Source of the DNA: Candidatus Jordarchaeia archaeon
Lineage (GTDB): Archaea > Asgardarchaeota > Jordiarchaeia > Jordiarchaeales > Jordiarchaeaceae
Length of the DNA stretch: 53,469 nucleotides
Assembly: GCA_029856435.1 (NCBI GenBank)
Contig: JAHQXB010000106.1
Coordinates: forward strand, 1 to 53,469
Direction: 5' to 3'
Part shown: positions 1-53,469 of the stretch, piece by piece
Numbering within the stretch: the stretch's first letter is position 1
How the letters are laid out: each line of letters begins with the position of its first letter
Position numbers and translations under genes: made by a program
The notes under the pieces: generated by a model
Told to the model about the DNA's origin: nothing
Database searches by the model: none
The model's input: the letters and a program-made list of their open reading frames with translations, nothing else

Positions 1-274
1 AAAGCCAACCAGAACCCCTGAAACAACAATTTTTTAACAAGTTCGGAAACACCCACTTCTCCAATCATCTAATCAAGGATTCAAGATAGAATATTCCTAC
101 ATACATTCTAAGCAAGTCCAAAATAGAAACAAGTTTAATACAGAGAGTTAATATATACATTTTTATGTCTATTTCTTGTGGTGAATGCCAACTATTTCAA
201 CATGAATCTAAAAAGTAGAATATAAATATGCGCTCATTTTTAAATGGAAAAAGTGAAAATATAAAGAATCATGG

Positions 275-895
275 GTGGGTGTGTTGACCAAGACCAGAAC
301 TCTAAAAAAAGCGATGCTGGAAATCAGCGGAAACATATCTAACGCAGTCCAAGAAATTGACGACAACCAAGTAAACCAGCTAGTCGAACTCTTAATTAAC
401 GGGTTAAAATCCGGCAGAAGAATCTTCGTAGTGGGGGCAGGGCGCTCCGGTCTAATGGTAAGAGCCTTCGCCATGCGACTCATGCACCTCGGATTTGAAG
501 TTTTCGTCATCGGAGAAACCATAACACCCGCCGTCACACCAAAAGACATACTAATCGCCATAAGTGGCTCTGGCACAACAAAACTCGTAGTAGAAAGCTC
601 ACGCATCGCCAAAAAAGAGGTGAACGCAACATTGGTGGTCATCACCTCCTATCCCGACTCCCCCCTAGCCCAACTGGCCGACCTAGTACTGACCATTCGC
701 GGCCGAACAAAAATAGACGGACAAAACGACTACATCCAGCGACAAATCAAAGGAGAACACTCCCCACTAACACCCTTAGGCACCCTATTTGAATCCACCG
801 TGCTAGCCTTCCTAGACGGCTTAATCACCGAATTAATGGAGAGACTGGGTGTGAAAGAAAAAGACCTAAAAGAACGCCACACAACAATAGAATAG
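275..895 (+). CDS. hxlB: 6-phospho-3-hexuloisomerase (SIS domain, RuMP pathway)
   Basis: Motifs GAGRSGL, VIGETITP, ISGSGTT and PLGTLFE are typical of PHI/HxlB. Confidence 0.9.
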   Translation: MGVLTKTRTLKKAMLEISGNISNAVQEIDDNQVNQLVELLINGLKSGRRIFVVGAGRSGLMVRAFAMRLMHLGFEVFVIGETITPAVTPKDILIAISGSGTTKLVVESSRIAKKEVNATLVVITSYPDSPLAQLADLVLTIRGRTKIDGQNDYIQRQIKGEHSPLTPLGTLFESTVLAFLDGLITELMERLGVKEKDLKERHTTIE

Positions 896-958
896 CCTCA
901 AAATTAAGAAAATAATATTTCGGAAACTAGCTCCACCCAATGGTTATCCCCTATTATA

Positions 959-2032
959 TTAAGGAGTTATTGACATAGTGTTTCCAGACCCAACTATTAC
1001 CACCTTTCCTTTTCCAAATCCCTCCATTAAATTTTCCAACTTTTCGATAATTCTGGGAACCGCACCCCGGACCTCATCACTCATCTTCGTGAAGTACTCC
1101 TCATTTGACATTTTAACAATCAAAGATATTAATGGTATTTTTCTCTGAGACGCTAACTCTTCCAACCTATACTTGTCAGGCTCAGAAACGAAGGCAACAC
1201 CAGTTGCAGGCGTTATGATAATAGATTTCTCTCCCTCAAGTCTAACCTCAGCCGTAACTATAACCACACCCGCCACATCTTCCTCCTCCTCTATTATCGC
1301 CTCCACAACCTTACCCAAATTCCTCATCCTAGCCCCCGGACCCTTAGGCTTAATCAATATTAAATCCCTCCCTCTATAATTTACTTCAGAAACAACAATC
1401 CCCTCCCTAACCTCAAAACGAGAATTACCTAACAGTTTCGCAACCACCAACGGCCCAATACCATTACCAATAGGCTGAGCATCCACATAAGCCTTAACCG
1501 CCTTAAAACGTATCCTAGCATCCCGAACCAAAAGCGACAAATTCATCGTCGCCTGCATCGTAGTCTCAAGACTCTTAGACATTTTACTCGACACATATAT
1601 CTCCCTCACCATTTTGTAAATCCTATTAAGAACCACCGCCTCCCTAAACATCTGCTTAAGATTCTCCACCTTTTCCAAATCCCCATCCGGCGCCAACGGT
1701 TTAACTAGACTCTCCAAAGCCCCATCACCAACATCAAGAAGATACTCCAAACGACCCATAACTCCCGAAGGATCCGTTTCTATGGGCGCAATAACGAAAT
1801 ATTCAATGACCCTCCCAAATCCCTCCTCCTTCTCCTCCACCGTCAACTTATCACTAAAACAAGATACTACCATAGAACGAGCTTCCTTAACCATCCTCGA
1901 AACCTCCCTAAGACTCTTACCCACCTTCCTCAACTCCAACATCAACATAATATCCCTCTGATAAATACAAAAAATACAAAACCCCATATAAAGCAGAAAA
2001 CTAACAATAGCCAAAACAGACTGTCCATCCAT
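959..2032 (-). CDS. DUF1512-like membrane-anchored protein (divergent)
   Basis: N-terminal TM helix; FxIAPxxxDPxG, QPIGNGIGP, IKPKGPGA, RLEGE and GSGNTM segments resemble archaeal DUF1512. Confidence 0.7.
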   Translation of the reverse strand: MDGQSVLAIVSFLLYMGFCIFCIYQRDIMLMLELRKVGKSLREVSRMVKEARSMVVSCFSDKLTVEEKEEGFGRVIEYFVIAPIETDPSGVMGRLEYLLDVGDGALESLVKPLAPDGDLEKVENLKQMFREAVVLNRIYKMVREIYVSSKMSKSLETTMQATMNLSLLVRDARIRFKAVKAYVDAQPIGNGIGPLVVAKLLGNSRFEVREGIVVSEVNYRGRDLILIKPKGPGARMRNLGKVVEAIIEEEEDVAGVVIVTAEVRLEGEKSIIITPATGVAFVSEPDKYRLEELASQRKIPLISLIVKMSNEEYFTKMSDEVRGAVPRIIEKLENLMEGFGKGKVVIVGSGNTMSITP

Positions 2033-2472
2033 CTAAAATACCCCTACAACACTCAAATCCACAACAAACCAACCATACCAAATATACACACTCACACCAA
2101 TACACAGCTTCAAACGGACCAAAAACCTCTTTCGACCCGTTTGAAAACACCAAACCAATCCACAAAAAAATACGCAAAAAACCTTTTAAATTCTTCCAGA
2201 ATACCAAAAACACAAACCAAAAATCACCAAGAACCCTTCGCCTAACAACAAAAACATCCAAACCCCAAAATCCACAAAAAATTAGAAAACACACATATGG
2301 TGGAAACATCAAAGGACATGAAAACAAAAATCCACAAACAATAAAACCCCAAAAAAACCAAAAACGAAGACCATACCCAGTCAATAAATACTAAAAAAAC
2401 TACAAATAACCTAATGTGTTTTAGAAAGTGCAAATAAGTTTTCCACAACAAATAAAAAAGCGGTGCCCCACA

Positions 2473-3465
2473 ATGGCCATAGTCGAAACAAACAACCTAA
2501 CAAAAATCTACGGCGGAAAATTCACCGCAGTGGACCACATAAGCTTCCAAGTACAAGAAGGAGAAATATTCGGATTCCTAGGACCAAATGGAGCCGGAAA
2601 AACAACCACCGTACATATGCTATGCACCCTAACCCAAATAACCGAAGGAGAAGCCAAAATAGCAGGAATAGACGTAAAAAAACAACCAGACGAAGTAAGA
2701 AAAAAAATAGGACTAGTACCCCAAGACATAAGCGTAGACGACGAACTCACAGCAAAAGAAAACATGGAACTACACGGCAAACTCTATCACATGCCCAAAA
2801 GCCTCATACAACAAAGAATACCCGAACTCCTCCAAATCGTAGAACTAACCGAATGGCAAAACACCCTAGTCAAAAAATTCTCCGGCGGAATGCGCCGCAG
2901 ACTAGAAATCGCCGAAGGACTAATGCACCACCCAGACATACTATTCCTTGACGAACCTACCCTTGGGCTCGATCCTGCAAGTCGTACTAGTATTTGGGAG
3001 TATGTTAGGAAGCTGAATGAGGAGGGTATCACGATTTTTATGACCACTCATTATATGGATGAGGCTGATAAGCTGTGTGATCGTATTGCGATTATTGATT
3101 ATGGGAAGATTGTGAATACTGGTTCTCCGGAGGAGCTTAAGGGGATGCTAGGTGGGGATGTGGTTACGGTGCATGCTAATGATAGAGAGAAGTTTCTGAG
3201 CCACATTAAGACTTTGGATTTTGTTACTGAGGTTTTGCCGCAGGAGGATGGTATTCGGTTGACGGTTGATAGGGGTGAGACTGCGATACCCAAGTTGTTT
3301 CAGGAGGCGAGCAGGATTGGTGTGAGTATAGATAATATTTCTTTGAGTCGTCCCACTCTTGACGATGTTTTCATAAAGTTTACGGGTAGGAGTCTTAGGG
3401 AGGAGAAAGCGGACAGGATTGAGTTATTTAAGAGAATGATGTTAATGAAGAGAAGAAGGCGTTAA
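2473..3465 (+). CDS. ABC exporter ATP-binding subunit (DrrA family)
   Basis: Walker A GPNGAGKTT, signature FSGGM, Walker B ILFLDEPT, H-loop TTHYM; ATG at 2473 chosen as the start. Confidence 0.95.
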   Translation: MAIVETNNLTKIYGGKFTAVDHISFQVQEGEIFGFLGPNGAGKTTTVHMLCTLTQITEGEAKIAGIDVKKQPDEVRKKIGLVPQDISVDDELTAKENMELHGKLYHMPKSLIQQRIPELLQIVELTEWQNTLVKKFSGGMRRRLEIAEGLMHHPDILFLDEPTLGLDPASRTSIWEYVRKLNEEGITIFMTTHYMDEADKLCDRIAIIDYGKIVNTGSPEELKGMLGGDVVTVHANDREKFLSHIKTLDFVTEVLPQEDGIRLTVDRGETAIPKLFQEASRIGVSIDNISLSRPTLDDVFIKFTGRSLREEKADRIELFKRMMLMKRRRR

Positions 3466-3469
3466 TAGT

Positions 3470-4363
3470 ATGTTGAGTGAGTCTTGGTATGTGGCTTTAA
3501 GGGAGATTAAGCATTTTTATAGGCGAAGGATTCAGATTGTTACTTCTCTGGCTACTCCTGTGATTTGGTTGGCGTTGTTTGGTTATGCGCTTAGTGGGGG
3601 TTTGCCTGGGTTTAATTTGAGTAGTCTTGGGATTGAGGGTATTCCCACTTTGCTTACCTTTTTTGTTTTGTCTCTGAATCTTGAACTTTGGCAGAGTTAC
3701 TTTCTTTTGAATTTGACTACCACGAGTTATCTCTCTTTTCTCTCTCCGGGTATTGTGGCTATGACCGTTATGTTTACTGGGATGTTTGCGGGTGTTTCTA
3801 TAGTGTTTGATAGGAGGTTTGGCTATCTTAATAAGTTGTTGGTTAGTCCGATTCCTAGGAGTTCGATAATGTTTGGTAAAATGATTTCGGCAACGGTTAG
3901 GGCGATGATGCAGGGGTTGATAGTCATGGGTTTGGCTATAGTTTTGGGTGCGAAAATGAACACGGGTCTATGGGGGGTTGTGATAGCTGTGCCATATATG
4001 ATTATGTTCACCTTAGGTTTCTCAGGGTTATCTACAGCGGTTGGTATTAAGATGGCGGAGCATGAGGAGTTTTTTGGAGTTATTAATCTCATACTTCTGC
4101 CTCTGTTTTTTGCTTCTGGGGCTCTTGTTCCAGTTCAACTGATGCCGGGTTGGTTGCAGGTTGTAGCTTATTTTAATCCTTTAACATATGCTGTGGATGC
4201 AATAAGGTGTGCTATGCTGGGGGGGACCTTTGGGCCTTTGGGTGGTGAGTATGCCCTAATAGGGATTGGAGGGAATCTTCTTGTGGATGCTGTTGTATTA
4301 ACTCTATTTATAGTGATTATGGTTTCTATAGGAGTAACCATTTTTAGAAGGTCGCTTAAATGA
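3470..4363 (+). CDS. ABC-2 type permease, paralog 1
   Basis: Multi-TM protein; DRRFGYLNKLLVSPIPRSSI and NPLTYAVDA motifs. Confidence 0.9.
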   Translation: MLSESWYVALREIKHFYRRRIQIVTSLATPVIWLALFGYALSGGLPGFNLSSLGIEGIPTLLTFFVLSLNLELWQSYFLLNLTTTSYLSFLSPGIVAMTVMFTGMFAGVSIVFDRRFGYLNKLLVSPIPRSSIMFGKMISATVRAMMQGLIVMGLAIVLGAKMNTGLWGVVIAVPYMIMFTLGFSGLSTAVGIKMAEHEEFFGVINLILLPLFFASGALVPVQLMPGWLQVVAYFNPLTYAVDAIRCAMLGGTFGPLGGEYALIGIGGNLLVDAVVLTLFIVIMVSIGVTIFRRSLK

Positions 4364-4402
4364 AAAATTTTGAACAGCTAACTTTAGTTTAATCAGAATG
4401 GT

Positions 4403-5314
4403 TTGGTGGTGGAAAAGCTTTTGTTTAAAGAGGCGTGGTATGTAACGGAAAGGGAGCTGAGACATTTTGTGCGAAGAAAAGTGCAGGTGTTAACTTCATT
4501 CATACAGCCTGCGGTCTGGCTGGGGTTCTTTGGCTACGCAATAAGTTCAGGGATTCCGGGTTTGGGTGGTGCAATTTTTGGTGGTCGGGGACTACTAAAT
4601 ATTATTCAATTTTTTGTTTATTTTCTTCCAATCGGTGAACCTCTAAAATCTATCCTATTAACCAGTTATGGTATTCAGTATCTTGATTTTTTGGCGACTG
4701 GAATTATTGCCGCCACCGTTATGGTTACAGCCTTTATGTCTGGGATAAGCATTATTTGGGATAAGAGGTTTGGATATATTACCAAGTTGTTGGTGGCTCC
4801 GATTCCCAGATCCTCTATTATGTTGGGAAAGATGATGTCGTCTACTATTAGAAGCCTAATACAAGCTTTAGTAGTTGTTGTGCTGGCAGTGCTATTGGGA
4901 GCTAAAATTTACACTGGTATATTGGGCGTTGCTATCAGCATTCCCTTCATGATAGTTTTCGCAGCAGGTCTCTCCGGCCTCTCGGTAGCATTGGGAATCA
5001 AGCTGGCGGATCATGAGGTCTTCTTCGGCGTATTTCAAATGATTCTACTTCCCCTATTTTTTGCTAGTTCGGCGATTGTCCCCCTGGCCTCCATGCCCAA
5101 TTGGTTGCAGTTTGTTGCTCAGGGAAACCCATTAACCTACGCTGTTGATGCCACTAGGCTGGCCCTATTTGGTGGTCTGTATATGCCAATCAACTGGAAC
5201 TTGTTTGTTTTGGGAGTCGGAGGCTCCCTACTATTAGATTTTGTGGTGCTGATGGTGATATTTGTAGTTATGGTAGTTACGGGAGCTCTACTATTCAGAA
5301 AATATACCCTTTAG
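4403..5314 (+). CDS. ABC-2 type permease, paralog 2
   Basis: DKRFGYITKLLVAPIPRSSI and NPLTYAVDA motifs. Confidence 0.9.
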   Translation: MVVEKLLFKEAWYVTERELRHFVRRKVQVLTSFIQPAVWLGFFGYAISSGIPGLGGAIFGGRGLLNIIQFFVYFLPIGEPLKSILLTSYGIQYLDFLATGIIAATVMVTAFMSGISIIWDKRFGYITKLLVAPIPRSSIMLGKMMSSTIRSLIQALVVVVLAVLLGAKIYTGILGVAISIPFMIVFAAGLSGLSVALGIKLADHEVFFGVFQMILLPLFFASSAIVPLASMPNWLQFVAQGNPLTYAVDATRLALFGGLYMPINWNLFVLGVGGSLLLDFVVLMVIFVVMVVTGALLFRKYTL

Positions 5315-5400
5315 GCTCCCTTTTCCAATTTCTCCATAATGTGAGAATTAGTGTTTTAGTGGGGTCGAGTTTTTTCTTGAAAATTTTTTGATGGCAGAGC

Positions 5401-5407
5401 TTATAAA
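5401..5407 (+). promoter_or_regulatory. Possible TATA box upstream of the third permease
   Basis: TTATAAA about 30 nt upstream of ATG 5436, following T-rich tracts after the permease 2 stop. Confidence 0.3.
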
Positions 5408-5435
5408 CCGAATTTAGAATCGTTTCTCAGAGGTA

Positions 5436-6329
5436 ATGTGCTACATGTTGGCAGAGGCTTGGCAAATAGCTCAAAGGGATATGAAACATTATTTTCGGCA
5501 AAGAATTCAGTTTGCCACATCGCTGATCACCCCCTTGGTCTGGCTAATCTTCTTTGGATTTGCCTTCAATGGAGGTATGCCACTCTATAACTACAACTTA
5601 TCAGGGAACGTGCAGGGCGCAAGTATTACCTCTTTGCTTCTGCTATTTTTTCCATCTTCACCTGTAAGATATGTTTTGCTGAACATATTTAGTGTTAATT
5701 ATATCGATTTCTACGCGTCGGGTGTGGTGGCGGCTTCAGTAATGTTTATGGCGGCATTTTCCGGCGCTTCAATATTTTGGGATAAAAGTATGGGTTTCCT
5801 AACTAAGCTGCTAGTATCCCCTATTCCCCGCACATCCATTATACTAGGAAAACTCACATCAACTGTACTGAGAAGTCTAATACAAGGCATAATTATGCTC
5901 GCACTAGTGCCCTTAATAGGAGTAAAAATTAACACCGGATTCTACGTTATACTCACCATCCCCTTCCTGGTTCTGTTAACCATGGGTTTTTCAGCAATCT
6001 CAACGGCCGTTGGACTAAAAATCGCAGGGCATGAGTTCTTCGAACTAATAAACCTCTTCCTAATGCCCATATTTTTTGTAAGTGGAACCATAATACCCGT
6101 TGAAGCAATGCCCCAATGGCTACAGGTAATTGCCCGCTTTAACCCTCTAGCCTACGCTGTAGATGGAATAAGAAAACTTATGCTGGGCGGGCAATTGGGA
6201 AAACTGGGAGGAGGATTCGCAACTATGGATATTTTACCCTCATTATTATTCGATGCCTCTGTTCTACTATTGTTCTTATCAGCTTCGGTACTGGTATCAG
6301 TTATCCTTGCAAGAAGGGCTCTAATCTAA
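5436..6329 (+). CDS. ABC-2 type permease, paralog 3
   Basis: DKSMGFLTKLLVSPIPRTSI and NPLAYAVDG motifs. Confidence 0.9.
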   Translation: MCYMLAEAWQIAQRDMKHYFRQRIQFATSLITPLVWLIFFGFAFNGGMPLYNYNLSGNVQGASITSLLLLFFPSSPVRYVLLNIFSVNYIDFYASGVVAASVMFMAAFSGASIFWDKSMGFLTKLLVSPIPRTSIILGKLTSTVLRSLIQGIIMLALVPLIGVKINTGFYVILTIPFLVLLTMGFSAISTAVGLKIAGHEFFELINLFLMPIFFVSGTIIPVEAMPQWLQVIARFNPLAYAVDGIRKLMLGGQLGKLGGGFATMDILPSLLFDASVLLLFLSASVLVSVILARRALI

Positions 6330-6409
6330 ATATTCACCAATAACTAGAAAAGTATACTTTACCTAGTTTTAACTATATTCGGTAAAAGGGTTTCTTTTGG
6401 TGTAAACTT

Positions 6410-7570
6410 ATGGGAAATGGTTGGAAGGACTTTGTACTGGAATCTGGAGTATACTTTATGAGTGGAAATGAAGCATGCGCTGAAGGGGCGATAACTGCGG
6501 GTTGCAGGTTTTTTGCCGGCTACCCCATTACCCCTGCTACTGAAATTATGGAAGTTATGGCTCGTAGGATGCCCGAGGTTGGTGGTGTTTTTCTCCAATG
6601 TGAGGACGAAATATCCTCCATTGCTGCAGTGCTGGGCGCTGTGTTGGCTGGCGCGAAGGGCATGACTGCTACCAGCGGTCCAGGCTTTTCTCTTATGCAG
6701 GAGAATTTGGGTTGGGCGGTTATGTGTGAGATTCCCTGTGTGGTTGTGGATTGTCAACGCGCTGGTCCGAGCACTGGTTTGCCTACCCGCATTTCTCAGG
6801 GGGATGTCATGCAATGTCTTTGGGGTAGACATGGGGACAATATGATTGTAGCTCTGGCTCCGAACACTCCTCAGGAAATGTTTGACTTAACTATTCGCGC
6901 ATTTAACATTGCGGAAACCTTCCGGGTTCCAGTCATATTATTGGCAGACGAAGAGGTAGCCCACGTAAGGGAGAAGGTTGAAATTCCAAACCATGATGAG
7001 TTAAAATTGGTTTGGCGAAGAAATCCTAAAGTCCCACCAAAAGAATTTTTGCCTTTCAAACCTGACGCGCAAGGGGTTCCCCCACCACTGCCCACTCTCG
7101 GTGCAGGCTACCACTTCCACTTTACAGGTTTGAGCCATGATGAGAAAGGGTACCCCATAGATGATCCAGAAAAGCACTTGGAACTTGTGAGACGTTTAAG
7201 GGACAAGCTAGTCAACAACTCTAAAGAGTTTACCTACTTTGAGAAGCGTGATTCTCACGATTCAAGAATAGCAGTTGTTTCTTTTGGAAGTGTTTCCAGA
7301 GTAGCTTTGGGAGCAGTTATTGAGGCGGAGAAGGAGGGAATACCTGTTAACTATTTGCGTTTGATTACTATTTGGCCTTTCCCTTACGATGAGGTGCACA
7401 AAATTGCAGGCGGAGTGGATTACATATTGGTTCCCGAATTGAACGCTGGTCAACTAGTTCATAATGTAACCGAAGCGGCTAAGGGAAAAGCCCAAGTGGT
7501 TCCCCTTATGGGTATAGCTAGGCAATTCAAACCCAAAGAGATTCTCGACGCTATAAAAAAGCTCTTGTGA
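6410..7570 (+). CDS. korA: 2-oxoacid:ferredoxin oxidoreductase alpha subunit
   Basis: GNEACAEGA, AGYPITPATE, EDEI, TSGPGFSLMQE, QRAGPSTGLPT; substrate specificity unknown. Confidence 0.9.
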   Translation: MGNGWKDFVLESGVYFMSGNEACAEGAITAGCRFFAGYPITPATEIMEVMARRMPEVGGVFLQCEDEISSIAAVLGAVLAGAKGMTATSGPGFSLMQENLGWAVMCEIPCVVVDCQRAGPSTGLPTRISQGDVMQCLWGRHGDNMIVALAPNTPQEMFDLTIRAFNIAETFRVPVILLADEEVAHVREKVEIPNHDELKLVWRRNPKVPPKEFLPFKPDAQGVPPPLPTLGAGYHFHFTGLSHDEKGYPIDDPEKHLELVRRLRDKLVNNSKEFTYFEKRDSHDSRIAVVSFGSVSRVALGAVIEAEKEGIPVNYLRLITIWPFPYDEVHKIAGGVDYILVPELNAGQLVHNVTEAAKGKAQVVPLMGIARQFKPKEILDAIKKLL

Positions 7571-7594
7571 GTAAAATTTGGAGGATGTGGCAAA

Positions 7595-8482
7595 TTGGGT
7601 GAGAAAACTACTCTGATTCAGCCTCTTAGAAGGTATTTACGGGAGGATAGGCTTCCCACAGTTTTCTGTCCGGGTTGTGGTAATGGAATAATAATGAACT
7701 GTACCCTACGGGCTATAGATGAATTGGGTATTAACATAGATGACATAGTTTTTGTTTCTGGAATAGGATGCTCAGGTAGAATACCAGGATACATTGATGC
7801 TGACAGTCTGCATGTGACACATGGTAGAGCTGTAGCCTTCGCCACAGGAATCAAACTATTCAACCCCGACTTTGAAGTAATTGTCTTCACTGGGAACGGA
7901 GACAGTGGGGCAATTGGAATATCACATCTGGTGCACGCCGCTAGAAGAAATATAGACATTAATGTGATTAGTGTCAACAATTTGGTTTACGCTTTGACCG
8001 GCAGCCAGACGAGTCCCACCACTCCTGTGGGAGCCTACACGTATACTTCTCCCTACGGTAGTGTGGAGGGCTTTTTTGACCTCTGTGAGTTGGTTACCAG
8101 TGCTGGCGCTAGTTACGTGGCTCGATGGAGCACCGTTCAGCCTCAGAGAATAATAAGTTCCATAATTAAAGGCATACAGAAAAAGGGATTTACCTACATA
8201 GAAGTTATCAGTCAGTGTCCAACCCAGTTCGGAAGAAAAAACGAGATGCCCGACCCCAAGCAACTCATGGATTGGTTCAGGGAGCGCACCGTGAAACTAG
8301 AAGTTGCAAAGAAGCTTCCTCCAAGAAAAATAAGCGGGAAACTGATACTGGGGGAATTCGCTGACAGGGATAGACCTGAAATGGCTAACGAGTACAGAAA
8401 GCTCATTGAGGGGGTGCAGAGGGGAACCATTAAATTGAAAAGGCCGCAGTTGGATTGGCTTGAATTGTCTTTTAGAGAGTGA
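7595..8482 (+). CDS. korB: 2-oxoacid:ferredoxin oxidoreductase beta subunit (TPP-binding)
   Basis: FCPGCGNG, SGIGCSGR, HGRA, SQCPTQFGR; the TPP motif reads GNGD. Confidence 0.88.
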   Translation: MGEKTTLIQPLRRYLREDRLPTVFCPGCGNGIIMNCTLRAIDELGINIDDIVFVSGIGCSGRIPGYIDADSLHVTHGRAVAFATGIKLFNPDFEVIVFTGNGDSGAIGISHLVHAARRNIDINVISVNNLVYALTGSQTSPTTPVGAYTYTSPYGSVEGFFDLCELVTSAGASYVARWSTVQPQRIISSIIKGIQKKGFTYIEVISQCPTQFGRKNEMPDPKQLMDWFRERTVKLEVAKKLPPRKISGKLILGEFADRDRPEMANEYRKLIEGVQRGTIKLKRPQLDWLELSFRE

Positions 8483-8495
8483 GTGGTGTTTGGAG

Positions 8496-9065
8496 TTGAC
8501 TACACAAATACAGTTTGTTGGAAGTGGCGGGCAGGGAATTGTGCTTTTAGGCTTTATTCTTTCACGCGCTGCTGTGATTTATGAGGAAAAAAACGCTACC
8601 AACATTCAGAGTTACGGCTCCAGAGTGAGAGGGGGTTCAACTGTATCTGACGTTATCATTTCAGACAGCGAAATTGTTTGCCCTATTATAACTAATCCAG
8701 ACATCTTGGTGATTATGTCAGAAGAATCGCTAGAAGAATTTACAAGCAACTTGAAGGAGGGAGGATTGCTACTAATAGATGAGAACGTCAAAATCTCCGT
8801 GCAGAAAAATTTTAGAATTTTCAGAATTCCCGCCATTAAAATCGCCGAGTCCGAGTTCAAGTCTAAGACGCCTGCTAACCTTATAATGCTTGGGGCTCTA
8901 ATTGGGGTAACTGACATTGTTTCAGAAGAATCAATTTTAAACGCGTTACTTGATGTGATGCTGGAACTAGACTTGAGAGAAAGCATAAAGGAGAGAAATA
9001 TTCAAGCACTAATAAGAGGAGTTAAACTCGGAAAAGATCTAGCCAAAAAGAATTCTGGAGATTAA
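8496..9065 (+). CDS. korC: 2-oxoacid:ferredoxin oxidoreductase gamma subunit
   Basis: GSGGQG, YGSRVRGG, NLIMLGAL; TTG start at 8496 after GGAG. Confidence 0.88.
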   Translation: MTTQIQFVGSGGQGIVLLGFILSRAAVIYEEKNATNIQSYGSRVRGGSTVSDVIISDSEIVCPIITNPDILVIMSEESLEEFTSNLKEGGLLLIDENVKISVQKNFRIFRIPAIKIAESEFKSKTPANLIMLGALIGVTDIVSEESILNALLDVMLELDLRESIKERNIQALIRGVKLGKDLAKKNSGD

Positions 9066-9207
9066 TTTTTCTCAAAAAAATGGTGGTTTTTCGGATTTTT
9101 TCTGTAATCTTATTCCAAAAAACTTATTGTTTTTTTTATTAATCTAAAACAATTTAATATTTACCCAATTGAAATCATTTATTAGACTGAATTTGTTTAT
9201 ATTTTAA

Positions 9208-9642
9208 ATGGTGAGTTGTTTGTCTGAAAACGATGAAGACAGAATACCGCGAGTCTGGGCGGGGAGATTTAACCGTTGTTGGCTTCTCGCAATGTTTGTT
9301 CAACACACGCTCCTAGCTAGGGAAGGAATAACCGTCCCTTCAACACAGGAAATGATGAGAATGAATCCGGGGATTGACATAGCGGAGGCGATTAACTTAC
9401 AGAGACAAGAATACGGCGCTGAAGTGGATTGGGAAAAGCAGACCATTATTGTAAGATACAAATCAAGAAGGTATGACATAACCGAATTGATTATTGAAAT
9501 TGTTAACGAGTGCACCTATGGAGATATTATTGACGAGTTGAGCGTAGACACAAAGGGATTCGACTTTACAAGTGCAATAGGTCGGGCTCAGAAAAACATT
9601 ATATCCAAAATTGTGAGCGGTAAACTTCCGCACAAAAAGTAA
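9208..9642 (+). CDS. Hypothetical protein
   Basis: 144-aa ORF with globular composition between AT-rich spacers; no family recognised. Confidence 0.6.
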   Translation: MVSCLSENDEDRIPRVWAGRFNRCWLLAMFVQHTLLAREGITVPSTQEMMRMNPGIDIAEAINLQRQEYGAEVDWEKQTIIVRYKSRRYDITELIIEIVNECTYGDIIDELSVDTKGFDFTSAIGRAQKNIISKIVSGKLPHKK

Positions 9643-9884
9643 AAATATACATGAACTTGTGTTTCTAAAATAATTCATCATTTAAAAGAAATTTCTAAAT
9701 TGTGGCATTTAAAAAATAAAGAATTTTTGATAAAGTATGCTTTTTCCTTTACAAAAGAGTTTTTAAGTAAGTGTTCTAAATCTGTTCTATTAAACTTGTG
9801 AACCTTAAAATTTCCTTATTCAGTTCGGTTAGTTTAATCTTGTTTTTTCATTTGTTGCTTTTAATTTTTAGAGGATTGAAAAAT

Positions 9885-10631
9885 ATGATTCACATTATAG
9901 GTCTAAAAGGAATCCCAATAGTTAAGGAAGGAGATAATATTGCGAGACTCATCTTAGAAGCTGCTAAAGCCCAAGGCATAGAAATTAAAGCTAAGGACAT
10001 TTTTGTTATTGCCCAAACCATAGTTTCTAGAGCTGAGGGCAGTGTGGTTGATCTTAATACAGTAGTTCCATCCGATTTTGCTATAAGAACTGCTGAGAGG
10101 TTTGAAAAGGATCCTCGTCAGGTAGAGGTTATACTTAGGGAGGCGAAACAAATTATTAGAATGGAGCACGCCATAATAACAGAAACCAAGCACGGTTTTA
10201 TTTGCGCCAATTCCGGTGTAGACAAATCAAATATGCCGGGCGAACACTTTGTTTCTCTACTGCCTAGAGATCCGGAAAAATCAGCTAGGGAAATAAGAAA
10301 AGAATTGGAAAAATTAACTGGAGTCAAACTAGCGGTAATAATTTCAGACACTCATGGTCGACCCTTCAGGGAGGGAGCCATCAATGTTGCGATTGGCGTA
10401 TCTGGAATGAAACCTATTTGGGATAGGAGAGGTGATGTTGACCTTTTTGGTTATATTCTGAAATCTACACTGGTGGGAATCGCGGATGAGTTGGCGTCGG
10501 CTGCGGAGCTCGTTATGGGTGAGGCTAATGAAGGAATTCCAGTGGTCATAATAAGGGGTTTCGACTATATTGAAGGTGAAGGAAGCATTAAAGACTTATT
10601 AAGGGCGCCCGAGAAGGACATGTTTCGATAA
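9885..10631 (+). CDS. cofE: Coenzyme F420-0:L-glutamate ligase
   Basis: IPIVKEGD, VSRAEG, ANSGVDKSN, IISDTHGRPFREG, DELASAAELVMGE; ATG 9885; 248 aa with no nitroreductase domain. Confidence 0.95.
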   Translation: MIHIIGLKGIPIVKEGDNIARLILEAAKAQGIEIKAKDIFVIAQTIVSRAEGSVVDLNTVVPSDFAIRTAERFEKDPRQVEVILREAKQIIRMEHAIITETKHGFICANSGVDKSNMPGEHFVSLLPRDPEKSAREIRKELEKLTGVKLAVIISDTHGRPFREGAINVAIGVSGMKPIWDRRGDVDLFGYILKSTLVGIADELASAAELVMGEANEGIPVVIIRGFDYIEGEGSIKDLLRAPEKDMFR

Positions 10632-10646
10632 TAAGAGCGTGGAAAA

Positions 10647-11573
10647 ATGATAACGGTACTCTCCGGAGGAACAGGCAGCCTAAAACTTATACAAGGTCTT
10701 CTCAATTTTATGAAGCCTGAGGAAGTAACTCTCATAGTCAACACTGCAGACGACTTTGAATGGCAGGGACTATACATTAGCCCCGACATTGATACCGCCA
10801 TCTACCTTCTGGCCGGCCTTCTGGATGAAAACAGGTTTTGGGGAATAAAGGATGACACATTTCACTTTTTAAGTATGATGAAAAGGTATGGTTACCCAGA
10901 CTGGTTCTCCATTGGGGATCGGGACCTAGCAACCCACCTACACAGAACCATATTACTAAAAAAAGGTTACACTTTGTCCGATGCCACCAACTCGCTGTGC
11001 AAGGCCTTTAATATAAGGGTAAAAATTCTGCCCATGTCTAATGATAAGGTAACCACCTTTGTGAAAACTGATAAAGGAAAATTTCACTTCCAAGAGTTTT
11101 GGGTTAAGAGAAAAGGTGAAGATAAAGTTTTAGGCGTCATTTTTGAGGGAATAGAAAAGGCTAAGCCAGCCCCCGGAGTTGTGGAATCGATAAAAAAGTC
11201 TGAGGGTATAATCATTGGTCCAAGCAACCCCGTTACCAGTATAGGGCCAATCCTCGGCGTATCCCAGATAAAAAAAGCTCTGGAGAGAGTTAATGTCAAG
11301 AGGATCTGTATTAGTCCCATAATAGGTGGCGGGCCGGTCAGTGGACCGGCAGGAAACTTGTTGAGGGGTATAGGTGTTGAAGTGTCGCCCTTCGGAGTGG
11401 CTAGCATTTATCAAGGAATCATAGATGAAATATTTATAGACGCAAGTGACCAAGCTTTCACTGAGAGGATAGAGGGTTTGGGTATCAACGTTTTTTGCAC
11501 AAATATTGTAATGAGGATGGAGGAGGATAAAGTAAATCTTGCTAAACTGGTTATGGAAAGAATGAAAATTTAG
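10647..11573 (+). CDS. cofD: 2-phospho-L-lactate transferase
   Basis: LSGGTG, VNTADD, ISPDIDT, GDRDLATH, FQEFWV, GPSNPVTSIGPIL. Confidence 0.95.
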   Translation: MITVLSGGTGSLKLIQGLLNFMKPEEVTLIVNTADDFEWQGLYISPDIDTAIYLLAGLLDENRFWGIKDDTFHFLSMMKRYGYPDWFSIGDRDLATHLHRTILLKKGYTLSDATNSLCKAFNIRVKILPMSNDKVTTFVKTDKGKFHFQEFWVKRKGEDKVLGVIFEGIEKAKPAPGVVESIKKSEGIIIGPSNPVTSIGPILGVSQIKKALERVNVKRICISPIIGGGPVSGPAGNLLRGIGVEVSPFGVASIYQGIIDEIFIDASDQAFTERIEGLGINVFCTNIVMRMEEDKVNLAKLVMERMKI

Positions 11574-11583
11574 AGGCCGGATA

Positions 11584-12387
11584 ATGGTAAGCGTCAAAAG
11601 CCACGTGGTTTTGGCGGCCATGGCTGGCGTTTGTGATGGTAGGTTCTGTTTTGAAGCTGCCAAAGCTGGCGCTGGTATGGTCATAATGGGCGGGATAAAC
11701 TTTGATGCTGAAACAATTAGAGCTGGCTTGAAAATTAAGAATAGGGGCAGAAGCGAGTTTCATGTAGAACTCTGCGACTTGGAAAACTTTTTATTCAGAG
11801 AAGTAAAAACTGCAAAAAGGGGCGGCGCCCCAGTAGCGGTAAACGTGAGAGTAGCAACACTAGAAGGACTGCTGAGAGCGGGAGAACTCGTTAAAAATAG
11901 TGGTGCAGATGCCTTCGAGCTTAATGCTCACTGTAGGCAACATGAGATAACACAATTGGGCGGAGGTCAAGCATTGCTCCTAAATCTTGACAAACTTAAA
12001 GAATGGATTAAAAGTCTGAAAAAGGTATTGGATTTGCCCTTAATAGTGAAGTGGCGCGCAAATGTGGTGAACGACGTAGCCTTGGCAAAAAACTTGGATT
12101 CCTTGGGAGTAGACGCCTTTCATGTGGATGCCATGAAGCCGGGCTACTCCGAGGCGGACTTGGAAGTTATTAGAAATATTTCAAAAAAAAGTGAAGTGTT
12201 TCTAATTGGAAACAATTCCGTCACTGATCTGAGTACCGCTTTAAGAATGATTGAGGCTGGGGCGCGGGTGGTTTCAGTTGCAAGATATACTCTCAATGAT
12301 CCTCGATTGGTTGGAAGGCTTGCACGGGAAGTTGAGGAGGCCCTGCAAAGAAGGATGTGGAAAATTTCTAATTTGAATTTTGGTTAA
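11584..12387 (+). CDS. MJ0144-like dihydrouridine-synthase-family FMN TIM-barrel protein
   Basis: LAAMAG, ELNAHCRQxEI...GxGQALL, HVDAM, IGNNSV and VSVAR match archaeal DUS-like (NifR3-related) proteins. Confidence 0.85.
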   Translation: MVSVKSHVVLAAMAGVCDGRFCFEAAKAGAGMVIMGGINFDAETIRAGLKIKNRGRSEFHVELCDLENFLFREVKTAKRGGAPVAVNVRVATLEGLLRAGELVKNSGADAFELNAHCRQHEITQLGGGQALLLNLDKLKEWIKSLKKVLDLPLIVKWRANVVNDVALAKNLDSLGVDAFHVDAMKPGYSEADLEVIRNISKKSEVFLIGNNSVTDLSTALRMIEAGARVVSVARYTLNDPRLVGRLAREVEEALQRRMWKISNLNFG

Positions 12388-12414
12388 TTTATATGTTTAG
12401 TATGAGGGATAACC

Positions 12415-13095
12415 TTGAGGATACACGTTGTTATTCCCTTTAAAGGCCTGAAGGAATCCAAGTCAAGGCTAGCTGACCAGATTTCTAATACCCAAAGGAA
12501 GCAATTGGTACTAGCTATGCTTTCCGATGTCATTTCTGCTGTGTCCTCCTCCAAAAAAGTAAGTAATCTCGTCGTGATAACTTCAGATAAATTAATAGAA
12601 GAAATAATCCCCAAAAACGCTATTCTACTTCTGGAGGAAAAGCCGAGAGGGATAAATCAGGCAATAGTTGAAGCCACAGAATACAGTTTGGAAATGAATG
12701 CGGAAGCCACTCTGGTTATTCCCGCCGACCTTCCCTTAATCACACCCCGAGACATTGAAGAAATCATATCAATGGCAAAATCGGAGAGGACAGTAATTCT
12801 TTCTCCGTCCCTAAATGGCGGAACAAACATACTCTATAGATGTCCCCCCAATGTCATTGAACCAAAATTTGGGAAAAACAGCTTCCAAGCACACGTTGAA
12901 GAAACTCGAAAAAAGAATATAGAACCCAAAATATACCGTTCGCCTAGGGTAATCCTCGATTTAGATAAGGTTGAGGACATTAAAAAATTTGTGAGATATG
13001 GTACTCACACGAAAACATTCGATGCAATATGCAAGACCGAGCTAATATTGTCTGTAACTAAAAGTAGAAGAAACCCCAAAATGCACCAGCACTAA
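12415..13095 (+). CDS. cofC: 2-phospho-L-lactate/PEP guanylyltransferase
   Basis: IPFKGLKESKSRL, IPADLPLI, GGTN, FGKNSFQAH, DLDxxEDI. Confidence 0.93.
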   Translation: MRIHVVIPFKGLKESKSRLADQISNTQRKQLVLAMLSDVISAVSSSKKVSNLVVITSDKLIEEIIPKNAILLLEEKPRGINQAIVEATEYSLEMNAEATLVIPADLPLITPRDIEEIISMAKSERTVILSPSLNGGTNILYRCPPNVIEPKFGKNSFQAHVEETRKKNIEPKIYRSPRVILDLDKVEDIKKFVRYGTHTKTFDAICKTELILSVTKSRRNPKMHQH

Positions 13096-13418
13096 CCACT
13101 CTCGTTTTATAAAAATATATTTTGCAAAGCAGCTTCCCCATATTCTTATGAAATTTGTAAGCATCTTCAGGCAACTTATCGCTGTAAAAACAGCTTTTAC
13201 TCGTCTAAAACGCTTTAACAATACATATTTTCATAAAAGATGATGCGAAATAATGTGATTCTAATCATTTTTTTAGGCTCAGGCTGAGAAGATTCTATGA
13301 ATGCTTCTTTCTGAGGAGAAATAGAAAGAATTTACATACTCAAAACTGAGAAAAATTAATTTGAGGGAAATCGGTACTTTAGACGATAAAATAGTGGTTA
13401 TTTTCTTGAGAAATTAAT

Positions 13419-14249
13419 GTGGTGGAATCTACAATGCCGTCTTTTGTAGAATTGCTTATTATAGCTTATTTCATACCCTCCATAGTCCCCGTATTGCCTT
13501 TTCTTAAAGTATTTTGCCCCTCAATACTGAACTTGTTAATACCTGAGAGCATCAAATTGATACTTCCCCTTGAGAGTACTTTTCTGGACTACATACAATT
13601 CGCTGTAGCTTTGTTTGTTTCGATCATTAGCTTGATTCTAGGTTACAAAGTTTATAAGAAGAACCCAGATTATTGGCTTAACAAAATTTTTGCAGCCTTC
13701 TATGTAGGGATAGCTGCAGCCGCAGTAAGCTTCAACCTAGGACTTTTCATAAACGCCACAGGTTTAATAATTGGGCAAAAGTTCATGTTAAGCTTCATCT
13801 TAATATCTATAGGTCTACTGCTCATAGTTGCCGTGGGTCTCAATTATGGAGAAATTCAGATTCGATATCTTAAGGCCATCAGACCCATAATACTATATGT
13901 TATTTTGCCTATGATAGTGGTGTGGCTTCCAGGATCAATAGTGATTCTAGATGTGGCGCCGCCAGACACAGCCTTCTCAGATCTTCTTGTGGTGGTGCTC
14001 ATAATTGCCCTAGTAGTAGGTTTAAGCGTATTATCACATTATTTAATAAAAGTCTACAGAGCCTCTGAGGGCTTATTGAAAAGAAGAATTCTCTTCTTCC
14101 TCGCAGGATTCCTCTCAGCCCTGCTCTTTGGGGGAATCTCCACCAGCCTCGCTAGCATACTAAGCCTACAGATCTTCGACTTAATTAGCCCTTTAATAAT
14201 TCTGATAGGTATATCAATAGTGTACTATGGATTACACATTTCTGAATAA
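13419..14249 (+). CDS. Polytopic (about 7-8 TM) membrane protein, HisKA-7TM-like sensor region
   Basis: Serial hydrophobic helices with a KKNPDYWLNKIF loop; no cytoplasmic output domain. Confidence 0.7.
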   Translation: MVESTMPSFVELLIIAYFIPSIVPVLPFLKVFCPSILNLLIPESIKLILPLESTFLDYIQFAVALFVSIISLILGYKVYKKNPDYWLNKIFAAFYVGIAAAAVSFNLGLFINATGLIIGQKFMLSFILISIGLLLIVAVGLNYGEIQIRYLKAIRPIILYVILPMIVVWLPGSIVILDVAPPDTAFSDLLVVVLIIALVVGLSVLSHYLIKVYRASEGLLKRRILFFLAGFLSALLFGGISTSLASILSLQIFDLISPLIILIGISIVYYGLHISE

Positions 14250-14398
14250 GCCTTCTCTATCAAACCTCGTCTTGAAAATTCTTAAACAGACAAATAAAGA
14301 GGGTTTTAAGGAGAATTTTTGCCTTAATTAATTTTGCTGAATAACCTATTATTTTAACCTTCATTTTGATAACTCAAATTTTTCCAAATTTTTCTTTT

Positions 14399-14824
14399 TT
14401 ATTCGACTGGTATTATTTCAACTTCTATGGTGTTTTCCAATTTTTTTAGTTTTTCCTCTACTTCTGCTAGGGATAGTTTACAGCTTCTACAGTTGATTAT
14501 TGCAAAAAAATCGCTTATTTTCTCCACACTGGGTGTAACTATGCTAGATTCGATGTTAATGCTCATTTTTCCGAGCTCGGTTGCCACTTTTCCCAGAACA
14601 CCCGGAATATCTCGGAGTTTCATGTACAACTCTGCAAATTTATCTTCCCCTATAATTATAGGGTATAGCACAATTTTGGATTTTGATTTATCTGCAACCA
14701 CTAAAAATTTTGTGCCCTCTTTTATGTTAAGCATCTCGCATATTTTTTCTGGGAGGAGAATTCGATTTTTTGAGTCCATTGTTGTGAACTGTGCAGATTG
14801 ATACATATTTTTGTGTTTGCTCAT
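14399..14824 (-). CDS. AbrB/SpoVT DNA-binding plus ACT domain regulator
   Basis: MDSKNRILLPEKICEMLNIKEG (AbrB) followed by LRDIPGVLGKVATELGKMSINI (ACT). Confidence 0.8.
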   Translation of the reverse strand: MSKHKNMYQSAQFTTMDSKNRILLPEKICEMLNIKEGTKFLVVADKSKSKIVLYPIIIGEDKFAELYMKLRDIPGVLGKVATELGKMSINIESSIVTPSVEKISDFFAIINCRSCKLSLAEVEEKLKKLENTIEVEIIPVE

Positions 14825-14959
14825 CTTTAATGATTCTCCTTTTGCCCTAGTTTTAGTGGGGGAATCTATTATATTTAAATAACTATTTTAAATTAATTGT
14901 TTAGAAATGTTTCATGTTCTTAAAGAACTTTTCTGTTCTAACCTTCAACTGGTGGTTCA

Positions 14960-15739
14960 ATGAAGGCATACATCTATGGCATTTTGGATATCAGCACCAT
15001 CGATTACCCTCAAAAACCTGCCATGGTGATTTTCGTGGCGGGTTGCTCCTTTAGGTGCCCTATGTGCCATAACTGGAGGATGCTGGAGGTAAAACCGGAT
15101 CAGGAAGTGGAGCTTTCCAGAGTTTTCGAGAGAATCGAAAAAGCTCGCTCATTTGTAGAGGCTGTTAAAGTTTCGGGTGGAGAACCTACCCTTTATCCTG
15201 ATATTCTTCTAGAAATTGCTAATTTTTGTAAAAGAAAAAACCTTTCTTTCGGATTCGATACAAATGGTTTCTTTCCAGAGAATATAAAAAAACTGGTAAA
15301 TAGTGCAGATCTAGTTTCCATAGATATTAAAGCTCCCTTTAACGATGCAGCACTTTACAGCAGACTAGTAGGGTTGGATGACGGTGAGAAGGTGATCGAA
15401 AACCTGATGGCGACCCTAGAGACTGTTTTTGGGAGCAGCTCATATGCCGATTTGAGAACTACTGTCATTCCTTCCCTAAATGATGAAGAAGAATACTTCG
15501 AAAATATTGGTGAAGTTTTGAGGGGTCTCGGGTACATTTCAAAAGCGGAAAAGAAAAAAGCTAGTTACACCCTTCAAGAATTTGAGCCGGCAAATGCCTT
15601 TAGCCACGAATTGAAAAAAATTAGACCACCAAGTTTAGACCTGCTTGTAAAGTTGGCAAAAAGTGCCCGAATTCCCCAAGTCTACATAAGGCATAGAAAA
15701 GTGGGATTTATGAAGCCCCTCGAAGAGATTAGATTATGA
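14960..15739 (+). CDS. Radical SAM activating enzyme (NrdG/PflA-like)
   Basis: CSFRCPMCHN CxxxCxxC motif, SGGEPT, DTNG, DIKAP, RTTVIP. Confidence 0.85.
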   Translation: MKAYIYGILDISTIDYPQKPAMVIFVAGCSFRCPMCHNWRMLEVKPDQEVELSRVFERIEKARSFVEAVKVSGGEPTLYPDILLEIANFCKRKNLSFGFDTNGFFPENIKKLVNSADLVSIDIKAPFNDAALYSRLVGLDDGEKVIENLMATLETVFGSSSYADLRTTVIPSLNDEEEYFENIGEVLRGLGYISKAEKKKASYTLQEFEPANAFSHELKKIRPPSLDLLVKLAKSARIPQVYIRHRKVGFMKPLEEIRL

Positions 15740-15767
15740 CCTGTAAATTGGAATAAACCAAAAATTA

Positions 15768-16631
15768 TCAAACCTTGATGGTACAGAGTAACTCTAGGAT
15801 TATTTTGGCTGCAACCAAGGCTGTTATTCGTCCTCCATGAATTACCTCCACCACATCAAAGCCCACAACTTTCTCACAATTCTCCAAAATTTCTATAAGC
15901 TGGGTCGGTGTTAATCCACAAGGTTCTGGGTTTCCTACATCGGGAGCATAAGCGGGATCGATTACATCCATATCTATAGTCAAATATATGCGGTCTTTTC
16001 TTGATTGAAACTCTTTTATTTTGTCCACAGCCTTTTTTATTCCTTCTCTCTCCACTTCTAGAGCTGTGACATAGTTCCACTTTTTTTGGGAAATAAATTC
16101 ATACTCCTCTTTACAGATTGACCTCACCCCTATTTGAAGGATTTCCGCACCTTCTTCCATCACCCTCCTCATTAATGTTGCATGAGAGATTTTTTGATCC
16201 AAATATTCGCTTCTCAAATCCATATGCGCATCAAAATCTATTACTCCTACATCCATTCCAAATCCCCGTATAGCCCCCAATGTTATGGTGTGTTCACCTC
16301 CCAGTATTATACTTCTTTTACCATCATGTTTTAATTCCCCCACAACTTTTTCCACTCGATCTAGTGTCTGGTTAACATCCCCTGAAACCACAGCAATATC
16401 CCCAAGGTCGCAGATTTTGGCATCCTCAGCGTCTCTGAAACTTCTTAGACTGAACGATTCTAAGTTACACGAAGCTTCCCTAATTACTGTCGGCCCGAAC
16501 CTTGCACCGGGCAAAAAGGTACATGTGCCATCGAATGGAACTCCAAAAAGGGCAAAGTCAGCTTCCTCATATGATGTTGTTCGTCCCAAAAAAATGTTTT
16601 GAGGGTAGAGATATAAGTTTTTATAGCTCAT
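15768..16631 (-). CDS. speB: Agmatinase (ureohydrolase)
   Basis: PGARFGP, GGEHTIT, DAHMD, SHAT, DMDVIDP metal-binding motifs. Confidence 0.9.
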   Translation of the reverse strand: MSYKNLYLYPQNIFLGRTTSYEEADFALFGVPFDGTCTFLPGARFGPTVIREASCNLESFSLRSFRDAEDAKICDLGDIAVVSGDVNQTLDRVEKVVGELKHDGKRSIILGGEHTITLGAIRGFGMDVGVIDFDAHMDLRSEYLDQKISHATLMRRVMEEGAEILQIGVRSICKEEYEFISQKKWNYVTALEVEREGIKKAVDKIKEFQSRKDRIYLTIDMDVIDPAYAPDVGNPEPCGLTPTQLIEILENCEKVVGFDVVEVIHGGRITALVAAKIILELLCTIKV

Positions 16632-17298
16632 TTTCCTCCTCCGAAAGGGTTTTCATAAAAAAGTCAATAAAACTGTCCAATGAGGGAGACTTTATTTTTT
16701 TTCTCTCTACTAGTTTATTCCATTCATCCACAAGTTTGGCGTATTCCTTGTCCTCTTTTTCTGATTGAATCATGTCCCTTGCTACACTCTCAAAGTCAAA
16801 CTTATTCTCCTTGGCCCCTAATCCTTTACAGAACTCCAAGGCTTCACTATTGAATATAAATTTGTGGCCGTGGAGTAATCTTCTCCAGAGAAAGGGGAAA
16901 GCCCGGCAAACCAACGGTCTAACGGGATAAATCGAGCAGGGTCCTCCATTATTAAAACAGCAACCGCTGTTTTCATTGTTGGTCTTAAAGCAGAGTACCC
17001 ACCTTTTTCCATCTTCGCCCAAGAATCTGGGAACACCTTTATATGTTTCCTCAACGCTTTTCTCGGGAATAATGCAATCCAAGAAATCATGAGGATTTAA
17101 CCCATATTCTTTGGCTACTCTATAAGCATCTTTGTGAGTCACACATATCATGTACCTAGAGCAACATTCTCCGCACTGGGTACACGCGAAGTTGGGTGCC
17201 TTAATAAAGGCCTTGACCTTTTTTAGAAATAGTAATACTCTTTGTCGCATGAGGGAAAAATCTCTCTGGGAAATAAAAAGATTTTGAGCGATTAACAA
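16621..17298 (-). CDS. YkgJ-family cysteine cluster (Zn/Fe-chelating) protein
   Basis: CTQCGECC and CSIYPVRPLVCRAFPF motifs; start uncertain. Confidence 0.82.
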   Translation of the reverse strand: MLIAQNLFISQRDFSLMRQRVLLFLKKVKAFIKAPNFACTQCGECCSRYMICVTHKDAYRVAKEYGLNPHDFLDCIIPEKSVEETYKGVPRFLGEDGKRWVLCFKTNNENSGCCFNNGGPCSIYPVRPLVCRAFPFLWRRLLHGHKFIFNSEALEFCKGLGAKENKFDFESVARDMIQSEKEDKEYAKLVDEWNKLVERKKIKSPSLDSFIDFFMKTLSEEENEL

Positions 17299-17299
17299 T

Positions 17300-17407
17300 G
17301 GTGATGTAGAATCGTTCGGTTTCGCCTCAAAAAAGGGGTGTTTATAGGGCTTCTTTCACGATTTAGAGCCTTATTAGGGAGATGGAACCGAATAAATCTG
17401 CATCACC
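17300..17407 (+). mobile_element. 108-bp MITE copy 1 (IS1-like ends)
   Basis: Imperfect 24-bp TIR (GGTGATGTAGAATCGTTCGGTTTC / GGTGATGCAGATTTATTCGGTTCC); exact 10-bp TSD GATTAACAAT at 17290-17299 and 17408-17417; 106/108 identical to copy 2. Confidence 0.92.
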
Positions 17408-17478
17408 GATTAACAATAAAAGTAAAGGTTAAAACTTCAATCCTTCATAATATTTTAGAAGCGGTGGAGGACCAGAAT

Positions 17479-18999
17479 TTGGAAACTATATCCGTAGAAG
17501 ATATGAAAATAGCGGACGAAAATTCAGAGTACTTGGGAGTTCCCCGATTACTACTTATGGAGAATGCGGGAAGAGGAATAGTGGAAAATATAATAAAAAG
17601 AAAAAAAGTGGAAAAATCAAACATCATAATCTTCTCAGGAACAGGAAATAATGGGGGAGACGGCTTTGTCGCCGCAAGACACCTTGCCTCACTCGGCGCT
17701 GAAGTACATCTAATTCTCCTAGGCCAACCAGAAAATATTCGCACCCCTGAGGCCAAACAAAACTGGAAAGCCTTAGAAAAAATGATTCTCACTGTAAAAA
17801 AAACCATAATTACAGACTCCTCAGAACTAATGGAAATCAAAGACTTAATCCAGAAATCGGATATAATGATTGACGCCATGCTAGGAACAGGAATAAAGGG
17901 AAAAATCCGCGAACCCTTCTCCACCGCCATAAACCTATTCAACTCCGCAAAGGCCTTCAAAATAGCAGTAGACTTACCATCAGGACTAAATCCAGAGAGC
18001 GGCGAAGTCCACGACAAAGTGATTCAAGCTAACCTCACAGTAACCTTTCACAAAGCAAAACCCGGACTATTAAACAAAACCTGTACTGGTGAACTCATAG
18101 TATGGCCTATTGGTATACCTCCAGAAGCGGAGGTCATAGCGGGTCCCGGAGATGTGAAGTCCGTAATCAAAAAAAGAAGTCCCCATTCTCATAAGGGCGA
18201 TTTTGGTAGAGTTCTCATAATCGGCGGAAGCATATACTACACTGGCGCACCAGCGCTAACTGCTCTCTCCTCCCTCAGAACTGGTGTTGACCTCGTAATT
18301 GTTGTCGCCCCTTCAAAAATCGCTCCGATAATTAGGGGATTCTCCCCCGACCTAATAGTAAGAGAATTTCCGGGAGAGGTGTTAAACAATGAATCTCTCC
18401 CTCTCATAAGTAGCTTAATCCAAGACTGGGCAACCGCAGCAGTTGTGGGGCCGGGTCTCGGGCTACATGAAAAAACCATAGAAACCATCCCTGAAATTTT
18501 TCAACTCATAAAAAAGAGAGATTTACCTCTACTTGTGGATGCAGATGCAATAAAAATCTTGGGAAAAGAAAATAAAATGCTCCATGGCACAAAAACTGTG
18601 CTCACACCCCACCAAGGAGAATTCCTACAATTAACTGGACAAAAAATGCCACCCCCCTCAGAATTAAAAAACCGAATAAAAACAGTTGAAAACTGGGCAA
18701 GAGAGCTAGGAGTCACCATACTCCTCAAAGCCCACGAAGACATCATTTCCGACGGCAGAAGAACAAAAATCAACACAACTGGCAACCCCGGAATGTCCGT
18801 AGGAGGAACAGGAGACGTTCTAAGCGGAATCTGCGCCGCCTTTCTATCCCAAGGCTATGAACCATTCAGAGCAGCGGTAGCCGCAGCCTTCCTAAACGGG
18901 AAGGCCGGAGATAAAGCAGTTCAAGACAAAGGCTATCACATAACTGCAACCGACCTCATACCCTTAATACCCGAAGTAATCAAAACTTACGAAACTTAA
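17479..18999 (+). CDS. nnr: Bifunctional NAD(P)HX epimerase/dehydratase
   Basis: LLMENAG, GNNGGDG, DAMLGTG, HKGDFG, GPGLG, LTPHQGE, GGTGDVLSG; TTG 17479 after GGAGG (the upstream ORF extension runs through the MITE). Confidence 0.93.
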   Translation: METISVEDMKIADENSEYLGVPRLLLMENAGRGIVENIIKRKKVEKSNIIIFSGTGNNGGDGFVAARHLASLGAEVHLILLGQPENIRTPEAKQNWKALEKMILTVKKTIITDSSELMEIKDLIQKSDIMIDAMLGTGIKGKIREPFSTAINLFNSAKAFKIAVDLPSGLNPESGEVHDKVIQANLTVTFHKAKPGLLNKTCTGELIVWPIGIPPEAEVIAGPGDVKSVIKKRSPHSHKGDFGRVLIIGGSIYYTGAPALTALSSLRTGVDLVIVVAPSKIAPIIRGFSPDLIVREFPGEVLNNESLPLISSLIQDWATAAVVGPGLGLHEKTIETIPEIFQLIKKRDLPLLVDADAIKILGKENKMLHGTKTVLTPHQGEFLQLTGQKMPPPSELKNRIKTVENWARELGVTILLKAHEDIISDGRRTKINTTGNPGMSVGGTGDVLSGICAAFLSQGYEPFRAAVAAAFLNGKAGDKAVQDKGYHITATDLIPLIPEVIKTYET

Positions 19000-19033
19000 C
19001 CCCAAAAAACATTTTAAAAAGCGTTTTCCAAGA

Positions 19034-19276
19034 CTACACCCATAAGCTCCTCTCAAAACACGCCGCACTCTTCCTCTCTCCCGCAAAAACAAACTTTATG
19101 ACTAGCACGATTATTAGTAGCAACGATACTGCAACCAAAACACTGTAAAGCCTAGTTTCCGCACTACTTAAACCGAAACCTGGCCAGATCCAAAAATATG
19201 CCAAAGTAATAGTAAAACAAAGTGGGGCTGACAAACCATTCACCCTACTTCTTCCTAAAGCTAACCAGTTTTGCAA
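19034..19276 (-). CDS. Small putative two-TM membrane protein
   Basis: Two hydrophobic segments; the true start is probably an internal TTG after GGTGA. Confidence 0.4.
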   Translation of the reverse strand: MQNWLALGRSRVNGLSAPLCFTITLAYFWIWPGFGLSSAETRLYSVLVAVSLLLIIVLVIKFVFAGERKSAACFERSLWV

Positions 19277-19395
19277 AGTAGACTCCCAATATTTATGTTG
19301 TCATAACTTAAATACTCCACAGTTATGGTAAAAAATCTAATAATTTTTGGTCCAGCTCAAAAAAAGGAGAGTAAATGGATAGAAAACTAGACTTT

Positions 19396-19503
19396 GGTGA
19401 TGCAGATTTATTCGGCTCCATCTCCCTAATAAGGCTCCAAATCGTGAAAGAAGCCCTATAAACACCCCTTTTTTGAGGCGAAACCGAACGATTCTACATC
19501 ACC
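19396..19503 (-). mobile_element. 108-bp MITE copy 2 (inverted relative to copy 1)
   Basis: Same TIRs; exact 10-bp TSD ACTAGACTTT at 19386-19395 and 19504-19513. Confidence 0.92.
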
Positions 19504-19605
19504 ACTAGACTTTTAAGGAAAACTTAATATCATCTAAAATCCTTGCGCACCCCAAAAATTCTATAATTTTTGCTCAAATATACACACATTTTTATTGAGG
19601 AGTTC

Positions 19606-20976
19606 ATGGAGAGATTTACACAAATGTCTACACCTCATCCTAAAGATTACATCGGCAAGAAAGATTTCGCAGAACCCCTAAAACTCACTGATAATCAAAT
19701 CTTCTTTGAAGGGGTCAGCATTCAAAACCTAGCAGAAACCTTGGGGACCCGCATCTACGTCCTAAGCTTGGACCAATTAAAAAGAAATGCTCAAAGACTT
19801 CAAGAAGCCTTTAAAAACTACCCCTCTTTCAAACCCTGCTACGCCTTGGCCGCCAACCACCTCCCTCAAGTAGCCCAGACCCTAGTAGACCAAAAATTTG
19901 GAATAGAAGTAGTAAACATTTACGAATTAAGATACACTCTAACACAACTAAAAAATGTACCATACATTATCTGCAACGGAGCTTCGAAAAGCTGGAGTTC
20001 AAAAAGGCAGGACAAAAACCTAATACAGACGGTAATCAGCTTACAAAAAGAAAGAAACATAACCCTAAACTTCAACTCCATCGAAGAAATCAAATACACG
20101 AAAAACCTCTGCCAAAAACAAAACACCGAGCTAGAAGCCGGAATATCCCTAAACCTAACTCACCACATCCAAAACTACGAAAAACCTAGTGGAGCCGCAA
20201 GATTCGGAATCCCTCCCGAACAACTACCCCAAGTAATCAAGCTTCTCAAAAACTCAAAAATCAAAATAACAACCCTCCAATCTCACATAGGAACCCAAAT
20301 AACCCAACTCCAGAAACTAGTTCAAAACGCACAACTACTATCCCAATACGCAACACAAATAACAAAAGAACTAGGAACAGCCATAGAAAACCTAAACCTC
20401 GGCGGAGGAATCGCAGTCAACTACTACAAAGCAGAAAACCACCCCCTCAATCCCAACTACACCATCGAGGAATACGCCCAAAAAACCACCCAACAAATAA
20501 TTAAAATCCACCAAGAAAGCAATGCAAATCCATTCACAATCATAATCGAAACAGGAAGATGGCTAACCGCAAACACTATGATACTCCTAATCAAAGCAAC
20601 AGAAATAAGTCAACCCCCCCAACAATACCCTTGGATAGTAACCGACGGAAGCGCTCTAACGGACACCAATGACGCGGTCTGGATAGCACAACACTTCGAA
20701 ATAATCAACGCTACCAAACCCACCCAAAAACCCACACAATACTACAACATAGCTGGAATCACCTGCGACACCAATGATACCTTTGCATGGTCAAAAAACA
20801 ACACCGGCCCTCGAAAACTTCCTAAAACTCAACCCGGAGACATCCTCATAGTCCTAGACGTAGGAGCCTACCAACTCGCCCTCAGAAACAACTTCAACCT
20901 ACTACCAAAAGCACCAATATACACACCAGAAGGCAAACCAATAAATGAACCAAATATGGAAATAAGTAGCTTTTGA
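19606..20976 (+). CDS. Diaminopimelate/ornithine decarboxylase-family protein lacking the PLP lysine
   Basis: YALAAN (canonical YAxKAN), ARFG, SHIGTQI, NLGGG, ETGR, GITCDTND, GAY; ATG 19606 after GAGGAG. Confidence 0.85.
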   Translation: MERFTQMSTPHPKDYIGKKDFAEPLKLTDNQIFFEGVSIQNLAETLGTRIYVLSLDQLKRNAQRLQEAFKNYPSFKPCYALAANHLPQVAQTLVDQKFGIEVVNIYELRYTLTQLKNVPYIICNGASKSWSSKRQDKNLIQTVISLQKERNITLNFNSIEEIKYTKNLCQKQNTELEAGISLNLTHHIQNYEKPSGAARFGIPPEQLPQVIKLLKNSKIKITTLQSHIGTQITQLQKLVQNAQLLSQYATQITKELGTAIENLNLGGGIAVNYYKAENHPLNPNYTIEEYAQKTTQQIIKIHQESNANPFTIIIETGRWLTANTMILLIKATEISQPPQQYPWIVTDGSALTDTNDAVWIAQHFEIINATKPTQKPTQYYNIAGITCDTNDTFAWSKNNTGPRKLPKTQPGDILIVLDVGAYQLALRNNFNLLPKAPIYTPEGKPINEPNMEISSF

Positions 20977-21058
20977 TACTTCCCGCAAAGGTCGGTGATC
21001 CCTCATCAATGATTCCTATAAAGGAATATAACCAAAAAGAGAAAAACCGCCACAAAAG

Positions 21059-21586
21059 CTAAGTGTAATCAATTAGAATTCTAGTAAGATCTCTAAATGC
21101 GGCCTCCACATTGGTGCCCTCCTTTGCACTAGTCTCAAAGTATACCATATTATGATTAATTGCGTACTCCAAAGCCTCCTCTAGAGAAACCGCTCTACCC
21201 GGCATATCTGTTTTGTTACCAACCATAACCATAGGGATGGAGGGACAGTGCTTGCCAACTTCTTCTAACCAATTCTCCAAATGTTCAAAAGACTCCCGCT
21301 TAGTCACATCATAAACCAATAATCCACCCATAGCACCACGATAATACAAAGGACGAATATAAGAAAACCTCTCCTGACCACCAGTATCCCAAATCTGCAA
21401 CTTAGCCGTCTTAAGACCATTATTCGTATTAACACTAACCGTCTTCACTGCAAAATCAACGCCTATGGTCATCTTGTAATCCTCCTTGAAGTATCCCTGC
21501 GAAAAGCGAACAGTTAAGCTTGTCTTCCCGACGGCTCCGTCACCGATTACTATGATTTTGAAGAGATAATCGTAATCCCTAGACAT
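21059..21586 (-). CDS. Rab-like small GTPase (eukaryotic signature protein)
   Basis: GDGAVGKTS, IGVDF, KLQIWDTGGQERF, YYRGA, LVYDVT, NKTD, ETSAK; no C-terminal Cys motif. Confidence 0.95.
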   Translation of the reverse strand: MSRDYDYLFKIIVIGDGAVGKTSLTVRFSQGYFKEDYKMTIGVDFAVKTVSVNTNNGLKTAKLQIWDTGGQERFSYIRPLYYRGAMGGLLVYDVTKRESFEHLENWLEEVGKHCPSIPMVMVGNKTDMPGRAVSLEEALEYAINHNMVYFETSAKEGTNVEAAFRDLTRILIDYT

Positions 21587-21985
21587 AGTACTACACTTCT
21601 CCTTATGATTTGGTTATATTGTGCTATTATCCTTCAGTCTCATTCTTGTGATTCTTACCGTTTTTGAAAAATTTAAAACTTTCTTAAACAAAGTTTTTCT
21701 AAATTTAAATTAGTCGGGGAGGCAGAGTTACAATTACATTCCTCATATTATTATTTACGAATTTGCTGTAATAGTCCTGTTTGCATCGTTAGATTGGCTG
21801 GCACCGAACAGCATCCCCTAGAACACTGTTTAAAAGAAATATTGATAATCCCTAATTAGTGTTGGGAGCCTAGGTATTGCGATTTTTGGTAGGGGGAATT
21901 TTACAGAAAAATTATGTACTAAATCGGATTTTTACAGAAATTTGGGGAGAGGTGGTTTTCCTAATTGTCTCTTGTTGTAGTTTTT

Positions 21986-23203
21986 TTAAATCTGTGATAA
22001 GAAGAATTTTCGGAAGCTTTCTAGGCTTTCTTTGGGTGCTTTTTCTGAGTAAATGTGTAGGGTCCATTGCGTGGGTTGATTTTCGCTTATTGCTCTGGTT
22101 ATGCTTGAAATGTCTCGGAGAGATTTTTTCTCATCATTGAGCATTATGGGAGTGTTTGCTTCTTGGATTCTTGGGAGTTCAGGTATATCTAGTATGGTGA
22201 GGTTGGGGTCGCTGTTTATGTGTTCAGCTATACTCTCCTCTATGTTTTCTTTTTCCTGTTTGTCTTTGGCTACTTTTAATAATTGTTTTACTATATCCTT
22301 ATCAAGTTCCTCCCATTTCATGGTTAGAATGGTATCTAACGGTTTATTATGTATTTTCGATGTTAGTCGGGTAATGGTTCCTCCCGCCTTTTTTAGGAAG
22401 GAAATTATTTGTTCGTCGGTCATTTTTTGGATTTCAAATATTGTTGTTACCCCCTTTTCAACTGCGATCTTTATGGCCCTGGAGAGAGTTTGATCCGCTT
22501 TTCTTACTGTGGGGTGGTGGTGAATATTTTTGTAGTAAATGGCTTCTGCGAAAACCATGGAGTCCAAGTAGGGAATCACGCTTTTCTCAAAAACTATGTG
22601 TTCGTCAAGAATTCTCATAGAATCGATTATGCGTGAGCTCTGAACTAGGTGAGGTAAAAATCCTGTGGAGAGGGAGTCTCGTGGTAGATAGTCCAATTTG
22701 TCTGCGTCCACCATCCAATGAATGATTTCTCCTATTAACGGTCTTCTCTTATTCACCCCTAAAATGTTGTTGGCTATCTCACTGATTAAATTTTTACTTA
22801 ACCCTGAGTCTCTAAGCACCTCATTTATCTCTGATTTTTCGTCCATAACTATTCTCTTACCCATTTCCTCGTGGGTGAGGCCCGTTTTTTCTTGAAGAAT
22901 TATCTCTGATCCATGGGAAAAGGGACCGTGACCCACATCGTGAAGAAGAGCTGATAGCCTAATAATCTCCACCTCCTCCCCAATTTTATAATCTTTTTTT
23001 AATAGTGTGTCGCAAATCCGGTTAGCAACATACAGTGTTCCTAAGCTATGCTCTAGACGTGTATGCCTGGCGCCAGGATAAACTAGGTTAATATTACCTA
23101 TATCCATCTTTCCTGAAAGGGACCTCATAATACGGGTGCCTAGAAGTTTCTGCTCCAGCTCATTAACCTGAATTTTACCATATATAACATCCTGAAAATA
23201 CAT
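21986..23203 (-). CDS. HD-domain dNTP triphosphohydrolase (SAMHD1/YdhJ-like)
   Basis: HTRLEHSLG, LLHDVGHGPFSH, DADKLDYLPRD; ATG 23203 chosen as the start. Confidence 0.88.
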   Translation of the reverse strand: MYFQDVIYGKIQVNELEQKLLGTRIMRSLSGKMDIGNINLVYPGARHTRLEHSLGTLYVANRICDTLLKKDYKIGEEVEIIRLSALLHDVGHGPFSHGSEIILQEKTGLTHEEMGKRIVMDEKSEINEVLRDSGLSKNLISEIANNILGVNKRRPLIGEIIHWMVDADKLDYLPRDSLSTGFLPHLVQSSRIIDSMRILDEHIVFEKSVIPYLDSMVFAEAIYYKNIHHHPTVRKADQTLSRAIKIAVEKGVTTIFEIQKMTDEQIISFLKKAGGTITRLTSKIHNKPLDTILTMKWEELDKDIVKQLLKVAKDKQEKENIEESIAEHINSDPNLTILDIPELPRIQEANTPIMLNDEKKSLRDISSITRAISENQPTQWTLHIYSEKAPKESLESFRKFFLSQI

Positions 23204-23255
23204 ATTAGCAGTTCCCACCACTATTAATTTAAACCTAGTGAACAAGCCTCATCAG

Positions 23256-24299
23256 ATGAAAAAAATGAAAGTATTCCTCGCAATTCTTGATGGATGCAAT
23301 ATTAATTGGATAATAAACGCCAAAACACCATTCCTAGACAAATTGTCAAATAGGGGAGCATCCACCCTATCCTGCCACGCAGTTTTCCCCACAGCAACCT
23401 ACACTGGACATACATCCATAATTACTGGAGTATATCCCGGAGAGCACGGCATAATAGGAAACCAGTTCTACGATAGGGAGACTAGGGAAACAAGAAATTT
23501 TGATTTTTACGATCCAAACCTTTGCCTAGAAACTGCAACCATATTCGAGGAAGCTCAAGCGGCGGGATTTAAAACAGCAGCCATAGGGGAACCAGTCACT
23601 AAAGGGGCGAAACACATTATTTCAAAAAAACATATTCAAAGTTTTCCAGTCTCAAGTCAGAACAGTAAAGTTTTTGAAGAATCCATAAAGCTGATAAAGA
23701 GAGAAAAGCCTGACCTGATAATAGCCAATTTCCCCGCAGTAGACAGCTTCGGCGAAAACTATGGACCAAAAAGTAAAGAAGTCCTAAAAATTGTAGAAGA
23801 AGTAGATAACATTCTAAAGAAAACCTTTGAGGAGTACAAATCGCTAGGCCAAGAAATCTGCATGATCGTTTCCGCAGACCATGGCATGACGGAAGGCCAA
23901 AAACAAATACAACTAAATAAATTACTGAAAAACAAAAAGCTAGACGCTATCTCTTTGGCCTCACACAGAACCAGCCACATATACATAAATTCCCCAAAAC
24001 AAATTGATGAAGTATACAAGTTTTTAAGTGAAACGAAAGGTATTCTAGAGGTTATGGATGGCAAACGAATTTCCGAATTAAAATTTTCACATCCCCGAAG
24101 CGGTGACCTAGTTGTAACCGCCGAAAAGGGCTATGAGCTAGGAGACATGAAAATAAAGGGAAGCCACGGTGGAATCACGGAAGAAGAGATGAAAGTCCCA
24201 CTAATAATCTCCCAAGATGGACTGTTAAATTCTTCAGAGTTGGAAAAAGCGTCTATACTGGAAATAGTCAAGATTATAAAAAGGGCATTGGGTTTATGA
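23256..24299 (+). CDS. Alkaline-phosphatase-superfamily nucleotide pyrophosphatase/phosphodiesterase
   Basis: ILDG, VFPTATYTGHTSIITG, DSFGE, SADHGM, GSHGG. Confidence 0.88.
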   Translation: MKKMKVFLAILDGCNINWIINAKTPFLDKLSNRGASTLSCHAVFPTATYTGHTSIITGVYPGEHGIIGNQFYDRETRETRNFDFYDPNLCLETATIFEEAQAAGFKTAAIGEPVTKGAKHIISKKHIQSFPVSSQNSKVFEESIKLIKREKPDLIIANFPAVDSFGENYGPKSKEVLKIVEEVDNILKKTFEEYKSLGQEICMIVSADHGMTEGQKQIQLNKLLKNKKLDAISLASHRTSHIYINSPKQIDEVYKFLSETKGILEVMDGKRISELKFSHPRSGDLVVTAEKGYELGDMKIKGSHGGITEEEMKVPLIISQDGLLNSSELEKASILEIVKIIKRALGL

Positions 24300-24642
24300 T
24301 CAAAAAAGTAGCCACTTCCAAGATTTTTTAAAATTCAGCTTGATTTATCGACAATTTTCGGTCGCTTTTCAATTGTTTTTCAAAAAATGCAACATAGTAG
24401 ATACCTTTTTGCTACTAATTTGAACATTATTTTTATATAGTTAATATATATTATATTATTTATTGGAACTATATTCAAATATATAGAACAAAAGAGGTGG
24501 AGTCAAAAATCAAAATAAACACCAGAACATCAAAACTCACTACTAGGTCACCGTTTTATCTTCTTTCTTTTGGGTCACCAGTTTTCACTCCTGAGAAGTT
24601 TTCACTCTCTCTTAATGACTCCCTGTGGGAGGGCTGTAACTT

Positions 24643-25032
24643 ATGGGAATAGTTATGGTTCTGGATGAAAAGGCGATGAGACGCCTGTTGAAAAAAGGTG
24701 TAGTTTATACCTTTAGGATGAATCGAAGGACTGGAATAGAAAACTGGTTTGGAAGTGGTTGCATATTCAAAAATGGAAATCTCCTCTACGATACTCCCAA
24801 GAAGATAAATGTCATCGTTGAGGAGATAGGAGAAATAAATCCCCAAAAGGATCTTGTGTGGTACCTTAAGGATAGCGGTTTCGATACTTTGGAGGAGTGG
24901 CAGAAGGCGATAAAAAAACACTATGATGTGTTTAGCGGGCTTAACGAGAAAAGTAACAGTTTGCCAAAAAAAGGCTGGCTCTATAAAATCATATACTTTA
25001 AGGATGATGAGAAAAATGAAAATAAAATGTGA
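24643..25032 (+). CDS. Hypothetical protein, ASCH/PUA-like
   Basis: T-x-R near the N-terminus and SGFDTLEEW...IKKHY resemble ASCH-domain motifs. Confidence 0.5.
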   Translation: MGIVMVLDEKAMRRLLKKGVVYTFRMNRRTGIENWFGSGCIFKNGNLLYDTPKKINVIVEEIGEINPQKDLVWYLKDSGFDTLEEWQKAIKKHYDVFSGLNEKSNSLPKKGWLYKIIYFKDDEKNENKM

Positions 25033-25264
25033 GAATCTACAATTCGAAAGTGTATGGTGTCCAAGTTGTGGAGCACCAATGGCCATAAAGGATAAGACGG
25101 ACGCTTGGATGAGTAAGGCGGACGGGGGCTCAATCTACGTAGCAAAGACAGTCTACACTTGCCAAGACTGTAATGTTTCAGCAGAAGTGGTATGGACTTG
25201 GAAACCGAAAAAGGAAAAAATACCTAACCAAACCATTATACCAAAAACCACAATAAAAACGTAA
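25016..25264 (+). CDS. Small zinc-ribbon protein
   Basis: CPSC...CQDC; overlaps the 3' end of the upstream ORF. Confidence 0.6.
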   Translation: MKIKCENLQFESVWCPSCGAPMAIKDKTDAWMSKADGGSIYVAKTVYTCQDCNVSAEVVWTWKPKKEKIPNQTIIPKTTIKT

Positions 25265-25361
25265 CAATCAAGTAATAAACTGAAAGTCAAACAGACTGGG
25301 AAACAAGTGCAGAGAACCCACTGCAACATACCTATTTGGAAGGCATAGGGTGAAAAAAGGG

Positions 25362-26057
25362 TCAGCTAATATTAGACCTCTCTTTGCCTCTCATTTTACT
25401 TATTTGTTTTAATATCAATTGTAAAGCTTCTCTCAGACCTTGGTTTTGAGTCGCCACGGTTCCCACAACTGGTACGTCCATTCCAATGCTCAGCTGCTTG
25501 GCTACATCTTCTGGCTTCATTGCTCCTTCAAGATCTTGCTTGTTGGCGAGAATAACTACAGGTACATTCTCGCTTATTTCCCTCTTTACTCGATACAGGA
25601 TGTCTCGCGCCAAACTAAAAGTTTCAGGATTTGTGCTGTCCACCACAAGAAGAACCCCAGCGCTCCCCTTGGCTAAAATCTCTTGCATAAAGGCAAAGCG
25701 TGTATGTCCGGGAGTTCCAAAAATGTGAAGGTCAAAAACATTAATCTCATCGTACTTTCTGCCAAAATCGAAGCCAACAGTTGTTTGTAATGCGTCTATG
25801 CTTGTGGCTTTTCTTGAAAGGTTGGAAACGATAGTGCTTTTTCCTGCGTTATAGGGACCTGTTACTAATAGTTTGAGGACTTCTACATCTGATTTGCCCG
25901 AGGGTAGTGTGTTCTCAGTGCATATTAAAACGTTTCCGGAATCATCTTCAAAGAATAGGAGTAGGTCTCCGGAGCCTGCTTTCAACTTGTTTCTAACTTC
26001 TTTTGAAAGGGTTATCCGATTCTTGTCGCTTATCCTTGCTACGCCTAAGAGCTTCAT
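25362..26057 (-). CDS. AbrB-like DNA-binding domain fused to an MglA/Arf-related small GTPase
   Basis: N-terminal ISDKNRITLSKEVRNKLKAGSGDLLLF (AbrB); GPYNAGKS, TTVGFDFG, GTPGH, NKQD. Confidence 0.8.
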   Translation of the reverse strand: MKLLGVARISDKNRITLSKEVRNKLKAGSGDLLLFFEDDSGNVLICTENTLPSGKSDVEVLKLLVTGPYNAGKSTIVSNLSRKATSIDALQTTVGFDFGRKYDEINVFDLHIFGTPGHTRFAFMQEILAKGSAGVLLVVDSTNPETFSLARDILYRVKREISENVPVVILANKQDLEGAMKPEDVAKQLSIGMDVPVVGTVATQNQGLREALQLILKQISKMRGKERSNIS

Positions 26058-26180
26058 TGGCTTTCCCTATTAAGTGGATATTGCGAGAATATAAAAAGTT
26101 TACTAATTCCCACTTTTCCCACCGACACGCATTGCATTACATATTCAAAAAATAAAAAAGAGAAAAAAATTAAGTCGTGC

Positions 26181-26696
26181 TTAGTCTTCGACTTCTCTCC
26201 TTATTTCTTCTTCTAATGTTTCTACTCCTGGCTCTCCCTTGAGATCCTTGGCGAATATAATCTGGTAGCCGTACCTAATGAATCTAATTACAAACACTAT
26301 TAAAACTAGGCCGATTACGAAGCTGTAGTCAACCGAAGCCCACAATGTAGAGCCCCATAAGGTTTGATAGATGGAGCCATAAACCCATATAACTCTTAGC
26401 ATATTGGCAATTATGAAAACCCAAATTAGTGAGACAAAGTATCTTGCTATTCCGCAAGCCCCACTTAATCTGAAGTGGCTTCTGCGCGATGCTTTCTGAA
26501 AGAAGATAAATGTCGATATTACACATCCAAATAGTATCAACATGACTGGGTCTTTCTGCTGGATGAAGAAGCCATAAGTGTCTAAGATGGAAAATGTTAC
26601 AATGGGCACAATGGAAAAGAATACAAAATATTCTACTGCATACACAATTCCACTATACAGGGGGTTTGTTAATATAATTTTAATTAATGACATCAT
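26181..26696 (-). CDS. Hypothetical four-TM membrane protein
   Basis: Four hydrophobic helices and a charged tail; co-oriented with 26712-27239. Confidence 0.7.
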   Translation of the reverse strand: MMSLIKIILTNPLYSGIVYAVEYFVFFSIVPIVTFSILDTYGFFIQQKDPVMLILFGCVISTFIFFQKASRRSHFRLSGACGIARYFVSLIWVFIIANMLRVIWVYGSIYQTLWGSTLWASVDYSFVIGLVLIVFVIRFIRYGYQIIFAKDLKGEPGVETLEEEIRREVED

Positions 26697-26711
26697 TCAT
26701 TCCTCCGTAGT

Positions 26712-27239
26712 TCATGGAACATATTGGGGGCTGCTGAAAAATAGTGTGGTCGGCGTTATAATTAGGTTTAAGCCCGCAACAGGAAGATTGAACCAAATGA
26801 TAAAGACTGCAGTTAAATATATTGGTTGACCGTTGTCTTTCGCCCATCGTAAAGCCTCCCAAGGTATATCCAAATTTACATCTAAGAAGAAGGTTTTAGC
26901 ATATACTCCCAATAAAATTCGCGTAGGATCAGCAGATTTCAAAGGTATAGTCAACTCGTAGGGCCAAAGTATATAATCCATATTACTATCAATTACTGTT
27001 CCATTGGGAAATGATGCTTGGTAATAACCAACAAAATTGAGATCATAACCAAATCCACCGTAGTATAGAGTTTTTGGGGCACTGGGCGATAGGGCGAATT
27101 GAGCATTCAGAGTGGGAATGACCTGCAGCAACTGGGCGGCATTGTAACCTAGAAGAAGACCAACAGCTGATGAACCTAATCCTGCAACTATAGCCATCCA
27201 CTTTAAAAATTTGAAAGCCCTTCTCTTTAATGTAGACAT
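26712..27239 (-). CDS. Hypothetical membrane-anchored protein with a beta-rich extracellular domain
   Basis: Basic N-terminus, single TM/signal segment, NGT sequon. Confidence 0.7.
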   Translation of the reverse strand: MSTLKRRAFKFLKWMAIVAGLGSSAVGLLLGYNAAQLLQVIPTLNAQFALSPSAPKTLYYGGFGYDLNFVGYYQASFPNGTVIDSNMDYILWPYELTIPLKSADPTRILLGVYAKTFFLDVNLDIPWEALRWAKDNGQPIYLTAVFIIWFNLPVAGLNLIITPTTLFFSSPQYVP

Positions 27240-27308
27240 CTTATTTCCTCTAAATGTTTAATTTAGACAATAACATGTGTTAACATATAAAAATTTCTTG
27301 GACTGGTT

Positions 27309-27360
27309 GCCCGTAAAAAGATATTATCTTGACGGGCTAACGTGTTCCCCTAATTAGGGA
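27309..27360. repeat. Two adjacent palindromes in a divergent intergenic region
   Basis: Interrupted GCCCGT...AAGATA-T-TATCTT...ACGGGC (27309-27338) and perfect 14-bp TCCCTAATTAGGGA (27347-27360). Confidence 0.6.
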
Positions 27361-27757
27361 TGTATTAGTTTTGTTTATGACATATTCCGATTTCTACCAC
27401 GTTTAAGGTAGTGTATTGAGCAATTTTTAATTTCAGATGCTGGTAGGATTCAAGTGTTACCTTCATATCACATATTTTTAAATTATAAACTGCTGTTTTA
27501 AAAATTGCCGGCGTTTTTGGTTCTAGTTAGGGGTTTGGTGTGACTGTTATGTCGCTAGAAATTGCGAATACTCTCTCTCGCAACGGGGATCTCATTTTTA
27601 CGACCATATTTGATTCCACCAAATCCCCTAGAAAAAGGGAATCAAAAGAGGAATACGCCCTATTAGTAGAAATTGTGTGCGGGGGCCTTCTGAATTTTTT
27701 TGGGGGAAAGCGGTCTTCTAATATCTCTACTTTAAAGCTTAGGTGAGTGGAGTAGAA

Positions 27758-28372
27758 ATGACCGACTGGTTCTCAAGAATTGCGGGTATTTTTAAAAGAA
27801 ATGGAGAGTTCACATTAGGCATTTATGGCAGTCCTAACGCTGGTAAGACCACCCTTGCCAATAGACTATGCATGGACTGGATGGGCAGAGAAGCTGGGAA
27901 AGTTTCTCCCATTCCTCATGAAACTCGAACAGCCAATATTGTAGAACACCTAGAAATGCATTACAATGGCAAACGTCTCAGAATGAATGTTGTGGATATG
28001 CCGGGCATTTCCAGTAAAATTGATTACAAAGCCTTCCTTAAACATGGATTATCCACCGAGGAGGCAATTCAAAGAGCTAAAGAAGCAACGAGAGGGGTAA
28101 TCGAAGCCATCCAATGGCTAGATACTGTGGATCTTGCTTTAACGGTTTTCGATACAACTAAGGTACCCTTTGACCAAGTTAACCTAGTTATCTTGGGAAA
28201 CTTGAGAGCGAAAAATATACCCAACATCATAGTGGCAAATAAAATAGATCTGCCTAAATCTCGACCAAAACTAGTAGCTGAGTCTTTTCCTGACCATAAA
28301 TGCGTAGCAATATCTGCTCTGACGGGGGAGAACATAGAAGAGCTTTATAAACTAATCATAGAATCGCAGTGA
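27758..28372 (+). CDS. arvA: Small GTPase OapA/ArvA (archaeal vesiculating GTPase)
   Basis: GIYGSPNAGKTTLANR, SPIPHETR, VDMPG, AIQRAKEATRGVIEAIQWLD, ANKIDL; first gene of the typical three-gene cluster. Confidence 0.9.
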   Translation: MTDWFSRIAGIFKRNGEFTLGIYGSPNAGKTTLANRLCMDWMGREAGKVSPIPHETRTANIVEHLEMHYNGKRLRMNVVDMPGISSKIDYKAFLKHGLSTEEAIQRAKEATRGVIEAIQWLDTVDLALTVFDTTKVPFDQVNLVILGNLRAKNIPNIIVANKIDLPKSRPKLVAESFPDHKCVAISALTGENIEELYKLIIESQ

Positions 28373-28375
28373 GGA

Positions 28376-28744
28376 GTGATAACGAAAATGAATGCCAGAA
28401 TCGATATTATACCAGAATGGGTTTTAAACGGCCTATCTTCAGAAGACAAAATAAAATTCATAGTAGAAAAAGTCAAGAGAAACGTAATCTTGGTTCTTGA
28501 AGACATCCTCGAACCTGAAGAGCAAGCGGATCTAATAAGGCAAACAATGCTTGAGATAGACTGCGAAACATTTACCGGAATAGAACTACTTACCTTTAAT
28601 AAAAACTCCACAAACAAAGGATTCATGAGGCGGAAAAACAAACCCAACGGTGATTCAAAGATAACCATAATAGCCCCCGCAAGCAGTGTAAACGTTCTAA
28701 GAGAAACCTCCAGTATAATTTCACTAACATTCAAACAAGCTTAA
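28376..28744 (+). CDS. arvB: DUF2073 protein OapB/ArvB
   Basis: LSSEDKIKFIVEKVKRNVILVLE..LEPEEQADLI..TM.EID..FTGIE, ITIIAPA. Confidence 0.85.
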   Translation: MITKMNARIDIIPEWVLNGLSSEDKIKFIVEKVKRNVILVLEDILEPEEQADLIRQTMLEIDCETFTGIELLTFNKNSTNKGFMRRKNKPNGDSKITIIAPASSVNVLRETSSIISLTFKQA

Positions 28745-28757
28745 GAAGGAAATTACA

Positions 28758-29162
28758 TTGAGCAAAAGAGAAACATCAGAAACCAGATTTATTCACTATT
28801 GTATCAATTGCGGTAAACAACTAAGTCAGGGACAGATAATTTTACGCTGTTCTAACTGTGGTTCAACCACGTTTAAACTTAAAATTCAAAAAGAAACAAA
28901 GGAAACCCACAACGATGAAAATAAAATAAAGCCCAATAAAAGTTTTTACACCCAAAAAATGGCTCAACCAGTGGCTGAAAATAATTTTAATGAGGACACA
29001 TTTTTTGAAAATAGTCTGGAAACCATTAGGGCCAAGGGTATTGGAATTTTTGAAATCGACATTAGCGGGTTAGCGGAGGGCAAGCCTTTAATACTTTCAG
29101 TGAATGAAGGACAGTACGAGATATCCCTTCAAAAACTTATGCGAAGGGTTAAAAAAAGGTGA
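28758..29162 (+). CDS. arvC: Zn-ribbon DUF2072 protein OapC/ArvC
   Basis: HYCINCG...CSNCGSTTF; C-terminal ETIR..G.FEIDI..L...GQYEISL. Confidence 0.85.
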   Translation: MSKRETSETRFIHYCINCGKQLSQGQIILRCSNCGSTTFKLKIQKETKETHNDENKIKPNKSFYTQKMAQPVAENNFNEDTFFENSLETIRAKGIGIFEIDISGLAEGKPLILSVNEGQYEISLQKLMRRVKKR

Positions 29163-29172
29163 CCAAAACCTT

Positions 29173-29751
29173 TTAAGAGAAATATTTATCCAGCTCCTTA
29201 TCTGCTTCAAGTAGAGAAAGCCAATTAATTCTTCCTGCTTTATACTCCTCTGGTTTTTCCTGTATTATTTCTCTTGCGATTGAAGCCGTCTCATCCTCAG
29301 ATAGGTTAGTTGTATCAATTTCATAAACCGTATCTTTTCCATAAGCTTCCAACGCATTAAAAGTACAAGAACCGAGAATTTCCGCTTGAACATTTTCACT
29401 AATTTTTTTCTCGCCCCAACCCTTAGACTCCATTCTCTTTACCAATATTTTGGGATGTGTCCTCAAAACGATTGCAACATCAACAAGATTAGAGGGAACA
29501 ATATCTGCATAGTGCCCCTCTACGATAACAACACCTTCGGATCTATCTATCAGTTCCACAATTCTAGGAATCAATCTATCTAAATCCGCAACCTTAGTAT
29601 CCCTATCAGTATCAATTTCACTAAAAAGCTCTTCAACTTCCACTAATTTGCTCAAGTTTATAACTTCCATTTTCAAATCGTTAGCCAATTTAGAGCTAAG
29701 CGTAGATTTGCCTGTACCTGGAGAACCAGAAATTATAATAGCTCTCCCCAA
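29173..29751 (-). CDS. Atypical adenylate kinase AK6/Fap7 (hCINAP) family
   Basis: GSPGTGKST, VEGHY, ENVQAEILG. Confidence 0.88.
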   Translation of the reverse strand: MGRAIIISGSPGTGKSTLSSKLANDLKMEVINLSKLVEVEELFSEIDTDRDTKVADLDRLIPRIVELIDRSEGVVIVEGHYADIVPSNLVDVAIVLRTHPKILVKRMESKGWGEKKISENVQAEILGSCTFNALEAYGKDTVYEIDTTNLSEDETASIAREIIQEKPEEYKAGRINWLSLLEADKELDKYFS

Positions 29752-30116
29752 ATCATCACCACCCCTAAAATTAGAACCACCACATAATTAAAAGACAACT
29801 TTTCAAAATATGTCTTTTTCCACTAAAAAGCCCATCGGGGACCTCAGTGATTCCCTTTGGGGAAGCTCATAATCTTTCTCAATGTATTTTTAAATTACCA
29901 CTTTTCTTAGAAGGGTTTAATTTTACTTATTTGGGTGCTTAGAATTTGCTCCTCTAAACCCGAATATATGTTGACTACTTTAGGGTGAATGTTTTTGCTC
30001 TGTTTCTGCAGCCAATTGCCTTGTTCTATAAAGTGTTAAAAAGGGGAGGGAGCCTTAGCTCACAAACTTCACAACAAAAGTTTCCTAGGACTGGAAGTGT
30101 TGTTTAAATATGTGGT

Positions 30117-30965
30117 CTAGTTATCCTTCTCGGTGATTCGGAATCTTTCAATTACTCCTTCCAAGAATTCGCAGGCGAGTCCAACTTCCTTTATTTTGGT
30201 TTCCAGTTCCTTCTTTTGGGTTTGATATTCTTTTACAGGAACTTCGCCTATTTTCATTTTGGCTGTGAGCATTTCTTCTTGGTCTAGTAGCTCCTGCTTT
30301 TCTGCTTCAAGTGAAACTAGCCACTTTTCCATTTGCTTTATGCCTTCTGCTAGTTTTTTCTCTGCCTCTTTTAATTTTGCTTCGTACTCTGAAACCAGCT
30401 TTTGATATATTGCCTCTCTGATCTCCCCTTTTATTAGTAACTCCTCCAGTTTCTTTTTTCTTTCAATTTGTGTCTCTTTTTCTGCTAAGAGTACCTCCAC
30501 ATTTAGTGGTTCTGCCGCGCCCATTTCCTGCAAAGTTTTCCTAATTTCGCTAATCTCCTCTCTTAAGGGCTCAGATCTCTTTTCTAACTCCTCCTCTGTG
30601 ATTTCCCCTACTATTTGCCTTGTTTTTAGGGTTTCGTAATCCCTGTTTAGCTTTCTCAAACGGGTTTCAACAAGGTAGGTTTTGCCTCTCTCTATGAGGT
30701 TCCTTTTAATATCTTCAGGAATCTTCTCAATCTCAGCAGTTCTCTCCACAACCTTGGCTTCTGTTCTTTTTGGAGGCAAGGCTTCTATTTCCTCTTCAGC
30801 CTCTAAAGCTGTCTCTTCTGGTTCTTCTACCTTTACTTTTATAGTTATTGGTTTTTTGGCTTTCTCTTTTTCCTGTTTTAGAGGTAGTCCGCAGTATTTA
30901 CAGTAAGAAAACCAATTCTCTGTTTTTTGACCGCAACGCGGGCAGATAGGCAAAACTATCACCAC
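30117..30965 (-). CDS. Zn-ribbon plus CdvA-like coiled-coil protein
   Basis: CPRC/CKYC N-terminus; three GE[IV]xxxx[LY] helical repeats in an E/K-rich coiled coil. Confidence 0.65.
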   Translation of the reverse strand: MVIVLPICPRCGQKTENWFSYCKYCGLPLKQEKEKAKKPITIKVKVEEPEETALEAEEEIEALPPKRTEAKVVERTAEIEKIPEDIKRNLIERGKTYLVETRLRKLNRDYETLKTRQIVGEITEEELEKRSEPLREEISEIRKTLQEMGAAEPLNVEVLLAEKETQIERKKKLEELLIKGEIREAIYQKLVSEYEAKLKEAEKKLAEGIKQMEKWLVSLEAEKQELLDQEEMLTAKMKIGEVPVKEYQTQKKELETKIKEVGLACEFLEGVIERFRITEKDN

Positions 30966-31134
30966 TTTGATTTCTGTAAATAACTCTGATTAGAATTACT
31001 CTCCTAGTATTATTATTTGTGTTGATTAAGGCATCAAAAACTTGAAGAGATTGAGGTTTTAATATGGATTCTAACCATGAAAAAGATTTCCTAGAAAAGT
31101 TATTATTCTAATTTTCCCAGTTTACCCTTTTAGT

Positions 31135-31800
31135 TTATCCTATAGTGCCTTCATCTTTGTGTTCTTGGGGAATTTCTTTATTCTCTGTAAGTGGGGATTT
31201 TTCTTCCTGGTTTTCGGTTTCAAATTTTGCAATCCTCGAGATTTTATGACTTGCTTCTGAGGTGATCTTCTTGGAAAACTCGGTAAGATACATTATGTAT
31301 GCTTTAATGTTTTCAATTTCTTTGTTCAGGTTTTCTATGGCGGCTTCCCTGTTTTTCTTCAAGGATTGTCTCCACGTTTTATTGGTGAAGTAGTGATAAA
31401 TCAGATACGCGCCAAGGAAGTAAAAGGCGAATATTACACCGTATATTCCCGTCGCTGGAACCATAGAGTACCCTGTAAATAACTCGTTTTGGATTAAAAG
31501 AAAACGCAGTCCAATTGCAGTTATAAAACCAATAATTAACGTTACCATAAATATTATGGAAATGGTTCTTAGTCTCTCTCCCTCTTGGGTTTTTTCAAAG
31601 AATTTTCTAAAATTTTCTATGCTTGTTTTTACATTAGTACTGGAAAACTTTTCCCAAACTTCCTTATAGCTCCGCGAGAAACGCTCTATGTGTTCTTGAA
31701 GCTGCGACTCAAACTCGTGCCTAAAATCAAAATCCAGAAGGGAATTGAATTTTTCTATTAGTTCCTTCCAATCAGGCTTCTTTTTACTATCCGATGACAA
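31135..31800 (-). CDS. Hypothetical two-TM protein with flanking coiled coils
   Basis: Central TM hairpin; charged helical N- and C-terminal regions. Confidence 0.7.
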   Translation of the reverse strand: MSSDSKKKPDWKELIEKFNSLLDFDFRHEFESQLQEHIERFSRSYKEVWEKFSSTNVKTSIENFRKFFEKTQEGERLRTISIIFMVTLIIGFITAIGLRFLLIQNELFTGYSMVPATGIYGVIFAFYFLGAYLIYHYFTNKTWRQSLKKNREAAIENLNKEIENIKAYIMYLTEFSKKITSEASHKISRIAKFETENQEEKSPLTENKEIPQEHKDEGTIG

Positions 31801-31967
31801 ATTAGCACCTCTCCATTTATCTTGGCGCTTCTTTAAACTATAAACTTTTTTATTTAAAACTTCTAAATTCTAAAAATTGGAAGCGTTTTTCACTGCTTCT
31901 AACTAGATTATTACTTCTGAGAATCTGAAATAATTTTACGAAATTGGTTTTTCTAAAAATCGGGTAG

Positions 31968-32738
31968 GTGATATTTTTGTTAGTTGACGTCCACTGCCAT
32001 GTCGATCTGTATCCTGATTTGGAGGATGTAATCACACGTGCAAAACGATTTGGAGTGAAAGGAATAGTAGCTGTTTCAATGGATATCAAATCTATGGAAG
32101 AAATCCTAAAAATCCAAAACCAATACTCCAACTACATTTTCGCAAGCTTGGGTTTACATCCAGAAGCGTGTAGCAAAATTTCCGAAAAGGATTTAATAAA
32201 AGCTTTAGACTTGATAAAAAATAATTCGGAAAAATTGGTGGCTGTGGGAGAGATTGGTTTAGATCACTACTTTGTTAAAAACAGGGAGTTTTACCCTTGG
32301 CAGGAAAAAATTTTTAGAGAAATGCTTGACCTTTCCCAAAAACTTGGTCTTCCCATAATCCTCCACACTAAGGGGGCTGAAAAAGTTGTTTTTAAAATTC
32401 TTGGAGAATATGATTTTAAAGCTGTGCTAATTCACTGGTACACTGGTCCTAGAGATTTAATAGAGATTGGTATAAAAAGGGGTTACTACTTTTCAATTAC
32501 ACCTGCCATAGCTTATTCTAAAAAGGTACAATATTTGGCTGAAAGAGTAAGCTTAGAATACCTTTTGACCGAATCTGACGGCCCAGTGGAGTATAATAAG
32601 ATAAGAGGTGAGCCCAAAGATTGCTTGGCCATCGTGAAGAAAATAGCTGAAATTAAGGGACACGGTGAGGATAGAATTAAAAATAAGTTGTTTGAGAATG
32701 CTATTTCTCTTTTTAACTTAAAAACCCAAATTTCCTAA
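31968..32738 (+). CDS. tatD: TatD-family nuclease
   Basis: DVHCH, GLHP, VGEIGLDH, LHT, HWY, TESDGP. Confidence 0.92.
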   Translation: MIFLLVDVHCHVDLYPDLEDVITRAKRFGVKGIVAVSMDIKSMEEILKIQNQYSNYIFASLGLHPEACSKISEKDLIKALDLIKNNSEKLVAVGEIGLDHYFVKNREFYPWQEKIFREMLDLSQKLGLPIILHTKGAEKVVFKILGEYDFKAVLIHWYTGPRDLIEIGIKRGYYFSITPAIAYSKKVQYLAERVSLEYLLTESDGPVEYNKIRGEPKDCLAIVKKIAEIKGHGEDRIKNKLFENAISLFNLKTQIS

Positions 32739-32918
32739 AAAGCCACGAGACTTGTATTTCAAGAGCTTCTAATATTTTAGTATGTAGAGAACTTTTGAAT
32801 TATTTTATTCCTTTTTTGAAAAAAGTCTCTTTAAAGAGGAGCTATAAACCATAGATGATACTCACGGTTTGGTTCAAAAATTTCAGCAGTATTTGGGATG
32901 TCATTGTCACATTTGCTT

Positions 32919-33803
32919 TTAATTTTCAGAGTTTATTCTCACTATATCTTTATCTAAGGTGATGAACTTATATTCTTTTAGTTCCTGCAGGATTGTTTCT
33001 GTCTGACTAGAATCAAGGTTTAGCGCCTTTGACAAGTTCTCCACGCTAATGCTTCCCAAACGTTGAAGTATAAATAGAGTTTTAAATTTAGGGTCTTCTC
33101 CTAAGAAGGCTTTCAATTTTTGCCACAAAATTTCCCAGAGCCTTATCTGATTATGTAAATACTTAATATCTTCTTCTCCATACTCTTCACTCATTGTCCA
33201 ATTTTCAAGGAATGGGGGCATATTTTGTTGCTCTAAAATTTCTAATCGACCTTTGAGAGTTTTGATTTCTTCTTCTCTCTCTTTTAACTCCTTATCACGA
33301 GTCTTTATTTCTAGAATCAATTGATCAATTCTTTTTTGGAAATCTTCTTTTAAATGAGAGGCCACGCTTTTAGGCTCTGTGGGAAAAGCATTGATTCTGT
33401 CTGATGTTTTCGTTTTTTCTAAATTACCCTCTCCTTCTACATCTATTCCATGCTGGTGGTCTTGTAATTCCTCAGAGCTATCATAATTTCTAAATTTTTC
33501 TTTTGGACTATCCTCAGCTTGGGTTTTGAGAGATTTATCAGGTAGGTTAGTTGAAAAACATTTTTGGATTTCTTCCATGTTTCTTATTACTGCTTCATCA
33601 AAAGCCTGCTTTATTATTGCATCTATGCCCTTCATAGGGAGCTTGTTTTTCACAGAGTTTATGATGCTCTCTCGGAGGTGGGAGAACTGGTTTATTATTT
33701 TTAGTTGCTCTGAACTAAGTTTGCTGGAGTTACTGATTGATTTATAAGTGCTTGGCTCCTTTTCTACTGTTTTGCCTTTTCTGTCAGAGTTTTTCAATCC
33801 CAA
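32919..33803 (-). CDS. Hypothetical coiled-coil protein with a C-terminal winged helix
   Basis: Heptad-rich middle region; wHTH-like C-terminus DPKFKTLFIL...SVENLSKALNL...ILQELKEYKFITL. Confidence 0.65.
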   Translation of the reverse strand: MGLKNSDRKGKTVEKEPSTYKSISNSSKLSSEQLKIINQFSHLRESIINSVKNKLPMKGIDAIIKQAFDEAVIRNMEEIQKCFSTNLPDKSLKTQAEDSPKEKFRNYDSSEELQDHQHGIDVEGEGNLEKTKTSDRINAFPTEPKSVASHLKEDFQKRIDQLILEIKTRDKELKEREEEIKTLKGRLEILEQQNMPPFLENWTMSEEYGEEDIKYLHNQIRLWEILWQKLKAFLGEDPKFKTLFILQRLGSISVENLSKALNLDSSQTETILQELKEYKFITLDKDIVRINSEN

Positions 33804-33985
33804 GTTCCATGCCTCGATGTCTTTTTCGATGATATATTATCCTATTAAATCTTTTTTAATTTTTCCAGAAAAATTATGTGACAATCGCAAATTTTTGTCA
33901 TTTTATTGTTAATTTTTCAAAGAATATCTATAAAAAGAACAAAAGTAATATATTTTATCATACTCCTTGCTAGGAGGGGTAGAAA

Positions 33986-34972
33986 ATGAGTACTAGAGAG
34001 CGACTAAATAAGTTAAGAAGCGAGATTGATGAGTTGTTGAATGAGGTTGAAAAAACTACTGAATTCAAGGTGGTTCTAGAGAGGATTCAACAACTGGAAA
34101 CAAAGATGGATAAAATCGATGAAATAGAAGAGCGACTAAAAAGCAGACCTGTGACTGAAACAGTGGTAGAAACAGAAAATATTTTAGGAAAAATAGGCGA
34201 TTTGGATTCCAAAATTATGGGAATAAGAGAAGATATTTCTATACTTAAAAAAGAAGTTAAAGAAGAAATCAAATCTCTTCGAGCACAAGTAGCGAATATA
34301 ATTGAAGCAATAATAGATCTCGTGAAAACCGTAGCCCCCGAAATCGTAAAGCCCGAAACAGGCCCCCTTACAAAAACCCAAGAAAAAATTCCAGAAGAAA
34401 AACCTTTACCTGAAACCTGGGAACACCAACAACCTCTATTAGAAAAACCTGAGGAAGCCATTCTAACTGAAAAGGTTCCCCAAACTGCAGAAATGATAGA
34501 AATCGAATCTCCACCTGTGGAGCAACCTAGAGAATCCCCAACATTCTTGACTCGCCTCAAAGAGGAAGAACTTCCAGAAAAAATTGAGGAAGCGCCTACC
34601 AAAAAAGAGTTTGCAGAGTTTAGCGAAGCAGAAGGTTTAAGTGTAAAGGAGGGGCTGGAAAAGCCCGAGTCAGACCTTGATAGCTTACTAACAGAGGAGG
34701 ATAAAAAACTACTAAGAAATCTTGGACTAGACATGTTAGATTACGTAAAGGGAAAAAAAGTAAAACTTTCAAGTGAGGATAGGGCCCCCGCCTATGTTCA
34801 ACTAACAAACTTGGAGACAAAAAAGCTGAAACTTGAGAGAGAAATAAGTGATCTTAAAACCATGATTAAGGCGGGCTTCGGGTCACCAGAAGATGAAAAA
34901 AGATTAAACGATAAAATTAGAGAAAAAGAAGAAATTGAGAAACAAATTAGAGATATAGAGAATAGTCTTTGA
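33986..34972 (+). CDS. Hypothetical acidic coiled-coil protein
   Basis: N- and C-terminal coiled coils separated by an E/P-rich disordered linker. Confidence 0.7.
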   Translation: MSTRERLNKLRSEIDELLNEVEKTTEFKVVLERIQQLETKMDKIDEIEERLKSRPVTETVVETENILGKIGDLDSKIMGIREDISILKKEVKEEIKSLRAQVANIIEAIIDLVKTVAPEIVKPETGPLTKTQEKIPEEKPLPETWEHQQPLLEKPEEAILTEKVPQTAEMIEIESPPVEQPRESPTFLTRLKEEELPEKIEEAPTKKEFAEFSEAEGLSVKEGLEKPESDLDSLLTEEDKKLLRNLGLDMLDYVKGKKVKLSSEDRAPAYVQLTNLETKKLKLEREISDLKTMIKAGFGSPEDEKRLNDKIREKEEIEKQIRDIENSL

Positions 34973-35179
34973 TTCTAGTAGAAAAAAGAGTTTGCTCTTT
35001 CTAAAAACTCTACATTTTGGATTATTGACATTACTATCTAAAAAGCGTTTATACAACCTCCTACCTACTCACTCTAGTTAAGTAGTAAATCTAATACGAT
35101 AATATGCGGGGAATTTCTAAAAACAAGAGGATAGTAGTTTACTTTCTGAAATTTTTCCAAACTTCGCTGTTTCAGAAAA

Positions 35180-36166
35180 TTAGATTTTTTTGTTTTCTAT
35201 CTCTTCCAGAGGTAGAACTTGCCGCACGGGGTGAACTACTATTCCTTGGGCTAATTTTCTTAGAATCGGTATTAGTTTAATTAAGTCCTCCTTAGCTATT
35301 ACAGTATTTAATGCGAACCATCCTTCAGCTCCTGCTAGCGGTGATATGGTTGGGCGTTTAAGAGCCGGTAGCTGCTCTAGAAGTGCCTCAATGTTTTCTT
35401 CTTTGACGTTCATGAAGATATGTAGCTTTTTCCTAGCTTCTACCGCGCCTAAAATGAGGGTCATGACATCTCGGATTTTTTCTTCTTTCCATTTTTCCTT
35501 AAGGGTCTTTTTGTTTGCTATGAGTACCGCTTGTGACTGGTATAATACTTCAATTATTTTTAATTCGTTGCTCTTTAGAGTGGTTCCCGTTTCGGTGTTG
35601 TCGACTATGGCATCGGCGTCTTCGGGAGGTTTTGCTTCAGTAGCGCCAAAGGAGAGCATAATTTTAACATTTGGGTTTTGTCCATAGCGGGACCAAGGGG
35701 TTATTACTTCTGGGGTTTTGTTTCCGTAGTGTTTTTGATACTCTTTATTTTCCATTATGTATCTTGAGGAAATGTTTATATACTCTGTTGCAATTCGAAT
35801 AGGTTTCCCGTTGCTACTGAATTCTCTTATTAGTTCGGATAGGTTGTTTATCTTTTCCCAAGAATTTGGCACTGCCATTACTATACTAACTTTACCGTAA
35901 TCTAATTCTGAGAGTATTTTTACGTCGGCGCCTGTTTCATCAACCCAGTCTTTTCCTGCTATTCCTAGTTCATGTGCTCCCTCTTGAATTAGGGTTGGTA
36001 TCTCTTGGGGTCTAAGTAGTTTAAGGCTAATTTCTGGATCGTTTATCCAAGGGCGGTAGGAGCGTTCTACAGCTTTAATACTATATCCTGCTTGTTCGAG
36101 AAGTTGTAGTGTGGCATCTTGTAGCGATCCTTTCGGGATAACGAATTTTAGTTTGGGTGCATTCAT
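35180..36166 (-). CDS. hisG: ATP phosphoribosyltransferase, long form
   Basis: PKGSL, RPQEIP, GKDW, ATEY, GATEAKPP, ETGTTL, C-terminal regulatory domain with PTISPL. Confidence 0.93.
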   Translation of the reverse strand: MNAPKLKFVIPKGSLQDATLQLLEQAGYSIKAVERSYRPWINDPEISLKLLRPQEIPTLIQEGAHELGIAGKDWVDETGADVKILSELDYGKVSIVMAVPNSWEKINNLSELIREFSSNGKPIRIATEYINISSRYIMENKEYQKHYGNKTPEVITPWSRYGQNPNVKIMLSFGATEAKPPEDADAIVDNTETGTTLKSNELKIIEVLYQSQAVLIANKKTLKEKWKEEKIRDVMTLILGAVEARKKLHIFMNVKEENIEALLEQLPALKRPTISPLAGAEGWFALNTVIAKEDLIKLIPILRKLAQGIVVHPVRQVLPLEEIENKKI

Positions 36167-36297
36167 TTAATCTCACCTGGGCCGCTGGAAAACTTTTAGA
36201 TTTACTTATATATCAGAATAAATAAAAATGCTTGCTATAAGTGACTTTAAATTTATTTTTTAGCCTTGAGATTCTTGCAGAGTAATATTAATATCGT

Positions 36298-37299
36298 GTG
36301 TGGCTCAATAGATTTGAGAATATGATATTTAATAACGTTTCTTCGGTGTTGCCTTTGTCTAGAGGAATCAAGTTAGCTGAGAGTTGCGGTATTTACATAT
36401 ATTCTGTGGGTAGATTTGAGTATTTCTCCCTATTTAATTCTCCTTACTATGCTCATAATCATGGGGTTGCCATGGATCTTTACCTCGGCCCTGGAAATTT
36501 TGGAATTGAAGCTCCATGTCCAACTCCGGGAAGGGTAATCAGCATTCGGAAGGTTAGAGCGCCGACACGTAAAAATTTCGCAGCCGAAGAAACTGATTAT
36601 TTAATAATTCTTAAGAGCGAAGAAAACCCAAAATATTTAATCAAAATACTGCACATTAATCCCAAAGTAAAAATTGGTGATAGATTAGATGCGGGGGACT
36701 GTTTGGGAACATCAATTAGGAGCGGATTTTTTAATTTCTGGACAGACCCACATATTCATTTGGAAATAAGAGATCCTGAAGACCCTATAAGGGCGAGAGG
36801 ATCCCATCCTATACGTCTTCTGTCCCTAGAAAAGAAGGGATTAGTCCAGTCGAATAAAATTTTTGAGTGTAAGGTGGTAGATGTTCAAACAGATTACACT
36901 CTAGTGGAGCCCAATTCGAGTGTTATCCTTAAAATGGGAAATTTCAGTGGGTTTGTTGTATGCATCGGTGGGTGGCTGGGAATTCTTGACTGTGGATTGC
37001 CCCACTATGGTTTTGGAGGGGTTTTCTTAGAAGAGAATGATTTTGACCTAGGTCAAAAGGTTTTCATAGGAGATCTCCAAATTGGTAGTGTGGTTGAGAA
37101 ACAGCAAAACATTGGTGTGGTTAAACTTAACCCTCTTTCTATAAGTTTTGAAGGGAATGAATTGAGAGGGCTTTCCCTTTACATAAATTTAAAATCCCCG
37201 CTCATTAAACTCGTGCCTCCAAGAAGAGAGAAATTAGACCTTTGCGAAGGCGAAAAAATTTCGATAGTTATTGAACCTAAGGAGGGAGAAAAAAGGTAA
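36298..37299 (+). CDS. Hypothetical protein with an M23-peptidase-like metal site
   Basis: AHNHGVAMDLY and DPHIHLEIR motifs; VKIGDRLDAGDCLG hybrid-motif segment. Confidence 0.6.
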   Translation: MWLNRFENMIFNNVSSVLPLSRGIKLAESCGIYIYSVGRFEYFSLFNSPYYAHNHGVAMDLYLGPGNFGIEAPCPTPGRVISIRKVRAPTRKNFAAEETDYLIILKSEENPKYLIKILHINPKVKIGDRLDAGDCLGTSIRSGFFNFWTDPHIHLEIRDPEDPIRARGSHPIRLLSLEKKGLVQSNKIFECKVVDVQTDYTLVEPNSSVILKMGNFSGFVVCIGGWLGILDCGLPHYGFGGVFLEENDFDLGQKVFIGDLQIGSVVEKQQNIGVVKLNPLSISFEGNELRGLSLYINLKSPLIKLVPPRREKLDLCEGEKISIVIEPKEGEKR

Positions 37300-37571
37300 T
37301 GGGAAGTGCGGAGTTAAAAGTTCCAGAAGGGAAGTTGGTGGAAGCTATAGTGAAAATATCCCAAGGAAAAATTAAAGAGATACGCATAACTGGAGACTTT
37401 TATATGCATCCCGAGGAGCAAATCGAAAAACTGGAGAAAGCCCTTATAGGGGTACCCGTTGAAAAAGTAAATGAGGCCATTACTAAGTTTTTTAAGAAGA
37501 AGCGAATAACTCTGGTGGGTGTCAGGCCTGAAGACTTCGCCAAAGTAATCTTAATGGCTTCTCGCAAATAG
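37299..37571 (+). CDS. Lipoate-protein ligase C-terminal (LplB-like) domain protein
   Basis: KVPEGKLV, ITGDFYMHPEE.IE.LE.AL.G; coupled to the upstream gene by a TAATG overlap. Confidence 0.8.
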   Translation: MGSAELKVPEGKLVEAIVKISQGKIKEIRITGDFYMHPEEQIEKLEKALIGVPVEKVNEAITKFFKKKRITLVGVRPEDFAKVILMASRK

Positions 37572-37588
37572 GTTTAAACCGCTTTAGA

Positions 37589-38887
37589 CTACTTTATGGT
37601 AGGTTCAGAGTGTGAAATACTTTGCGCCTTCAGAAGCTTTTGATTATATTTTTTGACCACAATATCAAGAATTCTAGACGCTATCACCCGTTTCGGACTA
37701 AGAGGAATGTGCGTTACCTCACCGTCTTTATCAATAACATAAACCTCGTTGCTATCAGCCGCGAACCCCGCGTTTTCCTTAGATACGTCATTTGCAACTA
37801 TGAGGTCTAGATTCGCCTTCTTAATTTTATTTAACGCGCAGCTTATCAACTCTTCCTTGGATTTGTTATACTCCGCCTTAAATCCTACTAGGAAGATGTC
37901 AGGAGCAACTTCCCGAACCGCATTAATTATTTTCGGTAAAGGAACTAATCTAACTATGAACTCCTCTTTTCCCGAGGGCGTTTTTGCGTCAATCTTCTTG
38001 TCAGGAGTATAATCGCTGACCGCAGCACTAGAAATCATTATATCATAATGCTCCTTCTTTAAGCTTGAAACCACAGCCTCAAGCATGTCTTGGGTTGACT
38101 CCACATTTATTACCTTAGTAAGTGGAGGAGGCTCCACAGAACCCGGCCCAAAAACTAGAGTTACCTCTGCTCCCCTCTGAACACACCCAATTGCAAGTGA
38201 AACGCCCATTTTACCAGAGCTGGGATTACTTATGAAACGTACAGCGTCTATGTACTCTCTAGTTGGGCCGGCTGTGATTAGCACTTTTAACCCTTTCATG
38301 TCCTTAGGTCTTGTTAAAACATCTATAACATAAGCTACTATCGTATCTATATGGGCAATCTTCGCCTTTCCCTCTTCAAATCTGGGGCCAACAAATTCTA
38401 TACCTATAGATTTTAGGCGATTAATATTTTCAAGAACAATTGGATGACGGAACATAGATTCATGCATAGCGGGGACAATTACTATAGGTATCCCAGCACC
38501 AATAGCGCTACTCACTACCGTTGTTGGAGGCGTATCATCTATCCCACAGGCAATTTTACTTATAGTATTGGCAGTCGCAGGAGCCACCAGAACCAACGAA
38601 GCAGTATCAGGATGATCACCAGCAAGTGATATATGTTCTACCTTTCCCGTCAGTTGGGTGACCACAGGGTTTCCCGTGGCCCACTGCATCAAATCCGGGG
38701 AAACAAGCCGAGTTGCTGCCGGGGACATAACTGCATAGACTTCTGCTCCAGCTCTCATTAGTTCACGAGCTATGATTGGGCACTCCATGGCGGCTACGCT
38801 ACCAGTAATGCAGAGAACAATCTTTTTTCCCTTCAGGACTTCACTTTTGGTTCCTATAATCTGTTTTGATGTGTGATTGTTTAGCAA
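37589..38887 (-). CDS. coaBC: Bifunctional phosphopantothenoylcysteine decarboxylase/synthetase
   Basis: ITGSVAA, PATANTISK, PAMH, TAGPTREYIDAVRFISNPSSGKMG, AAVSDY, VGFKAE, VANDV. Confidence 0.95.
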   Translation of the reverse strand: MLNNHTSKQIIGTKSEVLKGKKIVLCITGSVAAMECPIIARELMRAGAEVYAVMSPAATRLVSPDLMQWATGNPVVTQLTGKVEHISLAGDHPDTASLVLVAPATANTISKIACGIDDTPPTTVVSSAIGAGIPIVIVPAMHESMFRHPIVLENINRLKSIGIEFVGPRFEEGKAKIAHIDTIVAYVIDVLTRPKDMKGLKVLITAGPTREYIDAVRFISNPSSGKMGVSLAIGCVQRGAEVTLVFGPGSVEPPPLTKVINVESTQDMLEAVVSSLKKEHYDIMISSAAVSDYTPDKKIDAKTPSGKEEFIVRLVPLPKIINAVREVAPDIFLVGFKAEYNKSKEELISCALNKIKKANLDLIVANDVSKENAGFAADSNEVYVIDKDGEVTHIPLSPKRVIASRILDIVVKKYNQKLLKAQSISHSEPTIK

Positions 38888-38913
38888 ATTGGAAACCCCT
38901 ACTGGCCTTAGAA

Positions 38914-38936
38914 CACCGTTTAAAAATTTTACGGTG
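38914..38936. promoter_or_regulatory. Inverted repeat upstream of coaBC
   Basis: CACCGT-N11-ACGGTG in the coaBC/poK divergent region. Confidence 0.35.
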
Positions 38937-39296
38937 CTCCTTGGGTTTAAAAAAATTAAACGGCTATTTAAGTTTTAGGCACAAATAAAATGGATTGAAC
39001 ATAAATTACAGAAAATATTTATTTTTTATCTAATCTAAATAATATTTAAATTTTCGTCATATAAACGTTATGATAGAGGAAAAGGCGGTTCAATACAATG
39101 GCAAAAAGTCGGTTAAACTTTAAACCCTCCACCCTTTATCAAAATGTTTCACTCGCAATACACACTTGCTACCATCGCTCACAATTTCATCTGTTTATCT
39201 TACCATAATGCTTTTATTTATTGAAAAACTCGGTTCACTGACATAACTAGAAGTCCGCGCCTCTCTCCAAATATTTCAGGGTTATAAAAAGGAGGT

Positions 39297-40217
39297 TTGT
39301 TATTGGAAGCTAAGGCCTTTTCACCCGGGCATATTACTTGCTTCTTCCAGATCTGTGATGCACCAATAGATCCCCTCTTGAAGGGCTCTAAGGGAGCTGG
39401 TTTCTCCATAGAGCACGGTATTATTACTAAGGTGCAGGTTACACCTTCAGACCACACCTCGATTGAAATCTCTATTAATGGTAAGGTGTGCGAGGCTAGG
39501 GTGACTGAGACAGTTGTAAGGTTGGCATTGGACCTAGCTCTCCAGAAACATGGTCAGGAGTACGATGTAAAAATAATACAGGAAATGCAGATTCCTGTGG
39601 GAGCAGGATATGGGGCCAGCGGTGCGGCGGCTCTGAGTACTGCCCTTGCACTTAACCAAGCTCTAAATTTGGGGTTGACAAAGAATAACAGTGCGCAACT
39701 GGCTCATATTTCAGAGGTTACCCACAAAACTGGTCTGGGTGACGTTATTGCACAGAATAGGGGTGGTATAGAAATTAGACTTAAGCCGGGCGCACCCGGA
39801 TATGGAGAGATAGATATAATACCCTCTGAATGTAATTTTGATGTGGTTTGTGGCTCCGTTGGAAAAATAGAGACAAAAGAAGTTCTCTCTAATCCTGAGA
39901 AAAGAAAAAGAATTAATGAAGCAGGCGACAAACTTGTGAAGGAGCTTTTAAATGAAGCTTCCATCCATAAATTGGTGTCCCTCTCAAAAAAGTTTACTAT
40001 GCAAACAGGCTTGGCTTCCCCCACCGTTATTAGAACAATTCGGAGCTTAGAGGATTCTGGATTCCCCTACTGTAGTATGGTTATGCTTGGACAGTCGGTT
40101 TTCTGCTTTGTTAGCGAGAAGGAGTCTAAGAACGTCTGCAACATTATCAAAGAATGTATGCCTAATGGAATTGTTTTCGTGTCAAAAATCGATAATTTGG
40201 GAGCAAGACTAATTTAG
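39297..40217 (+). CDS. poK: Pantoate kinase (GHMP)
   Basis: FSPGHITCFF, GSKGAG, PVGAGYGASGA, AHISEV...TGLGDV, SMVMLG. Confidence 0.92.
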   Translation: MLLEAKAFSPGHITCFFQICDAPIDPLLKGSKGAGFSIEHGIITKVQVTPSDHTSIEISINGKVCEARVTETVVRLALDLALQKHGQEYDVKIIQEMQIPVGAGYGASGAAALSTALALNQALNLGLTKNNSAQLAHISEVTHKTGLGDVIAQNRGGIEIRLKPGAPGYGEIDIIPSECNFDVVCGSVGKIETKEVLSNPEKRKRINEAGDKLVKELLNEASIHKLVSLSKKFTMQTGLASPTVIRTIRSLEDSGFPYCSMVMLGQSVFCFVSEKESKNVCNIIKECMPNGIVFVSKIDNLGARLI

Positions 40218-40229
40218 GAGGTAACATTA

Positions 40230-41006
40230 GTGAGTGAAATTCCCGATAATCATCCTCGTGCAGAATCCCTAAGAATAAGACATAGAATTATTGAGGGAAT
40301 GGAGCATAATGTGGTTGCTAAGGCTGGATTAATAGCTCATGGCAGAGGAGAAGCGTTTGACTACCTTTTGGGAGAAAAAACAACTCCTCCCGCCAGAAAG
40401 GCTATCAGAGCCGCCGCAGCGGCGCTGTTATTGTCTAAATATCCCGTTATCAGCGTTAATGGAAATTCTGCTGCTCTCACACCCAAAGAAATAGTTGAAC
40501 TTTCAGAGGTTTCGGGAGCCAAATTAGAGGTAAATATTTTTTACCGTAGTCCTGGACGCGTGGAAGCCATCAAAGAAGTTTTGGAAAAAGCGGGAGCCAA
40601 AGAGGTGCTGGGTGTAGGGGAAACCGCTGACGGCGTGATTCCCGAAATTTCAAGCATAAGAAGAGTTGTGGACAGAAGGGGGATTCTAATCGCAGACACC
40701 GTTCTGGTGCCCATAGAGGACGGTGACAGAACTCAAGCCTTAAGGAAAATGGGAAAAACCGTGATAGCTGTAGATCTTAACCCCCTGAGTAGAACTTCAC
40801 AATCTGCAAATATTACCATAGTTGATAATCACGTAAGATGCATGCCTCTACTAGTTGAGGAAGTCAAAAAACTAAAAAATGCTTCCAAAGAAGAACTGAA
40901 AAAAATCCTCGAAGAGTATGACAACCAAAAAGTCTTGGGAGAAATTTTAGAATTAATCCGAGACAGACTAACCGAAATCGCAAAGAAGGGCATCCAAGAC
41001 TACTAA
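40230..41006 (+). CDS. pps: 4-phosphopantoate--beta-alanine ligase
   Basis: [46 protein letters not shown]. Confidence 0.95.
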
Positions 41007-41229
41007 AATAACCCCGCTAAAAATAGATTAGGATTTATGCTTCGTTGAATTTCAACTCTCCACCATTTTTTTAAGGTGAGCAATGGTAAATCTTCCTCCA
41101 CGTTTCAAATACGTATAAATGTTTGAATCAAGAATGGCTAATGAGAATCGGAATATTAATCTGTGGAATGCTTTATGGAAACCCACCTTGTCTCCATTAG
41201 CATTTTCTGTATCTATAGGGTGAACAACT

Positions 41230-43119
41230 TTGAAAAAAATTACTATTCAATTTGAGCCAGAGGGTCGAAGAATCGAAACCGACTCTGAGCAGAAAATTCT
41301 GGACATCGCAGAAGCATTTGGAATCGACATTAGATCAGAATGTGGGGGGAAAGCTAGTTGTGGAAAATGCCGTATAATCATACAGGATCAGAGCAATGTT
41401 AGTGAAGTAATTGGCCTTGAGAGGAACCACCTGTCGGAAAGTGAAATTTCTGATGGTTACCGTTTAGCTTGCTGTACAATCGCTAAAGGCAACTTAGTTG
41501 TTGAAATTCCTGAGGAAAGCCGGATAAGAATTCGCAGAATTCAAATCACAGGTATGGAGCTTCCAGTAAAATTGGAGCCTCTAGTAAAAAAGTTTCACCT
41601 AATTCTGCCCAAGCCAACCCTCTATGATATCAGGCCAGATGCGGAGAGACTGCTCGACGCTTTAGAGAGTGAATATGGGCTCAAAAATATAAAGCTGAGC
41701 CAAAAAGTACTCAGCAACTTGCCTAGCATTTTAAGGGAAAAGAACTGGGACATCACTGCGGTTGTTTGGAATAATGAAAAACTTATTGCATTAGAGTCTG
41801 GAGATACCACTAGCACCCTCTATGGATTTGCGGTTGACATAGGAACCTCCAAAATTGTAGGGTATCTTGTGAATCTCATAAATGGCGAAACAGAGGAAAT
41901 CGTCTACATAGAAAATCCGCAAATAACCCATGGGGAGGACATAATGACAAGGATATCCTACACCCTTGAGGGGGAAAAAAACCTGCAAAGACTCCAGAGA
42001 CTTGTTGTGGGTGCCATAAATTCCCTAGTTAAACAGGCATGTAGCAAGGTGGGAATAACTAATAGAAATATTTACGAATTCACCATTGTTGGGAATACCG
42101 CAATGCATCACTTCTTTCTGGGAATTCAACCAAAATATGTATCCTACACCCCATATGTCCCTGCCGTGAAGAGCCCTCTAAATGTAAGAGCCTCAGACCT
42201 AAATCTCGCCTCGGCGCCGGAGGTAAACGTTTACGTATTACCATGCGTGGCTGGTTTTGTGGGAGCCGACGCAGTTGGAGACGTAATTGCCTCGGGCATA
42301 TGTGATAGTGAAGAACATTCGCTGCTCATCGATGTTGGAACCAATACCGAGGTTTTTGTAGGAAACAGTGAGAGCATACTCTCCTGCTCCTGTGCTTCGG
42401 GACCGGCTTTTGAAGGGGCACATATCAAATATGGAATGAAAGCTGTTACAGGAGCGATAGAAAAGATTAAAATTAACCCTGAAACTCTGGACGTTACCTA
42501 CAAAACAATAGGTAACGAACCCCCGGTAGGCATTTGCGGGTCCGGAATACTTGACGGTATATCTGAATTATTTAGGGCGGGAATAATAAACAATAGGGGA
42601 CGCTTCAACCAGATTGAGTGTGAACGTTTAAAACAACAAAACGGTAAAAAGGAGTTTGTTATCGCTTGGGGTAGTGAAACCATCACCGGCAAAAATATCA
42701 CAATAACCCAAGAGGACATAGGAGAAATACAACTAGCAAAAGGCGCAATACACACTGGAGTAGCCATAACTATGAGGAGAAGAGGATACACTAAGGATGA
42801 CTTGGACCACGTATATATAGCTGGGGCTTTCGGATACCATATAGACCCTCTAAGTGCTAAAACCATTGGAATGCTACCTGACATACCCACAGAAAAAATC
42901 AAATTTGTGGGAAACACTGCCGTTACAGGAGCCAAAATGTGTCTAATTTCCCGGGAAACTAGAGAAAAAGCCTACAATCTCTCAAAGAACATACAGTATC
43001 TTGAACTAGCCGTAGACCCTGACTTCCAAAAAGAATTTGTAAATTCCATGTACATACCCCACAAAAACATCGAAGAATACCCAACAATCCTCAAACTAAG
43101 AGAAAAAAGTGGCAATTAA
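41230..43119 (+). CDS. [2Fe-2S]-ASKHA ATPase, reductive activator of corrinoid proteins (RACo/DUF4445)
   Basis: N-terminal CGGKASCGKC ferredoxin, RLACC, DIGTS, DVGTNTE, SGPAFEG, GICGSG, AGAFG. Confidence 0.9.
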   Translation: MKKITIQFEPEGRRIETDSEQKILDIAEAFGIDIRSECGGKASCGKCRIIIQDQSNVSEVIGLERNHLSESEISDGYRLACCTIAKGNLVVEIPEESRIRIRRIQITGMELPVKLEPLVKKFHLILPKPTLYDIRPDAERLLDALESEYGLKNIKLSQKVLSNLPSILREKNWDITAVVWNNEKLIALESGDTTSTLYGFAVDIGTSKIVGYLVNLINGETEEIVYIENPQITHGEDIMTRISYTLEGEKNLQRLQRLVVGAINSLVKQACSKVGITNRNIYEFTIVGNTAMHHFFLGIQPKYVSYTPYVPAVKSPLNVRASDLNLASAPEVNVYVLPCVAGFVGADAVGDVIASGICDSEEHSLLIDVGTNTEVFVGNSESILSCSCASGPAFEGAHIKYGMKAVTGAIEKIKINPETLDVTYKTIGNEPPVGICGSGILDGISELFRAGIINNRGRFNQIECERLKQQNGKKEFVIAWGSETITGKNITITQEDIGEIQLAKGAIHTGVAITMRRRGYTKDDLDHVYIAGAFGYHIDPLSAKTIGMLPDIPTEKIKFVGNTAVTGAKMCLISRETREKAYNLSKNIQYLELAVDPDFQKEFVNSMYIPHKNIEEYPTILKLREKSGN

Positions 43120-43141
43120 TCCCCTTGTATGTATTTACCTT

Positions 43142-43319
43142 CACTTTCCGCACTCTTGGTTTATTTTTTTCTATTTTTGCGGAGTTTGCATGGCGATATG
43201 GAGGATGCCCGCCTTTACCGAACAATTCTTCGGAAACCCCCAAATCCCTGCAGAAGAAATGAGCAGAAATTGGGAAAAAGAAAAAAACACCAAAAAATTC
43301 ACGAAGGGTGCGGAATGTG
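43142..43319. repeat. Imperfect fold-back element (possible MITE or structured RNA)
   Basis: CACTTTCCGCACTCTTG vs reverse complement CACATTCCGCACCCTTC (14/17); inner T-rich/A-rich arms; central CCGAA-N6-TTCGG hairpin. Confidence 0.4.
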
Positions 43320-44041
43320 GGTTTACCATGAAAAAACTTTTTTCATCCTTTGTCTGAAGCGCTTTAGCGTATGAGTGTTTTGGCTCTTGGGAGCTGATCT
43401 GGTTTTATATGCTTCCTTTCCCTAAAAGGAGGGCTACCTTATTTTCTTTTTCAGGGTGGGAAATATTCGCCAAAGCCTTCCTTCGAGGTTTAGAGCTCCA
43501 TATAATTTTGAAAAGTTTTTTGTCATCCATCCATGTGTTCAAGAGGTTTTCCTTTTTTGTGTTGATTCCTTTTTGGTGACTGGGTTGTTTGGGGGGAAAC
43601 TCCCGGTTTTTAACATAAACATGTATAAAGATGAGGGCTGGAAGTCATGTAGGGGAAAGGGACAGGGCGAAAACGCCACAAAACCAGACACAGTGAGTCC
43701 CATCTGAACATATGGCTGTCCTTTGTTGTTTCTGGCATAAACGGCTAATGAATTCTTATTTTCCCAAAAAAAGCGTTTTTGCCCTCTTTTTCAGAGACCA
43801 AAAATAACTAACGATAAAAAACTTTACAATTTCTTACTCAGTATCCGCTATTCGATCACAACAGCTAAATACATACATCCCCTTTATTTGCTAGAATGAG
43901 TAAAAACATAATTCACATACAAAAAATTTTTACTGTAGCCGAATCTATCCCCAAAACTGGAAACCCATAAAAATTTTGAAGTCGCTCCAAACCTGAAAAC
44001 TAGAAAATTACTGAAACTGGACGAACTACTTCAACCGAAAA

Positions 44042-44983
44042 GTGTGGTGTACCTTATTGAAAGTTGTTATAATGGGTTCTGGAAGTATGGGTAGCCTGTT
44101 TGGCGGTTTTCTCGCCAAAAGCGGGGTAGACGTCACACTTATCGACAAAAAAGCCATAACAGATACCATTAGAAAAAAGGGATTAGAAATAACTGGTGTC
44201 AGCGGCCACTACCACATCAAAGTTAAGGCTACCCATAATCCCTCAGAGGTGGGACTGGCAGATCTGGTCATGGTTATAGTGAAGGCCTACGATACCGAAC
44301 GGGCAGTCAAGGATGCTGCTCCCCTAATCGGCAAAAACACCTGGGTTATGTGTCTCCAAAATGGATTGGGAAACGAGGAAATAGCATCCCGCATAATTGG
44401 AAGGGAGAGGATTCTCAGAGGAATAACCACCAATGGTGCCATGTTTGAAAAACCCGGAAAAGTTATTCACACCGGAATCGGTGAAACCACAATAGGCAGA
44501 TGCTATGGGCCAAACACCAACGAAGTTGATAATATAGCTCAAATGATTACAAAGAGCGGGTTACCCTCAAATGTTACCCAAAATATTTCTGGAGTAGTGT
44601 GGGGAAAAGCCCTAGTAAATGCGGGAATAAATCCCTTTGGCACGCTTACCGGTCTTAGAAACGGTGAACTCTTAGAGGTTCCCGAAATAGTGGAGAGAAT
44701 TAAGGAACTGGTTCTGGAGGGAGCAGAGGTTGCACACAAACTTGGTGTACATTTACCTTTCAATCCCATTGAAAAAACTTTTGAGGTGGCTAGAGAAACC
44801 GCCCAAAATAAAAATTCAATGCTCCAAGACATTGAAAAAGGCAAGCGCACTGAAATTGACTACATAAATGGAGCAATATCTAAATATGGAAGAGAAGTTC
44901 ACGTGCCAACACCAATGAATGACCTCATAACTGCTCTGGTAAAAGGACTGGAAAAAAGAACCATAAAAAATAGAAATAGGTGA
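44042..44983 (+). CDS. panE: 2-dehydropantoate 2-reductase
   Basis: GSGSMG, VKAY, QNGLGNE, WGKALVN, SMLQD..KGKRTEIDYING. Confidence 0.95.
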   Translation: MWCTLLKVVIMGSGSMGSLFGGFLAKSGVDVTLIDKKAITDTIRKKGLEITGVSGHYHIKVKATHNPSEVGLADLVMVIVKAYDTERAVKDAAPLIGKNTWVMCLQNGLGNEEIASRIIGRERILRGITTNGAMFEKPGKVIHTGIGETTIGRCYGPNTNEVDNIAQMITKSGLPSNVTQNISGVVWGKALVNAGINPFGTLTGLRNGELLEVPEIVERIKELVLEGAEVAHKLGVHLPFNPIEKTFEVARETAQNKNSMLQDIEKGKRTEIDYINGAISKYGREVHVPTPMNDLITALVKGLEKRTIKNRNR

Positions 44984-46161
44984 AAAACTTGAACCAATCA
45001 GGAGTTCCTCAAGAAAAAATCTTAGAAGAGCTGAGCGAAAAACTAAACAAAGACTTAACCTACGAATCCGGAAAAATTCTTGGAAGCATGTGTACTATTC
45101 CCCATGACTTAGCTAGGAAATTGATGACCATATACTTGGAGAAGAATCTCGGCGATCCTGGGCTATTTAAGGGAACCCAAGAAATTGAGATAGAAACAAT
45201 AAAAATGTTAGGCAGCTTATTAAATAATCCCAAAAGCTGGGGATACATTGTAAGTGGAGGAACAGAGGGCAACATAGTGGCAATGAGAATCGCCAGAAAC
45301 ATTGGAAGAACAAAAATTAGAGGTGGGACACCAGAAATAATTATCCCTACTTCTGCGCATATATCCTTCGACAAAGCCGCCGACCTACTGGGCATTCGCC
45401 TAGTCCGGGTTAACCTTGACCGGGAGTACCGCGTAAAACCTTCAGAAGTAAAAAAGGCCATAACCGATAAAACAATTGCAATAGTGGGTATAGCAGGCAC
45501 CACAAGCCTAGGCACCATAGACCCCATAGAAGAACTCTCAGAAATCGCCTTAGAAAAAAACTTGTACCTACATATAGATGCTGCCTTTGGGGGAATGGTA
45601 ATTCCTTTTCTGGAAAGGTTAGGGTATAAACTTCCCAAATTTGACTTCCGAAACCAAGGAGTTTGTTCCATAACCATAGATCCCCACAAAATGGGACTGG
45701 CACCCATACCCGCAGGCGGAATACTCTTTAAAGACCGCACTTATATCCTCGAAAACTGTTTTGAAATTCCTTACCTCGCTGGAGGAACATACGCACACCC
45801 AATAATACTCGGCACCCGCTCCGGAGCCGCAGTCATAGCCACCTGGGCAACACTAAAACACCTCGGAATAGAAGGATATACCCGAATAGTGAAAAATTGC
45901 ATGGAAGTCACGCACCAACTAGAAAAAGGGATACAGCAAATAAAAAATGTGGAACTGGCAACCAAACCCGTAATGAACATAGTAGGTATAACCTCTAAAA
46001 AACTGGACATTTGCCAAATTGACCAAGAACTGAGAAAACTTCGCTGGGCGCTGGGAAAATTTGAAAATCTCCTACGCATAGTCGTGATGCCCCACGTGAA
46101 ACCACAACATATACAACAATTCCTAGCAGACCTCGAACAAATCACGAAAAAATCAAAATAA
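44980..46161 (+). CDS. mfnA: PLP-dependent L-aspartate/L-tyrosine decarboxylase
   Basis: ILGSMCT, NLGDPGL, SGGTE, AHISFDK, HIDAAFGG, DPHKMG, GTRSG. Confidence 0.92.
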   Translation: MKNLNQSGVPQEKILEELSEKLNKDLTYESGKILGSMCTIPHDLARKLMTIYLEKNLGDPGLFKGTQEIEIETIKMLGSLLNNPKSWGYIVSGGTEGNIVAMRIARNIGRTKIRGGTPEIIIPTSAHISFDKAADLLGIRLVRVNLDREYRVKPSEVKKAITDKTIAIVGIAGTTSLGTIDPIEELSEIALEKNLYLHIDAAFGGMVIPFLERLGYKLPKFDFRNQGVCSITIDPHKMGLAPIPAGGILFKDRTYILENCFEIPYLAGGTYAHPIILGTRSGAAVIATWATLKHLGIEGYTRIVKNCMEVTHQLEKGIQQIKNVELATKPVMNIVGITSKKLDICQIDQELRKLRWALGKFENLLRIVVMPHVKPQHIQQFLADLEQITKKSK

Positions 46162-46516
46162 AGAACAAAATCATCACCCCCACAAAATAAATGAACAAAA
46201 CTCTACAAATTGACTTATTTTAATTTAAATCCTAACAAAACACCGCATAAGAATTCAGAATGGATTAGTGAGGACCACCGTCTAGCTTGTTGCTAGGCTG
46301 GTTGCAAAGATAGGGCAAAGGTGTTTTCGGCGTATTTACGCTCTCTGGTAATCTGCAGCCATAGTTTTGCGTGCTTTTCCTTGGGTAATCTCATAAAAGC
46401 CTGAGAACCGCCACAACCTAAAACACAAAACCAAGAACCAAAGAGTAAAACTCTCTAAAACACATCCATAAGTTTTAAACTTATATAGAAAACCAGAACC
46501 CGCACAGACACACAAA

Positions 46517-46524
46517 TTTATAAA
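46517..46524 (+). promoter_or_regulatory. Probable TATA box of tbp
   Basis: TTTATAAA about 48 nt upstream of TTG 46572. Confidence 0.4.
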
Positions 46525-46571
46525 CAAAAAACGTGATAGGTATATGGCTAAACTCACAATGGGGGAAATAC

Positions 46572-47129
46572 TTGCCGAAGGTTCAATCTGTCCACGTAGA
46601 AAATGTAGTCGCTTCGGTCACAATAGACCAGAAAATCGACCTCGAAAAAATAGCCAGAGCAGCACTAAACGTAGAATATGACCCTGAACAATTCCCAGGA
46701 CTCGTATACAGACTTGAAAAACCAAAAACTGCAACGCTCATCTTCAGCTCAGGAAAAATGGTCTGCACCGGAGGAAAGTCCGAGAAGGAAGTTCATAAAG
46801 CTGTTAACCTTATCATAAAGGATTTGCGAGACGCCGGTATCATTGACACCAACTCAGAACCAATCATCCAGATTCAAAACATTGTCGCTTCTGCAAGTCT
46901 AGGATCGGATTTAAACCTCGAACTCGCGGCCTACACACTCCCAAACGTTATGTATGAGCCAGAACAATTTCCTGGACTCATATACCGTATGAAAAATCCT
47001 AAGGTAGTACTCCTTTTGTTCACGACTGGAAAATTAGTGGTTACAGGTGCCAAAAAGGAGGAGGAGATTTATGCTGCGGTGAATAATGTGCTTAACACTT
47101 TGACGGAGTTAGGTATTACTCGCATATAA
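46572..47129 (+). CDS. tbp: TATA-box binding protein
   Basis: Two ENVVAS/QNIVAS...YxPEQFPGL repeats; TTG 46572 after GGGGG. Confidence 0.97.
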   Translation: MPKVQSVHVENVVASVTIDQKIDLEKIARAALNVEYDPEQFPGLVYRLEKPKTATLIFSSGKMVCTGGKSEKEVHKAVNLIIKDLRDAGIIDTNSEPIIQIQNIVASASLGSDLNLELAAYTLPNVMYEPEQFPGLIYRMKNPKVVLLLFTTGKLVVTGAKKEEEIYAAVNNVLNTLTELGITRI

Positions 47130-47169
47130 TTTTCCCTGTCATAAAAGGGGTTGTTGTGAGCGTCGTTTT

Positions 47170-48927
47170 TTAAGTTTTGATTTTTTGGGCGTAGAGTTCT
47201 ATGGATTGTTCTATGATTTCCTTTCGTATGTTTTTGTGTGGGGATTCAGTTTCAAGGATTCTCTGGGGGATTCTCAAGTTTTTAAATTCGAATCCTTCCC
47301 TAAATTTGAATCTATATTTCTCTTTGAGTATTCTCAGACCTGTTTCCATTAGCTGGTTTTCGGTGAAGTTGAGGTCGACTGTTTTTAAGGCTTTTGCGAC
47401 TATTTCGGGGGTGTACACCCCTCTGGCAAAAAAGCATACCACGAGGCTGGATAATACTTGGCGCCAAGCTTCCTCCTTAATGAGACCATCAGCGATGTTT
47501 TGGGCGGTTAGTTCTGGGGTCTTTCCAACAGCCTTCTGATCTATACCATATCCTGCGGAGTCTAGGTGACTGTGTCTAGCTCCAGTATAGAATCCAGCGT
47601 ATCCTGCGGGACCAGTATGGTACCCTGCGGGCTCGTTCCCGCCCATCGCAAGTGCGAATTCCACTCCCCCATACTTTTCTGCAGCTTTTTCTACGCCTCT
47701 CGCAAGGTGTTTGTAGAATTGGTTTGGCTGCTCTACTATTAACTCAATCATTTTAAGATAGGTTTTATAGTCTCCCCATTTGGGTTCCAGTCCTAGGGTT
47801 TCTTCCTTTGTTACCAACTCTTTTTGGACTGCTTCTGTGGCCCAAGCAAGAACGACTCCCGTGCTAATTGCGTCCAGCCCCCAGTTTTCCACCTCATCGA
47901 TAAGTTTCAGAACGCCATTTACACTGGAGACACCCAGCATACAACCCAAAGCATAAAGTAGCTCATAATCATAGGGAACCATAGTGGTCTTGTAAAAGTA
48001 GGGTTCATCCTCATAGGGCTCTCTTAACGTCGCCAGATGGATACAAGCTACTGGACAGTGGGCGCACGCTACCCTGCGGCCCAAATATTTTTCTGCCAAG
48101 TTCTCTCCAGATATCTCCTCTGCCCCCTCAAACCATGCTTGCCCCAAGTTTCTTGTGGGCAACCCCTTCAATTCATTTAACACCAGTATATTAGAAGCTG
48201 TTCCCAGGTCATGATATTTCTGCAGGGCAGACGATTTTGTTTGCTGAGTATACAGAGTTTCATAAACTTCTTTGAAAAGTTTCCTATCCGCTACAGGGGT
48301 GGTTTTTCTTCCAGAAACCAGAACTGCCTTTAACCTCTTGCTCCCGAAAACTGCCCCCAGCCCCAATCTGCCAAAGTGGCGATATGTCTCAGTAACCAGA
48401 TTCGCATAAGTGACCAAGTTTTCCCCAGCTTTCCCAATCCGCATAATGGTTCTATTCCCCGAACCCGGTTCATTTTCTCTTATAACTCTACCTACAGTTT
48501 GGGCACTATTCATACCCCAGTATGCCGTAGCGTCTCTAAAAAACACCCTATCCTCATGAATAGCTAGGTAAACCGGGCTTTCGCTCGCTCCCTTTATCAC
48601 TATTGCGCCGTAACCCGCAGACCTAATAGCTATAGCGCTCCTACCACCAGCATGACTCTCCCCCAGATTGCCGGTATGGGGGGATTTAAACATGGCAACT
48701 GTTTTTGATGCCATAGGATAAAGGTTGGTGAGGGGCCCCACAGCAAACACTATCACGTTTCCTGGGCCAAGAGGGTCGGCGCCCTTCTCGCACTCCTCAA
48801 GTAAGAGCTGCGTGGCTACCCCAGTGCCTCCAATATACTTCTCAAAAAGCTCCTGCCTGTTTCTCACCCGGTAAAGGTGCTTTGACAGGTCAACGTACAA
48901 AACACTTGAAGGTAAAAACTGGGACAC
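47170..48927 (-). CDS. aor: Tungsten-dependent aldehyde:ferredoxin oxidoreductase family protein
   Basis: YIGGTG, KSPHTGNLGESHAGG, GRLGLGAVFGSKRLKA, CAHCPVAC, GLDAISTG. Confidence 0.9.
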   Translation of the reverse strand: MSQFLPSSVLYVDLSKHLYRVRNRQELFEKYIGGTGVATQLLLEECEKGADPLGPGNVIVFAVGPLTNLYPMASKTVAMFKSPHTGNLGESHAGGRSAIAIRSAGYGAIVIKGASESPVYLAIHEDRVFFRDATAYWGMNSAQTVGRVIRENEPGSGNRTIMRIGKAGENLVTYANLVTETYRHFGRLGLGAVFGSKRLKAVLVSGRKTTPVADRKLFKEVYETLYTQQTKSSALQKYHDLGTASNILVLNELKGLPTRNLGQAWFEGAEEISGENLAEKYLGRRVACAHCPVACIHLATLREPYEDEPYFYKTTMVPYDYELLYALGCMLGVSSVNGVLKLIDEVENWGLDAISTGVVLAWATEAVQKELVTKEETLGLEPKWGDYKTYLKMIELIVEQPNQFYKHLARGVEKAAEKYGGVEFALAMGGNEPAGYHTGPAGYAGFYTGARHSHLDSAGYGIDQKAVGKTPELTAQNIADGLIKEEAWRQVLSSLVVCFFARGVYTPEIVAKALKTVDLNFTENQLMETGLRILKEKYRFKFREGFEFKNLRIPQRILETESPHKNIRKEIIEQSIELYAQKIKT

Positions 48928-49353
48928 TTAACTCACCTCCCCTCCAGTTTTAATCTCCTCCAATTCTAATACGTTATAAGGACAATACTTGGCACAAATC
49001 CCACAATACACACATATTGCTGGCTTATTATTTTCATCGTCCCAAAAAACTGCCCCAATTGGACAGGCCTCAACACATTCCCCGCAACCAATACATTTAT
49101 CCTTATCTAGAGTAACGCCGTATCCCTTCCTAGATTTAAGTGCGTCAACCGGGCACACTCTTGCACAGGGGGCGGGTTCCTTACAGGCTCGACAAACAAC
49201 CACCACAAAGCCTCTCTCAACACCTCCTGCAGACTTTACATGAATGGTGCTCTTACCAAGGCCACCGACACCGAACCTGCGGGCGCAGTTCATTGAGCAC
49301 AGCTGACAGCCGGTGCAACGGTTCAAATCTACGACGCTAAGTCTACGCACCAT
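48928..49353 (-). CDS. 4Fe-4S polyferredoxin (AOR partner subunit)
   Basis: Four Cys clusters including CTGCQLC and CIGCGECVEACP; directly upstream of aor. Confidence 0.92.
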   Translation of the reverse strand: MVRRLSVVDLNRCTGCQLCSMNCARRFGVGGLGKSTIHVKSAGGVERGFVVVVCRACKEPAPCARVCPVDALKSRKGYGVTLDKDKCIGCGECVEACPIGAVFWDDENNKPAICVYCGICAKYCPYNVLELEEIKTGGEVS

Positions 49354-49722
49354 ATTATCATCCCCAAGTTGCTAATTTTGCGTAAATGTATTGGAGGGGT
49401 AATATGTATATTTATCGGTGATTAATCCCTTTCTGTAATAATTGAATTATTATTTTGTTTTAATATGAATGGTAACACAATTTGTGGAGAGAGGGGAGTT
49501 TTAGAATAATAGGTGAAAAATGTAAACTAGGTGGAGTAGCTGCCTATGTGTCCTTTAGTTTCAGTAACTGTGTTTCAAGAGAATGGTTCCATAGCCTTTA
49601 CATATATGTGAAAATGGTAAAGGCGTTGTGCTGCCGCCTTTAAGGCAAATCTGTAAGTTAATTCTTGTAATCTTTAAAAGAATGAAGCAAGAAGGTCTGC
49701 TTTCTTTGTGGGTGGGGTGAAT

Positions 49723-49736
49723 CTGGAATATTCCAG
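49723..49736. promoter_or_regulatory. Perfect 14-bp palindrome upstream of the aor operon
   Basis: CTGGAATATTCCAG; an 8-bp stem TAAAGGCG/CGCCTTTA also lies at 49618-49642. Confidence 0.35.
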
Positions 49737-49924
49737 CACTTAAAATAGGAAAAGCGGAATGATGGGGCTTTTCTAATTGGAGGAGAGCGCAGAAACTATT
49801 AAAGTGGGTGAGTGTTGTATTCCATGCTACTTGTGTGTAACGTAGAATCTCTGGTGTTTCCGCATGGGATGTGCGATTATCTGGCTTATTTGAATATTAA
49901 ACTAATTTGTGGGGAAATTGGGTT

Positions 49925-51460
49925 TTACTCTTGCTTCTTTGTTATGGTTACGTTGTCGGGGTCTAGTGCTGACCATATAACTTTGTAGCCTAGGGTTTCT
50001 AGCAGGCAGTCTACTTCGGAGATTCCTTTTTTTTGGAAGATTTTTGCTGCTTCGGAACGTTTTTTTTCTGGGAGGTTTTCCAGCTCCTGTTTTAGTTTGT
50101 TTAGCGTTTCGTTGCTTATTAGTGTGTTACCTACTAGTGTGTAGTTATCGACTTTAATGCTTTTTCTAATTGCTTCTATGGTTACCTTGTGTTTTTCTGC
50201 CAGTTCTTTTAGTGTGACGACTTCCTTGTCGGGTTTGATTGTTGTAATTTTTAATTTTGCTATGTCCTGGTTTATCTTTTTTTGCTCGAGTTTTTGTAGT
50301 ATTTCAATTATTGGTTTTAGGGGTACTTTGTTCTTATAGTATATTACTTTGCCAGGAATGTTTTCAAAGGATGAGCAGGCTAGGTTTTCGTCAACGGCTA
50401 AAATTAGTTCCTGGTTTATTTTTTCTAGTTTACTGATTTTTCTTTCGAGATATTTTTCTGTCCAGAATCCCACTATTTCCATGAGAATTTTCATTCCTTC
50501 CTTTTCAAAGGCGAAGTCTGGCACCATTACCGTTGATCCACTTATCAGTGGCTCTGGCTCTCTTACTATAGTCCAACCTATTTTTAGGGCATTGAATCTA
50601 TGGTAGAAGTCTTCCTCCACCCAGCTATCGAATTTTTCTGTTTCATTTATGCTTCTGACTGCTAATTTGTCTCTGTCTCTTTCATCTAGGGTGAAATCAT
50701 ATATTCGGGGTTTTTTTGTTACGCCTCTTCTTAGTATTGTCGCTTTTATTTGCCAGCCCTCCAGAGAGACTATTAAGGGTAGGAGCTTTGCTATAGCTGT
50801 TCCATAACGTTCTGTTAGTTTAAGGAGTGAAGCAGCCCCCTCTATGTTAATTGTGAAACTGCCGTTGCGTACTTCTGCATTGTACATTAATCCATAGTAC
50901 TTTATGGCCCTTAAAAGTTGCTGATAACCTGATTTAACCACAATTTCCATATTTGTGGCGCCAAATAACATGGTTTGAGCTAATGCGAGATTATACCACC
51001 TTAAAAGTTCAAGGGGACTAATATCTTCAAATTCTCGCAGTATCAGCTCTGATTCAGTATCTGCCCACAGCGACTTCTCCAAGTCCTCAACAGATACGCC
51101 CAGAAGGGATGCAGCTTTTTTCAATACTGATTCTCTTTGCTCCTCATTGATGATTACGCCCCATTTGTTTGCTTCCTCAAAAACTACTCTTCTCGCCTCG
51201 ATGGGATTTAGGGGGCTAGCGCTTTCAAAGCTGCATCTTCTCTCCAGAAGGACGCGTAATCCTCGAATAAATCTGTAGTTGATTCCCTCCTCAAATTCCT
51301 CAAGTACCTCTGAAAGTTCTCCTTGCTTTCTTCCCTTATACTCCTTAAAGGTTTTAATAATTTCTGCTGCTATGGCTATTTGCTCCTCATCTAGTGAAGA
51401 AAAAACGGGCATTATCCTGTTTCCCCAAATCTTGGAAACTAAAAGTTCAGAGGGCAGCAT
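49925..51460 (-). CDS. bax1: DUF790 endonuclease Bax1
   Basis: MLPSELL, LLRWYNLALAQT, RYGTAIAKL, FDSWVE, PDFAF, EIVGFWTEKYLERK; adjacent to xpb. Confidence 0.9.
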   Translation of the reverse strand: MLPSELLVSKIWGNRIMPVFSSLDEEQIAIAAEIIKTFKEYKGRKQGELSEVLEEFEEGINYRFIRGLRVLLERRCSFESASPLNPIEARRVVFEEANKWGVIINEEQRESVLKKAASLLGVSVEDLEKSLWADTESELILREFEDISPLELLRWYNLALAQTMLFGATNMEIVVKSGYQQLLRAIKYYGLMYNAEVRNGSFTINIEGAASLLKLTERYGTAIAKLLPLIVSLEGWQIKATILRRGVTKKPRIYDFTLDERDRDKLAVRSINETEKFDSWVEEDFYHRFNALKIGWTIVREPEPLISGSTVMVPDFAFEKEGMKILMEIVGFWTEKYLERKISKLEKINQELILAVDENLACSSFENIPGKVIYYKNKVPLKPIIEILQKLEQKKINQDIAKLKITTIKPDKEVVTLKELAEKHKVTIEAIRKSIKVDNYTLVGNTLISNETLNKLKQELENLPEKKRSEAAKIFQKKGISEVDCLLETLGYKVIWSALDPDNVTITKKQE

Positions 51461-51462
51461 AA

Positions 51463-52827
51463 CTAAGCCTCCAAAGCAGTTCTCCGCCTTCTAGATATGG
51501 CTACTTCTGAGGTGGCTTTTGTTACTATTTCGTAGAGTACAGCAGACTTATTCTCCTTTTTCCTCAGAATTCTTCCCAACCTCTGTACAAATTCTCTCCT
51601 GCTTCCGGTTCCACTAAGGATTATTCCCACACTTGCCTCAGGAACATCGACGCCCTCATCCAAAACCTTGGAAGTGACAAGAATATTGTATTTGCCCCTT
51701 CTAAATTTATCTAGGTTTTCAACCCTTTCATTTTTGGGTGTCTTATGCGTAATAGAAGGGATGAGAAATCTCCGAGATATCGCATAGACCAAATCATTAT
51801 ACTCAGTAAAAATCAGTATTCTTTCCCCCATATGTTTTCTTAATATGTCTCCCAACACTTTTAATTTAGAAGAAGCATTCAAAGCAATCACTCTGGCGCG
51901 GTGCCTAGCAAGTAGGGCCTCTCTAGCCCTTGGGTCCCTACCGCTCCTCATCACCAATTTCCTAAAGTCTTTTGGAGATTTTAACGATATGTTGGCTGAG
52001 GCTAAGTAATCCAAATAAATTTTATACTCTCTCTCATACTCCTCCTTTTCTTCTGGCGTTAACTCCACAACTATTTTCTCCAAGACAAAGTCCGCCAAGT
52101 GTTCACCAGCCAATTCGCCAATGGTTAATTCGAAAATTTTTCCACCCACAAGCCTGTCTAATTCTGAATGCAAGCCGTCTTCTCTCTCATAAGTGGCAGT
52201 AAGACCCATGCGATAGGGCGCTACCAACATTTCACCTATGTTTGCGTAGCCTGGCGCTGGTAAGTGGTGCACCTCATCAAATATGACGAAAGTAAACCGG
52301 TTTCCCAATTCTTCAGCCCGCAAATACGCAGTGTCATAAGTGGCAACCGTGATGGGTTCCAATTCATGAACTCCACCACCGTAGCTTCCAATCTTTATTT
52401 TGAACTCCTCAGCTAATTGAGAACGCCACTGATCCATTAAATCCAAGGTTGGAACAACAATTAATGTGGGTTCACTGAGTATAGATATTGCCTTCAGAGC
52501 AACAATGGTTTTGCCTGCACCTGTAGGCAAGACTATAACTCCCCTCTTACCCGCCTTAAGCCAAGCATTTAAAGCATCCTCTTGATAGTCTCTGAGCTGA
52601 ATAGTAGAACTAAAAACAGGACAGGGAACCAAATCTAAAACGCTATCCGAAAAATCAATTCTCGAACGCTTCAAATAATCCACAATGTCCGAATAGTAAA
52701 CTGCCAAGGCTCTATAAGCATTTAAACGAGAGTCCCAATACGCATTTGGAACCCTACCGCCACGAATCAGAATAGTTCCCCTATCATAACTTAATCTAAT
52801 CACCAGAAGACCGCCCCTATAAGCCAA
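51463..52827 (-). CDS. xpb: XPB/Rad25-like SF2 helicase
   Basis: LRDYQ, LPTGAGKT, DEVHH, LGLTAT-like MGLTAT, VLDEGVDVP, QRLGRILR. Confidence 0.93.
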   Translation of the reverse strand: MAYRGGLLVIRLSYDRGTILIRGGRVPNAYWDSRLNAYRALAVYYSDIVDYLKRSRIDFSDSVLDLVPCPVFSSTIQLRDYQEDALNAWLKAGKRGVIVLPTGAGKTIVALKAISILSEPTLIVVPTLDLMDQWRSQLAEEFKIKIGSYGGGVHELEPITVATYDTAYLRAEELGNRFTFVIFDEVHHLPAPGYANIGEMLVAPYRMGLTATYEREDGLHSELDRLVGGKIFELTIGELAGEHLADFVLEKIVVELTPEEKEEYEREYKIYLDYLASANISLKSPKDFRKLVMRSGRDPRAREALLARHRARVIALNASSKLKVLGDILRKHMGERILIFTEYNDLVYAISRRFLIPSITHKTPKNERVENLDKFRRGKYNILVTSKVLDEGVDVPEASVGIILSGTGSRREFVQRLGRILRKKENKSAVLYEIVTKATSEVAISRRRRTALEA

Positions 52828-52996
52828 GAATAGTTTAACACAATTAAATTATTACGTTTAACCCATAAAAAGGTCAACACGACACTATAAAAATTACCCC
52901 CTTAAATATTAAAATTATTTTATCTCTACCCCCTCTTATCCCGTTTTTCATTCCCAAAGAGAGGAGAAATTTTCCACTTTTGGAGATGCCGAATTA

Positions 52997-53469
52997 GGAT
53001 ACTGTTGAAAAATTTTTAATATTTTTGCTGTTTTCGCCTTTTCCGTGAATTATATGATGGGACACATTGGTTTTGGTGTGGGGGACGAGGAAGTGAGGCA
53101 AATGTTCGCTGATGCGATCCCTGAGAAGTATGTGGAGCTCGCCAAGTTTCTGGACAGCTTTGTGAAGGAAAAAGACTTTGAAGAACTCTACAGCCCCGAC
53201 ATGGGGAGACCATCCGTGCCACCAGTCATACTGATCAAGGTGACAGTCCTCCAGTATCTGGACAACGTCTCAGACAGGAGAGCCGCTGATGCGGCCCGCT
53301 TCGACCTGAAGTGGATGTATACGCTGAACACGCCCCTGAAGTGGGGTGGATTTAACTACTCCGACCTCTCAAACTTCAGGGAAAGGCTGGCTGGGGCGGG
53401 AAAGGAGAGAGAACTCTTTGACAAACTCGTAGCCCAACTCCACAAGGAAGGCTTCATAAAGTCAAAAAA
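52997..53469 (+). mobile_element. IS1182/IS5-like insertion sequence, left part (truncated by window end)
   Basis: Candidate left TIR GGATACTGTTGAAAAA (52997-53012) and a visibly higher-GC transposase ORF. Confidence 0.7.
53054..53469 (+). CDS. Transposase N-terminus (DUF772), partial
   Basis: Manual translation (absent from ORF track): MMGHIG...LYSPDMGRPSVPPVILIK...LQYLDNVSDRRA...RFDLKW...FNYSDLSNFRERL; open to the window end. Confidence 0.88.
   Translation, partial: MMGHIGFGVGDEEVRQMFADAIPEKYVELAKFLDSFVKEKDFEELYSPDMGRPSVPPVILIKVTVLQYLDNVSDRRAADAARFDLKWMYTLNTPLKWGGFNYSDLSNFRERLAGAGKERELFDKLVAQLHKEGFIKSK

What the first reader, a model, noticed from the sequence alone, without database searches (positions are those of the whole stretch)
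9885..13095. DUS-like flavoreductase embedded in the F420 operon: candidate missing dehydro-F420-0 reductase
Seen: cofE-cofD-X-cofC with gaps of only 15, 10 and 27 nt. X is an MJ0144-like dihydrouridine-synthase-family FMN barrel that keeps its catalytic-type Cys (NAHC). CofE is the short 248-aa form with no nitroreductase domain. Established: when CofC/FbiD uses PEP, CofD yields dehydro-F420-0, whose enolpyruvyl C=C is reduced in mycobacteria by the FMN-dependent C-terminal domain of FbiB; DUS enzymes reduce a C=C with FMN/NADPH. Inference: X may be the archaeal dehydro-F420 (or EPPG) reductase rather than a tRNA enzyme, which would be an undescribed branch of F420 biosynthesis. I recall a similar cofC-DUS adjacency in haloarchaea, which needs checking.
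Basis: partly seen in the sequence, partly recalled or inferred. Interest (0 to 1): 0.78.

Follow-up and report, generated by a model that had tools for sequence, protein, structure and literature searches.

The report
Candidate missing reductase of archaeal F420
A small flavin enzyme that databases call an archaeal tRNA dihydrouridine synthase sits inside the coenzyme F420 operon of this Asgard archaeon, in the slot that the known F420 side-chain reductase holds in other archaea, which makes it a directly testable candidate for a step of archaeal F420 synthesis that nobody has assigned.

Summary
The window holds cofE (short, 248 aa), cofD, X and cofC, with gaps of 15, 10 and 27 nt. X is a 267-aa MJ0144-family ("archaeal Dus") FMN barrel with the NAHC motif.

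- In 121 Asgard genomes, X occurs only where cofD occurs (27 of 27).
- It lies directly downstream of cofD in 26 of those 27.
- It never co-occurs with a cofD-linked FbiB-C-type nitroreductase (fused or free); that type is found in 41 other cofD-bearing genomes.
- X does not track the methanopterin marker RFAP synthase.
- The cofD-X link recurs in haloarchaea-like genomes and, with arfA between the two genes, in Methanobacteriaceae.
- X has only the catalytic barrel and lacks the Dus tRNA-binding helical domain.
- Haloferax volcanii carries a family member although its tRNAs contain no dihydrouridine.

My best reading is that X is an FMN ene-reductase of the enolpyruvyl group, most likely acting on dehydro-F420-0.

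Three caveats apply. The exact substrate is open. About a third of cofD-bearing Euryarchaeota sampled, and 12 Asgard genomes, have neither reductase. In class II methanogens X is fused to the methanogenesis marker 9 domain and sits beside methanopterin genes.

No paper found makes this link. This scan has already reported the same thing on other genomes (16 notes from at least 15 genomes).

The parts
9643..9884 (+). AT-rich spacer upstream of the operon (probable promoter region); AGAGG ribosome-binding site 9 nt before the cofE ATG
   Evidence: the previous ORF ends at 9642
9885..10631 (+). cofE, F420-0:gamma-glutamyl ligase, short single-domain form (248 aa)
   Evidence: PF01996 273 bits, TIGR01916 301 bits; matches only positions 10-244 of the FbiB model NF009810
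10647..11573 (+). cofD, Fo:(enolpyruvyl/lactyl)-diphospho-guanosine transferase
   Evidence: TIGR01819 347 bits
11584..12387 (+). X, MJ0144-family ('archaeal Dus') FMN TIM-barrel; candidate enolpyruvyl (dehydro-F420-0) reductase
   Evidence: comparative genomics
12415..13095 (+). cofC, PEP/2-phospho-L-lactate guanylyltransferase (TTG start)
   Evidence: TIGR03552 175 bits, PF01983 127 bits
13096..13418 (+). T-rich spacer after cofC; end of the unit
   Evidence: the next ORF starts at 13419

Best explanation
X is an FMN-dependent ene-reductase that belongs to F420 biosynthesis, not to tRNA modification. Proposed pathway: CofC activates phosphoenolpyruvate, CofD transfers the enolpyruvyl phosphate to Fo to give dehydro-F420-0, X reduces the enolpyruvyl C=C to the lactyl group, and the short CofE then adds glutamates. 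The proposed chemistry is hydride transfer from reduced FMN to the methylene carbon and a proton from Cys117 to C2, with Lys156 and the conserved Arg and His residues holding the carboxylate and phosphate. On this reading X is a non-homologous replacement of the nitroreductase-fold C-terminal domain of FbiB. What is shown: the gene order, the family, the fold, and the phyletic and positional patterns. What is inferred: the substrate, the electron donor and the mechanism.
For: (1) The genome has a full F420 gene set (cofG and cofH; cofC, cofD, cofE here), no FbiB-C nitroreductase hit, and X as its only true Dus-family gene. (2) Among 121 Asgard genomes, cofD is in 81 and X in 27, all of them cofD-positive; in 26 of the 27, X lies about 50-110 nt downstream of cofD on the same strand, and the 27th is split by contig ends. 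(3) In the same sample, 41 cofD-positive genomes instead carry an FbiB-C-type nitroreductase, fused to cofE (about 475-aa ORFs) or as a free 205-250-aa ORF; nearly all of those listed abut cofD. Leaving out one weak 66-bit generic nitroreductase hit away from cofD in an X genome (G082), X and the nitroreductase never share a genome. By family: 8 with X only, 6 with the nitroreductase only, none with both; my hypergeometric P for no overlap is 0.011. (4) X is independent of methanopterin synthesis: it is present in 4 families without RFAP synthase and not found in 6 families with it. (5) In the phylum of locus L028 (its record is labelled Thermoproteota), X was found in 1 of 201 genomes and a free FbiB-C nitroreductase in 46 of 201. 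The six best loci read NTR-cofD(-cofC), and the one genome with X has no nitroreductase. (6) cofD lies within 400 nt of X in 15 of 15 loci labelled Asgard or Thermoproteota and in 15 of 15 high-GC haloarchaea-like loci, and within 1.5 kb (with arfA between) in 35 of 38 Methanobacteriaceae loci. The X tree is monophyletic against canonical Dus and broadly follows the taxa. (7) The model (pLDDT 97.7) is a single (beta/alpha)8 barrel plus one C-terminal helix. Its nearest folds are Dus, old yellow enzyme/XenA ene-reductases and dihydroorotate dehydrogenase, all FMN enzymes that act on activated C=C bonds. (8) H. volcanii has a family member (control), yet dihydrouridine is absent from its tRNAs (PMC2584109). 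(9) M. jannaschii CofC plus CofD make only dehydro-F420-0 in yeast, and the archaeal reductase is still called 'yet-unknown' (PMC10949242; PMC6450877).
Against: No biochemical data exist. Archaeal CofC/CofD pairs, including those of M. jannaschii and M. mazei (which have X), preferred 2-phospho-L-lactate in vitro (PMC8764529), and that route needs no reductase. Of 196 cofD-positive genomes in the phylum that holds Methanosarcina, about 62 lack both X and a true FbiB-C nitroreductase. Twelve cofD-positive Asgard genomes have neither, and two of them (G096, G114) read cofD-cofC with no X although congeners have it. In Archaeoglobus-like genomes X sits beside dapF and pyrD, not cof genes. In Methanosarcinales and relatives X is fused to a methanogenesis marker 9 domain and is followed by CitG-like, DUF447 and DmrX genes. 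Kin share gene order, so the genome counts overstate independence.
Confidence: 0.55

Rival explanations
1. X reduces the enolpyruvyl group one or two steps earlier: PEP to 2-phospho-L-lactate, or EPPG to LPPG. It would then be the unidentified source of 2-phospho-L-lactate in place of a lactate kinase 'CofB', and CofC/CofD would handle the saturated compound.
For: All the genomic evidence above fits equally well, since an upstream reduction would also make the nitroreductase unnecessary. Archaeal CofC/CofD pairs prefer 2-phospho-L-lactate in vitro, and its origin is unknown. The family has many invariant or near-invariant Arg, Lys and His residues suited to a small phospho-carboxylate.
Against: X takes the place of an enzyme type shown to act on dehydro-F420-0 (PMC6450877). 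X follows cofD rather than preceding cofC. From my own memory of Graupner and White 2001, a GTP-dependent lactate kinase activity was seen in methanogen extracts.
Confidence: 0.17
2. X is what its name says: an RNA dihydrouridine synthase of archaea (tRNA or rRNA) that is merely carried in a cofactor operon.
For: It is homologous to Dus (PF01207 66 bits; E. coli DusB 6ei9 is the best sequence and fold match). The catalytic Cys and Lys are kept. The window protein is basic (pI 9.2). It is the only Dus-family gene in the genome.
Against: It has no helical tRNA-binding domain. The motifs are changed (NxGCP to NAHCRQ, HxR to HxD). It was found only in cofD-positive genomes and is exclusive with an F420 reductase. 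H. volcanii has the gene but no tRNA dihydrouridine. It was found in 151 of 151 genomes of the phylum that holds Methanobacterium, although dihydrouridine is rare or absent in hyperthermophilic archaea.
Confidence: 0.08
3. X serves another cofactor pathway, such as the unassigned reduction in methanopterin synthesis or a methanogen-specific cofactor, and its place beside cofD reflects a general cofactor super-cluster.
For: The order X-CitG-DUF447-DmrX is found in Methanosarcinales, Methanocellales and relatives. X is fused to the methanogenesis marker 9 domain there, and Methanobacteriaceae read X-atwA-mmp9. cofD-CitG-DUF447 stays together even where X is missing (L152, L154). Haloarchaea and the window's genome have RFAP synthase, CitG and DUF447.
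Against: In Asgard archaea X occurs in four families without RFAP synthase and was not found in six families with it. The S. acidocaldarius control has RFAP synthase, CitG and DUF447 but neither X nor cofD. In the window neither CitG nor DUF447 is near X; they lie on other contigs.
Confidence: 0.1

Closest known systems
C-terminal nitroreductase-fold domain of FbiB, and stand-alone nitroreductase-family dehydro-F420-0 reductases (Mycobacterium; Thermomicrobia)
   Same: Proposed to use the same cofactor (FMN) and carry out the same reaction. It sits at the same genomic locus: fused to cofE or next to cofD in Asgard genomes and in genomes labelled Thermoproteota. The two are mutually exclusive across genomes (PMC6450877, PMC8764529).
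   Different: The fold is unrelated (alpha+beta nitroreductase versus TIM barrel), and there is no sequence similarity. X sits downstream of cofD, whereas the free nitroreductase usually sits upstream. No activity has been shown for X.
tRNA dihydrouridine synthases (DusA/B/C, Dus1-4; PF01207, COG0042), e.g. E. coli DusB 6ei9 and T. thermophilus Dus 3b0v
   Same: Homologous FMN barrel; Cys117 and Lys156 align with the catalytic pair; the chemistry is reduction of a C=C conjugated to a carbonyl.
   Different: About 18-21% identity. X has no C-terminal helical tRNA-binding domain. The motifs are NAHCRQ in place of NxGCP and HxD in place of HxR. The genomic context is cofactor synthesis.
MJ0144 family / 'archaeal Dus' subfamily (NCBIfam TIGR00736; Kasprzak et al. 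2012, PMC3674756)
   Same: This is the family X belongs to: same length, same motifs, and monophyletic with it in the tree.
   Different: The family has no experimentally shown function; its name is by homology only. The window protein scores 200 bits, under the curated cut-off of 218.7.
Old yellow enzyme-type ene-reductases, dihydroorotate dehydrogenase, and MurB (UDP-N-acetylenolpyruvylglucosamine reductase; MurB from my own knowledge)
   Same: Flavin-dependent reduction of an activated C=C; MurB reduces an enolpyruvyl ether, the closest chemical precedent. OYE/XenA and DHOD are among the best fold matches.
   Different: Similarity is at fold or chemistry level only. MurB uses FAD and a different fold.

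Membership tests
tRNA dihydrouridine synthase (Dus, PF01207/COG0042) | FMN-binding (beta/alpha)8 barrel homologous to Dus | tested here: met
   PF01207 66 bits against a cut-off of 20.4; profile hit to DusB 6ei9 at E 1.5e-24; Foldseek places Dus structures in the top ranks, TM about 0.7
tRNA dihydrouridine synthase (Dus, PF01207/COG0042) | Catalytic Cys in the NxGCP motif and Lys in the KxR motif | tested here: inconclusive
   Cys117 and Lys156-x-Arg158 are invariant or nearly so, but the motif reads N-A-H-C-R-Q, and HxR is replaced by H180-x-D182
tRNA dihydrouridine synthase (Dus, PF01207/COG0042) | C-terminal helical domain that binds tRNA | tested here: not met
   The model (pLDDT 97.7) ends after one helix (residues 242-264) and the protein has 267 aa. 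Family members are 230-270 aa, against 306-315 modelled residues in the solved Dus chains
tRNA dihydrouridine synthase (Dus, PF01207/COG0042) | Forms dihydrouridine in RNA | not testable with these tools
   Indirect only: H. volcanii has a family member but no dihydrouridine in its tRNAs
MJ0144 family (TIGR00736, 'archaeal Dus') | Score over the curated cut-off | tested here: not met
   200.4 bits against 218.7; Asgard relatives range from 117 to 243 bits
MJ0144 family (TIGR00736, 'archaeal Dus') | Family motifs and monophyly against canonical Dus | tested here: met
   E112, H116, C117, G128 and K156 are invariant in 42 members. A clade of 125 rows separates from Dus with SH-like support of 100 in a FastTree tree
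Dehydro-F420-0 reductase of the FbiB-C / nitroreductase type (TIGR03553) | Nitroreductase fold and sequence | tested here: not met
   X is a TIM barrel. The genome has no TIGR03553 hit at E<=1e-15. X would be an analogue, not a member
Dehydro-F420-0 reductase of the FbiB-C / nitroreductase type (TIGR03553) | Works like it: linked to cofD/cofE and required where CofE is single-domain | tested here: met
   Same locus and a mutually exclusive distribution
Dehydro-F420-0 reductase (activity) | Reduces dehydro-F420-0 to F420-0 | not testable with these tools
   Needs an enzyme assay or heterologous complementation

The most novel reading that the evidence does not exclude
The whole 'archaeal Dus'/MJ0144 family is the long-sought archaeal dehydro-F420-0 reductase ('CofX'). 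The PEP route through dehydro-F420-0 would then be the main route to F420 in class I methanogens (X found in 151 of 151 genomes sampled), haloarchaea and many Asgard archaea. In that case archaea would have no dedicated Dus-type tRNA enzyme of this family, and its fusion to methanogenesis marker 9 would tie that orphan marker to F420 supply.
Probability: 0.4. Interest if true: 0.85.

Novelty: new variant of a known kind. Interest (0 to 1): 0.75.

Why it matters
F420 is central to methanogenesis and to many archaeal redox reactions, and it is wanted for biocatalysis. Since 2019 the origin of its lactyl group in archaea has been disputed. No lactate kinase has been identified, and no reductase for the PEP route has been found in organisms with a single-domain CofE (PMC6450877, PMC8764529, PMC10949242).

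A named candidate gene turns that dispute into a one-step experiment. It would also correct a widespread annotation ('tRNA-dihydrouridine synthase') and would supply a compact reductase for engineered F420 pathways.

The survey also shows that FbiB-C-type reductases next to cofD are common in Asgard genomes and in genomes labelled Thermoproteota. An earlier search near cofE missed them.

Tried and rejected
- Complex prediction of CofD with X: no verdict, so it is not used as evidence.
- RNA evidence: no RNA holder was listed. Two libraries labelled metatranscriptomic, but flagged as probably DNA, hold contigs of a relative about 93% identical that cover the operon. Contigs cannot show a transcript, so this is not used.
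- Charge and pI of X against canonical Dus: not discriminating. The window protein has pI 9.2.
- Haloarchaea as a test case for 'F420 but no methanopterin': this failed as a discriminator because RFAP synthase-like, CitG and DUF447 genes are present there. The Asgard RFAP-synthase profile was used instead.
- The second Dus-like hit in the genome (contig C5) is pyrD with pyrK, not a Dus.
- DUF763 as a further cofD-linked alternative: the AlphaFold model is poor (pLDDT 56) and there is no PDB sequence match, so no fold search was made. DUF763 also co-occurs with X in about 20 genomes, so it is not a clean complement.
- Literature: no paper links F420 biosynthesis with dihydrouridine synthases; 'MJ0144' gave 0 hits and 'CofX' appears only in the 2018 preprint of Bashiri et al..
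- The supplement on H. volcanii open annotation issues discusses the missing step but names no candidate.
Full report
**1. What is in the window.**
Four same-strand genes lie between spacers of 242 nt and 323 nt:
- cofE, 9885-10631, 248 aa;
- cofD, 10647-11573;
- X, 11584-12387, 267 aa;
- cofC, 12415-13095, with a TTG start.

The gaps between them are 15, 10 and 27 nt. Pfam and NCBIfam assign cofE, cofD and cofC well above their curated cut-offs. X matches Dus (PF01207, 66 bits) and the MJ0144 family TIGR00736 (200 bits against a cut-off of 218.7). CofE covers only the ligase half of the FbiB model.

The genome is an Asgard archaeon; its close relatives are labelled Freyarchaeota or Jordarchaeia. 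It also has cofG and cofH. X is its only real Dus-family gene, because the next best hit is pyrD with pyrK.

**2. What X is as a protein.**
Forty-two family members are 230-270 aa long. They share the invariant residues E112, H116, C117, G128 and K156, and the nearly invariant N114, Q119, R158, H180, D182 and N210-N211. These are the 'archaeal Dus' motifs described by Kasprzak et al. (NxHC(K/R) and HxD; PMC3674756).

The AlphaFold model (pLDDT 97.7) is one (beta/alpha)8 barrel plus a single C-terminal helix. The helical tRNA-binding domain of Dus enzymes is missing. The nearest solved folds are Dus, old yellow enzyme/XenA ene-reductases, dihydroorotate dehydrogenase B and dihydropyrimidine dehydrogenase. 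All of these are flavoenzymes that add or remove hydrogen across a C=C bond next to a carbonyl or carboxylate. The enolpyruvyl group is that kind of bond.

**3. Gene neighbourhoods.**
Of 124 distinct loci that encode a family member:
- cofD lies within 400 nt of X in 15 of 15 loci labelled Asgard or Thermoproteota. The order is [cofE]-cofD-X-[cofC], often with a 4-nt overlap, and cofC is sometimes moved.
- cofD lies within 400 nt in 15 of 15 high-GC haloarchaea-like loci (cofD-X-CitG).
- cofD lies within 1.5 kb in 35 of 38 Methanobacteriaceae loci (cofE-cofD-arfA-X).
- Archaeoglobus-like genomes have dapF-X and pyrD instead.
- Methanosarcinales, Methanocellales and relatives have a long form followed by CitG-like, DUF447 and DmrX genes. 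Two loci keep cofD in front of it.

The X tree is monophyletic against canonical Dus and broadly follows the taxa. The cofD link therefore looks old and was lost in some lines.

**4. The key test: the Asgard sample.**
I searched the same 121 genomes with five models.
- cofD was found in 81 genomes and X in 27.
- All 27 genomes with X also have cofD.
- In 26 of them X lies directly downstream of cofD. The 27th is broken at contig ends, and a 28th genome has an X fragment at a contig edge.
- Forty-one other cofD-positive genomes carry an FbiB-C-type nitroreductase. It is fused to cofE in one family and is a free ORF of 205-250 aa in five families; nearly all the listed ones abut cofD.
- Leaving out one weak 66-bit generic nitroreductase hit away from cofD in an X genome (G082), no genome has both.

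By family, 8 have X only, 6 have the nitroreductase only, none has both, 4 have neither, and none of the 8 families without cofD has either. My own arithmetic gives a hypergeometric P of 0.011 for zero overlap among the 18 cofD-bearing families.

The rival 'X serves methanopterin synthesis' fails in this sample. X is present in four families without RFAP synthase, and it was not found in six families that have it.

**5. Other phyla.**
In the phylum of locus L028 (its record is labelled Thermoproteota), X was found in 1 of 201 genomes, while free FbiB-C nitroreductases were found in 46 of 201. The six best loci read NTR-cofD(-cofC), and the one genome with X has no nitroreductase.

In the phylum that holds Methanosarcina, cofD is in 196 of 201 genomes and X in 134 of 201. 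None of the X genomes lacks cofD. In 23 of the X genomes the hit coordinates put X right beside cofD. Only weak generic nitroreductase hits occur there, and about 62 cofD-positive genomes have neither reductase.

In the phylum that holds Methanobacterium, X is in 151 of 151 genomes.

**6. Literature.**
Bashiri et al. (PMC6450877) showed that CofC and CofD can make dehydro-F420-0 from PEP. They postulated an unknown archaeal reductase ('CofX') and searched only for nitroreductase domains near cofE. Hasan et al. (PMC8764529) found that archaeal CofC/CofD pairs prefer 2-phospho-L-lactate. A 2024 study found that M. jannaschii CofC plus CofD make only dehydro-F420-0 in yeast, and it still calls the archaeal reductase unknown (PMC10949242). 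Dihydrouridine is absent from H. volcanii tRNAs (PMC2584109), yet that genome carries a family member (control). No paper found links this family to F420.

**7. Reading.**
The most economical explanation is non-orthologous displacement. At the cofD locus, archaea carry either an FbiB-type nitroreductase or this Dus-like barrel, and both reduce the enolpyruvyl side chain.

I put 0.55 on dehydro-F420-0 as the substrate and 0.17 on an earlier reduction (PEP or EPPG). The earlier reduction would reconcile the in vitro preference for 2-phospho-L-lactate. I put about 0.1 each on an RNA role and on another cofactor pathway.

Weak points:
- There is no biochemistry.
- Many F420 gene sets have neither reductase, and two genomes read cofD-cofC without X although congeners have it.
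- The euryarchaeal contexts are ambiguous because cofD, CitG, DUF447 and DmrX form a cofactor super-cluster.
- The fusion to methanogenesis marker 9 is unexplained.
- Related genomes are not independent observations.

**8. Earlier notes of this scan.**
After forming this reading I looked up the scan's earlier notes. Sixteen notes from at least 15 other genomes describe the same gene pair, and their follow-ups reached the same conclusion. I treat them as repeats, not as support. I ran the tests above myself.

Noticed in passing
L012:8001-9137 (long form); L011:10491-10967; also L016-L095: In Methanosarcinales, Methanocellales, Methanoperedens and relatives, the X barrel is fused to a C-terminal 'methanogenesis marker 9' domain (TIGR03277, 183 bits). 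In Methanobacteriaceae the same domain is a separate 158-aa gene, in the order X-atwA (MCR component A2)-mmp9. Marker 9 has no known function.
   Followed up: partly
L100-L119, L135-L139, L152, L154: A super-cluster cofD-(X)-CitG-like-DUF447(-DmrX, TIGR02700 403 bits) recurs in Euryarchaeota. It stays together as cofD-CitG-DUF447 where X is missing. Haloarchaea-like genomes and the H. volcanii control also carry an RFAP synthase-like gene (141-155 bits), which is unexpected for organisms regarded as folate users.
   Followed up: partly
L096-L099, L181-L186; coordinates: Free FbiB-C-like nitroreductase genes (205-250 aa, 100-175 bits) lie directly next to cofD in many Asgard genomes and genomes labelled Thermoproteota. 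One Asgard family has a full FbiB-like fusion. The 2019 survey that looked near cofE reported almost none in archaea.
   Followed up: yes
L151:4963-6060, L153:6945-8042, L162-L169: In about ten euryarchaeal genomes that lack X, a DUF763 gene (365 aa) sits directly downstream of cofD, in the slot X holds elsewhere. DUF763 is in about 55 of 67 genomes without X and in about 20 of 134 with X. Its sequence shows GGKG motifs and a helix-hairpin-helix-like stretch. The model was too poor to search with.
   Followed up: partly
L142:6949-7866 and 7929-8369; L143, L144: In one Asgard family with cofD but neither X nor the nitroreductase, two conserved ORFs without any Pfam match (305 aa and 146 aa) abut cofD.
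   Followed up: no
L176, L177 (G096, G114): Two genomes of one Asgard genus read cofD-cofC with no X between the genes, whereas three congeners have cofD-X-cofC. This is a recent loss or gain within a genus.
   Followed up: partly
G000 contig C104 (L006:1369-2184 and 2213-3460): A second CofE-like ligase (249 bits to PF01996) lies divergently next to a dihydropteroate synthase-like gene. It is probably a pterin or folate glutamate ligase rather than an F420 enzyme.
   Followed up: no
window 9208-9642: A 144-aa ORF lies just upstream of the operon. The ORF at the same position in the Freyarchaeota relative (L008, 140 aa) has no Pfam hit; I did not compare the two sequences. Pyruvate:ferredoxin oxidoreductase subunit genes lie further upstream.
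   Followed up: no

What the first reader, a model, noticed from the sequence alone, without database searches (positions are those of the whole stretch)
25362..26057. AbrB DNA-binding domain fused to an MglA/Arf-related GTPase: possible GTP-switched transcription factor
Seen: residues about 1-48 form an AbrB/SpoVT-like swapped-hairpin sequence, followed by a complete small GTPase (G1 GPYNAGKS, G2 TTVGFD, G3 GTPGH with His at the usual Gln position, G4 NKQD). Established: AbrB domains dimerise and bind DNA; MglA-type GTPases are usually controlled by roadblock proteins. I know of no characterised protein with this architecture. Inference: nucleotide-state-dependent gene regulation, or AbrB-driven GTPase dimerisation, possibly controlling the nearby arvABC locus.
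Basis: partly seen in the sequence, partly recalled or inferred. Interest (0 to 1): 0.7.

Follow-up and report, generated by a model that had tools for sequence, protein, structure and literature searches.

The report
AbrB DNA-binding domain fused to GTPase
One genus of Asgard archaea (Freyarchaeia/Jordarchaeia) has a real, conserved gene that joins an AbrB/SpoVT-type DNA-binding and dimerising domain to an MglA-type small GTPase, so it may be a GTP-switched gene regulator, but neither DNA binding nor any target gene has been shown.

Summary
Window 25362-26057 on the minus strand is a 231-residue ORF. It has an N-terminal AbrB/SpoVT swapped-hairpin domain (residues 1-48), a 12-residue linker and a complete small G domain with the motifs GPYNAGKS, TTVGFD, GTPGH and NKQD.

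The fusion is not an assembly artefact. It occurs in all 6 genomes of the window's genus and in independent NCBI, JGI, ENA and Logan assemblies. Both domains are under purifying selection (dN/dS 0.03-0.15 for AbrB, 0.02-0.05 for the G domain). No alternative start codon lies before the P-loop.

The G domain belongs to the MglA groups 2-5 type (TT in G2, GTPGx in G3), with His replacing the usual Gln. Its nearest relative by identity (60-62%) is a stand-alone paralogue beside the ESCRT-I/II genes.

No AbrB-GTPase protein was found outside this genus, and none in the searchable literature.

The mechanism is inferred, not shown. I read it as a SpoVT-like one-component regulator whose G domain takes the place of the sensor/oligomerisation domain. 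One supporting clue is a TGGGA-AAAG-TGGGA site abutting its own TATA box, which resembles the bipartite TGGNA site of B. subtilis AbrB.

Control of arvABC is not supported: the 27309-27360 palindromes are not conserved, and no such site lies in that intergenic region.

This scan had already noted the same fusion on other genomes.

The parts
25362..26057 (-). Whole AbrB-GTPase gene (231 codons plus stop)
   Evidence: Orthologues at 84-100% identity in 6 of 6 genomes of the genus.
25914..26057 (-). AbrB/SpoVT swapped-hairpin domain, residues 1-48
   Evidence: TIGR01439 27.3 bits. SpoVT N-domain E 1.9e-4. Profile against solved AbrB proteins E 3e-8. AlphaFold2 pLDDT 87. dN/dS 0.03-0.15.
25878..25913 (-). 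Linker, residues 49-60. It contains no in-frame ATG, GTG or TTG.
   Evidence: It is the least constrained part (dN/dS 0.06-0.68, from few sites).
25392..25877 (-). Small G domain of the MglA groups 2-5 type, residues 61-222: G1 GPYNAGKS, G2 TT, G3 GTPGH, G4 NKQD
   Evidence: Foldseek best matches are Asgard ArfR1 8oum, Arl6 and MglA. dN/dS 0.02-0.05.
25362..25391 (-). Basic C-terminal tail (residues 223-231) and stop codon, at the end of the last helix
   Evidence: Its length varies among orthologues.
26090..26097 (-). TATA box TTTTTATA, 33-40 nt upstream of the ATG, preceded by the invariant AGTAAAC
   Evidence: Invariant in 5 lineages.
26108..26121 (-). Candidate operator TGGGA-AAAG-TGGGA, a direct repeat with a 4-bp spacer, directly upstream of the BRE/TATA
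   Evidence: Kept in 4 of 5 lineages. It is the only exact TGGGA-N4-TGGGA in non-coding DNA of the genome. It has the same form as the B. subtilis AbrB bipartite TGGNA site (PMC3738160). Binding is inferred, not shown.
26146..26170 (-). T-rich stretch after the stop of the upstream membrane-protein gene. It is a likely archaeal terminator, so the fusion gene would be its own transcription unit.
26181..26696 (-). Upstream neighbour: a 171-residue multi-pass membrane protein with no family match
   Evidence: Adjacent to the fusion gene in every genus member. Also present in a sister family that lacks the fusion.
26712..27239 (-). Second upstream neighbour: a 175-residue membrane-anchored protein with no family match

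Best explanation
The gene encodes a genus-specific one-component regulator. It most likely arose when a duplicated MglA groups 2-5-type small GTPase acquired an N-terminal AbrB/SpoVT swapped-hairpin domain.

Proposed mechanism:
- The AbrB domains of two chains interlock into the usual DNA-binding barrel, so the protein is a constitutive dimer carrying two G domains. This is inferred from the family.
- The G domain occupies the position that the GAF domain has in SpoVT and that the tetramerisation domain has in AbrB. Its nucleotide state would then control higher-order assembly or the geometry of the DNA-binding barrels, and so promoter occupancy. The state could be set by the GTP/GDP supply or by a roadblock-type partner encoded elsewhere in the genome.
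- The best candidate target is the gene's own promoter (autoregulation at the TGGGA-AAAG-TGGGA site that abuts the TATA box).

Shown here: the architecture, its conservation, selection on both domains, intact nucleotide-binding motifs, and a conserved promoter-proximal AbrB-like site.

Inferred only: dimerisation, DNA binding, GTP dependence and the targets.
For: AbrB assignment:
- Searches support the domain call.
- The residues aligned with SpoVT's basic positions are kept: Arg8 (Lys in one lineage), Arg14, Lys19 and Arg22.

G domain:
- The motifs are complete and family-typical. The defining TT and GTPGx features are described in PMC4316618.
- Both domains are under purifying selection.

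The fused form is the product that is made:
- There is no internal start codon.
- The gene has its own conserved TATA box, and a terminator-like T-run lies upstream of it.

Precedents for AbrB plus a sensor domain:
- SpoVT (AbrB-GAF, PDB 2w1t).
- AbrB-PhoU genes in this same lineage (locus L009).

Candidate operator:
- Conserved in 4 of 5 lineages.
- Unique among the genome's non-coding DNA in its strict form.
- The same layout as experimentally mapped AbrB sites.
- Relaxed sites occur at 0.22 per kb in the window, so one falling by chance in a 60-nt promoter window has odds of roughly 1 in 75.

A second strict site lies 198 nt upstream of a roadblock gene on another contig. A half-site-shifted version is present in the orthologue of the most distant genus member.
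Against: - No experiment or complex model supports dimerisation or DNA binding.
- The window's own AbrB sequence falls just under both curated cut-offs.
- Structural matches of the monomer model are weak: Foldseek E 0.15 or worse, VIA Z below 4.
- One lineage (L001) lacks the TGGGA pair.
- Strict bipartite sites are not enriched in non-coding DNA: 6 of 60, against 17.5% of the genome.
- Relaxed sites upstream of 14 roadblock genes number 1, against 1.07 expected.
- No site lies in the arv intergenic region.
- The catalytic Gln is replaced by His, so the hydrolysis behaviour is unknown.
- The fusion is confined to one genus, so little comparative power is available.
Confidence: 0.45

Rival explanations
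1. The AbrB domain serves only as a dimerising or protein-docking module. It holds two G domains together, or tethers them to a partner such as the neighbouring membrane proteins or the ArvABC machinery. The protein would then be a membrane-remodelling or signalling GTPase with no role on DNA.
For: - The nearest paralogue sits beside the ESCRT-I/II genes.
- In all genus members the fusion gene lies next to two membrane-protein genes and the arvABC vesiculation operon.
- Many small GTPases work through nucleotide-dependent dimers.
- Genome-wide, candidate DNA sites are not enriched.
- Elsewhere in Asgard genomes AbrB-like modules are fused to longin and ACT domains. This comes from earlier scan notes, which are unchecked.
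Against: - Characterised N-terminal AbrB domains (AbrB, Abh, SpoVT, MazE/VapB, Sso7c4) all bind DNA. This is established knowledge; the solved examples appear.
- The basic residues aligned with SpoVT are conserved.
- The membrane-protein pair and oapABC occur together without this gene in a sister family, so they do not need it.
- The gene appears to be a separate transcription unit.
Confidence: 0.3
2. It is a nucleotide-pool sensor rather than a GAP/GEF-controlled switch. The G domain would simply report cellular GTP levels to the AbrB domain, as CodY does in Firmicutes, with no partner proteins.
For: - No roadblock/MglB gene is adjacent; none of the genome's 15 lies on this contig.
- The catalytic Gln is replaced by His throughout the fused clade, while the stand-alone paralogue keeps Gln. 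This could mean altered or slow hydrolysis.
Against: - This is a variant of the best explanation and cannot be separated from it by sequence.
- His at this position is catalytic in other GTPases (EF-Tu, Sar1, SR-beta; from my own knowledge).
- A roadblock gene carries a similar bipartite site upstream.
Confidence: 0.12
3. It is a toxin-antitoxin-like or defence element, with an AbrB-type antitoxin domain fused to an NTPase effector.
For: - PF04014 is the MazE antitoxin family.
- AbrB-type VapB/PIN pairs occur a few kb away in relatives.
Against: - PADLOC gives no meaningful match.
- No toxin gene is adjacent.
- The locus is syntenic and single-copy across the genus.
- The G domain is a close paralogue of a housekeeping-looking GTPase.
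Confidence: 0.03
4. It is a gene-call artefact: the N-terminal 60 codons are untranslated leader or a decaying remnant.
For: The window's own sequence falls just below the curated AbrB thresholds.
Against: - dN/dS of the N-terminal 48 codons is 0.03-0.15.
- No other start codon lies before the P-loop.
- A conserved TATA box lies 33-40 nt upstream of the first ATG.
- The reading frame is kept in five lineages from four data sources.
Confidence: 0.02

Closest known systems
SpoVT of Bacillus subtilis (AbrB N-domain plus GAF domain; PDB 2w1t, 2ro5)
   Same: The N-terminal swapped-hairpin domain starts at residue 1 and is followed by a globular regulatory domain. It is the best solved match to the N-terminus (E 1.9e-4 with the single sequence, 3e-8 with the profile).
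   Different: The C-terminal domain here is a Ras-superfamily G domain, not a GAF domain. The host is an archaeon. DNA binding is untested.
AbrB and Abh of B. subtilis, and archaeal Sso7c4 (PDB 1yfb, 2k1n, 2l66, 5itm)
   Same: The same fold family. The candidate operator in the gene's own promoter has the bipartite TGGNA layout with a 4-bp spacer that was mapped for AbrB.
   Different: Those proteins carry a short multimerisation tail, or none, and no NTPase domain.
MglA groups 2-5 (CvnD of the actinobacterial conservon; archaeal 'Group 4' MglA), as defined by Wuichet and Sogaard-Andersen 2014
   Same: TT in G2, GTPGx in G3 with Gly in place of the universal Asp, and NKxD. Language-model neighbours are CvnD-like ATP_bind_1 proteins and Asgard 'MglA' clusters.
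   Different: - His replaces the G3 Gln.
- No coupled roadblock/MglB gene is adjacent.
- An AbrB domain is present at the N-terminus.
KaiC/RecA-like ATPase plus GTPase fusion proteins of methanogens and other archaea (380-400 residues)
   Same: The G domain is of the same family (39-50% identity) and also carries an N-terminal added domain. The copy in this genome has a roadblock gene next to it.
   Different: The added domain is an ATPase, not a DNA-binding domain. These proteins are widespread, not confined to one genus.
CodY (GTP-sensing repressor) and STAND/AAA+ NTPase transcription factors such as MalT
   Same: The concept is the same: nucleotide state gates a DNA-binding domain within one polypeptide (from my own knowledge).
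   Different: CodY binds GTP through a GAF domain. The STAND and AAA+ factors use other P-loop classes. None uses a Ras-superfamily G domain.

Membership tests
AbrB/SpoVT swapped-hairpin domain (PF04014, TIGR01439) | Profile match above the curated cut-off | tested here: inconclusive
   The window's own sequence scores 27.3 bits against 28.3 (TIGR01439) and 15.6 against 24.7 (PF04014). However, 21 of 22 members of the alignment of it and its nearest relatives hit PF04014, and their profile hits solved AbrB proteins at E 3e-8.
AbrB/SpoVT swapped-hairpin domain (PF04014, TIGR01439) | A unit of about 45-50 residues with a strand-strand-helix-strand-strand layout at the N-terminus | tested here: met
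   The AlphaFold2 model (pLDDT 87) has strands at 2-8, 32-37 and 43-47 and a helix at 19-25. The second strand is not called in the monomer. The top Foldseek rows are SpoVT, Sso7c4 and AbrB, with probabilities 0.95-0.28 but E-values not significant.
AbrB/SpoVT swapped-hairpin domain (PF04014, TIGR01439) | Obligate interlocked homodimer | not testable with these tools
AbrB/SpoVT swapped-hairpin domain (PF04014, TIGR01439) | Basic residues of the DNA-contacting face | tested here: met
   Arg8, Arg14, Lys19 and Arg22 align with SpoVT Arg9, Arg15, Lys20 and Arg23. They are kept in all five lineages, apart from Arg8 to Lys in one.
AbrB/SpoVT swapped-hairpin domain (PF04014, TIGR01439) | Binds DNA | not testable with these tools
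   Only an indirect clue is available: a conserved bipartite TGGGA site in the gene's own promoter.
MglA family, groups 2-5 (Wuichet and Sogaard-Andersen 2014, PMC4316618) | P-loop GxxxxGK[ST] and G4 [NT]KxD | tested here: met
   GPYNAGKS at 67-74 and NKQD at 172-175, invariant across 16 relatives.
MglA family, groups 2-5 (Wuichet and Sogaard-Andersen 2014, PMC4316618) | Thr-Thr in G2 (no intrinsic Arg finger) | tested here: met
   T92 and T93 are invariant. The feature is defined in the paper.
MglA family, groups 2-5 (Wuichet and Sogaard-Andersen 2014, PMC4316618) | G3 motif GTPGQ, lacking the universal Asp | tested here: inconclusive
   Gly-Thr-Pro-Gly is present, with Gly at the Asp position. 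The last residue is His in the whole fused clade. The stand-alone paralogue and most relatives have Gln.
MglA family, groups 2-5 (Wuichet and Sogaard-Andersen 2014, PMC4316618) | Coupled MglB/roadblock gene | tested here: not met
   The genome has 15 roadblock matches and none lies on this contig. The paper itself found no conserved neighbours for archaeal Group 4, so this feature is not strictly defining.
Arf family proper | DxxGQ in G3 (WDVGGQ) and an N-terminal amphipathic helix | tested here: not met
   G3 has Gly instead of Asp, and the N-terminus is an AbrB domain. The Pfam Arf hit (61.8 bits) is matched by an equally good Ras hit.
AbrB-type antitoxins (MazE, VapB, PrlF) | A short toxin-binding tail and an adjacent toxin gene | tested here: not met
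   The C-terminal part is a 170-residue G domain. No PIN, MazF or YhaV gene is adjacent. PADLOC gives nothing.

The most novel reading that the evidence does not exclude
A Ras-superfamily small GTPase acts directly as a transcription factor in an Asgard archaeon. In its GTP form the AbrB-G-domain dimers would assemble on bipartite TGGGA sites. They would repress or activate the gene's own promoter and that of a roadblock-type regulator, closing a feedback loop between a small-GTPase switch and gene expression with no intermediate kinase or effector.
Probability: 0.3. Interest if true: 0.8.

Novelty: new variant of a known kind. Interest (0 to 1): 0.55.

Why it matters
[quoted passage not shown] A direct fusion to a DNA-binding domain would be the shortest possible route from a GTP switch to a promoter, and I found no described example.

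It occurs in Asgard archaea, where the expanded small-GTPase repertoire is studied as a forerunner of eukaryotic signalling and trafficking. The protein is small (231 residues) and soluble-looking. It comes with a named candidate site in its own promoter, so the idea can be tested with simple binding assays.

There are limits on its importance. The fusion is confined to one uncultured genus. It is a recent lineage-specific invention rather than an ancestral feature. Nothing yet shows function.

Tried and rejected
- **Structural alignment.** VIA-align of the N-terminal monomer model gave only Z 2.3-3.9. Plant B3 barrels, SpoVT, MazE and AbrB were intermixed, so this is inconclusive.
- **Rfam.** A scan of 25000-28000 found nothing real.
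- **Palindromes at 27309-27360.** They are present in the window but not conserved in the other four lineages, and L001 has a deletion there. I rejected them as a conserved operator.
- **Shared motifs.** No shared repeat was found between the fusion gene's promoter and the arv intergenic region.
- **Regulon search in the genome.**
  - The 13-mer and 23-mer promoter blocks hit mostly coding DNA.
  - Extended matches at C22:1089 and C133:24024 do not lie upstream of genes.
  - Strict bipartite TGGGA sites are not enriched in non-coding DNA.
  - Relaxed sites are not enriched upstream of roadblock genes.
  - I could therefore only partly reproduce an earlier scan note that claims matching sites upstream of three genes.
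- **Other architectures.** A phmmer scan of the AbrB domain against 1.84 billion representatives, and a profile search for longer proteins, found tandem-AbrB and single-domain proteins but no other GTPase fusion. These searches only see AbrB domains similar to this one. A true domain-architecture query (InterPro/CDART) could not be run.
- **ESM Atlas.** Only plain GTPase clusters came up.
- **Phylogeny.** The quick tree leaves the sister relationship of the fused and stand-alone clades unresolved.
- **Defence.** PADLOC gave no meaningful match.

Full report
**What is there**

The window is contig C29 of a 3.5-Mb Asgard archaeal genome that is 97.8% complete. Public relatives are labelled Freyarchaeota/Jordarchaeia.

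The finding's coordinates hold a 231-codon ORF on the minus strand, 25362-26057.

Residues 61-222 are a small G domain:
- Pfam Ras E 5.7e-18 and Arf E 7.5e-17; TIGR00231 E 3e-18.
- The full-length AlphaFold2 model has mean pLDDT 80 and values above 90 over most of the G domain.
- Its best structural matches are Asgard ArfR1 (8oum), Arl6 and MglA.

**Is the N-terminus an AbrB domain?**

Taken alone the sequence is borderline. TIGR01439 scores 27.3 bits against a cut-off of 28.3 (E 2e-6), and PF04014 scores 15.6 against 24.7. Four further tests settle it.

1. phmmer against PDB sequences aligns residues 1-45 with residues 1-46 of the SpoVT N-domain at E 1.9e-4. The register is the same from the initial Met-Lys, and the residues matching SpoVT Arg9, Arg15, Lys20, Arg23 and the Gly-Asp turn are kept.
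2. A phmmer scan of the 55-residue domain against 1.84 billion cluster representatives found 53 proteins at E 0.001 or better. They are 50-60-residue single-domain proteins, tandem-repeat AbrB proteins and long multi-repeat proteins. Of the 22 rows of the alignment built from some of them (A2: this domain, its four orthologues and 17 single-domain proteins), 21 hit PF04014.
3. The profile of that alignment hits the solved archaeal AbrB-family proteins 5itm and 2l66 (Sso7c4) and SpoVT at E 3e-8.
4. The domain modelled alone has pLDDT 87 with the expected strands and helix. The seven best Foldseek rows are all SpoVT, Sso7c4 or AbrB, but their E-values (0.15-0.75) are not significant for so small a monomer of an obligate intertwined dimer. 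VIA-align was inconclusive.

I regard the domain assignment as secure and the dimer as untested.

**Is the fusion real?**

Yes.
- Full-length matches (query 1-226/231, 84-100% identity) occur in all six genomes of the window's genus, including a closed 3.6-Mb genome. None occurs in the 35 other genomes of the phylum that were searched.
- Five 90%-identity protein clusters from NCBI, JGI, ENA and Logan assemblies carry it.
- Among five diverged lineages, dN/dS is 0.03-0.15 for codons 1-48 and 0.02-0.05 for the G domain. Synonymous divergence is near saturation, so both parts are translated and constrained.
- No ATG, GTG or TTG lies in frame in the linker and G-domain start that were read out, codons 50-66, and the protein has no Met between residues 2 and 123. 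A separate G-domain product is therefore unlikely.
- An invariant AGTAAAC-TTTTTATA lies 33-40 nt upstream of the first ATG. A T-rich run follows the stop of the upstream gene. The gene therefore probably has its own promoter.

**What kind of GTPase, and where did it come from?**

The whole family shares Gly at the position of the universal G3 Asp (FGTPGx) and Thr-Thr in G2. Wuichet and Sogaard-Andersen give exactly these features for MglA groups 2-5, with Group 4 being archaeal (PMC4316618). A later Asgard survey also recognises an MglA2-5 group in Asgard genomes (10.1101/2024.02.28.582541).

Most relatives at 39-50% identity are 380-400-residue proteins with an N-terminal KaiC-like ATPase domain.

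The nearest relative, at 60-62% identity, is a stand-alone 172-residue paralogue present in every genome of the genus. In this genome it is at C81:26397-26915, about 1.7 kb from a UEV-Vps23, Vps28 and EAP30 (ESCRT-I/II) cluster.

The fused clade (SH-aLRT 97) and the stand-alone clade (98) are each monophyletic, but their sister relationship is unresolved in the quick tree. The fused clade has His where the paralogue and most relatives have Gln. From my own knowledge, His at this position is catalytic in EF-Tu, Sar1 and SR-beta, so this does not by itself mean an inactive enzyme.

**Context**

In all genus members the order is arvC-arvB-arvA (OapCBA; Pfam OapB, OapC and an Era-like GTPase), read divergently from a 168-175-residue and a 170-171-residue membrane protein, followed by the fusion gene. 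ArvABC drives extracellular-vesicle formation in Haloferax (PMC10927574).

The membrane-protein pair plus oapABC also occur together in a sister family. There the downstream genes are TIP49 and a Ras-like GTPase, not this fusion. The fusion gene was therefore added next to an older cluster. Neighbourhood alone does not tie it to arv.

The genome has 15 roadblock/LC7 matches, and none lies on this contig.

**DNA sites**

The gene's own promoter is different. Directly upstream of the BRE/TATA lies TGGGA-AAAG-TGGGA (26108-26121). It is kept in four of five lineages, while the sequence further upstream is not conserved.

B. subtilis AbrB binds bipartite TGGNA motifs with 4-5-bp spacers in direct, inverted or everted orientation (PMC3738160).

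In this genome the exact direct repeat with a 4-bp spacer occurs 16 times. Only this copy lies in DNA without a long open frame. Relaxed bipartite sites occur at 0.22 per kb in the window, and none lies in the arvA/ORF175 intergenic region.

I could reproduce part of that.
- An inverted TCCCA-CTTT-TGGGA lies at C41:3348-3361, 198 nt upstream of a roadblock gene.
- The orthologous promoter of the most distant genus member has TGGGA-AAAT-TCCCA, which shares the middle half-site.

The statistics are weak.
- Strict sites are not enriched in non-coding DNA: 6 of 60, against 17.5% of the genome.
- Relaxed sites upstream of 14 roadblock genes number 1, against 1.07 expected.
- That roadblock promoter is conserved as a whole, so conservation of the site within it adds little.

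I therefore treat autoregulation as a reasonable inference and the wider regulon as a lead only.

**How it most likely works**

By analogy with SpoVT (AbrB plus GAF) and with the AbrB-PhoU genes of this same lineage, the protein is best read as a one-component regulator.
- Two AbrB domains would form the DNA-binding barrel.
- The G domains would provide a nucleotide-dependent regulatory or oligomerisation module.

I give this 0.45. The main rival (0.3) is that the AbrB domain only dimerises or docks the GTPase for a membrane-related job, in line with its ESCRT-linked paralogue and its Arv neighbourhood. A pool-sensing variant (0.12), a toxin-antitoxin-like element (0.03) and a gene-call artefact (0.02) are less likely.

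**Novelty**

No AbrB-GTPase architecture appeared among relatives of the AbrB domain, in ESM Atlas neighbours, or in full-text searches. A real architecture query could not be run.

It is a new variant of known kinds: AbrB regulators with an added sensor domain, and MglA-type GTPases with added domains. It is restricted to one genus. The same fusion has already been noted by this scan on other genomes.

Noticed in passing
window 27540-27746 (+), with a stem at 27521-27542 / 27615-27633: A small ORF (68 codons; GTG at 27540 or ATG at 27549) ends 4 nt inside the arvA start. It stays open in all five genus lineages and has a conserved N-terminal part; JGI called a 75-residue gene at the same place. 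The same stretch can form a long-range RNA stem of about 19 bp, with 6 pairs showing compensatory changes. A conserved TATA-like box lies near 27468-27485. This could be an unannotated fourth arv gene, a structured leader, or both.
   Followed up: partly
window 26181-27239 (-); locus L031 4799-5844: Two membrane proteins with no family match (171 and 175 residues) are read divergently from oapABC/arvABC. The arrangement holds both in this genus and in a sister family (31% identity), which suggests an Arv-associated membrane pair.
   Followed up: partly
G000:C54:5221-5931 (-) = L012 1255-1965; orthologue at L029 1504-2208: A second GTPase of the same MglA-like family (41-45% identity; G3 GTPGL or GTPGM, so no catalytic Gln) carries a C-terminal extension of about 75 residues. 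The extension gives only weak winged-helix hits (HTH_12, HTH_36, ArsR, IclR; E 0.02-0.2). Open frames of similar length occur in many genomes of the phylum. The gene lies between a 247-residue and a 229-residue ORF that were not run against any family library.
   Followed up: partly
G000:C81:26397-26915 (+), with neighbours to about C81:30900: The stand-alone 172-residue paralogue of the fusion's G domain is convergent with a 232-residue zinc-ribbon protein. It lies about 1.7 kb from UEV-Vps23, Vps28 and EAP30 (ESCRT-I/II) genes, and the same layout is seen in related genomes.
   Followed up: yes
G000:C41:3348-3361, upstream of the roadblock gene C41:3546-3926: An inverted bipartite site TCCCA-CTTT-TGGGA lies 198 nt upstream of a roadblock/MglB-like gene. 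It shares an 11-mer with the fusion gene's promoter. The orthologue in the closed genome of the genus has TGGGA-AAAT-TCCCA, using the same middle half-site.
   Followed up: partly
G000:C132:24369-25161 (-): The genome's 397-residue open frame holding a G domain of this family (38% identity; similar-length relatives carry a KaiC-like ATPase domain, not checked on this copy) has a roadblock gene immediately next to it. The AbrB fusion does not.
   Followed up: no
window 27309-27360: The hairpin GCCCGT...ACGGGC and the 12-bp palindrome CCCTAATTAGGG are specific to this lineage. The other four lineages have unrelated sequence or a deletion here.
   Followed up: yes
G000:C90:9629 and G000:C123:17442: Two non-coding copies of a repeat of about 60 nt. 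It begins AAAGTGGGA and continues into a shared stretch ending ...cagatccctacaa. It was seen while scanning for promoter motifs, and its nature is unknown.
   Followed up: no
locus L009 4726-5712 (+); locus L008 4918-5812: In related genomes an AbrB (PF04014) domain is fused to PhoU beside the pst phosphate-transporter operon. In one genome it is split into two genes. This is an in-lineage precedent for AbrB plus a sensor domain.
   Followed up: no
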